A stretch of 64,000 nucleotides of DNA from a virus (IMGVR_UViG_3300029923_000009); one strand, 5' to 3'. Numbered from the stretch's first letter, positions 1 through 64,000 are shown. Notes: generated by a model from the sequence alone, not told the origin. A program made the numbers and translations.

Positions 1-2
1 AA

Positions 3-131
3 ACGTTATTAAGTACTATACCAAGTAAATTCTTTATTACTAATAAGACACATATTCAGTATACTACCATTTCAAGCACTAGAACTAAAGAAGTAATGGT
101 ATCTGGTATTGATGATAACGTTGAATTATAA
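3..131 (+). CDS. 3' end of a gene truncated by the window edge (possibly LemA-like/membrane-associated phage protein)
   Basis: Open frame TLLSTIPSKFFITNKTHIQYTTISSTRTKEVMVSGIDDNVEL* ending TAA at 129-131, 12 nt before the next ATG; family guess from memory only. Confidence 0.5.
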   Translation, partial: TLLSTIPSKFFITNKTHIQYTTISSTRTKEVMVSGIDDNVEL

Positions 132-143
132 TAACATCAATTT

Positions 144-1292
144 ATGACAACCATAGCGTTTATTATACCTCTTATTTTCGCCATCTTCCTTCTTGTCTTT
201 TTTAGACAGAAGGTTGTATGGTGGGAATATCTTATTATTGTACTTCCATCGATGTTTATTGCTGGGTGTTTATATTTCGGGATGATTTCATATACAACTT
301 CAGATACAGAATATTATGGTAATTATGTGACTGGAATAAAATATTATGAACCTTGGGATGAATATATCCATAGAACTTGTACAAGAACAGTTGGTAGCGG
401 TAAGAACCAAACAACTGAGTCTTATGATTGTTCCTATGTTGAAAATCATGGACCTGAATGGAAGCAAACATTGAATAATGGTTATGAGTATAGTATTTCA
501 AATAAGGAATATAATCGTTTATTCTCACTTTGGAATACTGAAAATTCATTTATTGATATGCATCGAAATTACGATTCGCAAGATGGTGATTGTTATTCAA
601 AATTATGGGACGGTAATATAAGTCACTCAAAAACTAGAACAATCGACCATAAATATGAGAATAAAATAAAAGGTTCCAAATCTATATTTGGATTTGAAAA
701 TATAACGCCAGATGAAGCGAAAATATTGGGATTATATGATTATCCAAGTTTATATAACCAAAGCAATGGTGGGTTTTTCAATAGCGATAACGACTCAAAT
801 CAAAGCCCGTTTTTGGGGTATAAACCATCAAAGGATGAATTAGTCCAATGGGGATTCATTAATGGTTATTATGGTCATAGAAATCAGTTTAGAACCTATA
901 ATCTGGTATTTTATAATAAACCACTTTCGATAGTTCAAGATCAAAGGAGTTATTGGGAGGGTGGAAATAAAAACGAGTTGGTTACTTGCATTTGTTTGGA
1001 TTCCACAAGTAAAAAAATTTTGTGGGTTGATGCATTTTCTTGGTGCGATAAACCAACATATGAGGTTAATTTAAAATCATATTTTAATGGTAAGGAAAAG
1101 TTAGATTTCATAGAATTTGCTAATTGGACAAAAGCAGCGATACCACAATACTGGAAAAGAAAAGAATTTAAAGACTTCAATTATATTGATATTCAATTAA
1201 CAGGAACTCAATTTATGTGGACGTTAATAATAATATTCGTATTTAACCTTGGAATGTCCATATATGTTGTTTTGAACGACGAAGAAAATTAA
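144..1292 (+). CDS. Membrane protein with N- and C-terminal TM helices and a large soluble domain
   Basis: 382-aa ORF; hydrophobic N-terminal segments and C-terminal FMWTLIIIFVFNLGMSIYVVL. Confidence 0.8.
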   Translation: MTTIAFIIPLIFAIFLLVFFRQKVVWWEYLIIVLPSMFIAGCLYFGMISYTTSDTEYYGNYVTGIKYYEPWDEYIHRTCTRTVGSGKNQTTESYDCSYVENHGPEWKQTLNNGYEYSISNKEYNRLFSLWNTENSFIDMHRNYDSQDGDCYSKLWDGNISHSKTRTIDHKYENKIKGSKSIFGFENITPDEAKILGLYDYPSLYNQSNGGFFNSDNDSNQSPFLGYKPSKDELVQWGFINGYYGHRNQFRTYNLVFYNKPLSIVQDQRSYWEGGNKNELVTCICLDSTSKKILWVDAFSWCDKPTYEVNLKSYFNGKEKLDFIEFANWTKAAIPQYWKRKEFKDFNYIDIQLTGTQFMWTLIIIFVFNLGMSIYVVLNDEEN

Positions 1293-1309
1293 TAATAAAA
1301 ATTTAAATT

Positions 1310-1525
1310 ATGTACAACGATGAATCTTATGAAGAAATCATAAATACCTACACTTACGAAGAATTAAAAAAAGAGATAGAGGAAGAATACGATTATAGGG
1401 ATAATGAGCCGCATTATGGGTGTCTACAACCAACATATAAAGAATATGTTTTATCAGTATCAAAACTAAAACCTGGTCAATCTGTTGAAATTAATGAAAC
1501 AGCATGTGAATATACAATTATTTAA
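1310..1525 (+). CDS. Hypothetical protein
   Basis: 71-aa ORF in tightly packed operon, A-rich upstream region. Confidence 0.7.
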   Translation: MYNDESYEEIINTYTYEELKKEIEEEYDYRDNEPHYGCLQPTYKEYVLSVSKLKPGQSVEINETACEYTII

Positions 1526-1537
1526 TCAATTAGACAT

Positions 1538-1768
1538 ATGAAAAATAGAGATCGTTTAATTAACCAAAAAAGAGATTTAACAACTACCCATTATAATACT
1601 TTAACCAACGAATTTGGTGATAAATTGGAAGAACGTAATTATGGGTATTGGTCAGCTATGATAAAATTAACAGGAGAATATGAAGTGTTTAAATCTGAAA
1701 GATCTGCTATCATATTTACAAATAAAATATCTGGAAAAGCTAAAAATTGGATAAAAAGCTTTGAATAA
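1538..1768 (+). CDS. Hypothetical protein
   Basis: 76-aa ORF in operon. Confidence 0.7.
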   Translation: MKNRDRLINQKRDLTTTHYNTLTNEFGDKLEERNYGYWSAMIKLTGEYEVFKSERSAIIFTNKISGKAKNWIKSFE

Positions 1769-1820
1769 ACAATTAATTTGTCACGCTTATATATTAGATA
1801 TATTATAAAAACTAAAAATA

Positions 1821-2069
1821 ATGAATATTTCAGAAGAAAACCAAATTTGGTTAAATTGGATTAAAGAAAGTTCTAATTTACGTATTGTAATTGAAATAGG
1901 TCCTAAAAATAGATTAAAGGTTCGATTAATCATATTAGAGAATGGGATTCCAAGATTTATAACTAAAAAAGGTAATCACAATGATACCTTGGATTCTTCA
2001 ATTACCGATGTTAAAAATCAATTTGCTATATATAACCTATCTAAAAAAATATTTCCAAAAACAACTTAG
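1821..2069 (+). CDS. Hypothetical protein
   Basis: 82-aa ORF. Confidence 0.65.
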   Translation: MNISEENQIWLNWIKESSNLRIVIEIGPKNRLKVRLIILENGIPRFITKKGNHNDTLDSSITDVKNQFAIYNLSKKIFPKTT

Positions 2070-2380
2070 TTATAAAATTCATTATTCTCCAATAAATACC
2101 TAATTAACCGATGTTTAGACTCACAGATGTTTATAAAATCTGTTGCCTGAGCATCGGTTAAATTAAACCATTCCCCCATCAACCGTTTTAAATGATAATG
2201 ATTATGTAGCATATTTTCTAACTTATATGGATAATCTGTTTCAAACTTTCTACACAAAATAAGTTCATTAGAATTCCCAGTTTGAAGCTCTAACTTTCTT
2301 TTGTTGACTGTTTTGGCTTTTGTTACTCCAATTTTATAATTGGAAGTGCCAGCCTCGTTTATTAGATAAATGAACCCCAT
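2066..2380 (-). CDS. T5orf172/MUG113-like GIY-YIG-superfamily protein
   Basis: FIYLI...YKIGVT...LQTGNS...LENMLHNHY...GEWF pattern. Confidence 0.85.
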   Translation of the reverse strand: MGFIYLINEAGTSNYKIGVTKAKTVNKRKLELQTGNSNELILCRKFETDYPYKLENMLHNHYHLKRLMGEWFNLTDAQATDFINICESKHRLIRYLLENNEFYN

Positions 2381-2435
2381 ATACTTAATATTATCGCTTT
2401 AAATGAATTTTTTTAAACAAAAAGTTAGCCTAAAA

Positions 2436-2467
2436 CTTGTTTTATTAAATTATTATCAGTACATTTG
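2436..2467 (+). promoter_or_regulatory. Bacteroidota-type (-33/-7) host-sigma promoter
   Basis: CTTG-N20-TACATTTG; one of nine copies with identical spacing. Confidence 0.85.
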
Positions 2468-2516
2468 TTGTGAAATTAAAATAAATCCCGATCCGAGGGG
2501 ATAAAAAATTAATAAT

Positions 2517-2990
2517 ATGAAAACATTAGCAGAAGAATTAAAAGAAACCTCTTTAAATAGAGCAGTTGAATTGAAAAATGAAAGAGAGTTAATTGCTTTG
2601 GATAAGGAAAAACTAGAACAAGATAGAATTAACTTAATAATCCAAAAAACTTACAATCATTTTGAAAGTAATTGGCTTAAAGAAGCTAATAAAGCAGCCT
2701 TGGATGGTGAAACCTATTTTAGTGTTATATTAGATGAACGAGGTAGAAATGTATCAGAAAAAGATTATGATATGACATCAGATTGCCGTAATATAACAGG
2801 AGTATGCTTGGGAGACTTATATGATATAATAATGAATAAGAAAGGGAAAGATTATTTTGATACATTATGTAAGCAAATTGAATCACAAGGATTTAAAAAT
2901 GTAGAAATAACTTGTAGAAGTTGGAATGGAACTACATTTTCATGTGAAAGTTATACAGCATATATCATACATTTAAGTGCTAAATTTTGA
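2517..2990 (+). CDS. Hypothetical protein, first gene after promoter
   Basis: 157-aa ORF. Confidence 0.75.
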   Translation: MKTLAEELKETSLNRAVELKNERELIALDKEKLEQDRINLIIQKTYNHFESNWLKEANKAALDGETYFSVILDERGRNVSEKDYDMTSDCRNITGVCLGDLYDIIMNKKGKDYFDTLCKQIESQGFKNVEITCRSWNGTTFSCESYTAYIIHLSAKF

Positions 2991-3016
2991 ATAAAAAAAA
3001 TAAATAAAATTGAAAT

Positions 3017-3583
3017 ATGGATTATTTAGACTCCCTCCTCTCACAATGTTTATTACTTGATTCGCTTTGTTTACAAAATACAGACACAAACAAAGTCTTT
3101 ACTCCACAAAAATTAGCCGAATTAAATAATGCTGGTTTCATTATTGGTGGATCACTTGCTTTGAGGTTATATGGTTATGACATTAGAAGACCAATTATTG
3201 AGGTTGATCTAATTATATCAACTAATGATTTTGACAATGGTAAAATAATTAAATTTTTTGAAGATTTGAATGATTGTCCTAGTACATCACACCAAGGAGA
3301 TTCAAAATATTGTTTTGAGGGCCTAAATGGTGAATTATATGACGTATTAACCTGGACTGGAAAAGTCGATTATACTACCATTATAATTGATGGAATATCA
3401 CTTAAATTACAAGATGAAGAGGATATTTGGTTTAAGAAGAAAGAATATGCATACAAGGGATATACAAAACACGAATTTGATTTAGAAGCTAATAAAATAA
3501 TCACAACCGAAGCTGAATTGAAATATTTTAATCAACATTTTCCAAAACCAACTGAAAACGAAATTAATGATTTACCATTTTAA
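3017..3583 (+). CDS. Pol-beta-superfamily nucleotidyltransferase-like protein
   Basis: IIGGSLALRLYG...IIEVDLII motif (GS...[DE]xD); ends in acidic DLPF tail. Confidence 0.6.
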   Translation: MDYLDSLLSQCLLLDSLCLQNTDTNKVFTPQKLAELNNAGFIIGGSLALRLYGYDIRRPIIEVDLIISTNDFDNGKIIKFFEDLNDCPSTSHQGDSKYCFEGLNGELYDVLTWTGKVDYTTIIIDGISLKLQDEEDIWFKKKEYAYKGYTKHEFDLEANKIITTEAELKYFNQHFPKPTENEINDLPF

Positions 3584-3595
3584 ATTAATCAAATT

Positions 3596-3838
3596 ATGAA
3601 AAAAGTTAAACTTACACAGGAAATTGATATAGAATTTAAAAATATAGTCGTCCAATATGAAATATCGGATGTTGGGTCAATGATCCAGGAAATTAGTGGC
3701 ACATTTGAGAACTACGATTGTGATTGTGAAATACTAAATAAAATTATCTCAATTATATTAAATTGTAACCCAACCAAGGAAGATTTATTTTCAATTGAAA
3801 TTAATAAATTAAAAGAACTATTAAACATTTTAAATTAA
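3596..3838 (+). CDS. Hypothetical protein
   Basis: 80-aa ORF in operon. Confidence 0.65.
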   Translation: MKKVKLTQEIDIEFKNIVVQYEISDVGSMIQEISGTFENYDCDCEILNKIISIILNCNPTKEDLFSIEINKLKELLNILN

Positions 3839-3849
3839 AAACTAAAGTT

Positions 3850-4401
3850 ATGACAATATTTGGAATTATTATTTTTATCTCAATCATATTGGGTGTTTTT
3901 ATGTTAATATATAAAGAAATTACTGACGATAATTGGGATTTTGATGCTGGATTTTTAGCTTTTATTGGTACTTTTGGTATTACACTTGGTATTTTTCTTA
4001 TTATTTCTTGCTTTTCATCTATCAATATTAAATATGAGAAATGCCCGAAATTTGGTGTGACTTATATAAATTCATTATCAGTTAATTCTTCAATTAGTGG
4101 TAATTTCTTTTTAGGCTCTGGGCGTATCGAAAACAAAGATTATTACTATTATATATCAAATTCAGAATTTGGTTATAAAATATCTAAACTTGAAAATGAT
4201 GGTAACACATATGTTAAAGAAGATATTAAAATTAATAATAAACCATTCATTGAATTTACAAAATATAATGCCGTACACATAAATTGGTTTGCAAAAATAA
4301 TCTTTAAAAACAAATTCTTTTCTAAAGATGGTGAAACAATAATTCACGTACCACTAAATACAATTATTAAAGAGTATAATGTTGATGTTAGTAAATTATA
4401 A
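3850..4401 (+). CDS. Membrane protein, two N-terminal TM helices
   Basis: 183-aa ORF; hydrophobic stretches followed by SISGNFFLGSG. Confidence 0.75.
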   Translation: MTIFGIIIFISIILGVFMLIYKEITDDNWDFDAGFLAFIGTFGITLGIFLIISCFSSINIKYEKCPKFGVTYINSLSVNSSISGNFFLGSGRIENKDYYYYISNSEFGYKISKLENDGNTYVKEDIKINNKPFIEFTKYNAVHINWFAKIIFKNKFFSKDGETIIHVPLNTIIKEYNVDVSKL

Positions 4402-4459
4402 CACGATAATCGATAATAAACCGATTAACTACACAAAATAAACTAAAAAAATAAATAAT

Positions 4460-4735
4460 ATGAAAAAAATTAATGTATTAAATAATTTCTTTAATTCGAA
4501 ATCAGATGCTTCAAATTTAGAAGCAAGTGAACAGGAAAAACTTGAAGTAGATTTTGAAATATGGTTTGATAATGAAATGAAAGATTTTGAATTTGCATCA
4601 AGATTTTTAATGCTTCATTTAGGTAATACAGAAAAATATAATCCAAATTGTGCTGCAATAGTATCAAATACAAGAGCATCTGTTATGCAAGGAATAGAAG
4701 CAACTGCATATATTGAAGATTACATTCCTGATTAA
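4460..4735 (+). CDS. Hypothetical protein
   Basis: 91-aa ORF. Confidence 0.7.
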   Translation: MKKINVLNNFFNSKSDASNLEASEQEKLEVDFEIWFDNEMKDFEFASRFLMLHLGNTEKYNPNCAAIVSNTRASVMQGIEATAYIEDYIPD

Positions 4736-4737
4736 TA

Positions 4738-5028
4738 ATGGAACAATTTTTAATTATAACAGGAATGATTTTTTGGACGTTTGTTATCATACCATTCTTA
4801 CTGGGTATTTTATATTTTATTTGGAATTATATCATACCAACTGATTTCCAAATATGGGTTAGGAATATTTTGTTTATTCCACAAGCGTTTTATGTGAAAA
4901 ACCCCGATAAAGTGTTGGAATTATTAATGGATTTACTTAAAAATAGACCAAAAGTAAATAAATCATATTCCTATAAAATAATTATAAAAATTTTGAAATG
5001 GAGAATAAAGAAAAATATAAAGAAATAG
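4738..5028 (+). CDS. Small membrane protein
   Basis: 96-aa ORF with N-terminal TM helix. Confidence 0.65.
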   Translation: MEQFLIITGMIFWTFVIIPFLLGILYFIWNYIIPTDFQIWVRNILFIPQAFYVKNPDKVLELLMDLLKNRPKVNKSYSYKIIIKILKWRIKKNIKK

Positions 5029-5525
5029 AGGGAGATTTATTTAAAGAAATATTTAGTGAACAGTATGATGTTACACTTCAAGGAGTTAACGCTTTTTGTA
5101 CCCAGGGGGCTGGAATAGTAATACCATTCAAGAAGTATTTTGGTACAGATACGTTTCCAATGGAATTAACTGGTAAAGGTGATATTAATAAGCTTGGTCA
5201 AATTGATTGGCAATTATTCACTATTGTTGATGGCGAACCTAATACTTGGCTACCAGATAGTACTAAAGGACGTGATTTATATGTCGTTAATTGCTATTCG
5301 CAATTTCACTATGGTAAAAATCATTTAGATTGGACTGATAGACCTGCAGACTATGAAGCATTAACTTTATGTCTTAGAAAAATTAATTATAAATTTAAAG
5401 GATTGAAAGTTGTAATGCCTTTAATTTGTGGTGGCCTTGCTGGTGGTGATATAAATATCATTCGTCAAATTATAGAGATAGAATTAAAAGATTGTTATGT
5501 AACACTTGTCTTATATAAAAAATAA
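4998..5525 (+). CDS. Macrodomain (ADP-ribose binding/hydrolase) protein
   Basis: IEGDLF...QGVNAFCTQGAGIV...VVNCYSQF...MPLICGGLAGGD typical phage macrodomain motifs. Confidence 0.85.
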   Translation: MENKEKYKEIEGDLFKEIFSEQYDVTLQGVNAFCTQGAGIVIPFKKYFGTDTFPMELTGKGDINKLGQIDWQLFTIVDGEPNTWLPDSTKGRDLYVVNCYSQFHYGKNHLDWTDRPADYEALTLCLRKINYKFKGLKVVMPLICGGLAGGDINIIRQIIEIELKDCYVTLVLYKK

Positions 5526-5529
5526 ATTA

Positions 5530-6546
5530 ATGATTAATAAAGTTTTAAGAAACATTGAAGTCCCAACGGGAAACATTTGTATTATGCAAGGTGAAAAAGG
5601 CTTGTTAGAGTTTTTAACTGTTGGTGATTATGGTAAAAACGCTAATATAAAAGCTGATTTTCTTGGTATTTCAAGAGAATTGAATGGTGTTCCAAATGGT
5701 GAAATAATGCCGTTAACAGAAAAATTTGTTATAACCATAAGCACCCAATATGGTTGCTCTATGAATTGCAAGTTTTGTGATGTTCCAAAGGTTGGGCCTG
5801 GATTAAATGCTACCTATCATGATATGCTGGATCAAATATTATCTGCTTTAGCTTTACACCCAGAGATTAAATCAACTAAACGATTAAATTTACATCTGGC
5901 TCGTATGGGAGAGCCGACGTGGAATGGTAACGTACTGGATCTTGCAACTTGTTTACATAGAAATATCTATGATTTTTGGGAAGGTTCTGGTGCAATTCAC
6001 CCAGTAATATCAACAATGCTTCCAAAAGCGAATAAAAATTTGATTAAATTTTTATTGATTTGGTGTAATGATATTAAAAATAAATTATATAATGGGGATG
6101 CTGGGTTACAATTTTCAATAAACTCAACCGATAACGAACAAAGGAATGATATGTTCTCTAATAATAGTCTGTCATTAGAAGAAATATCTGAAATAGGTAA
6201 AATGTTACCAGAACCAGTTGGAAGAAAATATGCTTTGAATTTTGCATTGGCCGATGAATATACGTTGGATGCTGATGTATTACTTAAATTGTTTGATCCT
6301 AATAAATTCATATGCAAACTAACACCATTACATAAAACAAACAGTTGTATTGAAAACAATATTGAAACAACAGGTGGATATGATGCATTTACACCCTATA
6401 AACAAAAAGAAACTGAGTTAAAACGTGTTGGTTTTGATGTTATTGTATTTGTACCAAGCTATGATGAAGATAATGGATTAATCACCTGTGGAAATGCTAT
6501 TTTAAGTGGAAATTTACCAAAAACTGAATATAAAGAAATAATTTAA
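5530..6546 (+). CDS. RlmN/Cfr-like radical SAM enzyme
   Basis: CxxxCxxC (GCSMNCKFC), MGEP motif, C-terminal TCGN; ATG at 5530 preferred over the TTG start of the ORF track. Confidence 0.85.
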   Translation: MINKVLRNIEVPTGNICIMQGEKGLLEFLTVGDYGKNANIKADFLGISRELNGVPNGEIMPLTEKFVITISTQYGCSMNCKFCDVPKVGPGLNATYHDMLDQILSALALHPEIKSTKRLNLHLARMGEPTWNGNVLDLATCLHRNIYDFWEGSGAIHPVISTMLPKANKNLIKFLLIWCNDIKNKLYNGDAGLQFSINSTDNEQRNDMFSNNSLSLEEISEIGKMLPEPVGRKYALNFALADEYTLDADVLLKLFDPNKFICKLTPLHKTNSCIENNIETTGGYDAFTPYKQKETELKRVGFDVIVFVPSYDEDNGLITCGNAILSGNLPKTEYKEII

Positions 6547-6547
6547 G

Positions 6548-6730
6548 ATGAAAAAATATGAATTAAGTCCTTATGGGACACCAGAAATATGTCCAAACGT
6601 GGATGGTAAATTTATTGGTAGTGCGGGTTATACTGCTGGTTGTGAACACTGCTCCGATTATAAAACAGATGATTATCATGATAGGATAGATGTTATTCGC
6701 TTTACTTGTAATTTCAAAAAAACATTTTAA
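6548..6730 (+). CDS. Small hypothetical protein
   Basis: 60-aa ORF starting 1 nt after the previous stop; several Cys. Confidence 0.55.
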   Translation: MKKYELSPYGTPEICPNVDGKFIGSAGYTAGCEHCSDYKTDDYHDRIDVIRFTCNFKKTF

Positions 6731-6743
6731 AAACAGAATAGTT

Positions 6744-7136
6744 ATGGAAATAGATTTAAATGATGTTGATAAAATGATGTTTATTTTTAATGACGAGAAA
6801 AAAATTAAAATAAAGCCACATAAGTATATGTCAAAAGAATATCTGAAGGTTGGTGGTGAGTTTTATTATTTTGACTGTGAATTTGAATGCGTTCGTTTAT
6901 TAAAAATAACATATATTAGAAGTGGGATGTGTTTTTATTCAATTGAAGATGAAAAACATTTAAAAGAATATTGGTTTCCAGTCGATTGTTTTTTTGCTAT
7001 TACGTTGGAAGCTAAAAAATATATAACAAATATAAACACAGATTACTATGAGGTTGTAACACATTTAGGTAAATCTGAAATAATATATATCAAAGATGAT
7101 GAAGAAAAATCATGGATTAAGCCATGTTTAGTTTAA
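6744..7136 (+). CDS. Hypothetical protein
   Basis: ORF re-started at ATG 6744 (MEIDLND...). Confidence 0.65.
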   Translation: MEIDLNDVDKMMFIFNDEKKIKIKPHKYMSKEYLKVGGEFYYFDCEFECVRLLKITYIRSGMCFYSIEDEKHLKEYWFPVDCFFAITLEAKKYITNINTDYYEVVTHLGKSEIIYIKDDEEKSWIKPCLV

Positions 7137-7165
7137 AAAAATAATAATTTAAAATAAATAAAATA

Positions 7166-7993
7166 ATGGTATTAGATTTAACGAACGGGATCTGCGAGAA
7201 TTTGCAGTATAAGGCTTGGAAATTTCCAGGAGGTGAAATTCATTTTCAATTAAAAATTAGAATTATTGAAGATATAACAATAAAAGCGAATTTAAAATCT
7301 TCAGATGATATTATGTTTCTATTATTGGTTGTTGATACAATTAAAAAAGATAATAATCGTGTTAAAATAAATTTGTTTATTCCATATATGGCATATCAAC
7401 AAGCGGATAGAAATTTTGGTGTTGGCGAATGTTTCAGCCTGAAAACTGTTTGTAACTTAATTAATTCGATGGAATTAAATAAAGTGTATGTCTTCGATCC
7501 TCATTCGGAGGTTACTCCAGCATTATTAAATAATTGTGAGGTGATTGATAATTCGGAATTCGTTGAGAATGTTTTAGATTATATTTTAAACAAGAATGAC
7601 ATTGCTGAACAAGATATGATCATTCTCGCAACCGATGCTGGTTCTTACAAAAAAATATTTAAATTATGTAAGAAAATTAATTTTCAAGGACAAATTGAGT
7701 CGTGTTCAAAATCCAGAGATAATGGTGAAATTACAACAAAAGTTCCTGTATTTGATGAAAATAAAACTGTTTTGATTTTAGATGATATTGCTTTGGGTGG
7801 CCGAACATTTTTGAAAATAAAAACACAGATTAAAAACAAGTGTTATCTAGCAATTTCTCACGGAGTTTTAAATAACGGTGGTTTTAGTGATCCAGTTGAA
7901 GACTTATTAAAAGAATTTGAAATGATATTTACAACTGACAGCAGATGTAATATTGAAAATGAACGAGTAAAAATATTTAATTTAAAACTATGA
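7166..7993 (+). CDS. Ribose-phosphate pyrophosphokinase-like protein (probable NARP1 Adps)
   Basis: FPGGEIH, IPYMAYQQADR, FDPHS, ATDAGS, ILDDIALGGRTF PRTase motifs; upstream of a Nampt homologue. Confidence 0.9.
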   Translation: MVLDLTNGICENLQYKAWKFPGGEIHFQLKIRIIEDITIKANLKSSDDIMFLLLVVDTIKKDNNRVKINLFIPYMAYQQADRNFGVGECFSLKTVCNLINSMELNKVYVFDPHSEVTPALLNNCEVIDNSEFVENVLDYILNKNDIAEQDMIILATDAGSYKKIFKLCKKINFQGQIESCSKSRDNGEITTKVPVFDENKTVLILDDIALGGRTFLKIKTQIKNKCYLAISHGVLNNGGFSDPVEDLLKEFEMIFTTDSRCNIENERVKIFNLKL

Positions 7994-8946
7994 AAGAAGC
8001 AATATTTATGCTTGGATTGCCAGGAAGTGGGAAAACTAAACTTATAGAATCCAAACTTTCAGTTGTTAACAGCTGTTCACTAGGTAAAATTTTTATTTTG
8101 CAAGAAAACCAATATGTATTGGTTTCAGCAGATGAAATTAGATTAAATCATCCAGACTATGACCCAGAACACCCAGAGTTAATTCATGAAGAATGTGTGA
8201 AATTGGCAAAAGAAAAGGTGTTTGAAGTTGCTGAAAGAGGATTCAATTTGGTTATGGATGGTGGTGGTATTAATAATAACTATACTGTTAATATCATTGC
8301 TGAATTAAAAAAGTTAGATTATCATATCAAGGTTGTTTTTATCAATACACCAGTTGAAGTATGTATTGAAAGAAACCAATATAGGTATGAATATGGTGAA
8401 CGTTTTGTAAAAGCCGATGCTATCATTGATAAGGCATATAAACTACAAGTATCTGTTGTGAAATTAAAACTGTTAGCGGATGAGTTTGAACAGGTTGACT
8501 ACTTCACTGACAGTCATATATTTGTGGATTTGGACGGAACCCTTGCTGAATATCAGAATTTACAAGCTGATACATATGGTAATATTGACTTCGTTCAATA
8601 TTCGGTTTTCCTGAAAGGGAAACCAGTAAAAGAAGTTATTGAAAAAATTAAAAAACTATCTGATAGCGGTAAAGAAATTTATGTTGTCAGCGCTTCCCCA
8701 AATAGTATTGCTAATAACGAAAAAATGGAATGGCTTTATTGGAATGCAAATTTTATCAAAATGGAAAACATATACTTTGTTGGAAACCGTAAGTACAAAC
8801 ACGTATTTCTACAACAGCTAATTAAAAAACTTAAGTTAAATGTATGTGATTGTATGGTTGTTGATGATGACCACCAAGTGCTTGAAAAATATAAATCAAT
8901 CGGCGTGAACTCAGTTCACCCAAGTAAATTATTATCTAATTATTAA
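7990..8946 (+). CDS. Polynucleotide kinase/phosphatase-like (P-loop kinase plus HAD domain, PseT architecture)
   Basis: GLPGSGKT Walker A; DLDGTL HAD motif I; VVDDD motif; ATGA overlap with upstream stop. Confidence 0.8.
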   Translation: MKEAIFMLGLPGSGKTKLIESKLSVVNSCSLGKIFILQENQYVLVSADEIRLNHPDYDPEHPELIHEECVKLAKEKVFEVAERGFNLVMDGGGINNNYTVNIIAELKKLDYHIKVVFINTPVEVCIERNQYRYEYGERFVKADAIIDKAYKLQVSVVKLKLLADEFEQVDYFTDSHIFVDLDGTLAEYQNLQADTYGNIDFVQYSVFLKGKPVKEVIEKIKKLSDSGKEIYVVSASPNSIANNEKMEWLYWNANFIKMENIYFVGNRKYKHVFLQQLIKKLKLNVCDCMVVDDDHQVLEKYKSIGVNSVHPSKLLSNY

Positions 8947-8974
8947 ATTAAAATTATAAAAAAACTAAAATAAA

Positions 8975-10642
8975 ATGACAAAATTAATTCAAAATCCTCT
9001 TCTAATGGAAGATGGATACAAGACTTCTCATGTAAAAATGTACACCGAAGGTACCAGTTTAGTATATTCTAACTATACTACCAGAAATGTAGCCAGAATG
9101 CCAGATCAGGCAAAGAAAATAGTTGTATTCGGTATTCAATATACGATCCAATATATTAAAGACTTATATGACAACAATTTTTTTGGACAACCAAAAGAAA
9201 AAGTAATTGGTGAGGCTAAAGAATTTTTATCACAATATCTTAGTACTGATTTTGATGTTACACATTTTGAAAAATTATATGATTTAGGCTATTTACCAAT
9301 CAGGGTTAAAGCTTTACCAGAAGGTACTATAATTGGAGAAAATATCCCAATGCTAACAATATGTAATACTCACCCTGATTTCTTTTGGCTAACTAATTTT
9401 CTTGAGACCTTAGTTTCTAGTTTAATTTGGAAAACTATACACTCTGCATCTATGGCTTATGCTTATAAACAAATTTTACTAAAAAATGCTGAAGAAACTG
9501 ATAAAGAAAATTTATTTGGAGTAAACTTTCAAGCCCACGATTTCAGTTTTCGCGGAATGCAACATCCTGAAGCTGCAATTAGTTCAAGTATGGGATTTTT
9601 AACCTCATTTTGGGGAACTGATACTATTCCAGCATTACAATCGGTAGCTTATTATTATGGTGATAGGAATATTGGATTCAGTATACCAGCCTCTGAACAT
9701 AGCTGTATGACATCCTATGGAAAAGAAAATGAGATAGATGGGTTTAAAAGGCTTATCAAAATATTCCCAACTGGATTATTATCTGTAGTATCAGACCAAT
9801 ATGATCTTTGGCAAGTTGTGACAAAATTTTTACCAGAATTAAAAGAATCAATTCTTGCTCGTGATGGTAAGTTAATTATCCGCCCTGATTCGGGGAATCC
9901 AGTGGATATTATCTGTGGAAACGCATACCAAGTAGATTTTAAATCATCTGATTTAGTTATTGATTCAGAAGCACATAAAGAAGTTTACACTTTAATGAAT
10001 ATTCATGAGAATAAAGATGGGGCTAAATTTATTGTTACATCTGATAAAGTGTATTTTGAACTTACACCAAAAGGATTTGGATATCTTGATTGTACATGGA
10101 ACCAAATAGAACCAATATCTGAGAATAAAGGGTTAGTTGAATTACTTTGGGATATATTTGGAGGTAATATAAATGATCAAGGTTTTAAAGTTCTTTCAAA
10201 ATTTATCGGGTGCGTTTACGGAGATGCCATTACACTGGACAGGGCAGAACAAATATGTAAGAGACTAAAAGAAAAAGGCTTTGCGACTACTAATATAACG
10301 CTTGGAACTGGATCATTTTCAATGGGTTACTGTACACGCGATAATCAAGGAGGGGCTGTAAAATCCACATTTATCGAAATCGAAAAAATAAATGATTTAA
10401 CAAATGAGATTGAAACAATTGGAGTTAATATATTTAAAGATCCAGTTACAGACCGTGGGCTAAAAAAGTCAGCTAAAGGTTTACTTCAAGTTTATAAAGA
10501 TTCTGATGGGTCATATAAGTTGAAAAATGAATGTACGTGGGAAGAGGAAGGACAAGGCGAATTAAAACTCATCTTTGAAAATGGAGAGTTTATCTCAAGG
10601 ACAACTTTAACAGAAATTCGGGAAAAGATAAATAAAGCGTAA
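8975..10642 (+). CDS. Nicotinamide phosphoribosyltransferase family protein (probable NARP1 Namat)
   Basis: DGYKTSH, HDFSFRG, PASEHS, SVVSDQYD, IRPDSGNP, YGDAIT, KKSAKG Nampt motifs. Confidence 0.92.
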   Translation: MTKLIQNPLLMEDGYKTSHVKMYTEGTSLVYSNYTTRNVARMPDQAKKIVVFGIQYTIQYIKDLYDNNFFGQPKEKVIGEAKEFLSQYLSTDFDVTHFEKLYDLGYLPIRVKALPEGTIIGENIPMLTICNTHPDFFWLTNFLETLVSSLIWKTIHSASMAYAYKQILLKNAEETDKENLFGVNFQAHDFSFRGMQHPEAAISSSMGFLTSFWGTDTIPALQSVAYYYGDRNIGFSIPASEHSCMTSYGKENEIDGFKRLIKIFPTGLLSVVSDQYDLWQVVTKFLPELKESILARDGKLIIRPDSGNPVDIICGNAYQVDFKSSDLVIDSEAHKEVYTLMNIHENKDGAKFIVTSDKVYFELTPKGFGYLDCTWNQIEPISENKGLVELLWDIFGGNINDQGFKVLSKFIGCVYGDAITLDRAEQICKRLKEKGFATTNITLGTGSFSMGYCTRDNQGGAVKSTFIEIEKINDLTNEIETIGVNIFKDPVTDRGLKKSAKGLLQVYKDSDGSYKLKNECTWEEEGQGELKLIFENGEFISRTTLTEIREKINKA

Positions 10643-10662
10643 CTATAAATAAAAATAATGGG

Positions 10663-10695
10663 AGAGTTTATCTTAACTGGTAAACTCTTTTTTTT
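10663..10695 (+). terminator. Rho-independent terminator after the Nampt-like gene
   Basis: AGAGTTTA / TAAACTCT stem followed by a long T run. Confidence 0.8.
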
Positions 10696-10740
10696 ATTAA
10701 AATAATTCAGGAAAATATGATATTTTATTAATATTTTATG

Positions 10741-10748
10741 TATTTATA
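10741..10748 (+). promoter_or_regulatory. Putative phage late promoter TATTTATA
   Basis: Same octamer also at 12477, 27082, 29414, 39358 (+) and 16244, 46797, 47531, 48062 (-), each shortly before an ORF start. Confidence 0.55.
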
Positions 10749-10777
10749 TTAAAATAATCGTACCAACAAAAACAAAT

Positions 10778-10927
10778 ATGGATAAACAATTAAAAAACAC
10801 ACACTTCGTGATCAGAACAAGTGTTGACTTTAAAGAGAAGTATAAAAACTTTTGTGATGATAATGGGTATACATTATCTAAGAGAATAATAAGTTTGATG
10901 AAAAACGATTTAAATGCCCAGAAGTAA
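10778..10927 (+). CDS. Unannotated 49-aa ribbon-helix-helix-like protein
   Basis: MDKQLKNTHFVIRTSVDFKEKYKNFCDDNGYTLSKRIISLMKNDLNAQK; beta-strand FVIRT then two helices split by G-x-T-L-S; overlaps next ATG. Confidence 0.7.
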   Translation: MDKQLKNTHFVIRTSVDFKEKYKNFCDDNGYTLSKRIISLMKNDLNAQK

Positions 10928-12389
10928 TAATATAGAAATTAGAAAAGCAACGTTTATTAAGAATGCAAATTTAAAATATGATAATAAATTTGACTATTCT
11001 TTGGTTAATTTTAAAACAGCTAAAATTCCAGTAGATATTATCTGTCCAGATCATGGAATTTTTACCCAAACGCCAACTCATCATTTAAGATATATCTTTG
11101 GATGCCCAAAATGTGCTATTGATGATAAAAATAAAAAATCAAGAATTATTGAAAAAGATATTTTTATTAATAATGCAAATTTAAAACATAATAATAAGTT
11201 TGACTATTCCTTGGTTGACTATCAACACTACAAAACAAAAGTAAAAATTATATGTCCAGAACATGGAGTATTTGAGCAATCACCAACAAATCATTTAAAC
11301 GCCGAGTATCCGTGTCCATCGTGTTATGCTTTTTCATTTAAAGAAATTCATAAAGAAACAGATCATAAAAATGAAACAGAAAAACAAAAATTTATAGAAA
11401 ATGCAGTTAAAAAACATGGTAATAAATTTGATTATTCTTTAGTAGAATATATATCAGCAAAAATACATGTTGATATAATTTGCCCAGAACACGGAGTATT
11501 TTCACAATCACCAGATAAACATTTAAATAGTAAATATGGTTGTATGGAATGCTGGAGTGAAAATAGATCTTCAGCTTATAAATCGATCAAAAATAGAAAA
11601 CCTAAACCACCTGTAAGCTTTGATGATTTAAAAAAAAGGGTTTTTGATAAACATGGGGATAGATTAACATTAAAGTTAATAGGAGAATGGCATGGACTTA
11701 CTAAAACCAATATTTTGGCTTATTGTCCAGAACATGGTAATTTTGAGACTATTGCCAGAAATTTAATTTTATTAAATAATACCTGTGGATGCCCCAAATG
11801 CGGTAAGGAAAGTTCGGCAAAAAATAGAACAAAATCTTATGCTAATGCTATAGAACAAATTAAAATCGTACATGGGGATAAATATACATATCCAATAGAA
11901 AACGAAAAAATTTATAAAAATAAAAAAAGTAAAATTAAAATATGTTGTCCTGAGCACGGGATATTTACAAAATCAGCTCAAAAACATTTATCGGGACAAG
12001 GGTGTATTGAATGTGGAATTGAACAATTGATTAAAGATAATAAATTAGTTGGGGGTTATAACTCAACAATATTTATTGAAAATCCCAAAATTGGGGAAAA
12101 ACCTGCTATATTGTATTATTTAAAAATTAATGATGGTAAATATTATAAAATTGGAATAACATCAAGAAAATTAAATATAAGAATGGGAGCATTAAAATCA
12201 AAATCAAATGGGGAAATAAATAAAATTGAAGCTATTTGGGTATATAATGATACGTTATTGAATTGTTATAATAAAGAACAATTTATATTAGTTGAGAATT
12301 CTGAATATAGAATGGGTAGACGTTGGAGCACTGAATTATTTTCTAAGGATATATTACCAATTAACCCATATGAATCAATAATAACATAA
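10914..12389 (+). CDS. Free-standing homing-endonuclease-like protein: five DUF723-like Zn repeats plus C-terminal GIY-YIG-like domain
   Basis: Five units like K(F/Y)DYS..IICPEHG.F.Q.P..HL..GCxxC; tail LYYLKI...YYKIGITSR. Confidence 0.75.
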   Translation: MPRSNNIEIRKATFIKNANLKYDNKFDYSLVNFKTAKIPVDIICPDHGIFTQTPTHHLRYIFGCPKCAIDDKNKKSRIIEKDIFINNANLKHNNKFDYSLVDYQHYKTKVKIICPEHGVFEQSPTNHLNAEYPCPSCYAFSFKEIHKETDHKNETEKQKFIENAVKKHGNKFDYSLVEYISAKIHVDIICPEHGVFSQSPDKHLNSKYGCMECWSENRSSAYKSIKNRKPKPPVSFDDLKKRVFDKHGDRLTLKLIGEWHGLTKTNILAYCPEHGNFETIARNLILLNNTCGCPKCGKESSAKNRTKSYANAIEQIKIVHGDKYTYPIENEKIYKNKKSKIKICCPEHGIFTKSAQKHLSGQGCIECGIEQLIKDNKLVGGYNSTIFIENPKIGEKPAILYYLKINDGKYYKIGITSRKLNIRMGALKSKSNGEINKIEAIWVYNDTLLNCYNKEQFILVENSEYRMGRRWSTELFSKDILPINPYESIIT

Positions 12390-12506
12390 CATAAGTTAAT
12401 TTATTTGTCGAAATTAAAAATTTCCACTACATTTGCAAAAGATACCCTAAAAAGGTATCTTTTTCTATTTCATGACTATTTATATAAACATATACCAATC
12501 ATTATT

Positions 12507-13604
12507 ATGACAAAAGAAGAAATAGTTGACTACTTATATTCGATTTTTAATTCAAAGAAGAATGGAGTTCACCAGGTCTATATTGAAAAAATGATTTCAA
12601 AGGCTATATCGCTCATTGCGGAGTTAAATGACGTAGATGATAAGGATGTATTAAAAAGTCTCAAAATAGGGCAGCAAATAGAGCGTGAGCATACGTTAGA
12701 GGACACTCAGTTCCAGAAAATAATTGCATTACAACATTTAATAGAAAACTTGGATTATTATACAGCTTCGAAACCAAAAAATTGGGCGCAAAAGGAACTT
12801 GATGGTGAAAAATCGGAGGGTTTAACTGAAATGAAAGAAAATTTTAATAAATTTAGTGGGTTGTTAACTATAAATGAATCTCGGTTCGAATCGGATAACG
12901 AGGAAGCACAACAGTATATTGATATTATTTCAATAGATCCAAATAATGAAAGATATGGAAAATATAAACAAGTATTAAAAGATAAATTTGGTATAGATTA
13001 CGATTCGGTTGATTTGGACCAGTCATTTATAGATAATGCAAGTTTAGAAAATATTAAAGAGAAGAATGATTTTATGAGCTTTGATAATTATGTTAAATAT
13101 GCCTATAGAATATTCCAATTAAGAGAATTTCCAGCTATGAAACTTTCTGGTAAAATTGCAAGTGTTGAGGATGTTGAATACCTATCAAAAATTTTTGATT
13201 TTAAAGTTGAGAGAAGGGAATATGATGGCGGCCCAGGTAATTTTGCTGATTACGTTGCTGGCATTATAACAGTACCTAATATAATCGATCTTGATACATT
13301 AATACATGAGATTGGCCACCATTTTGATCACAGAATCTCAGGTGAATACGAGGGTTATGCAAAAACAATCACTTACGCCAGTAGCTCCTATTATATTGGT
13401 AAACATAGTGAGGTGTTTGCCGAAAATTTTATGCATTATTTCGCAGTCCCAAGTATATTGAAGGAATATTTACCAATGGTATACTCCGAACTTGATAATA
13501 GGATTTCATCTAATTACAAAGATGTCCTAAATAAATTGATTTTTGGGACGAATGACCAAATGACTGAAATTAAGAAACAATTTAAAAATAAACTAATAAG
13601 ATGA
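12507..13604 (+). CDS. Two-domain protein: DUF5661-like N-terminus plus zincin-like HExxH domain
   Basis: Re-started at ATG 12507 behind TATTTATA; GQQIEREH...IALQHLIENLDYY; LIHEIGHHFD...EVFAENF. Confidence 0.6.
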   Translation: MTKEEIVDYLYSIFNSKKNGVHQVYIEKMISKAISLIAELNDVDDKDVLKSLKIGQQIEREHTLEDTQFQKIIALQHLIENLDYYTASKPKNWAQKELDGEKSEGLTEMKENFNKFSGLLTINESRFESDNEEAQQYIDIISIDPNNERYGKYKQVLKDKFGIDYDSVDLDQSFIDNASLENIKEKNDFMSFDNYVKYAYRIFQLREFPAMKLSGKIASVEDVEYLSKIFDFKVERREYDGGPGNFADYVAGIITVPNIIDLDTLIHEIGHHFDHRISGEYEGYAKTITYASSSYYIGKHSEVFAENFMHYFAVPSILKEYLPMVYSELDNRISSNYKDVLNKLIFGTNDQMTEIKKQFKNKLIR

Positions 13605-15025
13605 GTATTAAAAAAGTTTTAACCGAAGGAACACTTGAACAAGAAGTCTTGGATTTCCTAAAAAATCTTATAGCTGGAACCGAATACGATAATAATATCT
13701 ATTTGGCGGGCGGGGCAGTGAGAGATGAGTTGATGGGAAAGGCAGCTAAAGATCTTGACTTTGTAGTTAACGGAGATATCAATGCTGGTATTAACTTTTC
13801 ATTTTGGCTTGCTAACAAGTTGGGCAATTATAAAGAGGACTCAAATCCTGTTATTTATCCACGTTTTGGAACTTCAAAATTATCTTTAAATAACAATGTA
13901 TTCAATTTACCAAATATTGATTTAGAATTTGTTGCTCCAAGGGCTGAAGCATATAATAATATTAACTCAAGAAAACCAGATGTGGTAGGTGGTGATTTAA
14001 AGGTGGATGTTTCTCGTCGTGATCTGACAATCAACTCTTTACTAAAAAATGTTTCAACAAATGAAATACTTGATTTAACTGGTTATGGTATCGATGATAT
14101 TAAAAATGGTATCATCCGAACAACATCAAATGCAGATGAAATATTTAAACAGGATGGGTTAAGAATGCTTCGCGCAGTTCGGTTTACAGTTAAATATAAT
14201 TTCAAGTTGGATTTAGATACTATTCGTGTAATGAGAAACAATGCATATTTGTTAAATAATATTTCAAATGAACGTATTTCTGACGAATTAAATAAAATAT
14301 TATTATTTGATAATCCAGCTAAAGGTATTCGGTTATTGAAAGTTACTGGGCTATTACCTTATATTGTTGAAGAGTTAATCCCTACTATTGGGATGAAACA
14401 AAATAAATATCATATTAATGATGTATTCGGACATACTATGTCTGTACTGGATAATACTCCTCCTGTTTTGGAAACAAGGTTAATGGCTTTATTTCATGAT
14501 ATTGGTAAGGTTATTACTAAAACGATAGACGAAAATGGTGAAGTTCATTTCTTGGGGCATGAGAAAGAAAGTGAAGTATTAGTGCGATCTATAATGAGTC
14601 GTTTAAAATATTCTAATGATATAATCGATATAGTTGCTTGCGGAGTTAAAAATCATATGTATTTAAAACAAGGCGGTGATGACGGAAATAAATTATTAGA
14701 TAAAACATTACGAAAGTTTAAAGCTACTGTTGGTGATAATATCGAACAGGTTTTGGACTTGATTCACGCCGATAATATATCGCATACAGCTGAAGCATCA
14801 ATGCCTAATCAAATAGGTATTCTTAGAGAGAGAATTGATAATTTATCTTCTAAAATAAATAATTCAAATAGAAACTTACCAATTAATGGGAGTGACCTAA
14901 TTGGATTAGGTGTTAAGCCATCACCTTTTATGGGTGAACTATTAGATGTTATTCAAGATGCCTGGTATGAAAATCCAGATTTAACAAAAGATGAAGCATT
15001 GGAATTAATAAATAAATACCTATAA
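13601..15025 (+). CDS. cca: Class II CCA-adding tRNA nucleotidyltransferase with HD domain
   Basis: AGGAVRDELMG-KDLDF, DVSRRDLTINSL, RMLRAVRF, ERISDELNK, FHDIGK. Confidence 0.9.
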   Translation: MSIKKVLTEGTLEQEVLDFLKNLIAGTEYDNNIYLAGGAVRDELMGKAAKDLDFVVNGDINAGINFSFWLANKLGNYKEDSNPVIYPRFGTSKLSLNNNVFNLPNIDLEFVAPRAEAYNNINSRKPDVVGGDLKVDVSRRDLTINSLLKNVSTNEILDLTGYGIDDIKNGIIRTTSNADEIFKQDGLRMLRAVRFTVKYNFKLDLDTIRVMRNNAYLLNNISNERISDELNKILLFDNPAKGIRLLKVTGLLPYIVEELIPTIGMKQNKYHINDVFGHTMSVLDNTPPVLETRLMALFHDIGKVITKTIDENGEVHFLGHEKESEVLVRSIMSRLKYSNDIIDIVACGVKNHMYLKQGGDDGNKLLDKTLRKFKATVGDNIEQVLDLIHADNISHTAEASMPNQIGILRERIDNLSSKINNSNRNLPINGSDLIGLGVKPSPFMGELLDVIQDAWYENPDLTKDEALELINKYL

Positions 15026-15035
15026 TATCATAGTT

Positions 15036-15143
15036 TTTGCACCATTATCACAGCATATGATAACAATGCAAATATGTTGATAATAACATTGGTTTAACCC
15101 AACATTAACACCAAAAATCATATTTAACGTTGGGTTTTACCAA
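15036..15143. other. Intergenic cluster of three hairpins (candidate structured RNA)
   Basis: TTTGCA/TGCAAA enclosing TTATCA/TGATAA; ATGTT/AACAT; TTGGT..AACCCAAC/GTTGGGTT..ACCAA. Confidence 0.4.
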
Positions 15144-15158
15144 CAATAATAAAAAAAT

Positions 15159-15199
15159 AAATGGCTACCGAAAATTTTATATTTCAGTAGCCATTTTTT
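15159..15199. terminator. Bidirectional terminator at the main strand switch
   Basis: AAATGGCTAC / GTAGCCATTT stem flanked by A and T runs, between convergent genes. Confidence 0.8.
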
Positions 15200-15238
15200 A
15201 ATTTATTTAAACCTTGTAATTGATAATATATATTTTAT

Positions 15239-16111
15239 TTATTTTTTAGATCCACAGGATGGACAAAAGCGTTCTTTTGTTTTAAAGCGTCGACCACACC
15301 CAGAACAAAAAAGAACCAAATCTTCGGCTACCACCAATTTCCTTGATTCTGGTAATAGTTTCCACTCACTACTCCAAGTATGAAACATCTCAAATTTGGT
15401 ATCGACAGTGTTAAATCTCTGGTCAGAATCAGAACCTTCTCCAACCCTCCCAGTTTCAATTGATTTTTTAGAATGTAATGAATTGGTTGATTGGCCACCC
15501 GTTGATGAATTAAAAATTAAATTACCTGATACGGTTAACGTACCGTTAGGTTCTTGACATCCCATTTCCACATTATATCCTGTTGAATTATAATAACAAC
15601 TGGCACTTGTTGTTATCGCACTGCCAAATAAAGGATTAAAATTTGTCAATTTTGAGCCATCAAGCCAAGTAATATTATCTTCTATGTGCGGACCACCATA
15701 TATTATTCTTTCTGGAATTTCGAAAGAACCCCAAGAAATATTTGGTGCGAAAATAGATTCTTTATAGAATTTAACCCTTACCAATCCATTCTTTTCTATT
15801 GCTTTAATAACTTCGTTGTTTTCACCTTCTACCCCATAGGTTTCAAATAAAAACTTTTTAGGTTCATTTATATACCTTTCAAGAAAAACTCGCTCTGCTG
15901 GCCTTAAAATGATTCCAGAGCCTATTGAAACCCCATTTAGTTCAATCGTGGCGAGAACTTTGAATTGTGTTGGATTAAACAACTCAATTTCGAAATTGTT
16001 TTTATTCTTCAGGTAAACAACATTATTAACATATTGTTTAATCCGCTGCTTATTTGCTGCAATATATGCGACTGGACAAGCATTACCCATTGTTTTGGAA
16101 TTTGTAATCAT
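15239..16111 (-). CDS. Phage protein with C-terminal Zn ribbon
   Basis: 290 aa; C-terminal CSGC...CPSC; TATTTATA about 130 nt upstream. Confidence 0.75.
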   Translation of the reverse strand: MITNSKTMGNACPVAYIAANKQRIKQYVNNVVYLKNKNNFEIELFNPTQFKVLATIELNGVSIGSGIILRPAERVFLERYINEPKKFLFETYGVEGENNEVIKAIEKNGLVRVKFYKESIFAPNISWGSFEIPERIIYGGPHIEDNITWLDGSKLTNFNPLFGSAITTSASCYYNSTGYNVEMGCQEPNGTLTVSGNLIFNSSTGGQSTNSLHSKKSIETGRVGEGSDSDQRFNTVDTKFEMFHTWSSEWKLLPESRKLVVAEDLVLFCSGCGRRFKTKERFCPSCGSKK

Positions 16112-16268
16112 TTTCCTTATTATTTTTATTTATTATTTTATTTGAAAAACTAATTGTTGGATTATCACCCCAACTTAACGCACCAAAATTAATATTTTAT
16201 ACGTTAGCTTTTCAATCACAAGGTTTCAATTTTATTATTCTATTATAAATAGCGAAAATTTTTATTTT

Positions 16269-16628
16269 TTACATATAAATATAGTAATCATATACTATTA
16301 ACATCGGTTTATCTAAAGAAAATTTATGAGCATTATTAAAATATGCATTATTAAAAACTATTTTATTCTTATTTTCAGTCTCATAATCTTCTAATTGAAC
16401 ATTTTTAGCAACGTCTCGTTTGTATGGAACTCCTTCCTTTCGTTTGCTGAATATATATCCTGGCCAGTAACTATTAATCCATCCACTTATCTCATTAAAA
16501 CATGTTTTGTCATTACATGGTTTAATAAATGTTAAAAATATTTCCCCTGGGTTAGCTAATGCTTCTTCATCATCGATTAGTACTATCCATTCCTGTCCTG
16601 GTGGTATTGTTAATTTACATTTTTTCAT
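16269..16628 (-). CDS. Hypothetical protein
   Basis: 119-aa ORF. Confidence 0.65.
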   Translation of the reverse strand: MKKCKLTIPPGQEWIVLIDDEEALANPGEIFLTFIKPCNDKTCFNEISGWINSYWPGYIFSKRKEGVPYKRDVAKNVQLEDYETENKNKIVFNNAYFNNAHKFSLDKPMLIVYDYYIYM

Positions 16629-16693
16629 ATTTAGTTTATATTAGTTTCTGTAACTATATTATTAATATAGTTCTGGTGGTTATATTAAACTAT

Positions 16694-17074
16694 TTAATTA
16701 TTTTTTTTAATTACTGTATTATAATATAATTCTGCTGAACCCCATTCCAGGCAAGCAGCTGTATCAATATAATGTGGTCGATCTATTTTATCTTTTACTA
16801 AATCATATCTTGGTATAAAAAATTCTAAATATTTTTCTAAATTAGGCTCTTTAGAATAATAATGCATATATAATAACTTAAGAGATAATATTACTTCGTA
16901 AAATAAACTAAAATCATTCCGATTTTCACCAATAATTTTATTATACATATTTTCACAATGGATAGCCAAAAATAGACTTTCTGATATTGGTATTCCGTTA
17001 AACCCATAATTAATCTTTCTTCTCCACTTCCTAATTAATTTTTCCTCTTCTTTTGTAAATGGTACTGTTTTCAT
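16694..17074 (-). CDS. Hypothetical protein
   Basis: 126-aa ORF in operon. Confidence 0.7.
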   Translation of the reverse strand: MKTVPFTKEEEKLIRKWRRKINYGFNGIPISESLFLAIHCENMYNKIIGENRNDFSLFYEVILSLKLLYMHYYSKEPNLEKYLEFFIPRYDLVKDKIDRPHYIDTAACLEWGSAELYYNTVIKKNN

Positions 17075-17077
17075 AAT

Positions 17078-17302
17078 TTATTTTAAACCTATTAATGAAG
17101 TATCCGAATGACCACTTTCTAATTTTAATTTTATTACTTTATTATACCACACATCAAATTCTTCAAAAGATTTGACAAGATTCTCAACGTTTAATTTATG
17201 TTCATCAGTCGTATCCTCCAAATATGGGAAAACTTTCATATCTTCCAAAAATGTTTCCCAGCCTAAATCAATTGTTTTATCATAATCATATTTATTTCCC
17301 AT
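17078..17302 (-). CDS. Hypothetical protein
   Basis: 74-aa ORF in operon. Confidence 0.65.
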   Translation of the reverse strand: MGNKYDYDKTIDLGWETFLEDMKVFPYLEDTTDEHKLNVENLVKSFEEFDVWYNKVIKLKLESGHSDTSLIGLK

Positions 17303-17310
17303 ATTTTAAA

Positions 17311-17775
17311 TTAATAACAATTGTTAAATTCCACAATTTGTTCTTCACCCATATCCTCATATACCTCATCATATGCTTTATCGCTAAAATGATGTAGAAA
17401 AGAATGGTTGTATTCGTGTCCATCTGGATATTTACTCATAAAATCAACTATTATTTTTGGATCATCAATTATTTCAATATCGTTTTCATCAAGTGTGTTA
17501 TATACATCCGAATGTTTACCCGCGATTTCACCAAAATAGATGGTTTTCCCTATAATGTATTTTAAAATTGTCTCTATGTTTGATGCTGGTAAAACTATTC
17601 TTTCAATAATACCCTCACTAAAACCTCTCCAACCTCTCCACTCCATTTTTAAAAGTCGTAAATTATCTAACTTAATTTTTTCTAAGTTACATTTTTCGAT
17701 GATTTCACTTAAGCTTATAAAATGTTGGTCATTGATTGTTATGCCGTTAAATTGATATGTGATTTCTTGTTTCAT
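17311..17775 (-). CDS. Hypothetical protein
   Basis: 154-aa ORF in operon. Confidence 0.7.
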   Translation of the reverse strand: MKQEITYQFNGITINDQHFISLSEIIEKCNLEKIKLDNLRLLKMEWRGWRGFSEGIIERIVLPASNIETILKYIIGKTIYFGEIAGKHSDVYNTLDENDIEIIDDPKIIVDFMSKYPDGHEYNHSFLHHFSDKAYDEVYEDMGEEQIVEFNNCY

Positions 17776-17792
17776 AATTAGTATTTTATTTA

Positions 17793-18041
17793 TTAAAATT
17801 TTTTAATAAGTTCTTTTTTATCTAAATATTCAAAATATGTTAATGCAAGTGTAAGTGGCTCCCAGTATAACTCAGTACCTAACTTTTCCCAAATATATTT
17901 AACATATTTAGCATTAATTTCACGGCTTCCAAACCGTTTTAACTCATCTTCAATATATGTTATTTGTGAATCTCTTAATCCGAATGTTACTTTTGAATTA
18001 CCTAGCTTTTCGATAAGTGACTCCATTATTTTATTTTCCAT
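17793..18041 (-). CDS. Hypothetical protein
   Basis: 82-aa ORF in operon. Confidence 0.7.
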   Translation of the reverse strand: MENKIMESLIEKLGNSKVTFGLRDSQITYIEDELKRFGSREINAKYVKYIWEKLGTELYWEPLTLALTYFEYLDKKELIKKF

Positions 18042-18243
18042 TTTTTATTAATTTTAAAATTTCATCACTATTCGGAAAATCATCAATACCCATATATTCA
18101 GACCCAAGTAATAATGATACACCAAACCTATAAGCTACATTTTCAAGTTCAATATTTGACTCTACTGTTGTTTTTCCATATGATTTATCTCTAAACCCTT
18201 AATAATACCAAGCTAATAAATTTTCGTCTTCTATGTTATACAT
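18031..18243 (-). pseudogene. Small gene with one in-frame TAA (18199-18201)
   Basis: MYNIEDENLLAWYY*GFRDKSYGKTTVESNIELENVAYRFG...ILKLIKNGK*; start and stop overlap both neighbouring genes. Confidence 0.6.
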
Positions 18244-18424
18244 TTTTTAAGTATTTATAGTATTCTTCCTCTTGTTCTTTATAGTATTCGTTTTGCATAT
18301 CAAGATAACATTCTTTGAAGTATTCATTTTCCTGTTGTTTACAATAACTTTCCATTTCATCGTAACGTTCGTTTATTTCATCTTCAATAGCCTGTTGGCT
18401 TCCTAAATAGTTTTCATTGTTCAT
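18236..18424 (-). CDS. Small acidic hypothetical protein
   Basis: 62-aa ORF coupled to neighbours. Confidence 0.6.
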   Translation of the reverse strand: MNNENYLGSQQAIEDEINERYDEMESYCKQQENEYFKECYLDMQNEYYKEQEEEYYKYLKNV

Positions 18425-19193
18425 ATTTTTCTATACGTTTATTAATTATATCACAATATTCGCTTGATATTTCGCTTCCAATCCAATCTCTATTATTTTT
18501 AATTGCCATTTTAGCAGTCGTTCCACTTCCCATAAAAGGATCGTAGACTAAATCCCCTTCGTTAGACCAACTGACTATATGATCGTTAGCTAATTGTTCT
18601 GGGAAAATAGCAGGGTGTTGAAATGCAACTTCATCTAAGCTGCTTTTACCTTTTCCCACTTTATACTTCCATATATTAGTTCTTCTGCCAAACTCACCAT
18701 ATCCACCACGAGAAACCTGTTTAAGAGTTCCATCTATTAATCTCTTAGTCCCATTGTCTCCATTTCTGGACTCTTTGTTTTCTCTGTCGAGAAGTAGATT
18801 TATGGTTCCGATTTTACCCTTGGAAAATACAAACATATACTCAAAAGCCTGCCAATACGATTTGTTATTTCCACAAGCCCCACGCGGAGGTTTCTCATAT
18901 ATCATTGTATCATGCAAATTAAAACCACATTGCATAAAGTATAATGCCTGTTTAAACGATGTTCCAGATTCACTACCTTTAATTGTTGCATCACCAACTA
19001 TCCAAACTACAACTCCACCAACTTTTGTAACTCTATATAATTCTTTAGCTACATTTTCAAAATCAAAACAATATCCATTATATGTCCTTAATTTATCATA
19101 TGGTGGCGATGTTATTGTTAAATCAATAAATTCGTTTGACATGTGTGACATTGTTTCTAAACAATCTTCATTATAGTTTTTGTTAATCTCCAA
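18414..19193 (-). CDS. N4-C/N6-A DNA methyltransferase (beta class)
   Basis: DLTITSPPY catalytic motif, HPAIFP, DPFMGSGTT SAM-binding motif; probable TTG start at 19193 overlapping the upstream stop. Confidence 0.9.
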   Translation of the reverse strand: MEINKNYNEDCLETMSHMSNEFIDLTITSPPYDKLRTYNGYCFDFENVAKELYRVTKVGGVVVWIVGDATIKGSESGTSFKQALYFMQCGFNLHDTMIYEKPPRGACGNNKSYWQAFEYMFVFSKGKIGTINLLLDRENKESRNGDNGTKRLIDGTLKQVSRGGYGEFGRRTNIWKYKVGKGKSSLDEVAFQHPAIFPEQLANDHIVSWSNEGDLVYDPFMGSGTTAKMAIKNNRDWIGSEISSEYCDIINKRIEKYEQ

Positions 19194-19698
19194 TTTCAAC
19201 CCCTCCTTCAATTTCATTGCCCCACGAACTCCAATTTTCAGCTGTGGTCCGAGCAAACATCTCCAATCTATTAGCGTTTGGAAACCATTTTTCAATCATT
19301 TCGCGTACAATTAATGGTTTTTTACTGTGTTTCGTTCGTTTCTCGCGTATTACACTGCTATCTCTGACACTTGGTTCAGGGGGTGAAAAATGACCCTTTG
19401 TGGCAACAATTAGTATCTCATGTTGACCACGAAACCAATAGCCCATACCTTTTATTTCTTTATCCCAAACGGCCTGCGTTTTGTATGTAAATCCCCAGGC
19501 TTCTATGACTTTTAAGGCCTCAAGCAATTTTGGAGCTGTTGCCCACAAATAGAGAACTGAATTATCAGCTGAAGGCACATTTAAAGCACATATTTCATCG
19601 ACTGTCATTGTTGGGTAATTTTTCTCAATCGATCTACTTGTTGATTTTGAAAAACTATACTGCCAGGCTGGATCTGCGTAAATTACGTCGTATTTCAT
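19183..19698 (-). CDS. MT-A70-family adenine methyltransferase
   Basis: YDVIYADPAW, LYLWAT, HSKKP, RLEMFAR, WSSWGNE. Confidence 0.9.
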   Translation of the reverse strand: MKYDVIYADPAWQYSFSKSTSRSIEKNYPTMTVDEICALNVPSADNSVLYLWATAPKLLEALKVIEAWGFTYKTQAVWDKEIKGMGYWFRGQHEILIVATKGHFSPPEPSVRDSSVIREKRTKHSKKPLIVREMIEKWFPNANRLEMFARTTAENWSSWGNEIEGGVEIGD

Positions 19699-19701
19699 AT
19701 T

Positions 19702-20079
19702 TTATAATTGTAGAGTTAATAAATCCTTAACTTCGATTGGATTCAACCATCTATTAAAAAGAACGTTGGTTTCAATTTCTTTTATTTTATTTTTAAGTTT
19801 TTCAATTGTTTCAACTACTCTAATGTCTATTGCTATCGTGATAGTTTCTAATTTAAAGGCACAGTTTTTTAATGATTCTACTTCTTCATTAAATTCTTTT
19901 TCTTTAAGATTAATATAAAGTTGGTAATCATATCCAAATTTAGTTGGTTCCAATTCTTTAAGCATTATCCACTGATCATACGATGCTGGCTTGTATTTAT
20001 CTACTGGGATTGTTTTATCTATTTCAATTAAATAGTGTAATGTGATAGGGTAATAAGATATTCCTTCTATTATTTTCAT
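19702..20079 (-). CDS. Hypothetical protein
   Basis: 125-aa ORF. Confidence 0.65.
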   Translation of the reverse strand: MKIIEGISYYPITLHYLIEIDKTIPVDKYKPASYDQWIMLKELEPTKFGYDYQLYINLKEKEFNEEVESLKNCAFKLETITIAIDIRVVETIEKLKNKIKEIETNVLFNRWLNPIEVKDLLTLQL

Positions 20080-20268
20080 TTATTTGCTTATTTTATAACA
20101 ATCTTTAATGGTCTCATCTTCAATTTCACAAATTATACTTCCAGTTACTTTCCCTTTAGAGTCTATCCAGTCGCATCCATCTGGAGATAACCACTTATAG
20201 TTGATCCTTTCACCATATAAATTGGCAACTTCTTTTATAGTTAAATATTTTATTGTTTGGTCTTTCAT
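20080..20268 (-). CDS. Hypothetical protein, first gene after promoter
   Basis: 62-aa ORF. Confidence 0.6.
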   Translation of the reverse strand: MKDQTIKYLTIKEVANLYGERINYKWLSPDGCDWIDSKGKVTGSIICEIEDETIKDCYKISK

Positions 20269-20293
20269 TTTTATTTTCCTAATTTATTTTAAA

Positions 20294-20325
20294 CAAATAT
20301 ACTAATAATATTTTAATAAAACAAG
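20294..20325 (-). promoter_or_regulatory. Bacteroidota-type promoter
   Basis: CTTG-N20-TATATTTG on minus strand. Confidence 0.85.
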
Positions 20326-20340
20326 TATTTTTATCTTAAA

Positions 20341-21123
20341 CTATAATAAAACTTTTTTATTACTAATTACAGAGTTAAAACCATTACTGATACTATCATA
20401 TTTAAGTATATATTCTGATTCTACTTTAAAAATTTCACTATCACCTATGTTTGATGGTAATTCCTCTAAAACTTCAAATGTCCAATCACTTAATTTTGTT
20501 GATCTGAGGTATATTCCAAATGGGCTGCTTGAATGCGTTAGATGATTCCACCACCTAAAAAATGGTGCGTTTCGTGTTTTACCTACATAACATTTATTGG
20601 TTGATTTTTCGGTACACTTGTAAATGTAATTTGGTGAATCAGTTTTAATGTAGTTTTCATCGTCTGGAAACTCAATGTTTTTATATTTATCTTTCTTATA
20701 ATTATTTAAACAAATATCATCATCACTCCTACAAAACAATATTTCTGAACCGAATAATCTTTCACTAATCCTTGGTTTTGAAACATATTTATTTTCATGA
20801 ATTTGACCACAGCTATTACATACCCAAGAACCCTCAGTAATTAACTTTTTTTCATATTCATAAAGAGGAAATATGATTACATAAAAGAATTGAGCCTGAT
20901 CTTTTGTTTCTTTTTCGTAAACCTTCCCAGTTGGGAAAAATTGTGGGTATTTTTCTAATAATATTTGTTTAACCTCTGCTTTATCTTTTGCCATTATAAT
21001 TGGCTCCCTAATAACTTCAACCGTATCAAATCCACTACTAAAATATTCATCTTTTGAAATAATTGATTTAACGACTCGAATGAAAGCCTTGAAATATAAT
21101 AATTCTTTTTCTTCTTCTATCAT
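20341..21123 (-). CDS. Protein with C-terminal GIY-YIG nuclease domain
   Basis: NYIYKCTEKSTNKCYVGKTRN...RWWNHL...FEVLEE...ESEYI...GFN. Confidence 0.75.
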   Translation of the reverse strand: MIEEEKELLYFKAFIRVVKSIISKDEYFSSGFDTVEVIREPIIMAKDKAEVKQILLEKYPQFFPTGKVYEKETKDQAQFFYVIIFPLYEYEKKLITEGSWVCNSCGQIHENKYVSKPRISERLFGSEILFCRSDDDICLNNYKKDKYKNIEFPDDENYIKTDSPNYIYKCTEKSTNKCYVGKTRNAPFFRWWNHLTHSSSPFGIYLRSTKLSDWTFEVLEELPSNIGDSEIFKVESEYILKYDSISNGFNSVISNKKVLL

Positions 21124-21134
21124 ATCTGATTTAG

Positions 21135-22310
21135 TTAATTATTTTCTTTAACCCACTTTTCGTACATTTTTACCTCATTGTTCTTTAAGTTGTTGAACGT
21201 AGAAAAAAACGAAGCAAACTTATTTTCGTTAAGTAGTTCGTCAATTCCATCGCGTAACATAAGTTTATATAGATTTGATAATGATCTACCGTCGGGGTCT
21301 ATCGGTGAATACATTAAATTGTTTAGTTGTTCAATAGCATCTGGTGTCAATAATGGTTTTTTTAAATTTATAATTTTTTCGTTGATTTCGAAAAGTTTTT
21401 TTCCTTGCATTCCAACTGTCTCTTGATTTATAATATTTAAACATTTTACAAATGGTTTTTTCTTTTCGGATACCCTTTTTTGATTGATTTCTTTGGCTCT
21501 TGCAATTACCTCCCATAAATATACTTCTCTTGTGGCTATCTCTGGCATAATTTCCATTAACCCATCTTCAGATAACCCTTTCACGCCCTTGATGTTATCA
21601 CTGGTATCTCCGCACAATATTTTCCGTAAAGCTACATTTTTATAATTGTAACCGAATGTTTCACTGAAATTTTTGGTTGATATAAATTTTTTCAATCGCG
21701 GAATATATATACATATTTGTTCATTTATTAATTGTGATACGTCCATATCTCCGCTTACAAGATAAGTTAAATCATTCGATTTTTTATTTAAACAGTAAAA
21801 CGCTAAATGATCATCTCCTTCTATGTTATTACTTGATACTTGCCTCACAAAAAGCTCCTCTAAATAGGCTTGTAAAATTGCTTTCTGTCTATGAAAATCT
21901 TCTTTCTCTGTTAATTTAGATTCAATTTTTTCTTTATTCTTTCTACTGTATTCTAATGTTCTTTTCACGAATGCATCCATTTGGTCATAATAATCTGAAT
22001 GAACATTATCATTTGAAAAATTTTTATGCCTATTTTCTTTGTATTCTGGATATATATCATGTCTTAATTGACCACTAACACCCTCATCCCAAGCAACATA
22101 TGCAAAATCAAAATCGCGTTTTGATAATAAAATTTTTAATTGAAGTAAAAATTGAAATACCCCGCCATATGGTTGCCCTTTTGTATTTATCTTTGTATCG
22201 GCATTCCAACTTAATTGTAAAAGCGAATCTCCATCAATAAATAATGTGTATGTGCTTTTTTCTGGTATTTCGTGAGTTTCAGAAATTTTCTTTGGGATTG
22301 GTTGAGCCAT
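21135..22310 (-). CDS. 5'-3' exonuclease / flap endonuclease (T4 RNase H-like)
   Basis: FIDGDSL, YPEYKENR, EGDD, SGDMD, LCGDTSDNIKGVKG. Confidence 0.9.
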   Translation of the reverse strand: MAQPIPKKISETHEIPEKSTYTLFIDGDSLLQLSWNADTKINTKGQPYGGVFQFLLQLKILLSKRDFDFAYVAWDEGVSGQLRHDIYPEYKENRHKNFSNDNVHSDYYDQMDAFVKRTLEYSRKNKEKIESKLTEKEDFHRQKAILQAYLEELFVRQVSSNNIEGDDHLAFYCLNKKSNDLTYLVSGDMDVSQLINEQICIYIPRLKKFISTKNFSETFGYNYKNVALRKILCGDTSDNIKGVKGLSEDGLMEIMPEIATREVYLWEVIARAKEINQKRVSEKKKPFVKCLNIINQETVGMQGKKLFEINEKIINLKKPLLTPDAIEQLNNLMYSPIDPDGRSLSNLYKLMLRDGIDELLNENKFASFFSTFNNLKNNEVKMYEKWVKENN

Positions 22311-22315
22311 GTTTT

Positions 22316-22441
22316 TTAATTTATTATTTGGTTAAATTCATTATCTAAAATTTTCTTTATTTCAATATCATTTGATGCACCATTTCTATAAAAGATATAT
22401 TCAATATCAGGATTTGGTATTATTTGTTTAGTTTTATTCAT
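22316..22441 (-). CDS. Unannotated 41-aa hypothetical protein
   Basis: MNKTKQIIPNPDIEYIFYRNGASNDIEIKKILDNEFNQIIN*; ATGA overlap upstream, stop 5 nt before next gene. Confidence 0.5.
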   Translation of the reverse strand: MNKTKQIIPNPDIEYIFYRNGASNDIEIKKILDNEFNQIIN

Positions 22442-22544
22442 CTATTTTTTGTTATTATTTCCATTATTTGAGTATATTTTTCTGATTTACAGCTAATACT
22501 ATCTGAAATAAATGAACCCCTATCTTTTTGATGATATAACCTAA
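22438..22544 (-). pseudogene. 3' half of a small gene interrupted by the tnpB element (5' half at 23808-23853)
   Basis: Start-less frame RLYHQKDRGS...ITKNR* begins at the element right end; joins in frame with GTG-started MNKITKNEYKYESPL. Confidence 0.5.
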
Positions 22545-22700
22545 TTGACTTACTCCCACAGATAAATCAGTGGAATTCTACCGTCAGGCGCAGTTTGCCA
22601 CCAGCAAGCTGGGGGTCTTACAACTACTAAGGTATTCGACAAAGCCCTGTCGATGTATATTTATTGCTGCATTTAAATCCCTATCTATCTCCACTCCGCA
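22545..22700 (-). ncRNA. Probable TnpB omegaRNA/reRNA scaffold (5' boundary approximate)
   Basis: GC-richer region overlapping tnpB 3' end and right end; established TnpB architecture. Confidence 0.55.
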
Positions 22701-23780
22701 GGATGGACAGATGAAAGTTCTATCTTCTAATCTAAGTCCTTTATGCTTGTTTCCACATTCACTACAAGTTTTTGAAGAAGCGTACCATTGATCTATCTGA
22801 TAAATATTATTTTTATATTTTAAAGACACTTCTTTTAATATATAAATAAATGAAGCGTGACAAAGGTCACTAACTTTTCTTCCCCACAGTCTTTTCATTC
22901 CATCTAAATTCAGAGTTTCTAAAAAAATGAGATCGTATTTTCGACAAAGTTCATGAGCAAGCTTATACTGATAATCAGAACGACGATTTGTTATCTTTTT
23001 ATAGGCTCTGACAAGGGTTTTCCTTGCCTTATTCCCATTTGAAGATAAAACGGTAATATCGACCATCTTTTTCCACTTAGTACTATATTTCTGCTTTCCA
23101 GTCTTAACTCTACCCTTAGAAGAGAGTTTATTATGTAGTTTTTTAATTTTCTTTATATCCTTTTTAAAGAATAAAGGGGAAATACTACTTTCTCCATCGG
23201 ACATCGTTAGATATGTTTTTAATCCGAAATCAATTCCTACTGATGCACCATCGTGTGTCTTTGAGTAAAAATTTTTATTTCTAACATCTTCTTCTGATGT
23301 GATGGTTAAATAAAAGTCACCTAGTTTATCACGTTTAAGTCTAATTAGTTTAGGAGTTCCATAATCTCTCGATTTAAAGAACTTAAAACTATGTTTAAGT
23401 TTATTAATGTAAAGTTTATTTTCTGTCAACAGGTATCCACCTTGTTTAAAAACAAAGGAAGAGAAACTGAAACCAGATTTAAATTTAGGTGGTCTTTTCT
23501 GTTTCTTTTTAAAAAAACGAACATAAGAAGTATCTAATCTTTGTATGATTTCCTGTATGGTCTGCGACCCCATTAATTTAAGAAAATCGTTTTTAGGGAC
23601 AATCTTCTTTGCAAAATGGGATTGCATTTTAGATGAGTTAATATAAGATCCATATAAACTATAATATCGTTTTTGAAGAGCAAGACAATGATTCCAAACA
23701 AAAGCGGAGCTTCTGCACAGATCATGGAGTTTTATATTCCATTTGACATTATTATATAGTTTATATTTATATGTGATCAC
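22584..23780 (-). CDS. tnpB: TnpB RNA-guided nuclease
   Basis: RuvC-I GIDFGLK, RuvC-II FLETLN, Zn finger CSEC/CPSC, RuvC-III DRDLNAAINI; GTG start. Confidence 0.93.
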   Translation of the reverse strand: MITYKYKLYNNVKWNIKLHDLCRSSAFVWNHCLALQKRYYSLYGSYINSSKMQSHFAKKIVPKNDFLKLMGSQTIQEIIQRLDTSYVRFFKKKQKRPPKFKSGFSFSSFVFKQGGYLLTENKLYINKLKHSFKFFKSRDYGTPKLIRLKRDKLGDFYLTITSEEDVRNKNFYSKTHDGASVGIDFGLKTYLTMSDGESSISPLFFKKDIKKIKKLHNKLSSKGRVKTGKQKYSTKWKKMVDITVLSSNGNKARKTLVRAYKKITNRRSDYQYKLAHELCRKYDLIFLETLNLDGMKRLWGRKVSDLCHASFIYILKEVSLKYKNNIYQIDQWYASSKTCSECGNKHKGLRLEDRTFICPSCGVEIDRDLNAAINIHRQGFVEYLSSCKTPSLLVANCA

Positions 23781-23845
23781 TTAATTTAAATTGTACATAT
23801 CCTTTATTTAAAGGGCTTTCGTATTTATATTCGTTTTTCGTAATT

Positions 23846-24034
23846 TTATTCACCAAAAATTTTTATTTTGTATTTTCCAGCTTTATTCAATATTTTATGC
23901 CTTAACTCTTATGTTATCTCACCACTTTCTGACAGGTTATCAATTTCTACGAGGATTAAATGTCTACTTTCTTCAAGATATTTACAATATTCTTCAGAAG
24001 TCAAAACTCCAGCAATAATTTTTTCGTTTTTCAT
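23846..24034 (-). pseudogene. Small gene with one in-frame TAA (23909-23911)
   Basis: MKNEKIIAGVLTSEEYCKYLEESRHLILVEIDNLSESGEIT*ELRHKILNKAGKYKIKIFGE*; ATGA overlap with clp stop. Confidence 0.45.
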
Positions 24035-26511
24035 TTAATTTCGATTTTATTATTATTTATATTCACATTAAATATATATCCATTTTCTAATTCATTTTCC
24101 AAGTATATATCACAAATAACATTTTCAATTTCATTTTCAATGGCCCTATTGATCTTTCGTGCACCACTGTTTTTATCTGAACCGATTGTTTTAAATAAAT
24201 AGTCCGTAACATCATCTCCAAATTCAACATCAAAATTAATCTCATTCAAACGTTTTTTTAATTTACTCAATTCTAACTCGATAATTGATTTTAAGTTGTC
24301 TTCGGTTAATGAGTTGAAATAAATAACGTCATTAAGTCTACTAATGAATTCTGGCGGAAACTTACCTTTGAGGGCTTTTTCAATTATATTCTTTTTATTA
24401 TCTTCCACATTTATTTGAAAACCAGTTCCGCGACCTAATGAAGCCGCATCTTTTGCGCCAACGTTCGATGTCATAATAATAATAACATTTTTAAATGAAA
24501 CACGAACACCTGTATTATCGGTAGCAAAACTTTCATCAAAAATCTGTAAAAATATATTATAAACATCATTATGAGCCTTTTCAATTTCATCCAGTAATAA
24601 TACACAATATGGCTTGTTTTTAATGGCTTCCGTTAATAAACCACCTTGATCATACCCAACGAATCCACTTCCAGTTCCAACCATCTTATTTACAGCTGTT
24701 TGGTCAGAGTATTCGCTCATATCAAATCTAACTAAAGCATCTTCACTACCAAATATTTCTTCAGCTAATTTTTTAGCTAAAAAAGTTTTTCCACACCCAG
24801 ATTCCCCAACAAACATAAAAACTCCATTAGGCTTATTTTTTCTACCAAGTCCCATTCGGCTTCTTTTCATGGATTGAGCAACCTTTTTAATCGCTTCCGA
24901 TTGGCCGATTATACTTTCACCTAATTTGTTTTCAATGTTTAAATAACGTTCCTTCTCCGAAGTAGTCAACCTATTAATTGGGACACCTGTCATTTCAGAT
25001 ACAATATTAAACACATCGATTTCAGTAATTTCTTTAATATTATTCTTAGATTGTGATTTTTTATTTTTTTCTAAATCTACTATCTTACCTTCTATTTCAA
25101 TACATATTAAATTATAACCATCACCAATATCAAAATTATTTTCTGAGTATGCTTCTTTGACGTTTAACTTATTTAATTCAAGCTCTTTCTTTAATTCAAA
25201 AAGTTCCGATTCATTGTATAGGTTAGAAACCTTTTTTTCTGAGCCGCATTCGTCCATTATATCAATTGCTGAGTCTGGAAGGTGCCTTTCTGTGATATAT
25301 TTATTTGCAAGCGTTACACAAGCTCTAATGGCTTCGTCCGTATAGCTTACATTATGATACTTTTCATAGTATTTTTTTGAATTAAATAATATCTTCTCTG
25401 TTTGTTCAATTGTTGTTGAAGTAATAACGCTTTTTTGAAATTTTCTGTTTAAAGATGGTTCGTTCTCTATCGAATTTTTATATCCTTTAAAGGATGTCGT
25501 TGCTATTAATTGAATATCACCATCTATCATGGCCTTTGATAATATACCACCAATATCAGACGCATTATTGGAATTTGATGATAATACAGAATGAATATCA
25601 TCGATAAATAACATATAATTTTTATTGGCTTTTATTTCATTTATAACACCATTCAATCTCTCTTCGAGCATCCCTCTGAATGAAGTACCAGCTATTAAAG
25701 ATGATAAGTCTAAAGATAAAATTTCTTTCCCATTAAGAAACATACCCTTACCCTCTTCTATCATATTAGCCAAGCCGTAAATTATAGCACTCTTGCCAAC
25801 ACCCCCATCACCAACTAAAATTATGTTATTTTTATTTCTTCTACCAAGAATTTTTATTAAACGATTAATTTCAACTTCTCTACCAACTATTTGATCTATT
25901 TTACCTTGTTTTGCTAATGTATTTAAATTAGTACAATACAATTTAATCATATTTGCTTTACCAGATGGTTTATTTTTCTGGCCTTGTATTGTTTCTACAT
26001 AGCTTTGGTTTGTATTTTCATTTTGTTCGTCAAATTTGGCTATTTCACCTTGTTTTATAGTATTAATGGTATTGAATAGGTTATCATATTTTAGACCAAC
26101 GTGAGTTAGTTTTGATATATCTTTAACATTTGAAAGTATTGATAATAATACGTGTTCAGACCCTATCTTAATATCGTTTAATTTTTCTTTTTCTGTATTA
26201 GCAGCTATTAAACAATTACTAAAAACTAAATCGAATCCTATTGATTTTTCAATATTATTTAATACTTTCGGCTTAAAAGTGGTCGCAGATAATTCTTTTA
26301 ATAATTCAGAAAAATAAACTAACAAATCATTTATATCATCTTTTGCTAAAAATTTTATCAACATTTTATATGCTATTGATTGTTTTGATTGCAAAATCGC
26401 CAGCATAAAATATTCAATGGTTATCTTTTTGGTAGGAAAGTCTTCAACTAAATCTTTAGTTACTAATGCCAATACTTTTTTTAATTCAGTTGTATATTTA
26501 TTTTCTTCCAT
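24031..26511 (-). CDS. ClpC/ClpA-like two-ring AAA+ ATPase
   Basis: Clp N-domain, GDGGVGKS and GESGCGKT Walker A, LLDEIEKAH, IIMTSNVG, FPPEFISR, GARKINR. Confidence 0.9.
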   Translation of the reverse strand: MEENKYTTELKKVLALVTKDLVEDFPTKKITIEYFMLAILQSKQSIAYKMLIKFLAKDDINDLLVYFSELLKELSATTFKPKVLNNIEKSIGFDLVFSNCLIAANTEKEKLNDIKIGSEHVLLSILSNVKDISKLTHVGLKYDNLFNTINTIKQGEIAKFDEQNENTNQSYVETIQGQKNKPSGKANMIKLYCTNLNTLAKQGKIDQIVGREVEINRLIKILGRRNKNNIILVGDGGVGKSAIIYGLANMIEEGKGMFLNGKEILSLDLSSLIAGTSFRGMLEERLNGVINEIKANKNYMLFIDDIHSVLSSNSNNASDIGGILSKAMIDGDIQLIATTSFKGYKNSIENEPSLNRKFQKSVITSTTIEQTEKILFNSKKYYEKYHNVSYTDEAIRACVTLANKYITERHLPDSAIDIMDECGSEKKVSNLYNESELFELKKELELNKLNVKEAYSENNFDIGDGYNLICIEIEGKIVDLEKNKKSQSKNNIKEITEIDVFNIVSEMTGVPINRLTTSEKERYLNIENKLGESIIGQSEAIKKVAQSMKRSRMGLGRKNKPNGVFMFVGESGCGKTFLAKKLAEEIFGSEDALVRFDMSEYSDQTAVNKMVGTGSGFVGYDQGGLLTEAIKNKPYCVLLLDEIEKAHNDVYNIFLQIFDESFATDNTGVRVSFKNVIIIMTSNVGAKDAASLGRGTGFQINVEDNKKNIIEKALKGKFPPEFISRLNDVIYFNSLTEDNLKSIIELELSKLKKRLNEINFDVEFGDDVTDYLFKTIGSDKNSGARKINRAIENEIENVICDIYLENELENGYIFNVNINNNKIEIK

Positions 26512-26514
26512 TAT

Positions 26515-26937
26515 TTAATTTTTTAATTCTGTGATCACCTTTTTAATATCATCTTCACTCCAGATTCTTGGGTCTAAAGTACAAATCTCAATACCATAGG
26601 GGTGGTCTAAAATGTGTTCTGTTGGTTTATAACAAGTAATACCCAGGCTACCAATCCTATCAATATAATAAATATTCTTATCTAAATTAAAAGGTAATGA
26701 ATGATATGTTTTGTAGTCTACCCAATCTATATTTAACCCTTTATATTCAACAACTTTTTTGATAATAAAATCTTTTATTTCGTCTATACTATTATAACTA
26801 TTATCATATTGTTTAATTTCTCTTCCTTTGGCTGCTTCTTCAAGTGACATTGGTTTTAAAGATGTGATTTCATCTGATAATAATTTTGCTGATATTTTCT
26901 TTATTATTGGGAATTGAACCATTTCAAATTTTTCCAT
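26515..26937 (-). CDS. Hypothetical protein, first gene after promoter
   Basis: 140-aa ORF. Confidence 0.7.
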   Translation of the reverse strand: MEKFEMVQFPIIKKISAKLLSDEITSLKPMSLEEAAKGREIKQYDNSYNSIDEIKDFIIKKVVEYKGLNIDWVDYKTYHSLPFNLDKNIYYIDRIGSLGITCYKPTEHILDHPYGIEICTLDPRIWSEDDIKKVITELKN

Positions 26938-26960
26938 TATTTATTTTAATCGTCTCAAAA

Positions 26961-26992
26961 CAAATGTACCGATAAAATGTGAGAAAAGCAAG
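26961..26992 (-). promoter_or_regulatory. Bacteroidota-type promoter
   Basis: CTTG-N20-TACATTTG on minus strand. Confidence 0.85.
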
Positions 26993-27105
26993 TTCTAAAC
27001 ATAAAAATAACGATTTTATTTAACCTGAATGCTGAACTAAAAATATTTCATACAATTATTTATTTTTTTTAATAATTAAACTATTTATATTAAAATACTA
27101 AACAT

Positions 27106-27444
27106 ATGAGTACTAACCCAGAATTACTTAAATTATTGGAAGCTAAAATTACTAAATTAGTTAAACAGGCTATTACTGAAGATGAGAAAAAAAGAGGTAA
27201 CGATAATGTTGAAGTTTCAAAGGACTACGAAAAGAAATATAAATCAATTCAAAAAGCTTTAGAGAACGATACAATCAACGCGACGCAAGTAATGTCTAAC
27301 GCTCTTGGATTTAAATCTGATGATGATGCAAAGAGATCTCACGCATTTAAGCAGTTACACCAGAAAAAAACACAGGATGGTACAGGCGTTTATAAATTCT
27401 CTGATGAAGAAATCAATAAAATTGCTGCCGTTTTAGGGGTTTAA
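27106..27444 (+). CDS. Hypothetical protein, putative late/virion
   Basis: 112-aa lone plus-strand ORF with CTATTTATATTAAA 17-25 nt upstream and its own terminator. Confidence 0.7.
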   Translation: MSTNPELLKLLEAKITKLVKQAITEDEKKRGNDNVEVSKDYEKKYKSIQKALENDTINATQVMSNALGFKSDDDAKRSHAFKQLHQKKTQDGTGVYKFSDEEINKIAAVLGV

Positions 27445-27469
27445 CCATCCTGGAATTAAATATTAAAAT

Positions 27470-27508
27470 AATAATAGCTCATAAGATTTATTTTTATGAG
27501 CTATTATT
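27470..27508. terminator. Bidirectional terminator
   Basis: Perfect 15-bp stem AATAATAGCTCATAA / TTATGAGCTATTATT between convergent genes. Confidence 0.85.
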
Positions 27509-27529
27509 AGTTTTATTAGTAATCATTAA

Positions 27530-27823
27530 TTATAGAAATGTTCCACTCACATGATACACTGGCCCATAATTAGGGTTATTTTTTAATTTTATTATATATT
27601 CTTCAAGCGCTTTTTTCCAGAAAACTCTAGTATACATTCTACCATTTCCAAAAGTTATATATTCACTATCTTTTTTATTAATAATATCTTCAAATGTAAT
27701 TAACAACCCATCTTCCAATTCGGTTTTAATAATTTGCTTTCCTTCTGGTACATTAATTTCAAATAATTCACTTGTGGATTTCGATTTTGTGGTTGTATAA
27801 ATATAATTTGGGTTTAAACTCAT
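27530..27823 (-). CDS. Hypothetical protein
   Basis: 97-aa ORF. Confidence 0.65.
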   Translation of the reverse strand: MSLNPNYIYTTTKSKSTSELFEINVPEGKQIIKTELEDGLLITFEDIINKKDSEYITFGNGRMYTRVFWKKALEEYIIKLKNNPNYGPVYHVSGTFL

Positions 27824-27835
27824 TTTACTATATAT

Positions 27836-28153
27836 TTATTTGTTTGGTACTATCTTATGTAATGTATTTAATGTGTTATCAAGTGTTCTATTCGCTGATT
27901 CAATAATAAATAATAAATCATTTAATCTATTTATGACATAATAATCATCAATTTTATCATGTATTGTTATTTCACTCTCATCCATTGGGGCAATTAGGCC
28001 GACAATGCCTTCTATGTCTGTGGATAGACTACAATTTTTATTTACAGCCGTTGATAGTTTACAAATGAAATCCCCCAATAAGGTATTATCCGCAAGTTCT
28101 AAATTAGGCTCATTTTTTGTACGTACTTTTTGTCTATCAAAATCTTTTTCCAT
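27836..28153 (-). CDS. Hypothetical protein
   Basis: 105-aa ORF. Confidence 0.65.
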   Translation of the reverse strand: MEKDFDRQKVRTKNEPNLELADNTLLGDFICKLSTAVNKNCSLSTDIEGIVGLIAPMDESEITIHDKIDDYYVINRLNDLLFIIESANRTLDNTLNTLHKIVPNK

Positions 28154-28172
28154 ATTTGTATTTATTTATTAT

Positions 28173-28577
28173 TTAATTGTTTAATTCAATAGCTTCATCG
28201 TAAAATAACCTATCATCATCCAACGACACATTTGTTAATTCGAATACTTGTTTTTTTGTTAAAAGAATAATATCACCTAACACATCAGTTGGTATTAAAT
28301 TTGAAAAGATAATACTACTGTAGTCAATTGGGTCCCAGAGGTAATCACCAATAATATAACTATCTTCAGCTTCCTCTATCGATAATGGCGAAATTAATTC
28401 ACTCTCATCTTCAATGATGGCTGGTAAATTCGTGTGTGTAATATAAATTGGATTATTATCATTTTCATCTTTTTTGAAAATAACCGAATTAAAAATTGTA
28501 ACCTCCAATGGGTTGATAACTAAATTTTTAATAATCCCAAATCGTTCTGAGCCAAAAATCTTTTCTAAATCTTTCAT
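28173..28577 (-). CDS. Hypothetical protein
   Basis: 134-aa ORF. Confidence 0.65.
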   Translation of the reverse strand: MKDLEKIFGSERFGIIKNLVINPLEVTIFNSVIFKKDENDNNPIYITHTNLPAIIEDESELISPLSIEEAEDSYIIGDYLWDPIDYSSIIFSNLIPTDVLGDIILLTKKQVFELTNVSLDDDRLFYDEAIELNN

Positions 28578-28610
28578 TTGTAATTTTTTTAATTATTTAT
28601 TTGTTCGGAA

Positions 28611-28880
28611 CTATTTTTTTATTATGTTTAATAAATTTTCTTCAATTAATTTGATTTCATCGTTTACTCTATTAAATTCATCTTCTGAAACTATAAATTT
28701 AGGATAAACACACTCTATACGGGATTCACCATAAATTGGTATGATGTGTTGAATGATATTACCACCCAATTTCGTATATTTTAAAACGGAGCCCATATAT
28801 TCTGGAATATCAAAAGCATCAAGCATACTGATATCAACATAAATGACTAATATAACTGTCTCTTTATTGAATGTTTTCAT
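28611..28880 (-). CDS. Hypothetical protein
   Basis: 89-aa ORF. Confidence 0.65.
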   Translation of the reverse strand: MKTFNKETVILVIYVDISMLDAFDIPEYMGSVLKYTKLGGNIIQHIIPIYGESRIECVYPKFIVSEDEFNRVNDEIKLIEENLLNIIKK

Positions 28881-29272
28881 TATAAAATTTTTGATGATGA
28901 AAATGTTAGGTTTTTATTTTCTTTTGAAATTAACACATCTGTTAATTCGAAAATATATTCATTTGAAACCATTAATAATCTTTCAAAATTTTCATTGGTA
29001 GCTATTGGGCTGAATATTTTGATAGGGTTATAATAACCTAAACCTGTTGGAAAATAACCAATTGTCTCATCTGTTATTTGTTTTGTTTCAATGTCCAGCT
29101 CAAAGGATGGGAATGAATCGTGATTAACAAAATATACTGTATCAGATTCTTTATTATCAAGGGATAATAGGACGGAATTATAATTTTCTGTTTTAATATT
29201 TAATAAATTTTGAATACCTTTATTCAATCTATTATATTGCTCTAAACCAATGACTTCTTCTAATTTTTCCAT
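28880..29272 (-). CDS. Hypothetical protein, first gene after promoter
   Basis: 130-aa ORF. Confidence 0.65.
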   Translation of the reverse strand: MEKLEEVIGLEQYNRLNKGIQNLLNIKTENYNSVLLSLDNKESDTVYFVNHDSFPSFELDIETKQITDETIGYFPTGLGYYNPIKIFSPIATNENFERLLMVSNEYIFELTDVLISKENKNLTFSSSKIL

Positions 29273-29300
29273 AGTTATAAATAATTTTAATCTTTCAAAA

Positions 29301-29332
29301 CAAATATACGAATAATATTTATAAAAAACAAG
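29301..29332 (-). promoter_or_regulatory. Bacteroidota-type promoter
   Basis: CTTG-N20-TATATTTG on minus strand. Confidence 0.85.
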
Positions 29333-29438
29333 TTTTACTTGTGTTAAATTATATTAAATAAAAAATAAATGAAAATAATTTTTTAAAAACTGGTCAAAAA
29401 CTAAAATTGTATATATTTATAATAAACAATAAAAACAA

Positions 29439-29579
29439 ATGAATAAAGAAAAAACAATTTTAGTTAGAATTGATGAAGAGCTATATCTTTCAATCCGTAA
29501 ATGGTGTAAGGAAAATGGCGTTAATCTAAGCCAAAATATTAGAAATTATTTGGTTAAAGAAATAGAAAAAAGTAAATAG
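29439..29579 (+). CDS. Unannotated 46-aa ribbon-helix-helix-like protein
   Basis: MNKEKTILVRIDEELYLSIRKWCKENGVNLSQNIRNYLVKEIEKSK; TATTTATA at 29414. Confidence 0.75.
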   Translation: MNKEKTILVRIDEELYLSIRKWCKENGVNLSQNIRNYLVKEIEKSK

Positions 29580-29588
29580 GTTTAAAGG

Positions 29589-30692
29589 ATGGGAAAAGCT
29601 TCAAATATAAGTGATTTTATTATAAAAGCAAAACTTAAACACGGAAATAAATATGATTATTCTTTAGTTGAATATTTAAATTGCGATACGCCAGTAAAAA
29701 TAATTTGCCCAAAACATGGAATATTTGAGCAAAAGCCTTACTTACATATTAACAAGGGTTCTGGATGTCCAAGATGCTTGGGATATTATAGAACGACAGA
29801 AGAGTTTATAGAAATATCTAATATTAAGCATAATTATAAATATGATTATTCTCCAACAATTTATATTGATTCTGAGACTAAACTTAACATTTGTTGTCCT
29901 ATAATTAGTCATGGTATTTTTTCACAGAGACCACTTGACCATCTTTCTGGTAAGGGATGTCCAGTTTGTGGGGGAAATATTAGAAAAACGACAGAACAAT
30001 TCATTTTTGAATCAAATATTAAGCATAATTTTAAATACGATTATTCTTTAACCAATTATAAGAATAACAAAGAAAAAGTTAATATTATTTGTCCAGAACA
30101 CGGTATGTTTAGTCAGACTCCAAGTAATCATTTAAAATATGGCTGTATTGAATGTGCTGGAACTAATAACTATACAACTGAAGAGTTTATTGAAAAAGCA
30201 AATTTGAAACATAATTATAGATATGATTACACCTTAGTTAATTACACAAATGCAAAGATAAAAATACCAATTATTTGCCCAAATGAAAGTCATGGTATGT
30301 TTATGCAAACACCACATGGACATCTTTCTGGTAAGGGGTGTCCAAAATGTAAGTTTTCGAGAAACGCAATAGAAATTAAAAATTTGCTTGATAAAGAAAA
30401 TATTGAATATATTTTAGAGTATAGATTTAGCGATTGTCGAAATATTAATCCGTTACCATTTGATTTTTATATACCATCGTTAAATACTTGTATTGAATAT
30501 AATGGAGAACAACATTATATACCAGTATTAATATTTAATGGTAGTAAAGGATTTGAATCTCAACAAATAAGAGATAAAATAAAAATTAATTACTGTAAGG
30601 ATAACAAAATACCTTTACTTATCATTAAATTTGATGAAAATATAGAAGAAAAGTTGTTTGAATTTGGTATAATAAAAAAGGAGAGTGTTTAG
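29589..30692 (+). CDS. Free-standing homing-endonuclease-like protein: four DUF723-like Zn repeats plus PD-(D/E)xK (Vsr/DUF559-like) domain
   Basis: Four KYDYS..ICP.HG.F.Q.P..H...GCxxC units; LPFDFYIP...CIEYNGEQHY...RDKIK. Confidence 0.8.
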   Translation: MGKASNISDFIIKAKLKHGNKYDYSLVEYLNCDTPVKIICPKHGIFEQKPYLHINKGSGCPRCLGYYRTTEEFIEISNIKHNYKYDYSPTIYIDSETKLNICCPIISHGIFSQRPLDHLSGKGCPVCGGNIRKTTEQFIFESNIKHNFKYDYSLTNYKNNKEKVNIICPEHGMFSQTPSNHLKYGCIECAGTNNYTTEEFIEKANLKHNYRYDYTLVNYTNAKIKIPIICPNESHGMFMQTPHGHLSGKGCPKCKFSRNAIEIKNLLDKENIEYILEYRFSDCRNINPLPFDFYIPSLNTCIEYNGEQHYIPVLIFNGSKGFESQQIRDKIKINYCKDNKIPLLIIKFDENIEEKLFEFGIIKKESV

Positions 30693-30705
30693 TTCTCCTT
30701 TTTTT
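30674..30705. terminator. Bidirectional terminator
   Basis: AAAAGGAGA / TCTCCTTTT stem between convergent genes. Confidence 0.75.
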
Positions 30706-30713
30706 ATTTTAAA

Positions 30714-32279
30714 TTATTTTAATATTGTATATTCAGAATTTGGTCCCAAATAAAAAATATGTTGAAATTTTCCATCGTTATGTAAAATAATATCACTATG
30801 AACCCAAGCGCTTGCTGAGTGGTTATATCCTAATCGTTTATCACAATTACACCCCACCTGGGCACTACCATCATATCTAAGTGCATTATGTCCATGTGCT
30901 GTAATAACCTTTATATTTAGCGATTTAAATTGTTTGGCGTTGCCTCGTGAACCTCCAATCCCATCAGATCCATGACAAGCAAGTTCCACTCCTTTAACAA
31001 TATAACTATCATCTCTACCAAAACATTTAATTTCTGGAAATCTTTTTTCGATAATATAAGCTAACAGTCCTTTTGGTGCTTTATCTTCTAATAAGACTTT
31101 TGCATATTCTAAATATTGTAGTGTGTTCATACCAGCTTTTTTAATATCACTATCAATAATAAATGATTCTAAAAAACGATCATGATTTGAGTTTACAATT
31201 CGAATATTTAAATGTTTGATTTTTTCTAAAAACTGCATTGCACCTTCAATTTCTTTTTCGACTGATCCTAATCCATCTTCCTGATTTCTAAAAACTTTAA
31301 CGAAATTATTGGCTTCATGATGGTTAATTGATCTAAAATCTATTAAATCATGTAAAAATATTTCATTTGGGTTTAATTTTGGTACTAAATCTTCAAATCC
31401 CATTCTGTGAACATTTTTATCTACAAATGGATAATGCGTATCCCCTTTTATTAATGCTGGCACACTTTTATTTCTTGAAATATTTTCATTATCTACGTGA
31501 TACCATAAATCATTGAATGAACCATTATCTTTTCCAGTTATTTGTCTCGCATAAAATTCTTTACCATCTTTTTCAATTAATAATGCACCATACGTTGAAT
31601 GGAATTCTGAAATTTTTCCAATTTTTGTTTTTGTGAAATTAGGTTTTGATAAAGTACCTGTTGTGAACATTAACTTTGGCCTATCACCAAATACTGGCAA
31701 ACTTTTCATATGTATCCTTGGGCTTGCAACACAACACGAGTGTTCTCCTGTCATACTTTCCAAATTGGTTAATGGCATAATTGCTGTTGGTGAAATAACA
31801 ACATCTGAAAGTATTGAGAAATTTTCATTTATATTGTGCCTATTTAATGTTAAGTAGTCTTCAACTTCTTTTGGCCACCACATATCACCATCTTCTTTAA
31901 TCACCAATGGGTTTGTTGGGTTATGATATGTGTATGGAATTACAAGTATCTGCGCATCTAAATATTCAGCGTATGTTTTTAAATTATTCCAAAAACTTAA
32001 ATTAATCTTACTGGCATTTTGTACGGCTGTAATTAAAAAGAATTTTTTATCGCTATTTAATTCCTTCGTTTTGGCTACTTCTAATTGTTCTGTTGAAACA
32101 GTTCCTTCCACTCTTTCTTTCAAACCAAGTTTTTCACTACACCACCTACGTAATTGTCTTTCTGAAATTGAAAATTTATTACAAAGATCAACCATTCTAT
32201 CGTCCCAACTAAGATCTTTATTCTTATAAACACTTGCAATATATTCCTTATCCTCTTCTGTTAATTTCTTAAATTTCAT
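30714..32279 (-). CDS. T5 A1-like protein (N-terminal HTH plus metallophosphoesterase-like nuclease)
   Basis: HTH FSISERQLRRW; ITAVQN, KGDTH, HDLID, NSNHD, HGSDGIGGSRG, TAHGH, LGYN motifs. Confidence 0.65.
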   Translation of the reverse strand: MKFKKLTEEDKEYIASVYKNKDLSWDDRMVDLCNKFSISERQLRRWCSEKLGLKERVEGTVSTEQLEVAKTKELNSDKKFFLITAVQNASKINLSFWNNLKTYAEYLDAQILVIPYTYHNPTNPLVIKEDGDMWWPKEVEDYLTLNRHNINENFSILSDVVISPTAIMPLTNLESMTGEHSCCVASPRIHMKSLPVFGDRPKLMFTTGTLSKPNFTKTKIGKISEFHSTYGALLIEKDGKEFYARQITGKDNGSFNDLWYHVDNENISRNKSVPALIKGDTHYPFVDKNVHRMGFEDLVPKLNPNEIFLHDLIDFRSINHHEANNFVKVFRNQEDGLGSVEKEIEGAMQFLEKIKHLNIRIVNSNHDRFLESFIIDSDIKKAGMNTLQYLEYAKVLLEDKAPKGLLAYIIEKRFPEIKCFGRDDSYIVKGVELACHGSDGIGGSRGNAKQFKSLNIKVITAHGHNALRYDGSAQVGCNCDKRLGYNHSASAWVHSDIILHNDGKFQHIFYLGPNSEYTILK

Positions 32280-32302
32280 TCTTAATTTTGTTTTTAACTT
32301 CT

Positions 32303-32677
32303 TTATTTTAGTTTTAATAAATTACCCATTACATGGTTATTAATTGATGTAGCCATTTCCCAACCTAATCTATCTTCCATAAACTTAAATTCTGGCATAT
32401 TATCCATTTGTTCTGTTGTGATCGGAAACTCATCTTCTATTATTTCTCGTTGTATATTAACCATCCCAGCTTGACATATTGTATACATTTCATATAGTTC
32501 AGCCTCAGTTGCTTCAATTAGCTGACTAAAATACCACTCCCAATGATCACCAATCCCACCAACATAAGTACCATATTTTTTAATTAATGGGTGTTCGAAA
32601 GCTCCATAATGTGGTTCAGTACCTTTAACTAGCGATAATAACCCTTTTTTATCTAAATATACGATCATAATTCGCAA
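32303..32677 (-). CDS. Hypothetical protein
   Basis: 124-aa ORF; true start uncertain. Confidence 0.6.
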   Translation of the reverse strand: MRIMIVYLDKKGLLSLVKGTEPHYGAFEHPLIKKYGTYVGGIGDHWEWYFSQLIEATEAELYEMYTICQAGMVNIQREIIEDEFPITTEQMDNMPEFKFMEDRLGWEMATSINNHVMGNLLKLK

Positions 32678-33051
32678 ATGTCTTCAGTTCTGTTTAGTAA
32701 CTCTTTTTTCTCAATATCAATCTCATCAATTCTATTTCTAATATCAATTAATAATTTTGTCTTTAATTCTGTAATCGTAGGTGCAAAGACTGGAAACCCA
32801 TTATCTATAACATTTCCGTCATTTGAAAATATATAATCTAAATTATCACAAATTCTATAGGAATATATTTCAACCTCATTAAATATTAATTCTTCAATAT
32901 TAAATTTTTGTTCATCAAAACAGTACCATTTATTACTTTTTAATAATTTTATATGTGTTGGTGAACGATTGGTAGCAAATAATTCTATATTTTCTGATAG
33001 CCATTCTTTATCTAATAATTTAGATACATCCTCTAATTCTATTGTTTTCAT
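32665..33051 (-). CDS. Hypothetical protein
   Basis: 128-aa ORF. Confidence 0.65.
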   Translation of the reverse strand: MKTIELEDVSKLLDKEWLSENIELFATNRSPTHIKLLKSNKWYCFDEQKFNIEELIFNEVEIYSYRICDNLDYIFSNDGNVIDNGFPVFAPTITELKTKLLIDIRNRIDEIDIEKKELLNRTEDICEL

Positions 33052-33058
33052 TTTTTAT

Positions 33059-33469
33059 TTAATTTATTGATTGGTATTTATTAAATAATTCACTTAAAGT
33101 TACTCTGTTTTGTTGGGCTAAGTCTACTGTTAGAGCACAAATATTCCTTTCAGATGATAGGTCCAATTCGGTGTTTATATATTCAATTAAATTACTATAT
33201 TTATTAATAATATTAGCTCCTTTCCAAGCATAAATCCAGTGCCCATTAATAGAAAATCGTTTATTGACTGATCCTATATTTGACCCTTCGCTATATCTCC
33301 ACCAGCCCCAATTGCCTTCCCAGATTTGATCATCTAACGCTTCTAACTTATTATATTCGATATCTTCTAATTCCCATACTTGGTAATAACCACCATTGTG
33401 AGTTTTGCTGGCTTCAATTCCCAGTATTTTAAATGTTAAGTCTAAATTTCCACCTATTATTTCTTTCAT
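33059..33469 (-). CDS. Hypothetical protein
   Basis: 136-aa ORF. Confidence 0.7.
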   Translation of the reverse strand: MKEIIGGNLDLTFKILGIEASKTHNGGYYQVWELEDIEYNKLEALDDQIWEGNWGWWRYSEGSNIGSVNKRFSINGHWIYAWKGANIINKYSNLIEYINTELDLSSERNICALTVDLAQQNRVTLSELFNKYQSIN

Positions 33470-33810
33470 TACGACATACCCTCCCCATTTAAATATCTTG
33501 AAGCAATATAATCAGAATCAAAACAATTCAAACCATCGGGAGGGATTGGTAACGTATATTCTTCATTATCCACATCCAATTTCCACTGACCATCACTTCC
33601 AAACGGAATATACCAGTTGTTATGTACCCAATCTAAAAAATCTGATAACTCTTCTTTTTTATTAATACTGATAGACAACTCTCCAGCCCATTCAAATTTA
33701 CCTTTATATTTATCATAATCTAAAATACCTAAATCACCACCACTTGCAATAAACGTTGTATTCAAATGTGTGTTTAAAATAATTGTTTTTCCTGGTTTTA
33801 TTTCTTCCAT
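33469..33810 (-). CDS. Hypothetical protein
   Basis: 113-aa ORF. Confidence 0.65.
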   Translation of the reverse strand: MEEIKPGKTIILNTHLNTTFIASGGDLGILDYDKYKGKFEWAGELSISINKKEELSDFLDWVHNNWYIPFGSDGQWKLDVDNEEYTLPIPPDGLNCFDSDYIASRYLNGEGMS

Positions 33811-33812
33811 TT

Positions 33813-34130
33813 TTATAAATTATTAAAATATTCTTCTAAATCTCCCATTAATTGACCTATTCCGCTCAAAAGTGAGTATTTATCAATAAAATCAATTTCA
33901 TTTATATCACCCGCTAATTCTGATATTGCTGTATCACCCAAAAATTCAGGATATAAATAAAAAAAGTAGCCAGCTGATTTACTTATTTTTTTAACCCATT
34001 TTTCTGGATAACTTTCTTTTTCTTGTCTGTTAACACAACCATTATCCAATTGTATTAAAACCATTAATTCTTTTGCTATTTCAATATCACCATCGTCTGA
34101 TAAATATTCTTCAAATGTCACTTTTTTCAT
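33813..34130 (-). CDS. Hypothetical protein
   Basis: 105-aa ORF. Confidence 0.65.
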   Translation of the reverse strand: MKKVTFEEYLSDDGDIEIAKELMVLIQLDNGCVNRQEKESYPEKWVKKISKSAGYFFYLYPEFLGDTAISELAGDINEIDFIDKYSLLSGIGQLMGDLEEYFNNL

Positions 34131-34138
34131 ATTATTAT

Positions 34139-34363
34139 TTATTTACAAAGTTTATTAATAAAATATTCTGCTGAATTGTTTGCTATTATGAATTTATCTT
34201 TATCATCTAACACTTCTTTATCAGTTTTTTCTTTGTACCAACGTTCGTTATCAATATATGCCATTGCAATATTTACAACCCAACCAATTCTATAGCCTTC
34301 GTCGTTTTGAAGTGCTTCACATAATACACTTAATGCGTTTGAAATTTCATTTGATTCTTTCAT
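34139..34363 (-). CDS. Hypothetical protein
   Basis: 74-aa ORF. Confidence 0.65.
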   Translation of the reverse strand: MKESNEISNALSVLCEALQNDEGYRIGWVVNIAMAYIDNERWYKEKTDKEVLDDKDKFIIANNSAEYFINKLCK

Positions 34364-34372
34364 ATATTTTTT

Positions 34373-34750
34373 CTACCATACTTTTCGTTTAATATTTTTT
34401 AGGCTTTCATTTATTTTTAAAAAATTATATTCATAACCACTACATTTATCACGTTCTGTGACAGTATCTAAGGAGAAATGTAGTGGTGTGTGTATTACTT
34501 CTTTATTAAAATTGAAATTAAGTCTTCTTATTTTTTCTATTTCAGATACCATCCAATATGCTTCTGAGTTTATCCCACATACATAGCTTTCGACATTCTT
34601 CATTGAATCAAGTGTATATTTTTCAACGCAACCTGAGACATTTGTAATTGTAACTATGAATTCAACTTTACCAATACACTTACCTAAGATATTTTTTATA
34701 AAATTTTTCATATATTTAATCTTTCCTATCATAATATTCAAATACTTCAT
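34373..34750 (-). CDS. Hypothetical protein
   Basis: 125-aa ORF; start uncertain. Confidence 0.55.
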   Translation of the reverse strand: MKYLNIMIGKIKYMKNFIKNILGKCIGKVEFIVTITNVSGCVEKYTLDSMKNVESYVCGINSEAYWMVSEIEKIRRLNFNFNKEVIHTPLHFSLDTVTERDKCSGYEYNFLKINESLKNIKRKVW

Positions 34751-35393
34751 CTAATTGTTTTTGATCCTTAATATAATATCGATAATTATTTTTGTGCCAG
34801 GTTTTAATACCTGTTTCTTCAAATTCTTTTGAATCGTACCAATCTGATCCTTCAATATAAGGCTCTTCTGTCCAATCATCTGGTAATTGTTCTCGAATGA
34901 CATCAACATAAAATGTTTTTGGAGTGAATGGAAATGATTTTATATTTTGAGAACTATGATATCCGCATACTCTACCTGTAAAAGTATCATCCCATTTTTC
35001 CGATTCTTCATCTCCAGGGTATTGCCCTCGCCAAACAATTGCATCAACATATGATGCCTGACCGTCCTTGCTATGTTTAAGAATACCACCACATCTCATA
35101 TTTTGATATAATTCCTCTGAACCACCAGCAATATCTGATACATCTCCCCATTCCTCATCGAGTCCACTGATTGGGCTAATTGGTTTAAATGATAATAGCT
35201 TTTTAATGGTTGATGCGATTGCTCCAGCTATATAAGGTGCCGATGCACCACTTTTACCACTATTCCCAAACTTTTCACATAAAGCTAATATCTCTGGTAT
35301 AAAATTTTCCACTATTGGACGGTTATCTGGGTCCAAATGTATTTTACTTAAAAGTTCCAATTCTGTTTTTGCGTGTCGTTGTGTATTTGTCAT
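34716..35393 (-). CDS. Hypothetical phage protein
   Basis: 225-aa ORF. Confidence 0.75.
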   Translation of the reverse strand: MTNTQRHAKTELELLSKIHLDPDNRPIVENFIPEILALCEKFGNSGKSGASAPYIAGAIASTIKKLLSFKPISPISGLDEEWGDVSDIAGGSEELYQNMRCGGILKHSKDGQASYVDAIVWRGQYPGDEESEKWDDTFTGRVCGYHSSQNIKSFPFTPKTFYVDVIREQLPDDWTEEPYIEGSDWYDSKEFEETGIKTWHKNNYRYYIKDQKQLDEVFEYYDRKD

Positions 35394-35397
35394 ATTA

Positions 35398-35934
35398 TTA
35401 AATGTTATTTATTTTATTGTTAATCTTATCAATTTCTTCATTTGTCCAAGGCCTATTGTTTACTCCGTCTTCCGATATTGTTAAATAATCACCTTCTGAC
35501 CTAAAAGCAACTTCTATTTTCCAGGGTTCGATTTCTGGTTCACATATCACCCATCCTCTATCGTTTATACCTATTGGTTTGGGCCCATCTTTCATTATTA
35601 TCGAATCATCTGTAATTGGGTTTAATTTAGATATATCAATCGGTTCTCGTTTTAGAATTGTATCTTTAAATAACTCATTTACTTTACAAATAGCATCCCC
35701 ATCATACCATGATATAGTATTTGGTTGGTGTTCGAACCTTTTTGTTAAAAAATAATTATCGGATCTTGTTTCAACGATATATTTTTGATATAACACACTA
35801 TTACCATAATTTCTGATAACATCATTATTACAATAATAAATAATGTCTCTGAAATAATCTTCAGTAACCACTACATTACCTTTACCATCCTTGTAAATTT
35901 TTACATCCATATTTTTTATAATTTTATTCCCCAA
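35398..35934 (-). CDS. Hypothetical protein
   Basis: 178-aa ORF. Confidence 0.7.
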   Translation of the reverse strand: MGNKIIKNMDVKIYKDGKGNVVVTEDYFRDIIYYCNNDVIRNYGNSVLYQKYIVETRSDNYFLTKRFEHQPNTISWYDGDAICKVNELFKDTILKREPIDISKLNPITDDSIIMKDGPKPIGINDRGWVICEPEIEPWKIEVAFRSEGDYLTISEDGVNNRPWTNEEIDKINNKINNI

Positions 35935-36157
35935 AGTCTTCTATTTTCCACCAACTTTCACTAATAATAAAATCAGCATCCCCACTCATCGCTTTACCAG
36001 TTTTAGTATCTACTACTAAGTAAACCCAATTTTCAATAAAGTCTTCGCGTTTTAAATAATCAGTTTGAAATAAATCGAACCCATCGCTAATAATAAGATA
36101 TCTTTTCATAATATATTTATAAGTTTTGGTAATGACTAATACAATTACAAGCCCCAT
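35924..36157 (-). CDS. Hypothetical protein
   Basis: ORF; likely start at MKRYLIISDG. Confidence 0.55.
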   Translation of the reverse strand: MGLVIVLVITKTYKYIMKRYLIISDGFDLFQTDYLKREDFIENWVYLVVDTKTGKAMSGDADFIISESWWKIEDFGE

Positions 36158-36566
36158 TTAATAAATTATCAAATATAACTAAAACACACGGGAAAGGTGC
36201 TGGACTTTTGCTTTCGTTAAAGTTTAATCTACCTTTAATGAAACGAATTTCACTAGCATATTCTAAAACTAAATTATGCCAATATTTTGTATCGCTTCTA
36301 CAAGGTATTAAATAAACACATGTGTTTGCCCTTCCAGCCTTTATTTCATCAATTCCTTTGATGATAAATGGTTCAATATTACTATATGGTGGGTTGATAT
36401 AAATATTACCATTCCATTCAATTGTAAGACCATCAATTTCACTTTTAAGTGGGCACGGATCAAAATCGAAACTAAATTCTTTATTTAATTCTTTTAAAAA
36501 TTTAATTGGTGTAGCATAATCATCACTATTCCTTGTTCCTTGTATTTCCTTCGAAAATCTTATCAT
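36117..36566 (-). CDS. Phage Dam-like N6-adenine DNA methyltransferase
   Basis: DDYATP, FDFDPC, YINPPY, LIPCRSDTKYWH, IRFIKGRL. Confidence 0.88.
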   Translation of the reverse strand: MIRFSKEIQGTRNSDDYATPIKFLKELNKEFSFDFDPCPLKSEIDGLTIEWNGNIYINPPYSNIEPFIIKGIDEIKAGRANTCVYLIPCRSDTKYWHNLVLEYASEIRFIKGRLNFNESKSPAPFPCVLVIFDNLLNGACNCISHYQNL

Positions 36567-36573
36567 TATTTTT

Positions 36574-37224
36574 CTAATCTCTTTTTAATAAATTTAATAT
36601 TTCTTTCCTTGTTCTCTTTTTTTTTCCTACTGGTTCTTCAAAGGTATTCAATTTAGACCTCTCAAAAATTTGTTTATCTACGATTGATTTTGAAACATCC
36701 GAATGCCCTTTACATATACTGGCATTCTTTTTAAATTCAACTACCCTTTCATATTTCCCTTTAATTTGTCGGTAATTATAAACATAAAGGTCTATTTTAT
36801 CGCAATATTTTTTTATCATTCTAATAACCTTGCGCCTATCCCCGTTTCCATCAAACTCCTCACAACCTATCATAGTTGTTGCAACTCTTAATCCTTGGAA
36901 CTCATTATTGGCTGTTTTAAGACAGTTTTCTAATGCATTGTAATCTATATAAACTGGTAATAGATCAGGTCTAAAATTATATCCAGAAGTAATAAAACAT
37001 AATGAAAATAATGGGATGGTATTTTTTGTTGTAACTCTTTTCCCTAATTTATTTTTATCACCATATTTTGTTGATAAATTTAGATCGTAGACATATTTAA
37101 ATTTTTTTCTGACCTTACCTTGAAACCCATTGTTCATTGTACAGTAGGTATTCGTTCCTATAAGGATTACATCATACAATTCAACATCATCGATAAGGTC
37201 TTTATATTTAATGACTTTATACAT
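36574..37224 (-). CDS. Divergent macrodomain-like protein (paralogue of 4998-5525)
   Basis: YKDLID...IGTNTYCTMNNGFQ...GDKNKLG...DYNALENCLK...TMIGC aligns by eye with the first macrodomain; ATG at 37224. Confidence 0.6.
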   Translation of the reverse strand: MYKVIKYKDLIDDVELYDVILIGTNTYCTMNNGFQGKVRKKFKYVYDLNLSTKYGDKNKLGKRVTTKNTIPLFSLCFITSGYNFRPDLLPVYIDYNALENCLKTANNEFQGLRVATTMIGCEEFDGNGDRRKVIRMIKKYCDKIDLYVYNYRQIKGKYERVVEFKKNASICKGHSDVSKSIVDKQIFERSKLNTFEEPVGKKKRTRKEILNLLKRD

Positions 37225-37239
37225 TGCATTTAATTTAAA

Positions 37240-37271
37240 CAAATGTACCAATAAAATATGAGAAAAACAAG
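37240..37271 (-). promoter_or_regulatory. Bacteroidota-type promoter
   Basis: CTTG-N20-TACATTTG on minus strand. Confidence 0.85.
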
Positions 37272-37283
37272 TTTTTATATAAA

Positions 37284-37326
37284 AAAATAACCCAAATCAT
37301 AATATAAATTAGATTTGGGTTATTTT
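37284..37326 (-). terminator. Terminator after SSB-like gene
   Basis: Perfect 15-bp stem AAAATAACCCAAATC / GATTTGGGTTATTTT. Confidence 0.85.
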
Positions 37327-37342
37327 CATTTAAAGTTATTTT

Positions 37343-37696
37343 TTAAAATGGGAGATCATCTACTTCCGATGGTGCTTGTGTTGTGGTCTTTTGTGTTGTA
37401 TCAGGCATTTCCTGAGATCCTCCTGTGTTATTAATTTTCCACACATTTAAACTATTATATGTCTTACCATTGTAGTCGTTTGTTTTTGCGTTATATAATA
37501 CTTCAACAATAGCACCTACTGATAAAGTATCTACAATTTCTTGTTTATTTAATGCACTAAAAATAATTGAATTTGGGTGTTCACCCTCTGTTTCTTCTAC
37601 TCTGATAGTTGTATTGGACCATTCCCCATTTTTACCAGTTCCTGATTGTGTAACACCAATTTCTGTAATTTTACCCGAAAAACTTAAATTTGCCAT
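37343..37696 (-). CDS. DUF3127-like OB-fold single-stranded DNA-binding protein
   Basis: FSGKITEIG..QSGTGKNGEW...YNGKTYNSLNVWKI; acidic DDLPF tail. Confidence 0.8.
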   Translation of the reverse strand: MANLSFSGKITEIGVTQSGTGKNGEWSNTTIRVEETEGEHPNSIIFSALNKQEIVDTLSVGAIVEVLYNAKTNDYNGKTYNSLNVWKINNTGGSQEMPDTTQKTTTQAPSEVDDLPF

Positions 37697-37735
37697 TTTT
37701 TTACTTTTTTTTTAATTTATTAATATTTATTATTT

Positions 37736-37885
37736 ATTTTAGAGTTTCTTCCACCATACTCTCACACTATTACCTCCCACATCTGGTGTTACTGATCCTA
37801 ATTTTAGAGTATCTTCCACCAAATCGTTTTCCGACGACCTGTCTTCCAAGGTGTTACTGATCCTAATTTTAGAGTATCTTCCACC
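37736..37885. CRISPR. Cas-less CRISPR-like mini-array: two identical 36-nt repeats plus one 20-nt partial repeat, two 29-nt spacers
   Basis: Repeat GGTGTTACTGATCCTAATTTTAGAGTATCTTCCACC at 37785-37820 and 37850-37885; partial (19/20 match to the repeat 3' end) at 37736-37755; exact 65-nt period. The repeats are certain; CRISPR function is inferred. Confidence 0.55.
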
Positions 37886-38229
37886 CTGTCTTTTATAAAG
37901 GACTGAGTTTCATTATAATTAAGACCGAAGTTACTTCCAAAAACTGACCAAATTTTATCATAATGAACATAGAAATACCTTTTTTCTTTATTTTCTGAAT
38001 CCTGATATAATTCAAAAATAACTTCATCATTTTTATTATCTTTATAAAATACAGAATTAGGATATTCAGGTTTAATAACAATTGATAAATCGATTAAAAA
38101 ACAACGAAAGAAATCCTCCATTTCTTTATTCTTATCTATTTTGATAAAATCAATAATTATTTTATTATCATTATATTTAATTAATTTTTTATATTCATTT
38201 GGAATATTTATTTCTATTAAATTTTTCAT
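37804..38229 (-). CDS. 141-aa hypothetical protein whose C-terminus is encoded by the array
   Basis: Repeat read on minus strand gives VEDTLKLGSVTP in frame; spacer 1 gives WKTGRRKTI; stop lies inside the second repeat. Confidence 0.8.
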   Translation of the reverse strand: MKNLIEINIPNEYKKLIKYNDNKIIIDFIKIDKNKEMEDFFRCFLIDLSIVIKPEYPNSVFYKDNKNDEVIFELYQDSENKEKRYFYVHYDKIWSVFGSNFGLNYNETQSFIKDRVEDTLKLGSVTPWKTGRRKTIWWKIL

Positions 38230-38238
38230 ATATTTATT

Positions 38239-38592
38239 TTATATTAATTCTATTAAATTAAAGTCCAGTAATTTCACAAGAAATACTTGACCTTCATCTT
38301 TCAATATGAATAATTTTACCATTGGTAGTTCTTTATTACTTTGTATTTTAACTTCAACTAAATTTTGTAAATCGTAGAACCTTTGCAATATATTATGGGT
38401 TCTATATTTTAATCCATTTTTTTCATTCACTTCTAAATCAAAATATAAATACTCAAAATCAGAAATTGCAAATTTTCTTTTGAATATACCTTCCATTTCA
38501 GTTATATACCCATTATCATCCATATAATTAAATATGGCGAATTTCATAGGTTTAAAACCCTTTTCTTTTATTTGTTTTATTAATTCTTGCAT
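38239..38592 (-). CDS. Hypothetical protein
   Basis: 117-aa ORF. Confidence 0.65.
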   Translation of the reverse strand: MQELIKQIKEKGFKPMKFAIFNYMDDNGYITEMEGIFKRKFAISDFEYLYFDLEVNEKNGLKYRTHNILQRFYDLQNLVEVKIQSNKELPMVKLFILKDEGQVFLVKLLDFNLIELI

Positions 38593-38882
38593 TTGAAAAG
38601 TTTCATTAATTTATTTTTAATTGAATATATGTCGTTCGGGTGTGAATACACTTTTTTTCTATATACAGATAGAAAACTTGGAGTTACTGGTTGTCCGAAC
38701 ATCATTAAACTTAACCAAACTTTACCCGTAAATAACACTTTTAAGCGTTCTATAAAAGACATTTTCCAACAAGAGATAACTTCACCACCATTTGAATGTA
38801 GTCTTAAAGCTGGGAGTGGTATATATTCTGGTTGATCTTTTGCAAATGTAACATTACTGTCTTTGAAGTCTATTGGTTTCAT
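38580..38882 (-). CDS. Hypothetical phage protein
   Basis: 100-aa ORF (AKDQPEYIPLPA...VISCWK). Confidence 0.75.
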   Translation of the reverse strand: MKPIDFKDSNVTFAKDQPEYIPLPALRLHSNGGEVISCWKMSFIERLKVLFTGKVWLSLMMFGQPVTPSFLSVYRKKVYSHPNDIYSIKNKLMKLFKCKN

Positions 38883-38899
38883 ATTTATTTAATTTGTTT

Positions 38900-39046
38900 T
38901 TAAATTGGGAAATAAATTAAAGTCATTATAACGCTCAATATGGTATACCCAAATAAACCTAAAATTAGTGCTAGTTTACTATAAAATATAATGTCACTTC
39001 TATTTATTATTCTTAATTTTTCTAAAATCTTTTTATATAGTTTCAT
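38900..39046 (-). CDS. Unannotated 48-aa single-TM membrane protein
   Basis: MKLYKKILEKLRIINRSDIIFYSKLALILGLFGYTILSVIMTLIYFPI*; fills the operon gap. Confidence 0.6.
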   Translation of the reverse strand: MKLYKKILEKLRIINRSDIIFYSKLALILGLFGYTILSVIMTLIYFPI

Positions 39047-39049
39047 ATT

Positions 39050-39271
39050 TTATTTTTCTATTTTTTCAACCTTTAACCAATTATATACTAATGTTTTATT
39101 TATAACTTCACTCGTCTCACTTTGAACTGAGTAATATAAATGCTCCTTTGAAAAGTATATAATATTTGGGGAGTGAGTTAAAAATATCCTTTCACTTGTT
39201 CCATCTTCAAAAACTATATAATACCTATTGCGAATTATTTTAAAAACTAAACAAAAAATATACTCTATCAT
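39050..39271 (-). CDS. Hypothetical protein, first gene after promoter
   Basis: 73-aa ORF. Confidence 0.55.
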   Translation of the reverse strand: MIEYIFCLVFKIIRNRYYIVFEDGTSERIFLTHSPNIIYFSKEHLYYSVQSETSEVINKTLVYNWLKVEKIEK

Positions 39272-39284
39272 ATATCAATTTAAA

Positions 39285-39316
39285 CAAATGTACTAATAAA
39301 AAGTGAGAAAAACAAG
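39285..39316 (-). promoter_or_regulatory. Bacteroidota-type promoter
   Basis: CTTG-N20-TACATTTG on minus strand. Confidence 0.85.
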
Positions 39317-39378
39317 TTTTTTTAAATAAAAATATTCAAAAAATATAAAGTTGGTCGTATTTATATTAAAATAAAACT

Positions 39379-39462
39379 ATGGACATTATATTATTAATAA
39401 AAGAAGATTGCGGTTGCAAAAAACAAACTACTCAACCATCTAACCCACCAGTTAAGCAATAA
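39379..39462 (+). CDS. Unannotated 27-aa microprotein
   Basis: MDIILLIKEDCGCKKQTTQPSNPPVKQ*; TATTTATA at 39358; stop abuts the convergent stop at 39463. Confidence 0.5.
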   Translation: MDIILLIKEDCGCKKQTTQPSNPPVKQ

Positions 39463-40509
39463 TTATTTGTTTATCGCATTTTGAGCCGCTTGTGAAATAA
39501 TTATAGTTTCAACTTCACCTATAAAATCATCTAAATCTTTTGAATTGGTATAGGACATTGCTGACTTTAAATAGTGGGTAAAATTATTTACCCATTGATT
39601 CATTGTGTATTCAACACGATAGGTTCTCTCTATACCCTCAGATGTCTTTAATTTCGCATTTCCAAGCTCTTTCTGGGCCTTTTTAGTGCTCATACCATAA
39701 AACACCTTATCGAACATATAACCTTCCTTAAATTCGTCTAAAATCGTGCTTGAATATTGATCAACTTTTGTGGTATTATCTGTATATATTGTTTCCCCAG
39801 CACTTTCAAGCATTTTATTAAAAATAGATCCACACATAACATAATCTGCCCCCAGCGCCAAACATTTATTTATATCCGAATAACCTTTGATTCCCCCGTC
39901 TGCAACAATTCTTGCTGGATTTCTCAGCTTTAAAGATGCATCAAAACATTCTGAGATTAGACTCGCCATCGGATAGTGAATACCTGTGTTTGAGGAAGTT
40001 ATACAACCAGCGCCGCCGCCAATTCCACAGCGAACATAATCCGCCCCAGCTTCGCTAAGTATAATATATGCCTCTGGGTTTGCAATATTACCTACCATAA
40101 TAACTAAATTATCACCATAACTTAATTTACCATTCCGAATTGATTCATGTAATTTAAACATATTACCATTCGCAACGTCGATTAATATAAAGTGTTTTAT
40201 GTTATTATTAATCTCACCAAACTCAACTATTTTATTGAATTCACTTAAAGAAAAAGCACACCAAGTTTCAGAACACATCTCCTTGCGAATTTGTAAATCA
40301 ATATGTCTTGGTATAATTGGATTAATTTTATTTTCTTGGAAAAGTTTATAATTATTTAAATCAACAACACTACTCATTGGGGCGGTAAAAAGAGGTAGCA
40401 TACCATTCGATATATATGGATTACATTCACTCCTACTATTAATATGTGAAACTTGCCCTTGAACAATTTCAATATCCATCAACCCGTACTTAACTTCTTT
40501 ATTTAACAT
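39463..40509 (-). CDS. GMP reductase / IMP dehydrogenase family protein
   Basis: TAPMSSV, IDVANG, VGNIA, GIGGGAGCITS (catalytic Cys), VADGGIK, FYGMST. Confidence 0.88.
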   Translation of the reverse strand: MLNKEVKYGLMDIEIVQGQVSHINSRSECNPYISNGMLPLFTAPMSSVVDLNNYKLFQENKINPIIPRHIDLQIRKEMCSETWCAFSLSEFNKIVEFGEINNNIKHFILIDVANGNMFKLHESIRNGKLSYGDNLVIMVGNIANPEAYIILSEAGADYVRCGIGGGAGCITSSNTGIHYPMASLISECFDASLKLRNPARIVADGGIKGYSDINKCLALGADYVMCGSIFNKMLESAGETIYTDNTTKVDQYSSTILDEFKEGYMFDKVFYGMSTKKAQKELGNAKLKTSEGIERTYRVEYTMNQWVNNFTHYLKSAMSYTNSKDLDDFIGEVETIIISQAAQNAINK

Positions 40510-41090
40510 TATTTTTTAATAAAATTCTTCTTGCGTTCAACATTTGCAAATTCGTTGGCAACCCTTAAAATTCTGGATAACATATTTCCGAACAGCTTAG
40601 TTTGTAAATCATCTTCTTTGTCAATTGATAAAATAGCTTCAAATTCAGCTTTTTCTAATTCAATACCGTATTTTTGGCATAGGTAAACAGAATATTCACC
40701 AGTTTTTATGGCTGGTAATCCATCAGAGAATTTATAAAAATTTCCTCGCTTAACTTCCCATTCAACATCGTTTACTACAAATTCTTTTGTTTTTGCAATT
40801 TGATGTAAAAAACAAGTTTTCATTAATGAATTATTTTCAATTCTATCTTCCTCTGATAATAGCGTTTCATTTATTTTTTTTGCGTAATCAGTGATTAATA
40901 AAATATGTTCAATTAAACCTCCGATATAAGCACCACCACTTTCTTCTTTTGTATGTGATGGTGCGATTTTTAATAAATTATCGAACTCATCATCTAATAC
41001 CATTTTTTCGGTATATATACCGTATTTCTTTAGCATTTTAATAAACCTAACGAAATTTACATTTATTTTTTCTTCTGTAATCTTATACAT
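40509..41090 (-). CDS. HD-domain-like protein with HD changed to HQ
   Basis: GGLIEH...CFLHQIAK. Confidence 0.55.
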   Translation of the reverse strand: MYKITEEKINVNFVRFIKMLKKYGIYTEKMVLDDEFDNLLKIAPSHTKEESGGAYIGGLIEHILLITDYAKKINETLLSEEDRIENNSLMKTCFLHQIAKTKEFVVNDVEWEVKRGNFYKFSDGLPAIKTGEYSVYLCQKYGIELEKAEFEAILSIDKEDDLQTKLFGNMLSRILRVANEFANVERKKNFIKK

Positions 41091-41122
41091 ATATTACTTT
41101 AATTAATTTATTTTATAAAAAA

Positions 41123-41229
41123 GGTTGGCTATCCATTTCACGTAACAGGAAATTAAGACATTTAGGTATTCTTCTTGTAGCATATTTCAGCCTTCACCAC
41201 TATAGATAATTGTTTCCCCAGTACCAACC
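41123..41229 (-). other. Candidate 107-nt structured intergenic RNA
   Basis: Closed by GGTTGG/CCAACC helix, followed by T6; visibly more GC-rich than the flanks. Confidence 0.35.
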
Positions 41230-41242
41230 AGATTTTATTTAA

Positions 41243-41446
41243 TTATTTACTAATAAATTCGTAAATCTTCTTTGACGATTTGATTAAATGATCTACATCC
41301 ATATTAAACCCAGCTGTAAATTTTAAGGCAAAATCAACAGATGAAATTTTTAATGATTGATCCTTTTCTTTTTTAATTCTGTTATTGAATTGTTCAGGCG
41401 TTTCAAGCAACCTACTATTTTCTACTACTTTTTTCTTTCCGAACAT
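41243..41446 (-). CDS. Hypothetical protein
   Basis: 67-aa ORF. Confidence 0.6.
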   Translation of the reverse strand: MFGKKKVVENSRLLETPEQFNNRIKKEKDQSLKISSVDFALKFTAGFNMDVDHLIKSSKKIYEFISK

Positions 41447-41449
41447 AAT

Positions 41450-41896
41450 TTATTTCTCCTCTTCTTTTGGTACTTCATATTTATAAACATCTAAAATATT
41501 TGTTTCTACAATACCACAAACTTGATAATCGGCCATTGATCCTTTCATTCCATCTGCAATTACATCCCAAGCATCTTTAACGTCGTTTGCTTGAGCCATC
41601 ATAGTACAGGTAGTCCTCTTTTCAACTCCTTTGATTTCATCTAAGCTTATAAAAGCAACCTTACAACGATACCATTTGTCTCCATTATCATTGAAGAACA
41701 TTTCACTAATTTTTTCCCTTTTAATCGCAGCCGTAAGAAATTCACCACTAATAAAAGGTTTTAATTCTTCTGTTACCCTAGCTTCCGCTTCTGTAAAAGA
41801 TAGAGCATCAAATAAAAATTCATCACACGTTTTTACAATCTTACCTTCTTCGGCTGTTTTTTCATACTTTACTTTTACATTAAACCAATTCAACAT
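41450..41896 (-). CDS. DUF4494-like protein (Bacteroidota-type)
   Basis: WFNVKVKYEK...DALSFTEAEAR...WYRCKVAFISLDE...ETNILDVY. Confidence 0.8.
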   Translation of the reverse strand: MLNWFNVKVKYEKTAEEGKIVKTCDEFLFDALSFTEAEARVTEELKPFISGEFLTAAIKREKISEMFFNDNGDKWYRCKVAFISLDEIKGVEKRTTCTMMAQANDVKDAWDVIADGMKGSMADYQVCGIVETNILDVYKYEVPKEEEK

Positions 41897-41940
41897 TTTT
41901 TCTAAGTTTTAATTATTAATATTACTTTTTAAATTCACAA

Positions 41941-41972
41941 CAAATGTACTAACTTTTTATGAGAAAAACAAC
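41941..41972 (-). promoter_or_regulatory. Bacteroidota-type promoter
   Basis: GTTG-N20-TACATTTG on minus strand. Confidence 0.85.
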
Positions 41973-42002
41973 TCTTGATTGTTAAAGTTTTAATTATTTT
42001 CT

Positions 42003-42887
42003 CTAAGGTCTCGTACTGCTTCTCATTATTTTTCTATTATCCCATCCTGTTTTTTCGGCTATTCTCTCAATTAAATTACCTGAAATAGCGTCCCTAACGA
42101 ATCCTGACCAATATATTGATTTTAGTTTTAATGGTAATACATCCTTTTCTAATTCATTATATAACCTAATACAGTCTTCGTGGGTTTTACATATAACCAT
42201 TTCGAAACTGTAATCTTCATTTTCAATTATTAGTTTATTTTTATAAACCATTACCCGTTTCTGATGGTGATTAACCTTGTTAACACCGTTTAATAATATA
42301 TCTTCTAATATATAATAAAAATTTTTTCTTTGGTGTCTGGGGTGGAAGCCGTGTACCCAATATGTTTCCTCAAAATAAAAATCTGATTTCTCGTAAATTA
42401 ACCATTTTTCATTTGTCGCTATATTTGGGACGAATTGGCCAATTTCATTTCTGAGTAGTGTCTCTTTAGGATCGTCAGCATTTCTTCTCTGTAATAAAAC
42501 TAATTCGTATTTTGCTTCATAAACATTATGCTCCTTTATTATAACTTTTTTGGGTATTCTTATATCTTTCTTGTTTTCAATAAGAATCTTATTAAATTTC
42601 TGAATTGCATCATCTTTGCTTGGTGTATATAAAATATCAACTAAAACTTTTTTTTGACTTGTAACTATTATCCTCCAGTAGGGATTTATTTTTCTTTCTT
42701 GCTTTTTCTTTAATGCTTTTATTTCAGAATCCTTTTTCTTCTTATCTTTTCTATATTTCTTTCGATGAGAAGTAGCATCTTTTCTTCTTTGATTTCCACA
42801 TTTTCTATAAGCCTCATCCGCAAGCCTTTTTCTTAATTTTGTATATTTATTTTCAATTGTATCGTTTTCTAATAAAATATTATTCAT
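42003..42887 (-). CDS. Basic hypothetical protein
   Basis: 294-aa ORF with Lys/Arg-rich N-terminus. Confidence 0.75.
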   Translation of the reverse strand: MNNILLENDTIENKYTKLRKRLADEAYRKCGNQRRKDATSHRKKYRKDKKKKDSEIKALKKKQERKINPYWRIIVTSQKKVLVDILYTPSKDDAIQKFNKILIENKKDIRIPKKVIIKEHNVYEAKYELVLLQRRNADDPKETLLRNEIGQFVPNIATNEKWLIYEKSDFYFEETYWVHGFHPRHQRKNFYYILEDILLNGVNKVNHHQKRVMVYKNKLIIENEDYSFEMVICKTHEDCIRLYNELEKDVLPLKLKSIYWSGFVRDAISGNLIERIAEKTGWDNRKIMRSSTRP

Positions 42888-43140
42888 TTACATCTTTAAT
42901 AAATTTAAACTTTAAATCAAGTATTGTAACTAATACCTCATCTCCTGGACTGAAATCGCTTGGTAATGCATCTTTATTATTTTTGAAAAAATAATCCTCA
43001 TCTATTTGTCTTAAAAGCTCTTGCTCTAATTCAAATACAATTGTGATATTATCTTTCCTTACATCGTTTAACTCGTTGTGTAATGTAGATGCAATTTTTA
43101 ATAATTGTTCATATGTAGGTATGTTAAATATTTTTCCCAT
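42880..43140 (-). CDS. Hypothetical protein
   Basis: 86-aa ORF, coupled. Confidence 0.7.
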   Translation of the reverse strand: MGKIFNIPTYEQLLKIASTLHNELNDVRKDNITIVFELEQELLRQIDEDYFFKNNKDALPSDFSPGDEVLVTILDLKFKFIKDVNE

Positions 43141-43358
43141 TATAATACTTCAAATATACTGTTTATAAATCGATTTATCTTAATTTTAAATAAATTATAT
43201 TTTGTTGGTTTATATGGATTTTTAATCTCAGTTATCATTTTTTCACCTAACCCATTAATTAATTGGTTTGCAAATGAATCCCTAAAATTATCATTTTTAA
43301 TATTTAGCATGATATATTCAGATTCAGACTCTTTTATTTCTTTTTCCTCATTAATCAT
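43140..43358 (-). CDS. Hypothetical protein
   Basis: 72-aa ORF, coupled. Confidence 0.6.
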   Translation of the reverse strand: MINEEKEIKESESEYIMLNIKNDNFRDSFANQLINGLGEKMITEIKNPYKPTKYNLFKIKINRFINSIFEVL

Positions 43359-43373
43359 CTTTCCTATACCAGT

Positions 43374-43568
43374 TTAATATATTAAAATTTTTTTACTTGC
43401 GAATAAATAAACTTCTGATTTACCTTTAAATATGCCTTTACAAATTTTATCATCACCTTCGTGTTTTAAATCTTTATATTGATTCCCATAATATGCTAAA
43501 TCATTGGTAAGATTTATAAAATCTTGTTCTATTGCTTGTTTTAAAAAAACATAATTTTTATTTTTCAA
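43374..43568 (-). CDS. Hypothetical protein
   Basis: 64-aa ORF, coupled. Confidence 0.55.
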   Translation of the reverse strand: MKNKNYVFLKQAIEQDFINLTNDLAYYGNQYKDLKHEGDDKICKGIFKGKSEVYLFASKKILIY

Positions 43569-43935
43569 AATGTTCTTCTATGTTATGTATTACCCAGCTC
43601 GTACCTGAGGCAATTGCCCCATCACACAATAAAATTAATATTGTAATAAACAAGAAATCAATACCATAATAGTCATATATAATTCGGCCAAATATCATAT
43701 TCATTGGTGTAAATGAAAAACTGGAAATAAAAAATAAATTAATTACTGAAAAAAACATACCAACCCACATAGGTAGGCACATCATACAATCAAATAATTC
43801 ACCAAATTTAGGATGTATTTTATTGGAACACGATCTCCACCAAGTAAAAATACCACCAGGACCATTTGAATATACGATCATGTTTGATAGACCGTATGAT
43901 ATAAAAATAAAAGATAGTAATACAAGTAGTTCCAT
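43558..43935 (-). CDS. DUF1360-like membrane protein
   Basis: TM helices with ELFDCMMCLPMWVG (CxxC). Confidence 0.65.
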   Translation of the reverse strand: MELLVLLSFIFISYGLSNMIVYSNGPGGIFTWWRSCSNKIHPKFGELFDCMMCLPMWVGMFFSVINLFFISSFSFTPMNMIFGRIIYDYYGIDFLFITILILLCDGAIASGTSWVIHNIEEHFEK

Positions 43936-44411
43936 TATTCTGCTTTATTTGATATTTCAATGTCTGATTTGATAACACTTTTATCTTCAGTTAGTAATTC
44001 CCTTTTATCAGATGCTATTTCAGGTTCCACTTTTGATTTTTTATATGGGCGTTTTTGTTTACCACTAAATGTGAAATTTAGAGTTTTTAAATAATCTAAT
44101 TCATTCTCTTTAAAAATTAATTCTAATTTATCAATGTAAGAATTAAATAAAATATCCTTTTCTAAATCTACTAGATATGGGTTAATACTCTCTAATATTA
44201 CATCTATAATGTCAGAAAAACTTATACTTACAATATCAGAACCAAAAACTACTTGCGTTGGTTTATTACTATCTCTCTGAACATCTATATCGCCATACAT
44301 CTCCTGTAGAACCCATTCTGTGGGTATAAACACTTTGACATACTTAAAGCCCTCGTAGATACCATTTATAATGTACCTATCGCCTAATTTGTTTATTTTT
44401 TCTTCTAACAT
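43935..44411 (-). CDS. Hypothetical protein
   Basis: 158-aa ORF. Confidence 0.7.
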   Translation of the reverse strand: MLEEKINKLGDRYIINGIYEGFKYVKVFIPTEWVLQEMYGDIDVQRDSNKPTQVVFGSDIVSISFSDIIDVILESINPYLVDLEKDILFNSYIDKLELIFKENELDYLKTLNFTFSGKQKRPYKKSKVEPEIASDKRELLTEDKSVIKSDIEISNKAE

Positions 44412-44422
44412 TTTATTTATTT

Positions 44423-44614
44423 TTAAAAAAAGATTATTGTAAGTATATAACTCACACTCAATCCGAAAAATAGTAAATCTTTACTCACAATTTCATACGA
44501 AATTTTCGCTTTTATACACTTATATAGATGGAAAATTTCTTTCACTACTATCTGTATTGAAAGAAATAAAATAAATATCTTTAAAAAGTGAATGATAATT
44601 AAAAACATAACCAT
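44423..44614 (-). CDS. Small two-TM membrane protein
   Basis: 63-aa hydrophobic ORF. Confidence 0.55.
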   Translation of the reverse strand: MVMFLIIIHFLKIFILFLSIQIVVKEIFHLYKCIKAKISYEIVSKDLLFFGLSVSYILTIIFF

Positions 44615-44640
44615 AACATTTGTTTATTTTAAATTCAAAA

Positions 44641-44672
44641 CAAATGTACGAATAATAATTAAGAAAAACAAG
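44641..44672 (-). promoter_or_regulatory. Bacteroidota-type promoter
   Basis: CTTG-N20-TACATTTG on minus strand. Confidence 0.85.
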
Positions 44673-44690
44673 TTAAAACTATAAAATGTT

Positions 44691-45095
44691 TTATTTTTTT
44701 GCTAAAAATGTTAGGTCTTCATTTACTGAAACATTTACTTTATACCAGCTTATATTTTTAGCTTTTATCTTAATTTGGTAATTCAGTGCTCCTTTTTTTT
44801 CTGTAAAATCATAAATTGTATCATCTAAAGGCGCTAATTTCCTATCAATGTAAATAGTATCACCATTATGTATTAGTCTATATTTAACTATTGTTAATGG
44901 TTTATTTATTCGCATAAAATTAATTGAGTCGGTAAGTCTTTCATTTTTACCAATTAAAATTTTATTTTCTAATTTGTGTAAATTTGCATTCTCGATAATT
45001 GACTGTCCATTTAAATAAAGTAATAAACACATTCCCGATAAAGATAATATTAAAACCCACTGTACTAAGTCTGCAACTAATTTATTTTTTGCCAT
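44691..45095 (-). CDS. N-terminally anchored membrane protein (possible spanin)
   Basis: Single N-terminal TM followed by a coiled-coil-like segment; follows the holin-like gene. Confidence 0.5.
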   Translation of the reverse strand: MAKNKLVADLVQWVLILSLSGMCLLLYLNGQSIIENANLHKLENKILIGKNERLTDSINFMRINKPLTIVKYRLIHNGDTIYIDRKLAPLDDTIYDFTEKKGALNYQIKIKAKNISWYKVNVSVNEDLTFLAKK

Positions 45096-45117
45096 AGTGA
45101 AACGTATTAAATAAAGT

Positions 45118-45840
45118 TTATTTTGTTGATTGATATAAATCTAAAAGTATAGCTATTTTCTGTGATGCATCAATAATCTTCCCATCGGCGTTCTTGTTAA
45201 TTGGTTTTTCTATATATGAAATACCTAAAAAACCAATAGCCATATTACTCCCAGTTAATGATACCATATATAGATATTTTACATTATTTTGAGACATTCT
45301 ATTAGCTAATTTTACATCTATTTTTTTCAGATCTTCTATAGTTCCTTTAAATATTTTATTTTTATAAACATGAGCAACGAAGCTAAATCTGGAAAGATTA
45401 ATATTACCATATTCTTCAGCAATTGGTGGCATATCTGGATTTATCATTTGTTCATAGGTTATTTCTCCATAAACAAATGGTAATCCTGTTGGGTTATTTG
45501 ACCCGTTATGCATTTCAATAACAAATACTCTATCTGAACTTGTTTCTATTAATAACTTTAATAATATAGCATCTATCTGAGGATTTATTTGATTCAATCT
45601 TAATTGCATAGTTGTTGAATGTTTTTTTGTCTCTTCAATTTTCTGATCCTGCATTACTTTTGTTACAATAGCTTTTTGATTTATAAATAAGGCGAGAGTT
45701 AAAGCAAATAATATTAATACAAATAGCCCACCAAAAACCCTAAATAAACCATATTTATCAATCATCCTCAACGTTCTTTCCAACAACCCTAACTTGTCAT
45801 TTATTTGCTCATCTATCTTAGTTGTTGGTATTATATTCAT
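45118..45840 (-). CDS. Single-TM protein with GAF-like soluble domain (possible T4 T-like holin)
   Basis: TM GLFVLILFALTLALF; DRVFVIEMHNG...GFLGISY. Confidence 0.45.
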   Translation of the reverse strand: MNIIPTTKIDEQINDKLGLLERTLRMIDKYGLFRVFGGLFVLILFALTLALFINQKAIVTKVMQDQKIEETKKHSTTMQLRLNQINPQIDAILLKLLIETSSDRVFVIEMHNGSNNPTGLPFVYGEITYEQMINPDMPPIAEEYGNINLSRFSFVAHVYKNKIFKGTIEDLKKIDVKLANRMSQNNVKYLYMVSLTGSNMAIGFLGISYIEKPINKNADGKIIDASQKIAILLDLYQSTK

Positions 45841-45890
45841 TTTTTTAACTCAGCTTATATTTTATTTTAATGATGAGAAAATATGGAATT

Positions 45891-46733
45891 CTAATCCAAC
45901 AAACTACGCATCTTTTCTATTCCTTTTTGTATTTGTGAATCTTCTTGTTTCCTTTGTTCGTTAGTTGGTGTTCCAAATTGTTCTTTACTATCGTAATTAT
46001 ATAACTTTTTAATTCTATTAAATTCTTCGGCTAATTTAATTTTATTTTCATACCCCTTAATTACAGCCTCATTTATTAAGCCATTTATTTTCCAGGCTAT
46101 TAAATATTCATTTTGATTTTTATCTTTCATAATGAAATTACACCCATCTTTTTTATAATCTTCTGGGATTAAACTAAGCATATGACTTTCACCTAAAAAT
46201 TGAGTGTTTTTAAAATTCAAACGTAGTGTTTTAGTTAAATCTACACTCTCAAATGCGGTAGGCTTCTTTGGTAAATCAATAAATTTCGAAACCAGACCTG
46301 TGCTTTTTAGAATATGCTCTTTATCTGTTTTATCTTCGCTTGATTTATCAGCTGCTTTATAATATTCTTTATTCCCTTTATCGCTCGTAGCTGCATCCTC
46401 TTTATCTACACTATTACCCATTGATGGGTCACCTTCGATGCCTTTTTTTACACGTTCTTTCCATTTGTCACCAGGATCACTAGGAAACTCAAGATCTAAA
46501 TTTGTTTTATTGTTATTTATATCACCTTTAGCATCATTGAATTTAACTGGATTGCTTTCATCACCAATATTTTTTTTAGTGGTTGCACCAGTGTATTCTA
46601 ATGTATTTTTATTGGATTCGATATTGGATTTTTTATTTTTATCAGTAACACCTGGACCAAGAACTGGCTTGAATTCAGAGATACCTTCTCCAATCATTTC
46701 ACGTAATTGTTTTCCAGTTAAGATGGTTTCCAT
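45891..46733 (-). CDS. Putative virion-internal protein
   Basis: 280 aa, K/D/E-rich; TATTTATA at 46797. Confidence 0.6.
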   Translation of the reverse strand: METILTGKQLREMIGEGISEFKPVLGPGVTDKNKKSNIESNKNTLEYTGATTKKNIGDESNPVKFNDAKGDINNNKTNLDLEFPSDPGDKWKERVKKGIEGDPSMGNSVDKEDAATSDKGNKEYYKAADKSSEDKTDKEHILKSTGLVSKFIDLPKKPTAFESVDLTKTLRLNFKNTQFLGESHMLSLIPEDYKKDGCNFIMKDKNQNEYLIAWKINGLINEAVIKGYENKIKLAEEFNRIKKLYNYDSKEQFGTPTNEQRKQEDSQIQKGIEKMRSLLD

Positions 46734-46837
46734 ATAATTTTTATTTTCGTTTTATTTTCAATTAACTATTGTAATAAATTACTTTTATTATAAGTATATA
46801 AATATTATTATTTATACTATTTTTTTGAAAATTATTT

Positions 46838-47293
46838 TCATAATCCACCTATTTTTCTATTGATTGGTGACATAAACGGAATTTCAAAGCTACCACCAAC
46901 TGAACTACACGTATTTACTCCACCCATATCTCCACCACCTTCACCATCTTCAGTTACAAGTTCTTGTTCTGGAAACATATCATAATATAATCTATCAACT
47001 TTTCGTTCGAAATTTTTCTTTGGAACCATTAATTTAATCTCTGTTAAACCTGTATCCTCTGATAATTCTAACTTTCTTTCAACTAGACCAAATCTCAGTA
47101 ACTTATTTAATACTTCGCTATTTCTTAATCCATTTAAACCCCAGAAATTACCTTTATTTATTGTATGATTATTTGAAAGCATTTCATATAAAAAAGATTT
47201 TACTTCTTTAATGAACTCATCTCTTGATATTTTTTGAGCTTCAATAGACTCTTTTAATATCATTAAATTATCTTTATTAATAAGTATGTTCAT
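46838..47293 (-). CDS. Putative virion-internal protein
   Basis: 151 aa; N-terminal ILKE motif. Confidence 0.6.
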   Translation of the reverse strand: MNILINKDNLMILKESIEAQKISRDEFIKEVKSFLYEMLSNNHTINKGNFWGLNGLRNSEVLNKLLRFGLVERKLELSEDTGLTEIKLMVPKKNFERKVDRLYYDMFPEQELVTEDGEGGGDMGGVNTCSSVGGSFEIPFMSPINRKIGGL

Positions 47294-47300
47294 TAGTTAA

Positions 47301-47507
47301 TTATTTATTTATTGTATCGGCCCAGAAATTTTTACGTTGCCATAATAGTTTATATAACTCCTCTATTACTTTGGCTGAAATTACCTTTGTTCTTGCTTCA
47401 AAATCTTTTGATTTTAATTGCTTTGCGTTTTCATCTCTAATTAAACTAATAATTTCAGGCTTTGAAAATTCTTCTTTAATTAATTGTTTTAATCTGTTCG
47501 GTTCCAT
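47301..47507 (-). CDS. Putative virion-internal protein
   Basis: 68 aa; LIKEE motif; TATTTATA at 47531. Confidence 0.6.
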   Translation of the reverse strand: MEPNRLKQLIKEEFSKPEIISLIRDENAKQLKSKDFEARTKVISAKVIEELYKLLWQRKNFWADTINK

Positions 47508-47596
47508 ATATTATTTTAATATATTTTTAATATAAATAGTATGTAAAATAAAAAAAGCTAGATTTCTCTAACTTTTTAACTATATAAATAAAATAA

Positions 47597-48046
47597 TTAT
47601 TTATTTTGATAATCCCCCAATTTTTCATCCCAATATGTTTTCCACTGGTCTTTTAAAACTACGAGTTTACCAAGTTTATCAGATGTGTCTTTTGATAGTA
47701 AAACAGAATCACCCCAAATATATAATCCACCACTTTGATCATTATATCTGAATTGAAATTTTAAATTGTTCATTCCCGTAATTTCACCATTAAACACAAC
47801 ATCACTATCCGCTGTATAAACTATTAATGAATTAGAGTCTGTTTTAACTGCCCCAACAAATTTCTGTAAGTTAGCCTTTAATTCCATAAAATATGGATCA
47901 CTCTCTGGAATTACAATTGTATTTGAGGTATCATTGTTGGATGGGTCTGCTGTTTCAAACTCTTCTGTTAATCGACGTAGTGTTTGACACATTTTTCTGG
48001 TAATATCCGATTCGTTTAAAAGTACCACGTTACTATTTTTAGTCAT
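47597..48046 (-). CDS. Putative late protein
   Basis: 149 aa; LLNE motif; CTATTTATAATAAA 16 nt upstream. Confidence 0.65.
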   Translation of the reverse strand: MTKNSNVVLLNESDITRKMCQTLRRLTEEFETADPSNNDTSNTIVIPESDPYFMELKANLQKFVGAVKTDSNSLIVYTADSDVVFNGEITGMNNLKFQFRYNDQSGGLYIWGDSVLLSKDTSDKLGKLVVLKDQWKTYWDEKLGDYQNK

Positions 48047-48071
48047 TTTACTTATTTTTATTATAAATAGT

Positions 48072-48806
48072 TCAAAAAACGGTTTTTTCTAAATATTTAC
48101 ACCTAATTTTACGAATCGACTCATCAATTATTTTAGAAATTCGCATATATGAGATATTATACATTTTAGATAATTCAGTAATATTTAATTCATCATGTTC
48201 TTCAATTCCGAAATAATGTTTAACAATGGTAGATTCTCTTGGGCTAAGTTCATCTAAATAAAATAACACACTTTTAAACATGTCTTCAATTGCCTCAAAT
48301 TCAGCTTTTTCATTTTCATCATCTGAAAAGCTTTGAATAGATGATTTTATTGTTTTATCTATACTAATATCGTTTACATCTTTATCTAATTCATTAAGCA
48401 CTTCTACTCCATTAGTCATAATATCAAATTTAAAATTTGGCTCTCGTATTTCTAACCACTTACCCTCGTTTTTAATGGATGACGTAATTGCCTCTTTAAT
48501 TTGCCAGTAAGCGTATGTAGAAAATTTAGTACCAATCTTATAGTCAAACTTATTTGCTGCGAGTATAAGACCTCTATTTCCCTCACAAACTAGATCTTTA
48601 TATTCTACACCTCTATCTTTATACATTGATGCAATATATGGGACTAATTTTAAATTTGAAGTGACCAGCTTATCTCTTGATTTTAGATCTCCTTTTTGAA
48701 TTGCTTTACTTAATTGTTTTTCCTCTTTTAAATTAATTCTTGAAAATTTTTTCATTTCAAGGCCATATTGCTTTAGAACATTATACTCTTTTAATTCTTC
48801 TCTCAT
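48072..48806 (-). CDS. Phage sigma70-family RNA polymerase sigma factor
   Basis: Region 2 LVTSNLKLV...DLVCEGNRGLILAANKFD...KFSTYAYWQI; region 4 LSPRE...YFG...ISYMRISKI. Confidence 0.9.
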   Translation of the reverse strand: MREELKEYNVLKQYGLEMKKFSRINLKEEKQLSKAIQKGDLKSRDKLVTSNLKLVPYIASMYKDRGVEYKDLVCEGNRGLILAANKFDYKIGTKFSTYAYWQIKEAITSSIKNEGKWLEIREPNFKFDIMTNGVEVLNELDKDVNDISIDKTIKSSIQSFSDDENEKAEFEAIEDMFKSVLFYLDELSPRESTIVKHYFGIEEHDELNITELSKMYNISYMRISKIIDESIRKIRCKYLEKTVF

Positions 48807-48809
48807 TTT

Positions 48810-51227
48810 TTATTGGTTATTACCATTAATTTCTATTTTAGCGGATGAAATATTTTTCTGTTTGTCGATTCGGACGGTAGTGCTATGCCAATCCTTAATA
48901 GAATCCAGATGGGTGACGTGTAAAATGAATTGATAATCCTTTTCAATTTTCTTATACATTTCTCTCATGTTATCATAGTTCTCACTCGCAACTCCGCCAA
49001 GAATTTCATCTAAAATTAAAAAGTTTGGTCTTGGCATTGTTGATATATTCCCAAGAACACATCTTAAAGCCAGCGCCGATGCTGTTTTTTCGAAACCAGA
49101 CGCACCGCCCAAACTTGATGCCACATCATCTTTAATTATATTAAAAACTACCTCGTTTTTATCTGTTAAAGCAACTTCAATGTCAAAATCACAAACATCT
49201 TCCAAAAGTCTACTTAATTCGGAATTTATAATTGGTAGTGTTTTCTTTAACACCATTTTCGAAATACCATTTTTACCAACCATTTCTAAATAAGCTTTCC
49301 AATCTCTGATTAAAATAGCTTCAGTATTAATTTCTTTAATTAATAACTCATTTGTTTTAATTTTTTTATCTAATTCAACAATATTCCTTTCGAAATTTTC
49401 AATTTCTCTTAATTTGGCATCTCTTTCTATTGTAAGTGATCTAATTTTTGCATTGATGTTTATTAGACTGATATCTATCTGATTATTCTTTTCAATTGCA
49501 CCCTTATTTTCATTAAAATCTTTAATTTTTTGTTCATTTTCTTTGTATTGAGATAATAAATTTTGAATTTGGACTGGTATTATTTCAATTAAACCTATTA
49601 ATTTTGCTTTTTTATCGAAAGTTTTTTTATTATTTTCTAATTCAATAATTTCAGATTTAGTTGTATTTAAATTATTAGCTGATGTTATTCCAGATTTTTT
49701 TAATTCTTCTATTTTTAATTCGTTTTGTGATATTGCACCAGAATTATCCAAACCATCATATTTCCTTTTACATGTTGGGCAAAACTCGCTTTTAGTTAAA
49801 TTTTCGTTTGTTAATTTTAATGTGGTAATTTTATTTTTTATATTACTTATTTCAATTGAAATTTCTTTATCTAAATTAATCTTACCCTTATAAATAATTT
49901 CATCGAATGTAATATCTTTTAATAGTTCAAACTCTGATTTATATCCAGCTAATTCTAATCGTTTAGATGCACCTTCTTGTTTTATTTTTTCAATTCTACC
50001 GTTTACCGTATTAATATCTAATTTTAATATATTTTGATCGATTTGTTTTTTTGAAAGTAATAATGTGTCCTTGGATTGCTGTTCGATTTCTGTTAACTTA
50101 TTTAGCTCAGTAACTCTGGTTTTCGATAAATTAATATTTTCATTATTTGTTTTGATAGAGATATTATTGTTTTCAATTACCGAAGTTAATTCTATTTTAT
50201 CATATAACTTTGATTTTAAACCTTTTTCAAATTCTTTATATTTATCCTTTGCAAATTTATCTTTTTCCTCCAGTGGTGATAATCCTACCCATTTAGATAA
50301 TAATTTACCTGTTTCTGTTTTACCCATTTCAATTAGAGAGAATAGATCAGTAGCAGTTGTCATTACAATCATTCCAAAATCTTTTTCGTTACCGATAGCT
50401 TCTTTTATTATTTTATTGGTTTTTACTGAATACTCACCCTGTTCGTTTGAAATAGAATCCGTTAATTCTTCCTTTTCACCATTTATTATTTGGTAATATT
50501 TAACCTTTTGTGATGCATCTCCCCATTCACCAGTACGTTTTTTTGCTCTTGTAACTACTCGTTCAATTACATAAGTTAACCCGTCTATTTTAATACCACC
50601 ACATACATTAAAGGTTGTAACATCTAAATATTTATTGAAACATTCTGATAACGTGTATGGCTTTTGAGTTTTTCCGAAGTATAAAAATGATACTAAATCC
50701 ATAGCGAAACTAGTTTTTCCGTTTTGATTTCCACTAGTTACTCCGTCTATACTACCATTCAAAAGAATTAAGCCTTTTAAGTCTGTATAATCAAACCTAT
50801 TATCTGGACCGTAACTTAGGAAATTGCTCCATTCAATCCATTCCAATTCAGATTTTCTAAACTTTTCATAAACATCGTAATCAATTTTGGAATTTATCTC
50901 AGAATCAATAACCTTTATATGTTCAAAATCAATATTCTCGATTTTATTATCGATAATGTAATCATTAAATAGTTTTAATTGAAATTTTGGATCTTGAATA
51001 TTATTTATAACCTCGGACGAAACATCTATTTGTTCTCCTTTTTCATTTAATTTGATCGCATTAAAAGAAACTTTTACCGATTCTTTTGGTATTCCATATC
51101 TATCGGCAAATGTCGATATAATATGTTTTTTTGATTCATGAGAATAGTTAATTGGATTGTCGTTCCATTCAACATTGATTTTTGATTTCTTCCCTACTTT
51201 AACTCTATATTTATTATTTACTGACAT
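48810..51227 (-). CDS. gp46/SbcC/Rad50-like SMC ATPase (recombination endonuclease subunit)
   Basis: Walker A GNQNGKTS, long coiled coil with CPTC Zn hook, ASGFEK signature, LILDE Walker B, HVTH. Confidence 0.9.
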   Translation of the reverse strand: MSVNNKYRVKVGKKSKINVEWNDNPINYSHESKKHIISTFADRYGIPKESVKVSFNAIKLNEKGEQIDVSSEVINNIQDPKFQLKLFNDYIIDNKIENIDFEHIKVIDSEINSKIDYDVYEKFRKSELEWIEWSNFLSYGPDNRFDYTDLKGLILLNGSIDGVTSGNQNGKTSFAMDLVSFLYFGKTQKPYTLSECFNKYLDVTTFNVCGGIKIDGLTYVIERVVTRAKKRTGEWGDASQKVKYYQIINGEKEELTDSISNEQGEYSVKTNKIIKEAIGNEKDFGMIVMTTATDLFSLIEMGKTETGKLLSKWVGLSPLEEKDKFAKDKYKEFEKGLKSKLYDKIELTSVIENNNISIKTNNENINLSKTRVTELNKLTEIEQQSKDTLLLSKKQIDQNILKLDINTVNGRIEKIKQEGASKRLELAGYKSEFELLKDITFDEIIYKGKINLDKEISIEISNIKNKITTLKLTNENLTKSEFCPTCKRKYDGLDNSGAISQNELKIEELKKSGITSANNLNTTKSEIIELENNKKTFDKKAKLIGLIEIIPVQIQNLLSQYKENEQKIKDFNENKGAIEKNNQIDISLININAKIRSLTIERDAKLREIENFERNIVELDKKIKTNELLIKEINTEAILIRDWKAYLEMVGKNGISKMVLKKTLPIINSELSRLLEDVCDFDIEVALTDKNEVVFNIIKDDVASSLGGASGFEKTASALALRCVLGNISTMPRPNFLILDEILGGVASENYDNMREMYKKIEKDYQFILHVTHLDSIKDWHSTTVRIDKQKNISSAKIEINGNNQ

Positions 51228-51255
51228 ATAAACTTATTATATTGATTAATTTTTA

Positions 51256-51287
51256 CAAATGTACGTAAAAGAATCAAGAAAAACAAG
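51256..51287 (-). promoter_or_regulatory. Bacteroidota-type promoter driving gp46 and sigma
   Basis: CTTG-N20-TACATTTG on minus strand. Confidence 0.85.
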
Positions 51288-51302
51288 TTGCTTTTAATAT
51301 AA

Positions 51303-51878
51303 TTATACCATATAACACTTTAAAATTGTTTTGGTTTGGCCATATGTTAATGAATTTGGGTTGATGTCGGAAAGATATATATATTTATTACCAGTAGCAA
51401 TTCCACACTCATTTAACTCTGTATAATAATAATTATCACCAACACCATTAAATAATAACCCATTATTATCTACTATAGCCCACATAGAAGTATCATTTAA
51501 TTGACAATTTGGTGAATTTAATATATTTTCAAAATAATAATATCTATCAGATTCTTGGTCGTATATCACTCTATTCTCAAATCCACTATCATCTGTGCTT
51601 GTATACCCTGTTGTAACTAAATCCGATATATAAGATTCAGCAAATTCTGAAATTGAATTTACTTGTAGATAGATTGAGTTATCTCTATTGTTGATAGAAT
51701 AATTTATATTTGAATTATAAAATGGTTTAACATAGACACCCATAGGTAAATATGTAATTATATTCCTTGTAACTACATCCTCGCAATTACAAGTTAAATC
51801 TTGAATATATGTTGAATAAATGTATTTTTTGATTAAACATACCCCACCACTTACATCTTTTATCATTGTGTTTATCAT
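51303..51878 (-). CDS. Putative structural protein
   Basis: ORF re-started at ATG 51878, 4 nt after the previous stop; N/T/S/Y-rich. Confidence 0.6.
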   Translation of the reverse strand: MINTMIKDVSGGVCLIKKYIYSTYIQDLTCNCEDVVTRNIITYLPMGVYVKPFYNSNINYSINNRDNSIYLQVNSISEFAESYISDLVTTGYTSTDDSGFENRVIYDQESDRYYYFENILNSPNCQLNDTSMWAIVDNNGLLFNGVGDNYYYTELNECGIATGNKYIYLSDINPNSLTYGQTKTILKCYMV

Positions 51879-51882
51879 AACG

Positions 51883-54549
51883 TTAAAAATTAAATAAATC
51901 TGTTTTTTCAATCCATTTCGGTGACTCATCTCTTTGACAACTACCATTATCACCAGTAAATAGAATTTCTCGTTCGAATCCAACTATAGTGTCTTTAGGG
52001 TGTGCTGGTATTTGAACGAACATATCACCAAAATCTTTTTTTATTAAATTAGTTAGGTCGCTTGTAAATCCAGTTGATGTTTCATCAAAATAGTTCATGT
52101 TTTTATACCTTAAAATAGTTTGTCCATTGAAATTTTGATTTATATCATTTGTTCTACCACAATATTTATCTACTAATACCCATTTAGGTGTATCTGTGTT
52201 AATTAACACAAAATCAAAAATGGCTGATGAAGGTATTACATGTTCTAAATATGGTAATATAAGGTTCTTTATTGAAATAAATATTTCTTCTTCTGATATA
52301 CCAGTTTTTCCTATCATATTACCAGCATAAAATAATTCTTTAGCTTTTTTAGCGTTAATACCAATAACAAAGTTCTTTAAATTTAGAGTTAATTTACTAT
52401 CTGATATGTTATTATTACTATCAATATATATTAAATCACCAGTGTCTGTTAATATATTACGATAAAAATCATCTGTTAATATATTCTTCCCACCAATGTA
52501 ATTTTGGTCTCCAATCCATTTAATTTTATTATTATCAACTGTTTTTATTGAATTTATATTAAAACCTATACTATTCGTATATTCAGTTAAATCAATACTT
52601 GGATAATTACCTTGTTTATCAATATCTGTTTTAAATAAATTCGTAAATTGATCAATATAATTAAAGCCATAATCATAGCTACCATTACCAGTATGAGGGT
52701 TATTTCCACTTGTTATATTAGTAACATATGTATTACCTGTTAGGTCGGTGTGCTGACCACCTGTCTCTCTATACCACCCACCCATTTGTTGAAAATAAAA
52801 TTCATTTGAATTTACTCTTGCTTTTGGGTATCCATATGTATGCTCTATTATGGAAAAATGTTCATCGAAATCTAAATCGGTAGCCGTATCACCTGTATGA
52901 GTATAATTCATTGAACCTTTTGGTGACATTACAAATGTCCCTACGTTCACACCTGTTAATAAAATATCATCGCTTATTATTTGTTGTGAACCATATAAAT
53001 TTTCAATCTCGTTTAACCTTAATTTTTCATTTAGAGTTATAATATTTTGTAGGGTTGTACCTGTTATATAATTATCTACTTTCTGTGTGTATTCGCGAAC
53101 ATCGTAAATACTTTCATCGATACCGAACATACCAAATATTTTTCTAATTGATGCTCTCGTGCCTTTCGAGCTACTAATACTTTTAGATGATAAAATTATA
53201 CGTCTATTTAATTCATTAGTACATTCCAATAAATTAAAATTACCATCACAACCACGAAATATTTTATTGGATGTTACACCTGTTTCTGGGAATATATTTA
53301 ATAATGATGGACTTTCCCATCCTAATGAATTTACCTTTCCCTGTAAATATTTTTCTGGAATATTATCCTTTTTATCATAGGATATATTATTTGTAAAAGC
53401 TATACCTTCAGCATATTTTTTAACTTCATCATAAAAACGTCCGTAAATCCTCAAAAGTGATTGAATCTTTGTACCTCCAGCTACATATTCTTCTAATAGC
53501 TCATTATCTATAACCTTTTGATATGTTGAATCCATGTTTTTAATGGAATCGTGGGTCATCATTCGATATATATTATCAGAATATTTTTCATCTACTAAAA
53601 TTGAACTATCTATTAATTCTTGTATGAATAATTCGTAATCTACTGATGTGATATCTATATTATACCCATCATATGTTCGCCAAATAAAATCACGATAATT
53701 ACTTGAAATACCGTCTTCTGTTTCTTCTGGGATTTTAAATGTCGATTTATATTTTGGTTGTGTTTTTCTGTTTAATAACGTACTTTGAAAATCATCTAAA
53801 CTATCAAAAAATTCATCTTGTTTTTTTAATGACGGTTTAATGTGAAATGAAGTACTGAGTGATATTACCTTATCTAAATCTATAATAATATTACTTCCTG
53901 AACTAGTAAACCCAGTAATCGATGCCGTTTGATTATCTTCAGTTAATATAATGTAATCTGAATAAGAAGTAGCTAATGTTTTTAAATCATATGATAAATT
54001 TCTATCATATTCATAACTTAATAAATTTAAGTTAAATGGATTGGATATATTCGATATTGGTATTGTTATAATTTTTGTATTGTTACCACTAATAATTGAA
54101 CTATCACTAATAAATAACCCACCTGGAAATCTATTAATAATATCTTCTACCGAAGATCTAATTAAATCATTTGTTGAACCATAATAACAAAATTTAGATA
54201 AATCAAAATATGATTTTTTAAAATTTATATAAGTTTTTTCTGGTGTTAACTTAACATTTAAAATATTTTTATCTAATGGGGTTTTGCCTGTATCTGGTAT
54301 AGATAATAAATCATTTAATGTGTATTTACCAGTAAATTCACCGTTTGTATATTCTTTTTTATCGGTAGTGTCTGTATTTGTTATAAATGTAAAACCACCC
54401 TCTGTTCTAATAGTTAAATTTTTATTAACGTAATTATATGGTTCACCATAAGTAAGGAGGTCATTTTCTAAAATGGTCCCACTATTTGTAGCTATCGGAT
54501 TACTTTTTTTTATATAATTAGAAAATGATTTTGTGTATTTCTTAGCCAT
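51883..54549 (-). CDS. Putative baseplate wedge protein (gp7/P2 gpI-like motif)
   Basis: NRRIILSSKSISSSKGTRASIRKIFGMFG resembles the KGT motif of contractile-tail wedge proteins; start MAKKY at 54549. Confidence 0.55.
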   Translation of the reverse strand: MAKKYTKSFSNYIKKSNPIATNSGTILENDLLTYGEPYNYVNKNLTIRTEGGFTFITNTDTTDKKEYTNGEFTGKYTLNDLLSIPDTGKTPLDKNILNVKLTPEKTYINFKKSYFDLSKFCYYGSTNDLIRSSVEDIINRFPGGLFISDSSIISGNNTKIITIPISNISNPFNLNLLSYEYDRNLSYDLKTLATSYSDYIILTEDNQTASITGFTSSGSNIIIDLDKVISLSTSFHIKPSLKKQDEFFDSLDDFQSTLLNRKTQPKYKSTFKIPEETEDGISSNYRDFIWRTYDGYNIDITSVDYELFIQELIDSSILVDEKYSDNIYRMMTHDSIKNMDSTYQKVIDNELLEEYVAGGTKIQSLLRIYGRFYDEVKKYAEGIAFTNNISYDKKDNIPEKYLQGKVNSLGWESPSLLNIFPETGVTSNKIFRGCDGNFNLLECTNELNRRIILSSKSISSSKGTRASIRKIFGMFGIDESIYDVREYTQKVDNYITGTTLQNIITLNEKLRLNEIENLYGSQQIISDDILLTGVNVGTFVMSPKGSMNYTHTGDTATDLDFDEHFSIIEHTYGYPKARVNSNEFYFQQMGGWYRETGGQHTDLTGNTYVTNITSGNNPHTGNGSYDYGFNYIDQFTNLFKTDIDKQGNYPSIDLTEYTNSIGFNINSIKTVDNNKIKWIGDQNYIGGKNILTDDFYRNILTDTGDLIYIDSNNNISDSKLTLNLKNFVIGINAKKAKELFYAGNMIGKTGISEEEIFISIKNLILPYLEHVIPSSAIFDFVLINTDTPKWVLVDKYCGRTNDINQNFNGQTILRYKNMNYFDETSTGFTSDLTNLIKKDFGDMFVQIPAHPKDTIVGFEREILFTGDNGSCQRDESPKWIEKTDLFNF

Positions 54550-54553
54550 TTTT

Positions 54554-55438
54554 TTATGCGTTTCCAATTATTGTGTTATGGTCTTGTGTGAAATCAATAT
54601 TTGTTTTGTTTTCTTTCACTTCAAATACTGGTTTTCCAGTGGCAGATTCTTTGATTACATAATGTTCTGCTTGACTAAATATATTATTACTATTATCATA
54701 TGTGGTTATTAACCCATTGTCTAGTGTTCTTATTTGATTTCCGTTTATCGATGTATATAACGACTCAATATCATTATTAGTTAATTCTATTTCTAATAGT
54801 ACTGGATTAAAAAAAGTATTACTTAATATAATCTTTGTTCCACTATTCCCTATGTATGGTATTGAATTTGGATTCGCATTTGTTGCCGATGATGGTGTTA
54901 CAGTTAAAAATAATAAATCAGAACTATCATTAAATCTATAGCTAACAGATTTTTGACTAGTGCTTATAATATTTTGATTAACTGGTTCACATCTATTATT
55001 TGATGTTATTATCCTAAATAAATTACTTACTTTATTACCAATGGAATCGTAATATTCAATTCTATAACCAGAAAGTGTATCGTTACCAACTGAAATACCA
55101 ATTAAATCAGAAGATTTTAAAATAATACCCCTAATATTTGGATATGCAGATAAAATACCGATATCTTGTATGTTAACTTCTACTTGTTTTGGTCTAATAT
55201 ATATATTATAAATACCTACTTTATTAAAAATATCTAAAGGTAGTTTTAAATTATATATTCCACCAATAGGATTTACTGTTGAACCAGGCGCTAATTGCGC
55301 TGATAAAAATTTGGTTATATTGTCTGTTTGATAATTATCATTAACAATACTTCTATTCTCACTGTAAGACCAAAAGATCTCAGCATCTGTTGCTGGGTTA
55401 AAATCAGCGGCTCTATTAATTCCGTAGCTACTTGCCAT
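54554..55438 (-). CDS. Putative structural protein
   Basis: 294 aa, beta-rich, in structural operon. Confidence 0.65.
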   Translation of the reverse strand: MASSYGINRAADFNPATDAEIFWSYSENRSIVNDNYQTDNITKFLSAQLAPGSTVNPIGGIYNLKLPLDIFNKVGIYNIYIRPKQVEVNIQDIGILSAYPNIRGIILKSSDLIGISVGNDTLSGYRIEYYDSIGNKVSNLFRIITSNNRCEPVNQNIISTSQKSVSYRFNDSSDLLFLTVTPSSATNANPNSIPYIGNSGTKIILSNTFFNPVLLEIELTNNDIESLYTSINGNQIRTLDNGLITTYDNSNNIFSQAEHYVIKESATGKPVFEVKENKTNIDFTQDHNTIIGNA

Positions 55439-55446
55439 TATTTATA

Positions 55447-56352
55447 TTAATTATCCTTTATTTTAAAAAATCCATTACCATATTTTGTTAAATCATCTAA
55501 TGTCCTAATATCACCTAATTTTAAATTCTTTTCAAAAGTCGAATTTACACCTCTATCAATTTTTACATTAATAAAAGTTTTTGGTGTCTCTATTATTCCA
55601 AGTAAATAGTCTGATTTTATGTTTGGTGAACTTATCGAATTCTCAGCAGTCAGACCATTTGTTAAATAAGAAATATTAGAAATTCCACTGGATACATCTT
55701 TATAATGAATACCTGTTGTCTCTAATTCATTCTCTGTGGCACCTATTATATATTCATATAATCCTTGATTTTCACCACTAAAATCACTACTCTCTGAAAT
55801 AATTTTATTTATATTACCATAAGAGCTTTTAATTTCTTGGGTAAATCCACTATTCCATGTTGGATTATAAAGGTCTCTATCACTGTTTGATTTTGAATAT
55901 CTTCTAAACTCATTAATCTTACTTTCACCTGTAAACGTGATAATATTATTATCTGCTGGTTCAATTGTATTTAATTCCCAATCACTTAAATCGAATATTG
56001 ATAATTTACTTTGATTTTTAGTACATCGATAACTGTGTCCATTATATAATTTACTTTCACCTGCGAAATATAATTTATTCGGTACCCAATTTTCAATTTT
56101 TGGTTCTAATACACCAATATCATCTGCGCTCTGTATAAATAAAATATTAAAAGAACACAAATTTGATGTATAAGTTGTATTTTTACCGACGTAATATTCA
56201 ACTTCACCATTATCTTTTATTCCAATTAATTCACCCCAGTGTGATGTTATACCTGTATAATCAATATCTTCTGGAATCAACCCATTAATTATATAAGGGT
56301 TTACTCTACAAATATAATCACTTAAGTATATTGTCTTTTTAATTAATTCCAT
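55447..56352 (-). CDS. Putative structural protein with CBM5/12-like module
   Basis: NWVPNKLYFAGESKLYNGHSYRCTKNQ...DWEL. Confidence 0.55.
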   Translation of the reverse strand: MELIKKTIYLSDYICRVNPYIINGLIPEDIDYTGITSHWGELIGIKDNGEVEYYVGKNTTYTSNLCSFNILFIQSADDIGVLEPKIENWVPNKLYFAGESKLYNGHSYRCTKNQSKLSIFDLSDWELNTIEPADNNIITFTGESKINEFRRYSKSNSDRDLYNPTWNSGFTQEIKSSYGNINKIISESSDFSGENQGLYEYIIGATENELETTGIHYKDVSSGISNISYLTNGLTAENSISSPNIKSDYLLGIIETPKTFINVKIDRGVNSTFEKNLKLGDIRTLDDLTKYGNGFFKIKDN

Positions 56353-57164
56353 TATTTAACTTTAGCCTGATATAAATTTATTACCGTATTTTCAGTATTA
56401 TAGTCGTTAAACCAATAAACATATTTATTTAAGTTTGTATTATATTCAATATTTATAGGGATAAACATATTTGATTTTAAATCAGATAAATTAAATCCAT
56501 TTACTGATCCATGCGAATAATCTTTTAAAAATAATGAAGTTTTACCATTTAATGCGCTATTATATTCAACTTTCATATAAATAGTAGTAATAGTATTTTT
56601 TAATATATCACTTCCAAATAAATAAATATAAAAACCTTCAAAAGAAGCTATTTTTAAACTTGTTCTTGGATTATAAATAGTAAAATCAGTCATTAATGTA
56701 CTCATTGATAAGCCGTTATTAATATATTTATCATATAAGTCTCCTGAATTGATAAAAATAGTTGAATAATATAATAAATTCTGTACTTTTATATCATTTG
56801 AATCATAAAATGATAGTCTAATGAAGTTGTTGCTTAACCTTTTTCTTCTATTAATTACATCATCGCTCGTATAGCCAATATCTGATAATAATGTAGAATT
56901 ATATGTCCAATTATTTGAAATATAAAAATGTAATTTAAACGTTATAGATTGAATATCGTTATTAATATTGCTGGAAATTATTGGGTGTAACCTAACTTTT
57001 TCAAAATCGATTGTTGGATTAATTACGTTCAGGTTGCTAATATCAAATTTGTTTTCAATAACTTCGTATTGTTCTGAATTTGGATAAAATAATTGCCCGA
57101 TTTTAATTGATATATGATTATCGACCACATTTTCAGTATCTAAATTTATTTTATATTTTAACAT
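56352..57164 (-). CDS. Putative structural protein
   Basis: 270 aa, coupled in structural operon. Confidence 0.65.
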   Translation of the reverse strand: MLKYKINLDTENVVDNHISIKIGQLFYPNSEQYEVIENKFDISNLNVINPTIDFEKVRLHPIISSNINNDIQSITFKLHFYISNNWTYNSTLLSDIGYTSDDVINRRKRLSNNFIRLSFYDSNDIKVQNLLYYSTIFINSGDLYDKYINNGLSMSTLMTDFTIYNPRTSLKIASFEGFYIYLFGSDILKNTITTIYMKVEYNSALNGKTSLFLKDYSHGSVNGFNLSDLKSNMFIPINIEYNTNLNKYVYWFNDYNTENTVINLYQAKVK

Positions 57165-59443
57165 ATACTATTTTGGTTGCTGAATCTATTATTAATTAAA
57201 ATATCGTTTGTTGTATTATCACCATATAAATCAGATGGAAATGTCCTACTCTTTAAACCGTAAAGTCCAAAAGGATCTTGTCTTTTTACCACTAAATTTA
57301 TAGCTTTGTTTAGGTATAACCTTCCATTTGTAAATTGAATATCGTTATTAAATTGTGATTCACTATCAAAAATTCCTTCTGGTAATATATCTCGCCAAAG
57401 TATTCTACCATTGTTCATATCATTCCCATATGATGGTATTGAATCACTATAATATCTTTTGAATTGATATATATTATTATTTATATCTTCAATCGCACCA
57501 AAAAAAATAGAATTATATGGTATTAAAATTGACTTATTTATATCTCCCCTTATTCTAATATTTAAAGTTAAAGTTTTAATTATATTATTATTTGAATCTA
57601 CCTTATTTATTCTAATTCTATCAAAATCTAAAAAGTTTTTTGAATTACTTATCTTTAAAATTAAATATTGTATATCGCTTTCTGAACCAACATATGAATT
57701 TAAATTAATAATATTACCATCTTTATTTAACCCCAAAGTAAATATATCGTCTTCACAACTTACAATTGTATTTAATTCACCTTGATTTATAATAGAGGAA
57801 TAATTTTTAATTTGTATTTTATAATGTGGGTTATAAAAATAGCCTTCATTTCTTGGTTCGAGATACATTTTTTGATCTTCATCGTAGAATGAAGTATATG
57901 TGTGATTTATAGTATGATATTCAAAAACATTATCTAATCGTTCTCTCTGAACCGTATTAAATCTATGCATTACATTATCTAATACAATTTCCTTTACTAA
58001 GGATTTATTATATTCGACTATATCACATAAAAATTTATTATTATTTGATGAGCCATTTATTGTTATATCTTCTTCTAATGGTATTTCTATAGTATTGTTC
58101 GAATTAATTAATCTTATATTTGAATAACCATTAACATATGGAGCTTCATCAATTCCAGATGTTACATTACCAAATATATTATTATGACCTAAAGTATCGG
58201 ATGTCTTCCCTTTTTTTATTATTGTTAAATATAATTCACTGATTGGCCTACCTAAGTTATCAGACAAAAGACTTATATCAATATCATCAATAAATTGAAT
58301 CTGATGAATTTTATCACCAAAAATATTTCTTGAAAATGCAAGCTGATAATTATCTGATGTTATCTGCGTTGTATTACCTGTTATTTTACTTTCAATATTT
58401 TCGATTGTTATTTCATCTGTATCGAATTTAAAATTAGGTACTTTTCTTAATTCTCTAATGTAATAATCTGATTCGACACCATCCACTATCTTAACTATCC
58501 GTTTTGTTTTTATACTATTTAAAAAGTCTACATCATTTAGATCTGAATATTTATCAATATCTAATATAAATGTACATTCTTTATTCAACCCATTAATATC
58601 ACCAACATTATAAATTTGATAAGTTTTACCAATTGGTGAATTAGTATATTTAAAAGAAATTATATCGTGTTGATTTAATTTATTTTTATATGAGGTCGTT
58701 ATTTGTAGGTAATTACCATTTTCATTTGCATATCCAATAACACCATCTGATATTGGTAATCCATTTATTCCGTTCGCATCTGTAACTAATATATGATCTA
58801 TAATATTTTTATATGGATAAGTAACGCAATAATCCCAATTATCCTCTGGTTTTTCATTTATAATCATCGGGCTAAAACTAAAATATTCTCTAGTTGGAAA
58901 TAAATCAATTTTTTCGCATGGTAATTTATTTATAAACATGCGATTATTATTAATCTTACCAGCATTTAAAAAATACATCCACCCATTATCTTCAAATAAA
59001 TTATTATCTACAGAATCTTGAATTGAACTAACATTTTTCAATGATGTACCAATAAAACTATCTAATGAGGTACCTTTTTTAAAGGTGTTTACTCTTAAAA
59101 AATGATTATCAAAAATATCATACCCACAATTATATGTAAATTCTGGATTGATTGTTTTAATAGCATTTAATCTAGTACTTCCAGTTATTTCTATATCCCC
59201 ATCATATATTTGAGTTATTGGATTTATTAACACGTTTGTTGCAATTGTATTTATTGTGATAGTTAACCTGTATTTTGTACAAGAATTTATCTCGTTATCA
59301 AATATTTGATAACTATTAACAATTTTATTAATGTTAGAAATAGGTAATTGCCTTGAAGTTTGTTCTAGCTCCATGGTTTGATAAAAAGCTGTATTAACAG
59401 CTTTCTTATTCTTATTCTTATTTAATGCTATTTTTATATTCAT
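57158..59443 (-). CDS. Putative structural (tail/baseplate) protein
   Basis: 761 aa, coupled in structural operon. Confidence 0.65.
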   Translation of the reverse strand: MNIKIALNKNKNKKAVNTAFYQTMELEQTSRQLPISNINKIVNSYQIFDNEINSCTKYRLTITINTIATNVLINPITQIYDGDIEITGSTRLNAIKTINPEFTYNCGYDIFDNHFLRVNTFKKGTSLDSFIGTSLKNVSSIQDSVDNNLFEDNGWMYFLNAGKINNNRMFINKLPCEKIDLFPTREYFSFSPMIINEKPEDNWDYCVTYPYKNIIDHILVTDANGINGLPISDGVIGYANENGNYLQITTSYKNKLNQHDIISFKYTNSPIGKTYQIYNVGDINGLNKECTFILDIDKYSDLNDVDFLNSIKTKRIVKIVDGVESDYYIRELRKVPNFKFDTDEITIENIESKITGNTTQITSDNYQLAFSRNIFGDKIHQIQFIDDIDISLLSDNLGRPISELYLTIIKKGKTSDTLGHNNIFGNVTSGIDEAPYVNGYSNIRLINSNNTIEIPLEEDITINGSSNNNKFLCDIVEYNKSLVKEIVLDNVMHRFNTVQRERLDNVFEYHTINHTYTSFYDEDQKMYLEPRNEGYFYNPHYKIQIKNYSSIINQGELNTIVSCEDDIFTLGLNKDGNIINLNSYVGSESDIQYLILKISNSKNFLDFDRIRINKVDSNNNIIKTLTLNIRIRGDINKSILIPYNSIFFGAIEDINNNIYQFKRYYSDSIPSYGNDMNNGRILWRDILPEGIFDSESQFNNDIQFTNGRLYLNKAINLVVKRQDPFGLYGLKSRTFPSDLYGDNTTNDILINNRFSNQNSIC

Positions 59444-59449
59444 ATGCTA

Positions 59450-60070
59450 CTAGTCAATTGGCATTGGAATTGGCCCTGTTGATAAAACAATAGTATCATT
59501 ATAGTTATAATTACATAGATTATCACTTAATATTTCACCAAGAGGATCAACATATACATTATTTATCGTAGAAGTATTATGTATACTCGTACCCATCGAG
59601 GTAGTTCCACCTTTAAATATGGTAAGACTAATTGTAATCAATAATTCTTTACTATTATCATAATAATTAATTACTCGTGTTATATTGCTGCCAACTGGTA
59701 TGCTTGATCTTAATACTACAGTTGTACTAATTGACCCAGGTGTTGAAGTAAATTTAATATACGCAGTAGGTTTCACTATCGGCATAAGTATTCTAGTTTG
59801 ATCCCACAATATAGTATCATATAGATTTGGGTCTGATGTAAGATAATAATCTTTTATATAATCTTTGAAATGACCAAGCCTTTCATTAAAATCAGCAACC
59901 GTTAATTGTTGGAATGACGTTCCAGTTAATTGTTCGTATGTTGTTCCAGTAACCTCGAACGACATTACGCCATTATGTGTTTCTGTTATAACTGATGGTG
60001 GCGTATTATCATCCATTTTTGTTATTATTAACTCCAATGATCGTTTATATCCTGTTTCTATTAATCCCAT
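59450..60070 (-). CDS. Putative structural protein
   Basis: 206 aa, T/S-rich. Confidence 0.6.
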   Translation of the reverse strand: MGLIETGYKRSLELIITKMDDNTPPSVITETHNGVMSFEVTGTTYEQLTGTSFQQLTVADFNERLGHFKDYIKDYYLTSDPNLYDTILWDQTRILMPIVKPTAYIKFTSTPGSISTTVVLRSSIPVGSNITRVINYYDNSKELLITISLTIFKGGTTSMGTSIHNTSTINNVYVDPLGEILSDNLCNYNYNDTIVLSTGPIPMPID

Positions 60071-60084
60071 TTTTTTATTTTTTT

Positions 60085-63000
60085 TTAATTTGATTCTTCT
60101 AATTCAGCAACATAATTTATAAATTCAGCATTATATCCTGAGTCTGGAAGCTTAGTTTCTATAAAATAGTTGATAAATTGACTTGTATAAAGATAATTAA
60201 TATTAAAAGTATATTGTTTTATATTGGTAGCACAACCTATTTCATAAATCATAATAACATATAAACCAACACCTAAATCTGTTATAGCTAAAGTGTTAGT
60301 AGATATTACACCGCTAAACAATAAGACGCCATTTTTATATAATTTATATGAGTTTGATGTATTACTTGAGTTATCATTAAGAATATCTGTAATTAACAAT
60401 TCACCCTTATTCGAATCTATTGTTGTTGTATTTTTTATCAAATATTTATAAGATATTCCTATGTTTTTAGGTAAAAATATTGATTTTACTACTATATTAT
60501 TATTACCATCAATAACTTTAATACTATAATATTTAGATTTTAACCCATCTATTAATATTTCATTATCACTTGAAATATTTGAACTACACATAACATCATC
60601 CAGATAAACATCATATGGATAAACCGCTTTGCTAGTTTTTACGCTTAATATACCATTTTCAATTTCACAAATACCTTCTTTTGTTTTAACTATAAGATTT
60701 AAAGTGAATTTTTCTTTTTCAATCGTAGAGCATGGTACAAAATATTGATTGTTAAATAAATCTATTGCTGTAGAACCAGGTTTAATTCCAAAATAGAAAT
60801 AAAAAGAATTCTCATATCTCGGAAACGAATAATCCCCAGTATAATAATTTCCATTTAAATTATCAGTACCAAATCTAAAAGTATAATAATCTAATATGAA
60901 CCCATCTTGCGCAAATACCGACCTCAATTTTCCATCAAAACCATTTGGATAGTTATAAATAAAATCATATTTTGGTTGATTAAAAGAATTAACACTTGTT
61001 GATAAATTATTAATATTTAATGTTGAAAACATACCTCTAACATCCCCGTCAGTGATTTCATCTGTTGATATATATCCATCAATTAATTTAACTAAATCAT
61101 AACCATCAGATGTAGACCCAACATGTTTTTCATCGAAATCTACACCTATTTCGCATAATCTCGTGGCGTTAACACAAGATTTAACAATAGTATTACTGTC
61201 CATACAACTAACACCCACAAATAAACCATTTATTTCATATCCTGGGGTATTACCCCAATCAATACCAGACATTTCTTTTTGTATACTAGGTGAATTCTCT
61301 TTTACATCTGTATAATCACCATCTGGTTCAAAGCTATCAGGTGGTAATTTAAACGACGTACTTGGTAATAGTTGATGTAATTGTGGTATACCATCCTGGT
61401 CACAATCCAATAAACTACCTAATAGAATAATATCTGTACTATATAAATATTTATTACCTGGAAATTCAACCGCCCTATAATAAAAAATGTCATCTACTTC
61501 ATTTCTATTTATTGTCCCTCTATATATCTGATCTATTGATTTCTTTTTATAACAATTTTGTTTATCATTACAGTTTATTGTCGTATCAACATTAATAATG
61601 CCATCTTTACTAATAGATGGGGCGCATGATTGTACCAAAAATAAATTAGTATACTTCTGAACCCACGACCCACAATACACTGGGTCTTGCTTACCAGTCT
61701 TTCTATTTTTCTTTGTTTTTGTTAAAAATCTGGGGGCGTATAAACTTCCATTTATCCAGTCATTTGTAAAATCAAAATTAACAACTTCATTCTCAGATGA
61801 TAACTGTGTTTCAACACAACTTATTATATTACCAATTAATGTATTATTGGAAATTCCAGGTCCACCACTTCCATCTATACCATCACCTTTGAACCAATTA
61901 TCGATACCATAAATACTATTCGTAGCGGCTTCTTCATCTCCGTACATCCACTTATGTATCTTAGAAAATGGTACAAATAAAGATTTTCCTTTCCAATCTA
62001 TTGTTGAACATACATCCCCAGCTAATTTAACATCCAAAGCTAAAAAACCCATAACAATTAATGGAACATTATGATTTATAAGGGTAATTATATAGTTTAT
62101 ATATCCAACTGTCTTAATAAAAAAAGTCGTTAACAAACATATTAACATAAATCTCAAATTAATGTTGACCCAAATATTATTATATGGGGCTGGGTTATTA
62201 TTTCCATGATAATTCACGGACTTTAGTCCTGTGAAATGTCTATCTGCAGAAATATCCTTTAAAAAAGCACTCTTTCCAGTTCTAGGTATATAATTTTTTA
62301 CTGAATATACCTTATTCCACATTAAATTAACAAAACTAAATTCTTTACAATTTGAACTAAACTCATAATCATCATATAACTCTGATTTTGGTTTATTTGG
62401 TATTAAATATACACCTGTTTTACTTTGTACGAAGTCATCTCCATTATCATCTAGCGTTATTCTAAACCTTACTTTTGCGCTTGTTGGTATTCCTTTTGTT
62501 GGATCTGTTGTTGGTACCAAATTACCAAATTCATCTGTAACAACATAGTCTAAATTCATTGGTATTTGATAGCACCAAACCCCATCGTTATTAATTAACC
62601 TACCACCATTAATATCAAATAATTCAATTTCATCATTTATCGTTTTACGTATCATTTCAATTGAACCTTGAGATGTAGTTAATTCACTCATAACACCAGT
62701 TGTTGTATCTGGCCGACAAGTTTTACTAATTGAACTTTTTTGTGAATCTGTGAAAATACTTCCCATGAAAACACAGGTTGGCTCGAATTTATATTGTATA
62801 TTAATAGTTTTTTTTGTAATTGCTAATTCTGATTGTGATTCATCTCCCCAAAATGGATATACAAAGATAGTAGTATCTTGGCTTATTATTTGTGGTAATG
62901 AATCTAAGTTTGTACTTGTTTTAAATTTATTTGGACTATCAAATTGTTTTATATTATAACCTTTATATTCCATATCTCTTGGTGCTTGTGATAAAACACC

Positions 63001-63531
63001 TATATCTGATAAATCAATATCAACATGAATTTGCTGTGATCCAGTAGGTATACCGAAAAACATATAGTCACCAGATTCGTTCGTTATAGTTGTATATTTA
63101 TAAAAATCATTAAAAGTATCTAATTTAATATTATTATCTAATATATCTCTTTTTGACGGCAATGACCCTACGTTTTGGTGACATTTATTAACCTTTTTAT
63201 CTGGTAGTAAATTATATCTTATACCATCTGAGTTTTTATCAGCTGTTGTATTAAAAGGATATAATATATTTTTATCAATTGCCTGATTTGTTGATTTGTT
63301 TGATATAAATATAGAAATTTTTGCGTTTGGAATTCCAAAACCATCGTTTGCTAGAACGCGTCCCACTACAACACCATATTCAGATGTATACATTCTATAA
63401 ACATCTTCTTGTGATATTGATAATGATAATACCTCTAATAAATCAAAGTCTTGATCAAGTTTAACATTAATATGATCGACTGGATTTAATTGGTCGTATT
63501 TTATTCTGAAAGTTTTATTATTTTCCACCAT
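60085..63531 (-). CDS. Large putative tail/baseplate protein with carboxypeptidase-regulatory-like and C-terminal Ig/SprB-like domains
   Basis: 1148 aa; VVVGRVLANDGFGIPNAKISIF...TITNESGDYMFFGIPTG; many Cys. Confidence 0.65.
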   Translation of the reverse strand: MVENNKTFRIKYDQLNPVDHINVKLDQDFDLLEVLSLSISQEDVYRMYTSEYGVVVGRVLANDGFGIPNAKISIFISNKSTNQAIDKNILYPFNTTADKNSDGIRYNLLPDKKVNKCHQNVGSLPSKRDILDNNIKLDTFNDFYKYTTITNESGDYMFFGIPTGSQQIHVDIDLSDIGVLSQAPRDMEYKGYNIKQFDSPNKFKTSTNLDSLPQIISQDTTIFVYPFWGDESQSELAITKKTINIQYKFEPTCVFMGSIFTDSQKSSISKTCRPDTTTGVMSELTTSQGSIEMIRKTINDEIELFDINGGRLINNDGVWCYQIPMNLDYVVTDEFGNLVPTTDPTKGIPTSAKVRFRITLDDNGDDFVQSKTGVYLIPNKPKSELYDDYEFSSNCKEFSFVNLMWNKVYSVKNYIPRTGKSAFLKDISADRHFTGLKSVNYHGNNNPAPYNNIWVNINLRFMLICLLTTFFIKTVGYINYIITLINHNVPLIVMGFLALDVKLAGDVCSTIDWKGKSLFVPFSKIHKWMYGDEEAATNSIYGIDNWFKGDGIDGSGGPGISNNTLIGNIISCVETQLSSENEVVNFDFTNDWINGSLYAPRFLTKTKKNRKTGKQDPVYCGSWVQKYTNLFLVQSCAPSISKDGIINVDTTINCNDKQNCYKKKSIDQIYRGTINRNEVDDIFYYRAVEFPGNKYLYSTDIILLGSLLDCDQDGIPQLHQLLPSTSFKLPPDSFEPDGDYTDVKENSPSIQKEMSGIDWGNTPGYEINGLFVGVSCMDSNTIVKSCVNATRLCEIGVDFDEKHVGSTSDGYDLVKLIDGYISTDEITDGDVRGMFSTLNINNLSTSVNSFNQPKYDFIYNYPNGFDGKLRSVFAQDGFILDYYTFRFGTDNLNGNYYTGDYSFPRYENSFYFYFGIKPGSTAIDLFNNQYFVPCSTIEKEKFTLNLIVKTKEGICEIENGILSVKTSKAVYPYDVYLDDVMCSSNISSDNEILIDGLKSKYYSIKVIDGNNNIVVKSIFLPKNIGISYKYLIKNTTTIDSNKGELLITDILNDNSSNTSNSYKLYKNGVLLFSGVISTNTLAITDLGVGLYVIMIYEIGCATNIKQYTFNINYLYTSQFINYFIETKLPDSGYNAEFINYVAELEESN

Positions 63532-63820
63532 TTTTACTTCTATTGAATAGTTTTAAAAAATTAATATTTAATATTGTTGGTTTTTTTAATATCCCATGCA
63601 AAATAAATATTAATATTAATATCGGTATTGCTAACGTAAATAATAATAGTAATAATATCGAGTAAACTAAATATTTTAATATTTTAAAAAATATTTTATT
63701 AAAACACCTTCTTTCTTTTAGATGAGTCTTACTTGTTGATAAGTTAATATCATCGACAGTTTTTATCATCTTAATAATGTTTTTCGTTGCTTTGCAATTA
63801 CAGTCTTTATTTTTTATCAT
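63518..63820 (-). CDS. Small membrane protein
   Basis: 100 aa; CNC N-terminus and long TM segment. Confidence 0.6.
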   Translation of the reverse strand: MIKNKDCNCKATKNIIKMIKTVDDINLSTSKTHLKERRCFNKIFFKILKYLVYSILLLLLFTLAIPILILIFILHGILKKPTILNINFLKLFNRSKNGGK

Positions 63821-63999
63821 TATTTTGATTTTACCCTAATAATTATGTCTGATTTTGGGTTTTTAATTTCAAACATAGTATCTGAATTTGAATACAATAT
63901 ACCATCGGTGGCAATTAAATCTATTTGTACTCGATTCATGTATTCTGTATTTGTTATTGTTGGCTGTTTTATTTGGTTAGGGGAATACCCCGTAGAATA
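63820..63999 (-). CDS. 3' end of a probable baseplate wedge (gp6-like) gene truncated by the window edge
   Basis: Open frame ...QIDLIATDGILYSNSDTMFEIKNPKSDIIIRVKSK*; stop overlaps next ATG. Confidence 0.5.
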   Translation of the reverse strand, partial: YSTGYSPNQIKQPTITNTEYMNRVQIDLIATDGILYSNSDTMFEIKNPKSDIIIRVKSK

Positions 64000-64000
64000 A

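Follow-up and report, generated by a model that had tools for sequence, protein, structure and literature searches.

A gene-embedded, cas-less CRISPR-type mini-array in a large uncultured phage, probably serviced by its host

Huge phages carry compact CRISPR arrays without cas genes, and the spacers of these arrays include some against the host genes for sigma70 and GlyRS (Al-Shayeb et al. 2020, PMC7162821). Solitary repeats of viruses act as RNA anti-CRISPRs (Racr; PMC10651486), and the survey concerned found such repeats for all CRISPR types but none for type VI. Reports of viral crRNA-like RNAs exist as well (bioRxiv 10.1101/2024.10.29.618823). In type VI-B arrays the repeats are 36 nt long, with GUUG and CAAC ends and a poly-U loop, the spacers are 30 nt long, and in the crRNA the spacer precedes the repeat (Smargon et al., bioRxiv 10.1101/092577). 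The VI-B arrays of Flavobacterium columnare gain spacers, including some from the host genome, through the Cas1 of a II-C system acting in trans, and spacers that target the bacterium's own mRNAs are selected against because they induce dormancy (PMC8092290). Extraneous crRNA sequesters Cas13b, depletes the useful crRNAs and lowers phage defence (PMC13187072).

Here, we describe a mini-array found in a stretch of 64,000 nucleotides (the window), which is part of a 147-kb virus record (IMGVR_UViG_3300029923_000009) with a CheckV completeness of 41%. As in huge phages, the array is compact, lies on a large phage and comes without adaptation or interference genes, and one of its spacers matches a transcription gene of a bacterium from the same samples (there sigma70, here rho). 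The huge-phage arrays are, in contrast, ordinary and intergenic with host-like repeats, and neither a dual-coding repeat nor a conserved carrier gene has been described for them. With Racr and the viral crRNA-like RNAs, the locus shares repeats on a virus that lacks cas genes, a complement of zero to two spacers, and a plausible role in occupying or redirecting host Cas proteins. Racr-type units, however, are intergenic, have a promoter of their own and carry a repeat close to that of the host, whereas here a conserved gene terminates in the repeat, spacers are exchanged and the search for a bacterial counterpart of the repeat came up empty.

Cas-less viral mini-arrays and repeat mimics are therefore already known. 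As far as our literature searches show, which turned up no description of arrays inside coding genes, it is new that a repeat doubles as conserved coding sequence, that such a coding repeat still gains and loses spacers, and that the arrangement recurs in more than 1,000 protein clusters.

The array and its carrier gene

The array (Table 1) consists of two identical repeats, with the plus-strand sequence GGTGTTACTGATCCTAATTTTAGAGTATCTTCCACC, and a shorter copy of the 3' part of the plus-strand repeat, all three at an exact period of 65 nt; none of 100 shuffles produced any repeat match. The initial annotation had described this layout, together with two unrelated, GC-rich spacers, and both descriptions hold, with the addition that the short copy carries a mismatch; the phage genome as a whole has 28% GC. 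No further copy of the repeat occurs in the window or the 147-kb record, and the earlier statement that neither spacer has a self-match extends to the whole record. Exact copies of the repeat were also absent from viral, genome and JGI metagenome collections. The locus thus displays at least two near-identical direct repeats in the 23-47 nt range at regular spacing, and unique spacers of uniform length and foreign derivation, the source having been found for spacer 1 only.

The absence of cas genes, noted before for the window, applies to the entire 147-kb record, which is 41% complete: Pfam and PADLOC searches on its large ORFs and Cas1 and Cas2 profile searches over its full length returned none, and no cas13b was found in it. 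A PADLOC match to RT_UG24 (E = 0.0015) was taken as noise.

Table 1. Features of the array and its surroundings in the window
Feature	Position	Strand	Description
Repeat 1 (R1)	37850..37885	-	36 nt; encodes V116-P127 (VEDTLKLGSVTP); adjoins the variable end
Spacer 1	37821..37849		29 nt, 45% GC; exact copy of a bacterial rho segment
Repeat 2	37785..37820		Identical to R1; the shifted frame of the ORF gives WWKIL and a stop
Spacer 2	37756..37784		29 nt, 41% GC; no match found
Terminal repeat, truncated and degenerate	37736..37755		First 20 nt in gene orientation, 1 mismatch
Conserved phage ORF, 141 aa	37804..38229	-	Residues 1-127 form the folded core; the later tail comes from spacer 1 and out-of-frame repeat 2
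Leader-equivalent (putative)	37886..37925	-	3' coding region, conserved (NYNETQSFIK..), adjoining R1 on its upstream side
DUF3127 / SSB-like gene	37343..37696	-	Co-directional, downstream, which places the array in a polycistronic block; same neighbour in relative L029
Lone Bacteroidota -7-type box TAAATTTG	37685..37692	+	44 nt upstream of the array; candidate antisense promoter only

Two points were missed in the initial annotation, namely that R1 is conserved coding sequence and that the 'leader' side of the array is the gene itself. All genes around the array lie on the minus strand, and the array overlaps the 3' end of one of them. This 141-aa ORF runs through R1 as VEDTLKLGSVTP, continues through spacer 1 as WKTGRRKTI and terminates in repeat 2, which is read out of frame, the period of 65 nt not being divisible by 3. 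The VEDTLKLGSVTP motif is near-invariant in 11 homologues that are 49-67% identical to the ORF protein, and after it these homologues diverge completely. Their tails often show [R/W]WKxx, the product of the second repeat in a shifted frame, or else repeat the motif itself in frame, and even within one 90% protein cluster the members share the body and differ in the tail.

A profile search of 1.84 billion representatives gave a family of 1,159 clusters at E<=1e-3 (312 at E<=1e-10). Of the best 150 of the 1,159, 70 representatives have a tail of sufficient length for a verdict, and at least 40 of them show the signature of a second repeat; 24 of these signatures correspond to spacers of 29 nt, 14 to 30 nt and 2 to 31 nt. 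AlphaFold2, run on an alignment of 122 sequences, yielded a pLDDT of 93.8 over residues 1-127, the repeat-encoded part included, and we therefore regard the protein as real. An identical protein is found on contigs of up to 263 kb.

The fold has no clear counterpart among the collections searched: Foldseek against the PDB reached a best E of 0.13, VIA-align a best Z of 4.3 (to homeodomain-looking helices), AFDB returned only the family itself and the ESM Atlas nothing. Pfam and PHROGs have no match for the ORF, nor did tblastn with two family members yield a match in GenBank phages. Related-locus searches with single family proteins were equally empty, while the alignment of the 11 homologues retrieved two loci. 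Long members of the family, of 760, 588 and 346 aa, hold six, five and three tandem copies of the array-bearing domain and are possibly paralogues fused through in-frame arrays. One member (L037:1501-1917, IMGVR_UViG_3300028854_000040) lacks a downstream repeat, and its C-terminus has diverged (EVNNVLKLETTP...), so that array-free versions of the protein occur. The one anti-Cas13b protein known, AcrVIB1, has a mass of 13.6 kDa (bioRxiv 10.1101/2024.11.17.623997) and is thus comparable in size with the core of the ORF (115-127 aa).

Some further genes were noted in passing. The DUF3127 / SSB-like gene may belong to a conserved replication-gene neighbourhood. An 805-aa ORF in the window (48813-51227, minus strand) has no Pfam match and fits the PADLOC model of LmuB, an SMC/SbcC-like ATPase, with E 6.6e-10. 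The gene for a DnaB-like replicative helicase (G000:C1:43368-45887; L005:3368-5884) matches LAGLIDADG and Hint domains, indicating an intein.

R1 is constrained beyond its coding function. At residues that are identical between lineages, identical codons are used in 80% of pairwise comparisons in R1 (129/162) and in 67% in the 36 codons upstream (212/317), these pairwise counts being non-independent. The first base of the repeat, which precedes the Val codon, is G in all seven lineages, although it closes the codons of six different residues (R, E, V, Q, T and M) and G has a frequency of only 10.8% at third positions in the genome. The Val codon itself is GTG in 7/7 lineages, a codon that accounts for just 8.2% of the Val codons of the genome. 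Since this G and GTG are kept against codon bias, the repeat is maintained as nucleic acid and not as protein alone.

Spacer turnover and the origin of spacer 1

The same gene carries arrays of comparable design in related phages (Table 2). The initial annotation had named unchanged spacers in relatives as one mark of a simple tandem duplication; the relatives instead keep the repeat and swap the spacers, which supports the CRISPR-type interpretation that it had put forward.

Table 2. Arrays in the window and its relatives, read in gene orientation (R, repeat; R', truncated repeat; S, spacer with its length in nt)
Source	Layout	Remarks
Window, L008, L009	R-S29-R-S29-R'(20 nt)	Identical in all three
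L012 and nine further contigs	R-S29-R-S30-R	Contigs from other samples
L022/L024	R-S29-R-S29-R'(11 nt)	
L010/L011	R(6-nt deletion)-S27-R-S29-R'(22 nt)	Different gene neighbourhood
L023	R-S30-R	
L025/L042	R-S30-R(1 mismatch)-S30-R'(24 nt)	

The 14 spacers that were read measure 29 nt (n = 8), 30 nt (n = 4), 28 nt (n = 1) or 27 nt (n = 1), and terminal remnants of 11-25 nt recur in the relatives, like that of the window. Repeat copies inside one genome are identical or nearly so. Across relatives the ends of the repeat are conserved (GGTGGAAGA...TAAYACC in gene orientation), and its middle varies mainly at third codon positions or through conservative residue changes.

Close pairs of relatives reveal how the arrays change. 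[quoted passage not shown] L039 and L012 differ at one of 372 positions in the gene and have the same downstream flank, yet L039 has a single repeat and no spacer; the difference between the two amounts to exactly two spacer-plus-repeat units. L040 and L041, with 5 differences in 381 positions of the gene, share a variant terminal repeat and the flank behind it and have one and two spacers, respectively, all different. The inner repeat of L041 is identical to R1, and the terminal repeat that it shares with L040 is the older variant; more generally, repeats degenerate with growing distance from the gene. Spacer-plus-repeat units are thus gained and lost in a polarised fashion, with each new repeat copied from the leader-proximal one. 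Judged from these alignments, the pattern is the one that Cas1-Cas2 integration at a leader-proximal repeat would leave. The gene survives every insertion, with only the tail after Pro127 changing, because its own repeat is duplicated each time. A non-coding AT-rich leader is absent beside the variable end, where the conserved coding sequence of the 141-aa ORF lies instead, and from the polarity of turnover we infer that positions 37886-37925 take the leader's part.

The array of the window is stable in its own population: L008, L009 and the contigs of four peat runs all carry it unchanged. L028 and L029 have the gene and array in common and different upstream genes, and gene and array therefore travel together; they seem to move as a module. 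In a distant relative (L010:7658-11480) they sit between a gene for an SbcC-like ATPase and clpP. A record with the same design (L042, G403; IMGVR_UViG_3300020048_000156) has 59.8 kb and 23% GC, and its CheckV completeness of 8% implies a very large phage.

A search for protospacers located spacer 1 in foreign DNA. When contigs of the four peat runs were aligned to the locus, a foreign contig matched exactly 37820-37849 in 4/4 runs, departing into unlike sequence on both sides, and read depth was raised over this stretch and not over spacer 2. A metagenome search with spacer 1 then gave contig Ga0302215_10005208 (L031, 8.4 kb, 38.6% GC), identical at 29 of 29 positions (1424-1452). The match lies in an ORF (881-2788) that Pfam identifies as transcription termination factor Rho (Rho_RNA_bind 6e-33, Rho_N and ATP-synt_ab), adjoined by an SDR gene and secA, a setting from which we take the contig to be a bacterial chromosome. 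The protospacer encodes LEDRSSENDL, in a variable N-terminal insertion of Rho. In 400 sampled Bacteroidota genomes the full-length matches to this Rho have at most 63% identity, too distant to name the lineage.

Counting the final C of the repeat raises the identity to 30/30 (window 37820-37849 against L031:1424-1453); as it reaches one base into the repeat, the original prespacer may have been 30 nt long, as in VI-B arrays. Read on the plus strand, spacer 1 is complementary to the rho mRNA, and read on the gene strand it has the same sense. The PAM of F. columnare (TTTANNNNN / NNNNNTAAA) does not flank the rho protospacer; the flanking rule of Cas13b (5' not C, 3' NAN/NNA) agrees with the bases there (5' A, 3' GAA), which is weak evidence.

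A source was found for 1 of the 14 family spacers. Their mean GC content is 39%, equal to that of the bacterial contig, compared with 23-30% for their phages. Spacer cores had no matches in IMG/VR beyond the arrays themselves, blastn of the array against INPHARED gave chance-level matches only (E>=2), and the spacers did not match the phages' own records (including G402-G405).

Repeat type and transcribed strand

The initial annotation had called the repeat type VI-B-like. Against the VI-B repeats of F. columnare and F. branchiophilum it shows 24-25 identities in 36 positions (z 4-5, p<=0.0005 against shuffles), and against one Flavobacterium II-C repeat z<=1; the VI-B reference set comprises these two Flavobacterium repeats (PMC5395568), and near-palindromy blurs the strand. 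As in type VI-B arrays, the window has a 36-nt repeat, spacers of 29 nt (29-30 nt in such arrays), four complementary bases at each end of the repeat and a U-rich central loop on the plus strand (AAUUUU), where a U-run antisense to the gene is present in 5/6 of the main lineages compared. Spacers taken also from the host genome, as we propose here, are a further trait of VI-B arrays (PMC8092290). The likeness stops at the repeat termini, in which GUUG/CAAC is replaced by GGUG/CACC in 10/10 repeat variants. This amounts to one compensatory pair change, a G-C pair standing in for U-A, and the pairing of the ends is kept. Other differences from VI-B arrays are that this one resides on a phage, has no cas13b or csx27/28 nearby, and has a leader and first repeat that code for protein.

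The hairpin that the initial annotation had drawn from GGTG/CACC is borne out in the pairing of these ends and not in the fold as a whole, since shuffles fold as well as a single repeat does (z -0.3) and the consensus hairpin is weak (-1.2 kcal/mol). The counterpart in bacterial arrays that it had suggested looking for did not appear: no array with a repeat of this type was found in 185,579 species genomes, using a search pattern that fixed the repeat ends and so misses diverged repeats. The single genome match to the repeat-pair pattern lies inside a bacterial coding gene and was put down to chance. With no bacterial array found and no cas gene, membership in type VI-B is not established, though look and dimensions fit. 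A link of the array to a VI-B-like system of the host seems to us slightly better supported than its absence.

Several features favour transcription of the plus strand. There, 4/6 lineages agree more closely with VI-B repeats; five cells pair as G.U on this strand and stand as A.C on the minus strand, one cell going the opposite way; and the plus strand carries the U-rich loop and would yield two complete spacer-plus-repeat units. The guide from spacer 1 would then be antisense to bacterial rho mRNA, in keeping with the earlier suggestion of plus-strand guides against transcripts, a suggestion that holds in this predicted complementarity. For the gene strand it can be said that the array lies within a polycistronic block, where an extra promoter is unneeded. 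No -33/-7 promoter pair was found by the array on either strand, the plus-strand TAAATTTG box having no -33 partner, and no box matching it was seen, by eye, in the downstream flanks of the relatives read.

Transcription of VI-B arrays starts on the leader side and proceeds into the repeats and spacers (PMC8092290). With the leader placed on the gene side by the polarity of turnover, this rule would give the gene strand, and spacer 1 in the sense of rho. The conflict disappears if the array is read towards its leader, as II-C arrays are (PMC8092290, PMC13187072); in its most VI-B-like orientation the window indeed has its variable end downstream, a topology like that of II-C arrays.

Possible role and competing explanations

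That the array is a genuine one of CRISPR type, built by adaptation machinery, we consider very probable. The opposite reading would make it a tandem duplication, a set of iterons or operator repeats, or a row of swappable C-terminal cassettes. It can draw on the coding nature of the first repeat, on tails that differ among relatives after Pro127 and on a 65-nt phasing that could suit a DNA-binding protein, and yet it is highly improbable: the spacers are unrelated, one of them reproduces 29-30 nt of a bacterial gene without a mismatch and with its borders exactly at the repeats, and whole spacer-plus-repeat units come and go. Cassettes fare poorly too, as the tails often end after 1-8 residues and hence are not conserved. 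Given the rho protospacer and the unit-wise indels, we regard this reading as largely refuted. Simple tandem duplication was rejected on the ground that the repeats are identical but the spacers unrelated, one of them foreign; the same observations, and the lack of any reverse-transcriptase family in the neighbouring genes scanned, led us to discard a diversity-generating retroelement.

Our preferred explanation is that this is a gene-embedded, cas-less CRISPR mini-array serviced by the host, which feeds guides or decoys to a Cas13b-like effector; we think it probable as a whole. The last 36 nt of the conserved coding region would be 12 codons and a Bacteroidota VI-B-style repeat at once, with the coding sequence just upstream of R1 acting as leader. 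An integrase of the Cas1-Cas2 type, most likely that of the host, would insert spacers of 29-30 nt beside R1 and duplicate R1 in doing so, so that the gene would stay intact and the residues after Pro127 alone would change. Spacers would be drawn from the DNA of the infected cell, including the host chromosome, as the piece of rho in spacer 1 suggests. The transcribed repeats may then be bound and processed by a Cas13b-like effector of the host.

Other accounts accept the integrations and differ in what they are for. The gene end may mimic a leader-repeat junction and waste the host's Cas1-Cas2 integrations on the many copies of the phage genome, at the expense of immunity stored in the host's own array, the spacers being functionless by-products. 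A host chromosome as spacer source, the zero to two spacers per array in every lineage seen and the failure to find a promoter dedicated to the array would all suit such a sink, and the nucleotide-level conservation of the repeat ends fits recognition of DNA as well as of RNA. It leaves unexplained, however, why the ends keep a hairpin-like form and the loop is U-rich, both of them traits that VI-B repeats have as RNA; we know of no precedent for a decoy of this kind and hold it to be distinctly unlikely. The arrays might also be neutral scars of ectopic spacer integration ('neo-CRISPR') at a gene end that resembles a repeat by chance, with nothing selected. Short arrays that decay distally, the solitary repeat of L039 and the array-less L037 are what this would produce, but synonymous drift should erase the mimicry, and the GGTG and the synonymous sites of R1 are held against the strong AT codon bias in seven lineages; maintenance of the repeat as nucleic acid thus argues against it, as does recurrence of the layout in at least 40 of the 70 judgeable representatives of a family of about 1,160 clusters, and we find it improbable. 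An autonomous guide system, run independently of host Cas proteins by a phage effector as yet unrecognised and perhaps also by the small protein, would agree with the joint movement of gene and array into different neighbourhoods, with a protein of no known fold and with a record that is only 41% complete. The core of about 115-127 aa is nonetheless far below the size of any known RNA-guided effector, no conserved Cas-like or large nuclease partner stands alongside, and spacer insertion needs an integrase, which the record lacks, so that we rate this as quite improbable.

Within the preferred explanation of a host-serviced array, two uses of the effector can be envisaged. The phage may fill the effector with guides of its own, an RNA decoy that dilutes the anti-phage crRNAs; alternatively, if the plus strand is transcribed, the effector may be directed at the rho mRNA of the host. 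The dormancy that follows self-targeting in F. columnare and the lowering of defence by crRNA of non-invader origin favour a decoy or competitor. The ecrRNA of PMC13187072 is a comparable guide-repeat unit, whose non-invader guide loads Cas13b and weakens defence; unlike the unit proposed here, which would be phage-encoded and selected, it is a host-encoded by-product suppressed by a leader-repeat hairpin. A guide on an abundant host mRNA should moreover trigger collateral dormancy through Cas13, which is not obviously good for the phage. We therefore prefer the decoy, tentatively, and consider targeting of host transcripts, the bolder alternative, unlikely.

The exact match between spacer 1 and rho provides a lead to the host of an uncultured phage that we estimate at roughly 260 kb or more, and with the repeat family as a probe, such phages can readily be sought. 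Should a host Cas13b turn out to be its partner, the array would represent the first counter-measure that acts on type VI systems at the RNA level, would mean that phages can recruit host adaptation to write into their own genomes, and would link phage takeover to Rho. A wider reading, rather doubtful at present, is that of a dual-coding gene family in which the adaptation complex of the hosts writes guides and the phage knocks down transcripts, for example that of rho, or disarms a Cas13b-like nuclease. If true, this family of about 1,160 clusters, mostly from big AT-rich phages, would be a heritable, self-updating device for counter-defence or host takeover, with a small protein that possibly cooperates as an anti-CRISPR.

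Follow-up and report, generated by a model that had tools for sequence, protein, structure and literature searches.

We found that the 141-aa open reading frame (ORF) studied here is a real phage gene and that, together with a repeat-spacer array that begins within its own coding sequence, it forms a unit conserved across a large phage protein family. We judge the chances to be about even that the locus represents a CRISPR-like array anchored in a gene, with spacers that turn over in a polarised manner and a translated tail that is incidental; no description of this gene-plus-array design was found in the literature searched. The stretch of DNA analyzed (64,000 nucleotides, referred to here as the window) belongs to a 147,145-base virus record, from an uncultured giant phage of peat, with a CheckV completeness of 41% and a G+C content of 28%. 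The genes surrounding the array lie on the minus strand, and the locus has the following features:

37804-38229, minus strand: ORF of 141 aa from the ORF list, without a match in Pfam or PHROG searches
37850-37885, minus strand: repeat 1, 36 nt, exact match, in frame with the ORF and encoding VEDTLKLGSVTP
37821-37849, minus strand: spacer 1, 29 nt, GC about 45%, translated as WKTGRRKTI, no match elsewhere
37785-37820, minus strand: repeat 2, 36 nt, exact match, identical to repeat 1
37804-37806, minus strand: ORF stop codon TAA, inside repeat 2
37756-37784, minus strand: spacer 2, 29 nt, GC about 41%, containing no C, outside the translation of the annotated ORF, no match elsewhere
37736-37755, minus strand: truncated terminal repeat with 19 of the first 20 nt kept, followed by AT-rich sequence
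37343-37696, minus strand: downstream neighbour, a DUF3127 / phage SSB-like gene (Pfam DUF3127, E = 1e-13; PHROG 4932, single-strand DNA-binding protein)

The 36-nt repeat occurs in two exact copies (none in 100 shuffles) and is confined to the array within the 147-kb virus record. Both units have a period of 65, made up of a 36-nt repeat and a 29-nt spacer. The first nucleotide of the repeat is the third base of the codon preceding Val116, and spacer 1 supplies the third base of the Pro codon that ends the VEDTLKLGSVTP of repeat 1; a period of 65, one short of 66, puts the translation of repeat 2 one base out of register, as WWKIL, with the TAA formed from its Leu-Lys codons CTA AAA. The C-terminus of the ORF reads ...VEDTLKLGSVTP-WKTGRRKTI-WWKIL-stop, just as the preliminary description had it, and its further statement that unit 2 is open in the repeat's frame with a parallel ending was confirmed (VEDTLKLGSVTP-DVGGNSVRV-WWKKL-stop), this unit also being detected by the family HMM. 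The differing spacers kept Tandem Repeats Finder from reporting the array. Promoter-like sites at the array were at chance level, no terminator was found, and no TATTTATA motif was found adjoining the array. Programmed frameshifting was rejected, since no slippery sequence is common to the spacer-repeat junctions.

The expectation that homologues would likewise end in a repeat-spacer-repeat structure with variable spacers held up. In 11 of the 12 family genes for which downstream DNA was read (the window and 10 of 11 further genes), the gene end was repeat 1, and in the array-bearing loci such gene-end repeats went with unrelated 27–30-nt spacers and a truncated last copy. The nine array-bearing close homologues (L004/L019, L006, L016, L017/L018, L020, L021, L022, L023, and L066) had spacers of 28–30 nt with nothing in common between loci, and their last copy was usually truncated, as seen in L004, L016, L017, L020, and L022, and also in the more distant L186. 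Two distant members, from soil and from another metagenome, displayed an equal design with repeat sequences of their own, with periods of 63, 65, and 66 (L186/L187) and of 66 and 66 (L188). At the protein level, a second repeat was visible in 49 of 159 family representatives, a count that is a lower bound; 26 of the 159 carried their 12-residue C-terminal motif a second time in frame (exactly 22 aa apart in 25 of these 26), and in 25 of the 159 the C-terminus was the out-of-frame reading of the second repeat. Most repeats matched the others of their locus exactly (36/36 for the window, L004, L006, and L186), and repeats of different loci were 2–10 nt apart, some of the changes being protein-altering; the downstream repeats of every locus are thus copies of that locus's own gene end. 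The exact 36-nt repeat was not found in IMG/VR outside the source genome. On the soil giant-phage contigs L186 and L187 we also observed a TnpB / Cas12f1-like gene (PF07282; L186:525-2261 and L187:525-2177, minus strand) approximately 750 bases upstream of the array-bearing family member, which is probably a coincidence.

We next consider the protein itself. Twelve close homologues shared 49–69% identity, and a profile built from them retrieved 1,159 clusters at E ≤ 0.001 and 312 at E ≤ 1e-10 (clusters at 50% identity, in a database of 1.84 billion representatives). No homologues were found in 50,697 deposited phage records. The AlphaFold2 model of the 141-aa protein (mean pLDDT 77.5) displayed a beta-sheet and three helices, with a folded domain at residues 1–126, a last helix (105–119) ending in VEDTL, and a tail (residues 127–141) with pLDDT < 50 that is predicted to be disordered. 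A Foldseek search against the PDB gave no match at E ≤ 0.001, and structural neighbours in BFVD and the ESM Atlas were uncharacterised phage proteins only. As a side observation, some family members, P0013 (760 aa), P0021 (588 aa), and P0015 (346 aa), carry the whole domain, of approximately 95 residues, in 3–6 tandem copies per protein.

These data bear on the idea that gene and array are a dedicated protein-RNA or protein-DNA module, in which the small protein would bind, process or build the array of its own gene end with no host Cas. The linkage of gene and array across the whole family, even in very diverged members, argues for such a module, as do the confident fold with no known match and with only uncharacterised phage proteins as neighbours, the absence of Cas genes from the phage fragments, and the absence of a host array with the window's repeat. 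However, co-variation of repeat and protein is automatic if repeats are copied from the gene end, and so is no proof of recognition. In addition, two relatives were without an array: L003, in which the motif has diverged, and a 168-aa paralogue directly upstream of a family member (L019:1827-2333, also in L004), which closes with a 36-nt motif that is nearly identical (5 mismatches, VEETLKLGTVTP) and has no downstream repeat. No nucleic-acid-binding family or fold was recognised for the 141-aa protein (the best VIA-align Z of 4.0, to homeodomains and other three-helix DNA binders, is within noise), an integrase would be expected to have a domain of more than 100 residues, and RNA structure covariation was not found. 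We regard a dedicated module as rather unlikely.

Along with a gene-guide unit, the preliminary description had offered a silent library of C-terminal peptides; the linkage of gene and array as a conserved unit stands, while the library is not supported by the spacers. The window's subfamily has 20 distinct spacers, of 29 nt (13), 30 nt (5), or 28 nt (2). Stop codons were equally dense in the three frames of the downstream spacers (3/81, 5/84, and 6/79), no codon-position bias (GC1>GC2>GC3) was found in the spacers of this subfamily, and 12 of 17 downstream units lacked a stop in the repeat's frame, no more than chance predicts. Some first spacers reach a stop after 3–7 codons, and the translated tails across the subfamily have no common length or composition. 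In the window's subfamily, then, the spacers are not maintained as open frames. Since they show no coding signature and their stops fall evenly over the three frames, the most fitting view of the tail WKTGRRKTI-WWKIL is that of incidental read-through, a by-product and not a selected cassette. The opposite reading is that recombination between repeats exchanges tails, so that downstream units would be a selected library of swappable C-terminal cassettes. The exact repeats make deletion between them mechanically possible, unit 2 of the window has its open frame and parallel ending, and in the in-frame subfamily described below units are shuffled between related phages; yet openness at the chance rate, equal stop density, tails as short as 3–7 residues, and the predicted disorder of the window's tail all count against it, WWKxL is a mere out-of-frame reading of the repeat, and no recombinase was found among the neighbouring genes. 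We consider such cassettes quite improbable. A shufflon or C-terminal cassette system, as a known type, was rejected on the lack of a recombinase and on cassettes that are open at the chance rate only.

A pattern scan identified a sister subfamily of lake phages (L025, L027, L029, and eleven more loci) in which the array stays in frame. The first 18 nt of its 36-nt repeat are identical to those of the window's repeat. Its 84 distinct inserts were of 30 nt (81) or 27 nt (3), with no stop in 753 codons of the repeat frame, compared with 118/837 and 38/753 in the other frames, and with a coding-like composition (GC1 0.44, GC2 0.33, GC3 0.26). Each array is a single ORF consisting of a domain of approximately 90 residues followed by 8–17 units of 22 residues, and the whole array of this subfamily is coding. 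The two subfamilies share a small N-terminal domain, a last helix ending in VEDTL, inserts of approximately 30 nt, and a truncated final unit, VEDTL(K/N). They differ in that the 8–17 units of the sister subfamily are translated and stop-free, whereas the periods of the window (65 and 65) are not multiples of three, only unit 1 is translated, and the ORF stops in repeat 2. Homology between the N-terminal domains was weak (hhalign probability 24%, E = 8e-4), with the VEDTL motifs aligned, and the AlphaFold2 model obtained for one in-frame sister protein was of insufficient quality for use (pLDDT 41). The lake phages with in-frame arrays also carry, at other positions in their genomes, further members of the window's family (G402:C1:90501-91223 and G404:C1:67774-68034), two of them adjacent in G402.

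The existence of a fully in-frame subfamily, with 81 of 84 inserts at 30 nt and no stops in 753 codons, favours another explanation, namely that the window's array is the decaying remnant of a 22-residue tandem-repeat protein, with one-base deletions leaving functionless pseudo-repeats. The truncated VEDTL(K/N) unit at the end of both subfamilies fits this, as do the shortness of the arrays in the window's subfamily (2–4 units) and spacers that measure 27–30 nt and never exceed 30. Decay is nevertheless difficult to reconcile with out-of-frame repeats that, in numerous independent lineages, match the coding repeat exactly although unrelated spacers lie between them, or with several arrays having two or more non-30-nt spacers and not just one. 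Furthermore, spacer G+C was 37–40% vs. 26–28% in genes, an enrichment that argues against neutral decay in an AT-rich genome, where the opposite is predicted, and for a foreign origin of the spacers. A different spacer 1 in a sister strain with only 12% divergence at the gene end also weighs against decay, which we take to be improbable.

Turnover of the units is most apparent in the in-frame subfamily. Among ten in-frame arrays compared, gene-proximal units were mostly unique and distal units common, with some shuffling, a pattern of evolution that is known from CRISPR arrays. Polarised turnover is seen in this unit order, in the truncated last repeat, and in the different spacer 1 of the sister strain, although for the window's own subfamily the case for it is thin. 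There, a sister strain occurring alongside the window's phage in peat samples (runs X9, X10, X13, and X15) was approximately 88% identical in the 3′ part of the gene (window positions 37849-38002) and differed beyond repeat 1, i.e., at spacer 1, while L017 and L018 had the gene and spacer 1 in common and diverged past repeat 2. Assembled peat DNA contigs, which are blind to rare deletions, contained no joints across repeats.

The preliminary description had linked a dual role of the repeat to suppressed synonymous variation. This did not hold for the repeat as a whole, in which the fraction of identical codons among same-residue pairs was 0.65 vs. 0.58–0.75 in the rest of the gene, so that no general synonymous-site suppression was found; it did hold for the first 9 nt, which are invariant beyond coding. 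Val116 was encoded by GTG in 9/9 array-bearing genes (GTG makes up 14% of Val codons elsewhere), the base preceding the Val116 codon was G in 9/9 genes despite belonging to four different residues (15% elsewhere), and Leu120 was CTN in 8/8 genes (30% elsewhere). Four-fold sites farther along the repeat (Gly, Pro) were diversified, and the array-less L003 used GTA and TTA. The first 9–10 nt of the repeat are constrained beyond coding. With regard to RNA structure, Rfam searches returned nothing at the gathering threshold or at E up to 10, and folding of the repeat and of the array was no better than that of shuffles (z −0.4 to −1.9). RNAalifold and pair counting over 15 distinct repeats supported an invariant 4-bp terminal stem only, with no covariation for an internal hairpin.

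The array lies in a replication and nucleotide-metabolism block, where the SSB-like gene and a Dam methylase adjoin it. The DUF3127 / SSB-like neighbour was also present in L017 and L020, and neighbouring genes otherwise varied from locus to locus. Two minus-strand gene blocks have a 65-nt intergenic direct repeat upstream of them (37232-37296 and 39277-39341, 86% identical), and its 23-nt core (AAAAACAAGTTTTT...) occurs in three copies, the third being partial (40808-40830); this intergenic repeat may act as a promoter or regulatory element common to the blocks. The genomic setting, the regular 65–66-bp period with free spacer sequence, and the three-helix DNA binders among the weak top structural matches (Z 4.0) would fit an array of protein-binding sites in DNA, such as an iteron-like origin or partition site, that starts inside the gene of its binding protein, much as the lambda origin lies inside gene O. 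We give this very little credence: neighbours vary between loci, the structural likeness is within noise, the spacers turn over, unlike those of iteron arrays, and the site would have to encode part of its own reader protein.

Several known systems resemble parts of this architecture. In TnpB and IscB genes, the guide-RNA scaffold overlaps the 3′ end of the gene, and the window is similar in that a structured or guide-like element has its beginning within the 3′ end of a coding gene. Unlike TnpB or IscB, the 141-aa protein has no RuvC or other nuclease family, and what follows is a repeat-spacer array and not a single scaffold with its guide; a unit of this type was ruled out on the size of the protein, the absence of a Pfam or PHROG family, and the absence of a structural match. 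In type III toxin-antitoxin loci (ToxIN), tandem RNA repeats of 36 nt accompany the gene of a small protein, just as 36-nt direct repeats adjoin such a gene in the window. ToxI repeats, however, follow one another without a gap and precede the toxin gene, whereas those of the window are separated by spacers, lie downstream, and start inside the gene, and the 141-aa protein had no ToxN-like family match. Type III toxin-antitoxin systems, diversity-generating retroelements (DGRs), and integron cassettes were ruled out by architecture.

We then compared the locus with CRISPR arrays, which are generically defined by near-identical direct repeats of 23–55 nt and unique spacers of similar length. 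The window has two exact 36-nt repeats, a truncated third, and unrelated 29-nt spacers, and 11 related loci are built likewise. No match to Cas1 (PF01867) or Cas13b models was found in the 147-kb record or in three related phage fragments, the fragments searched being only 32–64% complete (41% for the window's record), and cas13b was absent beside the array from the gene lists of all loci compared. The ten largest ORFs of the record had no defence-type match save an OmpA/MotB-like domain and a ClpB-like ATPase. A search for the repeat's conserved 13-mer at 63–69-nt spacing identified no array in 185,579 prokaryote species (one genome per species; the sole match was due to chance), and 118 metagenome pattern matches were mostly unrelated gut CRISPR arrays containing the 13-mer by chance. 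Exact or small searches found no protospacers for approximately 100 spacers in the loci compared here, and none were found in four related phage fragments; for the two spacers of the window, 22–23-mers had no match in IMG/VR, and INPHARED likewise gave none.

Among 401 sampled Bacteroidota genomes, 36-nt GTTG...CAAC repeats with 29–31-nt spacers were present in three: one array adjoins cas13b (E = 4e-181), one is in the only other cas13b genome, and one adjoins cas9-cas1. The phage repeats matched the cas13b-linked repeats of the two genomes at 21–25 of 36 bases, and those of the window's subfamily matched the repeat adjoining cas13b at 23–25 of 36 (z 3.2–3.9 with ends fixed; 0–4 of 1,000 shuffles), while likeness to the II-C repeat was at chance level. 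The two genuine VI-B repeats were closer to each other (27/36) than either was to the phage repeats. The repeat termini GGTG...CACC pair with each other, where VI-B repeats have the letters GTTG...CAAC, and the lengths of 36 and 29 nt fit. Judged by sequence comparison, the VI-B likeness appears real but moderate, with an ambiguous orientation. In the two cas13b genomes, several central repeat positions vary from unit to unit over part of the array (L183:10139-11890 in G324, adjoining cas13b, and L184:276-710 in G128); this variation is above what is usual for CRISPR repeats.

Type VI-B arrays of Bacteroidota have no cas1 or cas2 of their own; in Flavobacterium columnare, their spacers are supplied in trans by the Cas1-Cas2 of a type II-C system (PMC8092290). 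Like the window, the VI-B arrays of Bacteroidota have a 36-nt repeat, 29–30-nt spacers, pairing repeat ends, and a degenerate last repeat, and as in the phage arrays the most variable units lie at one end. Unlike them, the phage arrays have no cas gene in cis or elsewhere in the phage fragments, have GGTG...CACC ends and no targets found, co-vary in their repeat with the gene across a large family, and begin inside a coding gene. The place of the usual AT-rich leader is taken by coding sequence, which counts against the CRISPR-like reading. The window also resembles viral mini-arrays and Racrs, which are Cas-less phage loci with one or two spacers between CRISPR-like repeats (PMC10651486, PMC11656645); these may supply guides to, or act as decoys for, host Cas, and the window's locus could act alike. 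Known cases have non-coding repeats identical or ≥ 90% identical to the host's and spacers that mostly match related viruses, with host-identical repeats in the known mini-arrays (PMC11656645), whereas in the window no host repeat match or target was found and the first repeat codes for protein. The closest match to a genuine CRISPR repeat was 69%, which is below the 90% host identity of viral mini-arrays. Viral solitary repeats have been found for every CRISPR type but VI (PMC10651486).

Taken with the gene-anchored CRISPR-like reading that we favour, the locus could work as follows. The last 36 coding bases of the gene are at once the first repeat of a short array, and the ribosome translates nine codons of spacer 1 and then repeat 2 out of register, as far as its TAA. 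The array would grow at its gene-proximal end through insertion of a 27–30-nt foreign segment with duplication of the 36-nt gene end, a step that may be likened to CRISPR adaptation, and recombination between repeats would lose or shuffle units. It is possible, if doubtful, that the repeat is related to that of Bacteroidota VI-B (Cas13b) systems and is served in trans by host proteins, giving guide-like or decoy RNAs; the drift of the repeat with the protein across the family argues against mimicry of one host repeat. We hold it unlikely that the system is Cas-independent and self-referential, with a widespread family building or using arrays from its own last 36 bases. Were that the case, either the mechanism by which spacers are inserted or a small partner protein guided by RNA or DNA would be new, and in one branch of the family translation would extend over the entire array as well.

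The family is large, with more than 1,000 clusters at 50% identity in giant phages of peat, soil, and lakes. Both CRISPR finders and gene callers will give a wrong description of its gene-plus-array loci. If these arrays are relatives of CRISPR, viruses would for the first time be seen to carry type VI-like repeat elements (compare the survey in PMC10651486), and the arrays would be the first known to start inside a coding gene and to evolve together with it. Otherwise, a process of another kind would repeatedly insert unique 27–30-nt segments and duplicate the last 36 bases of a gene in many phage lineages.
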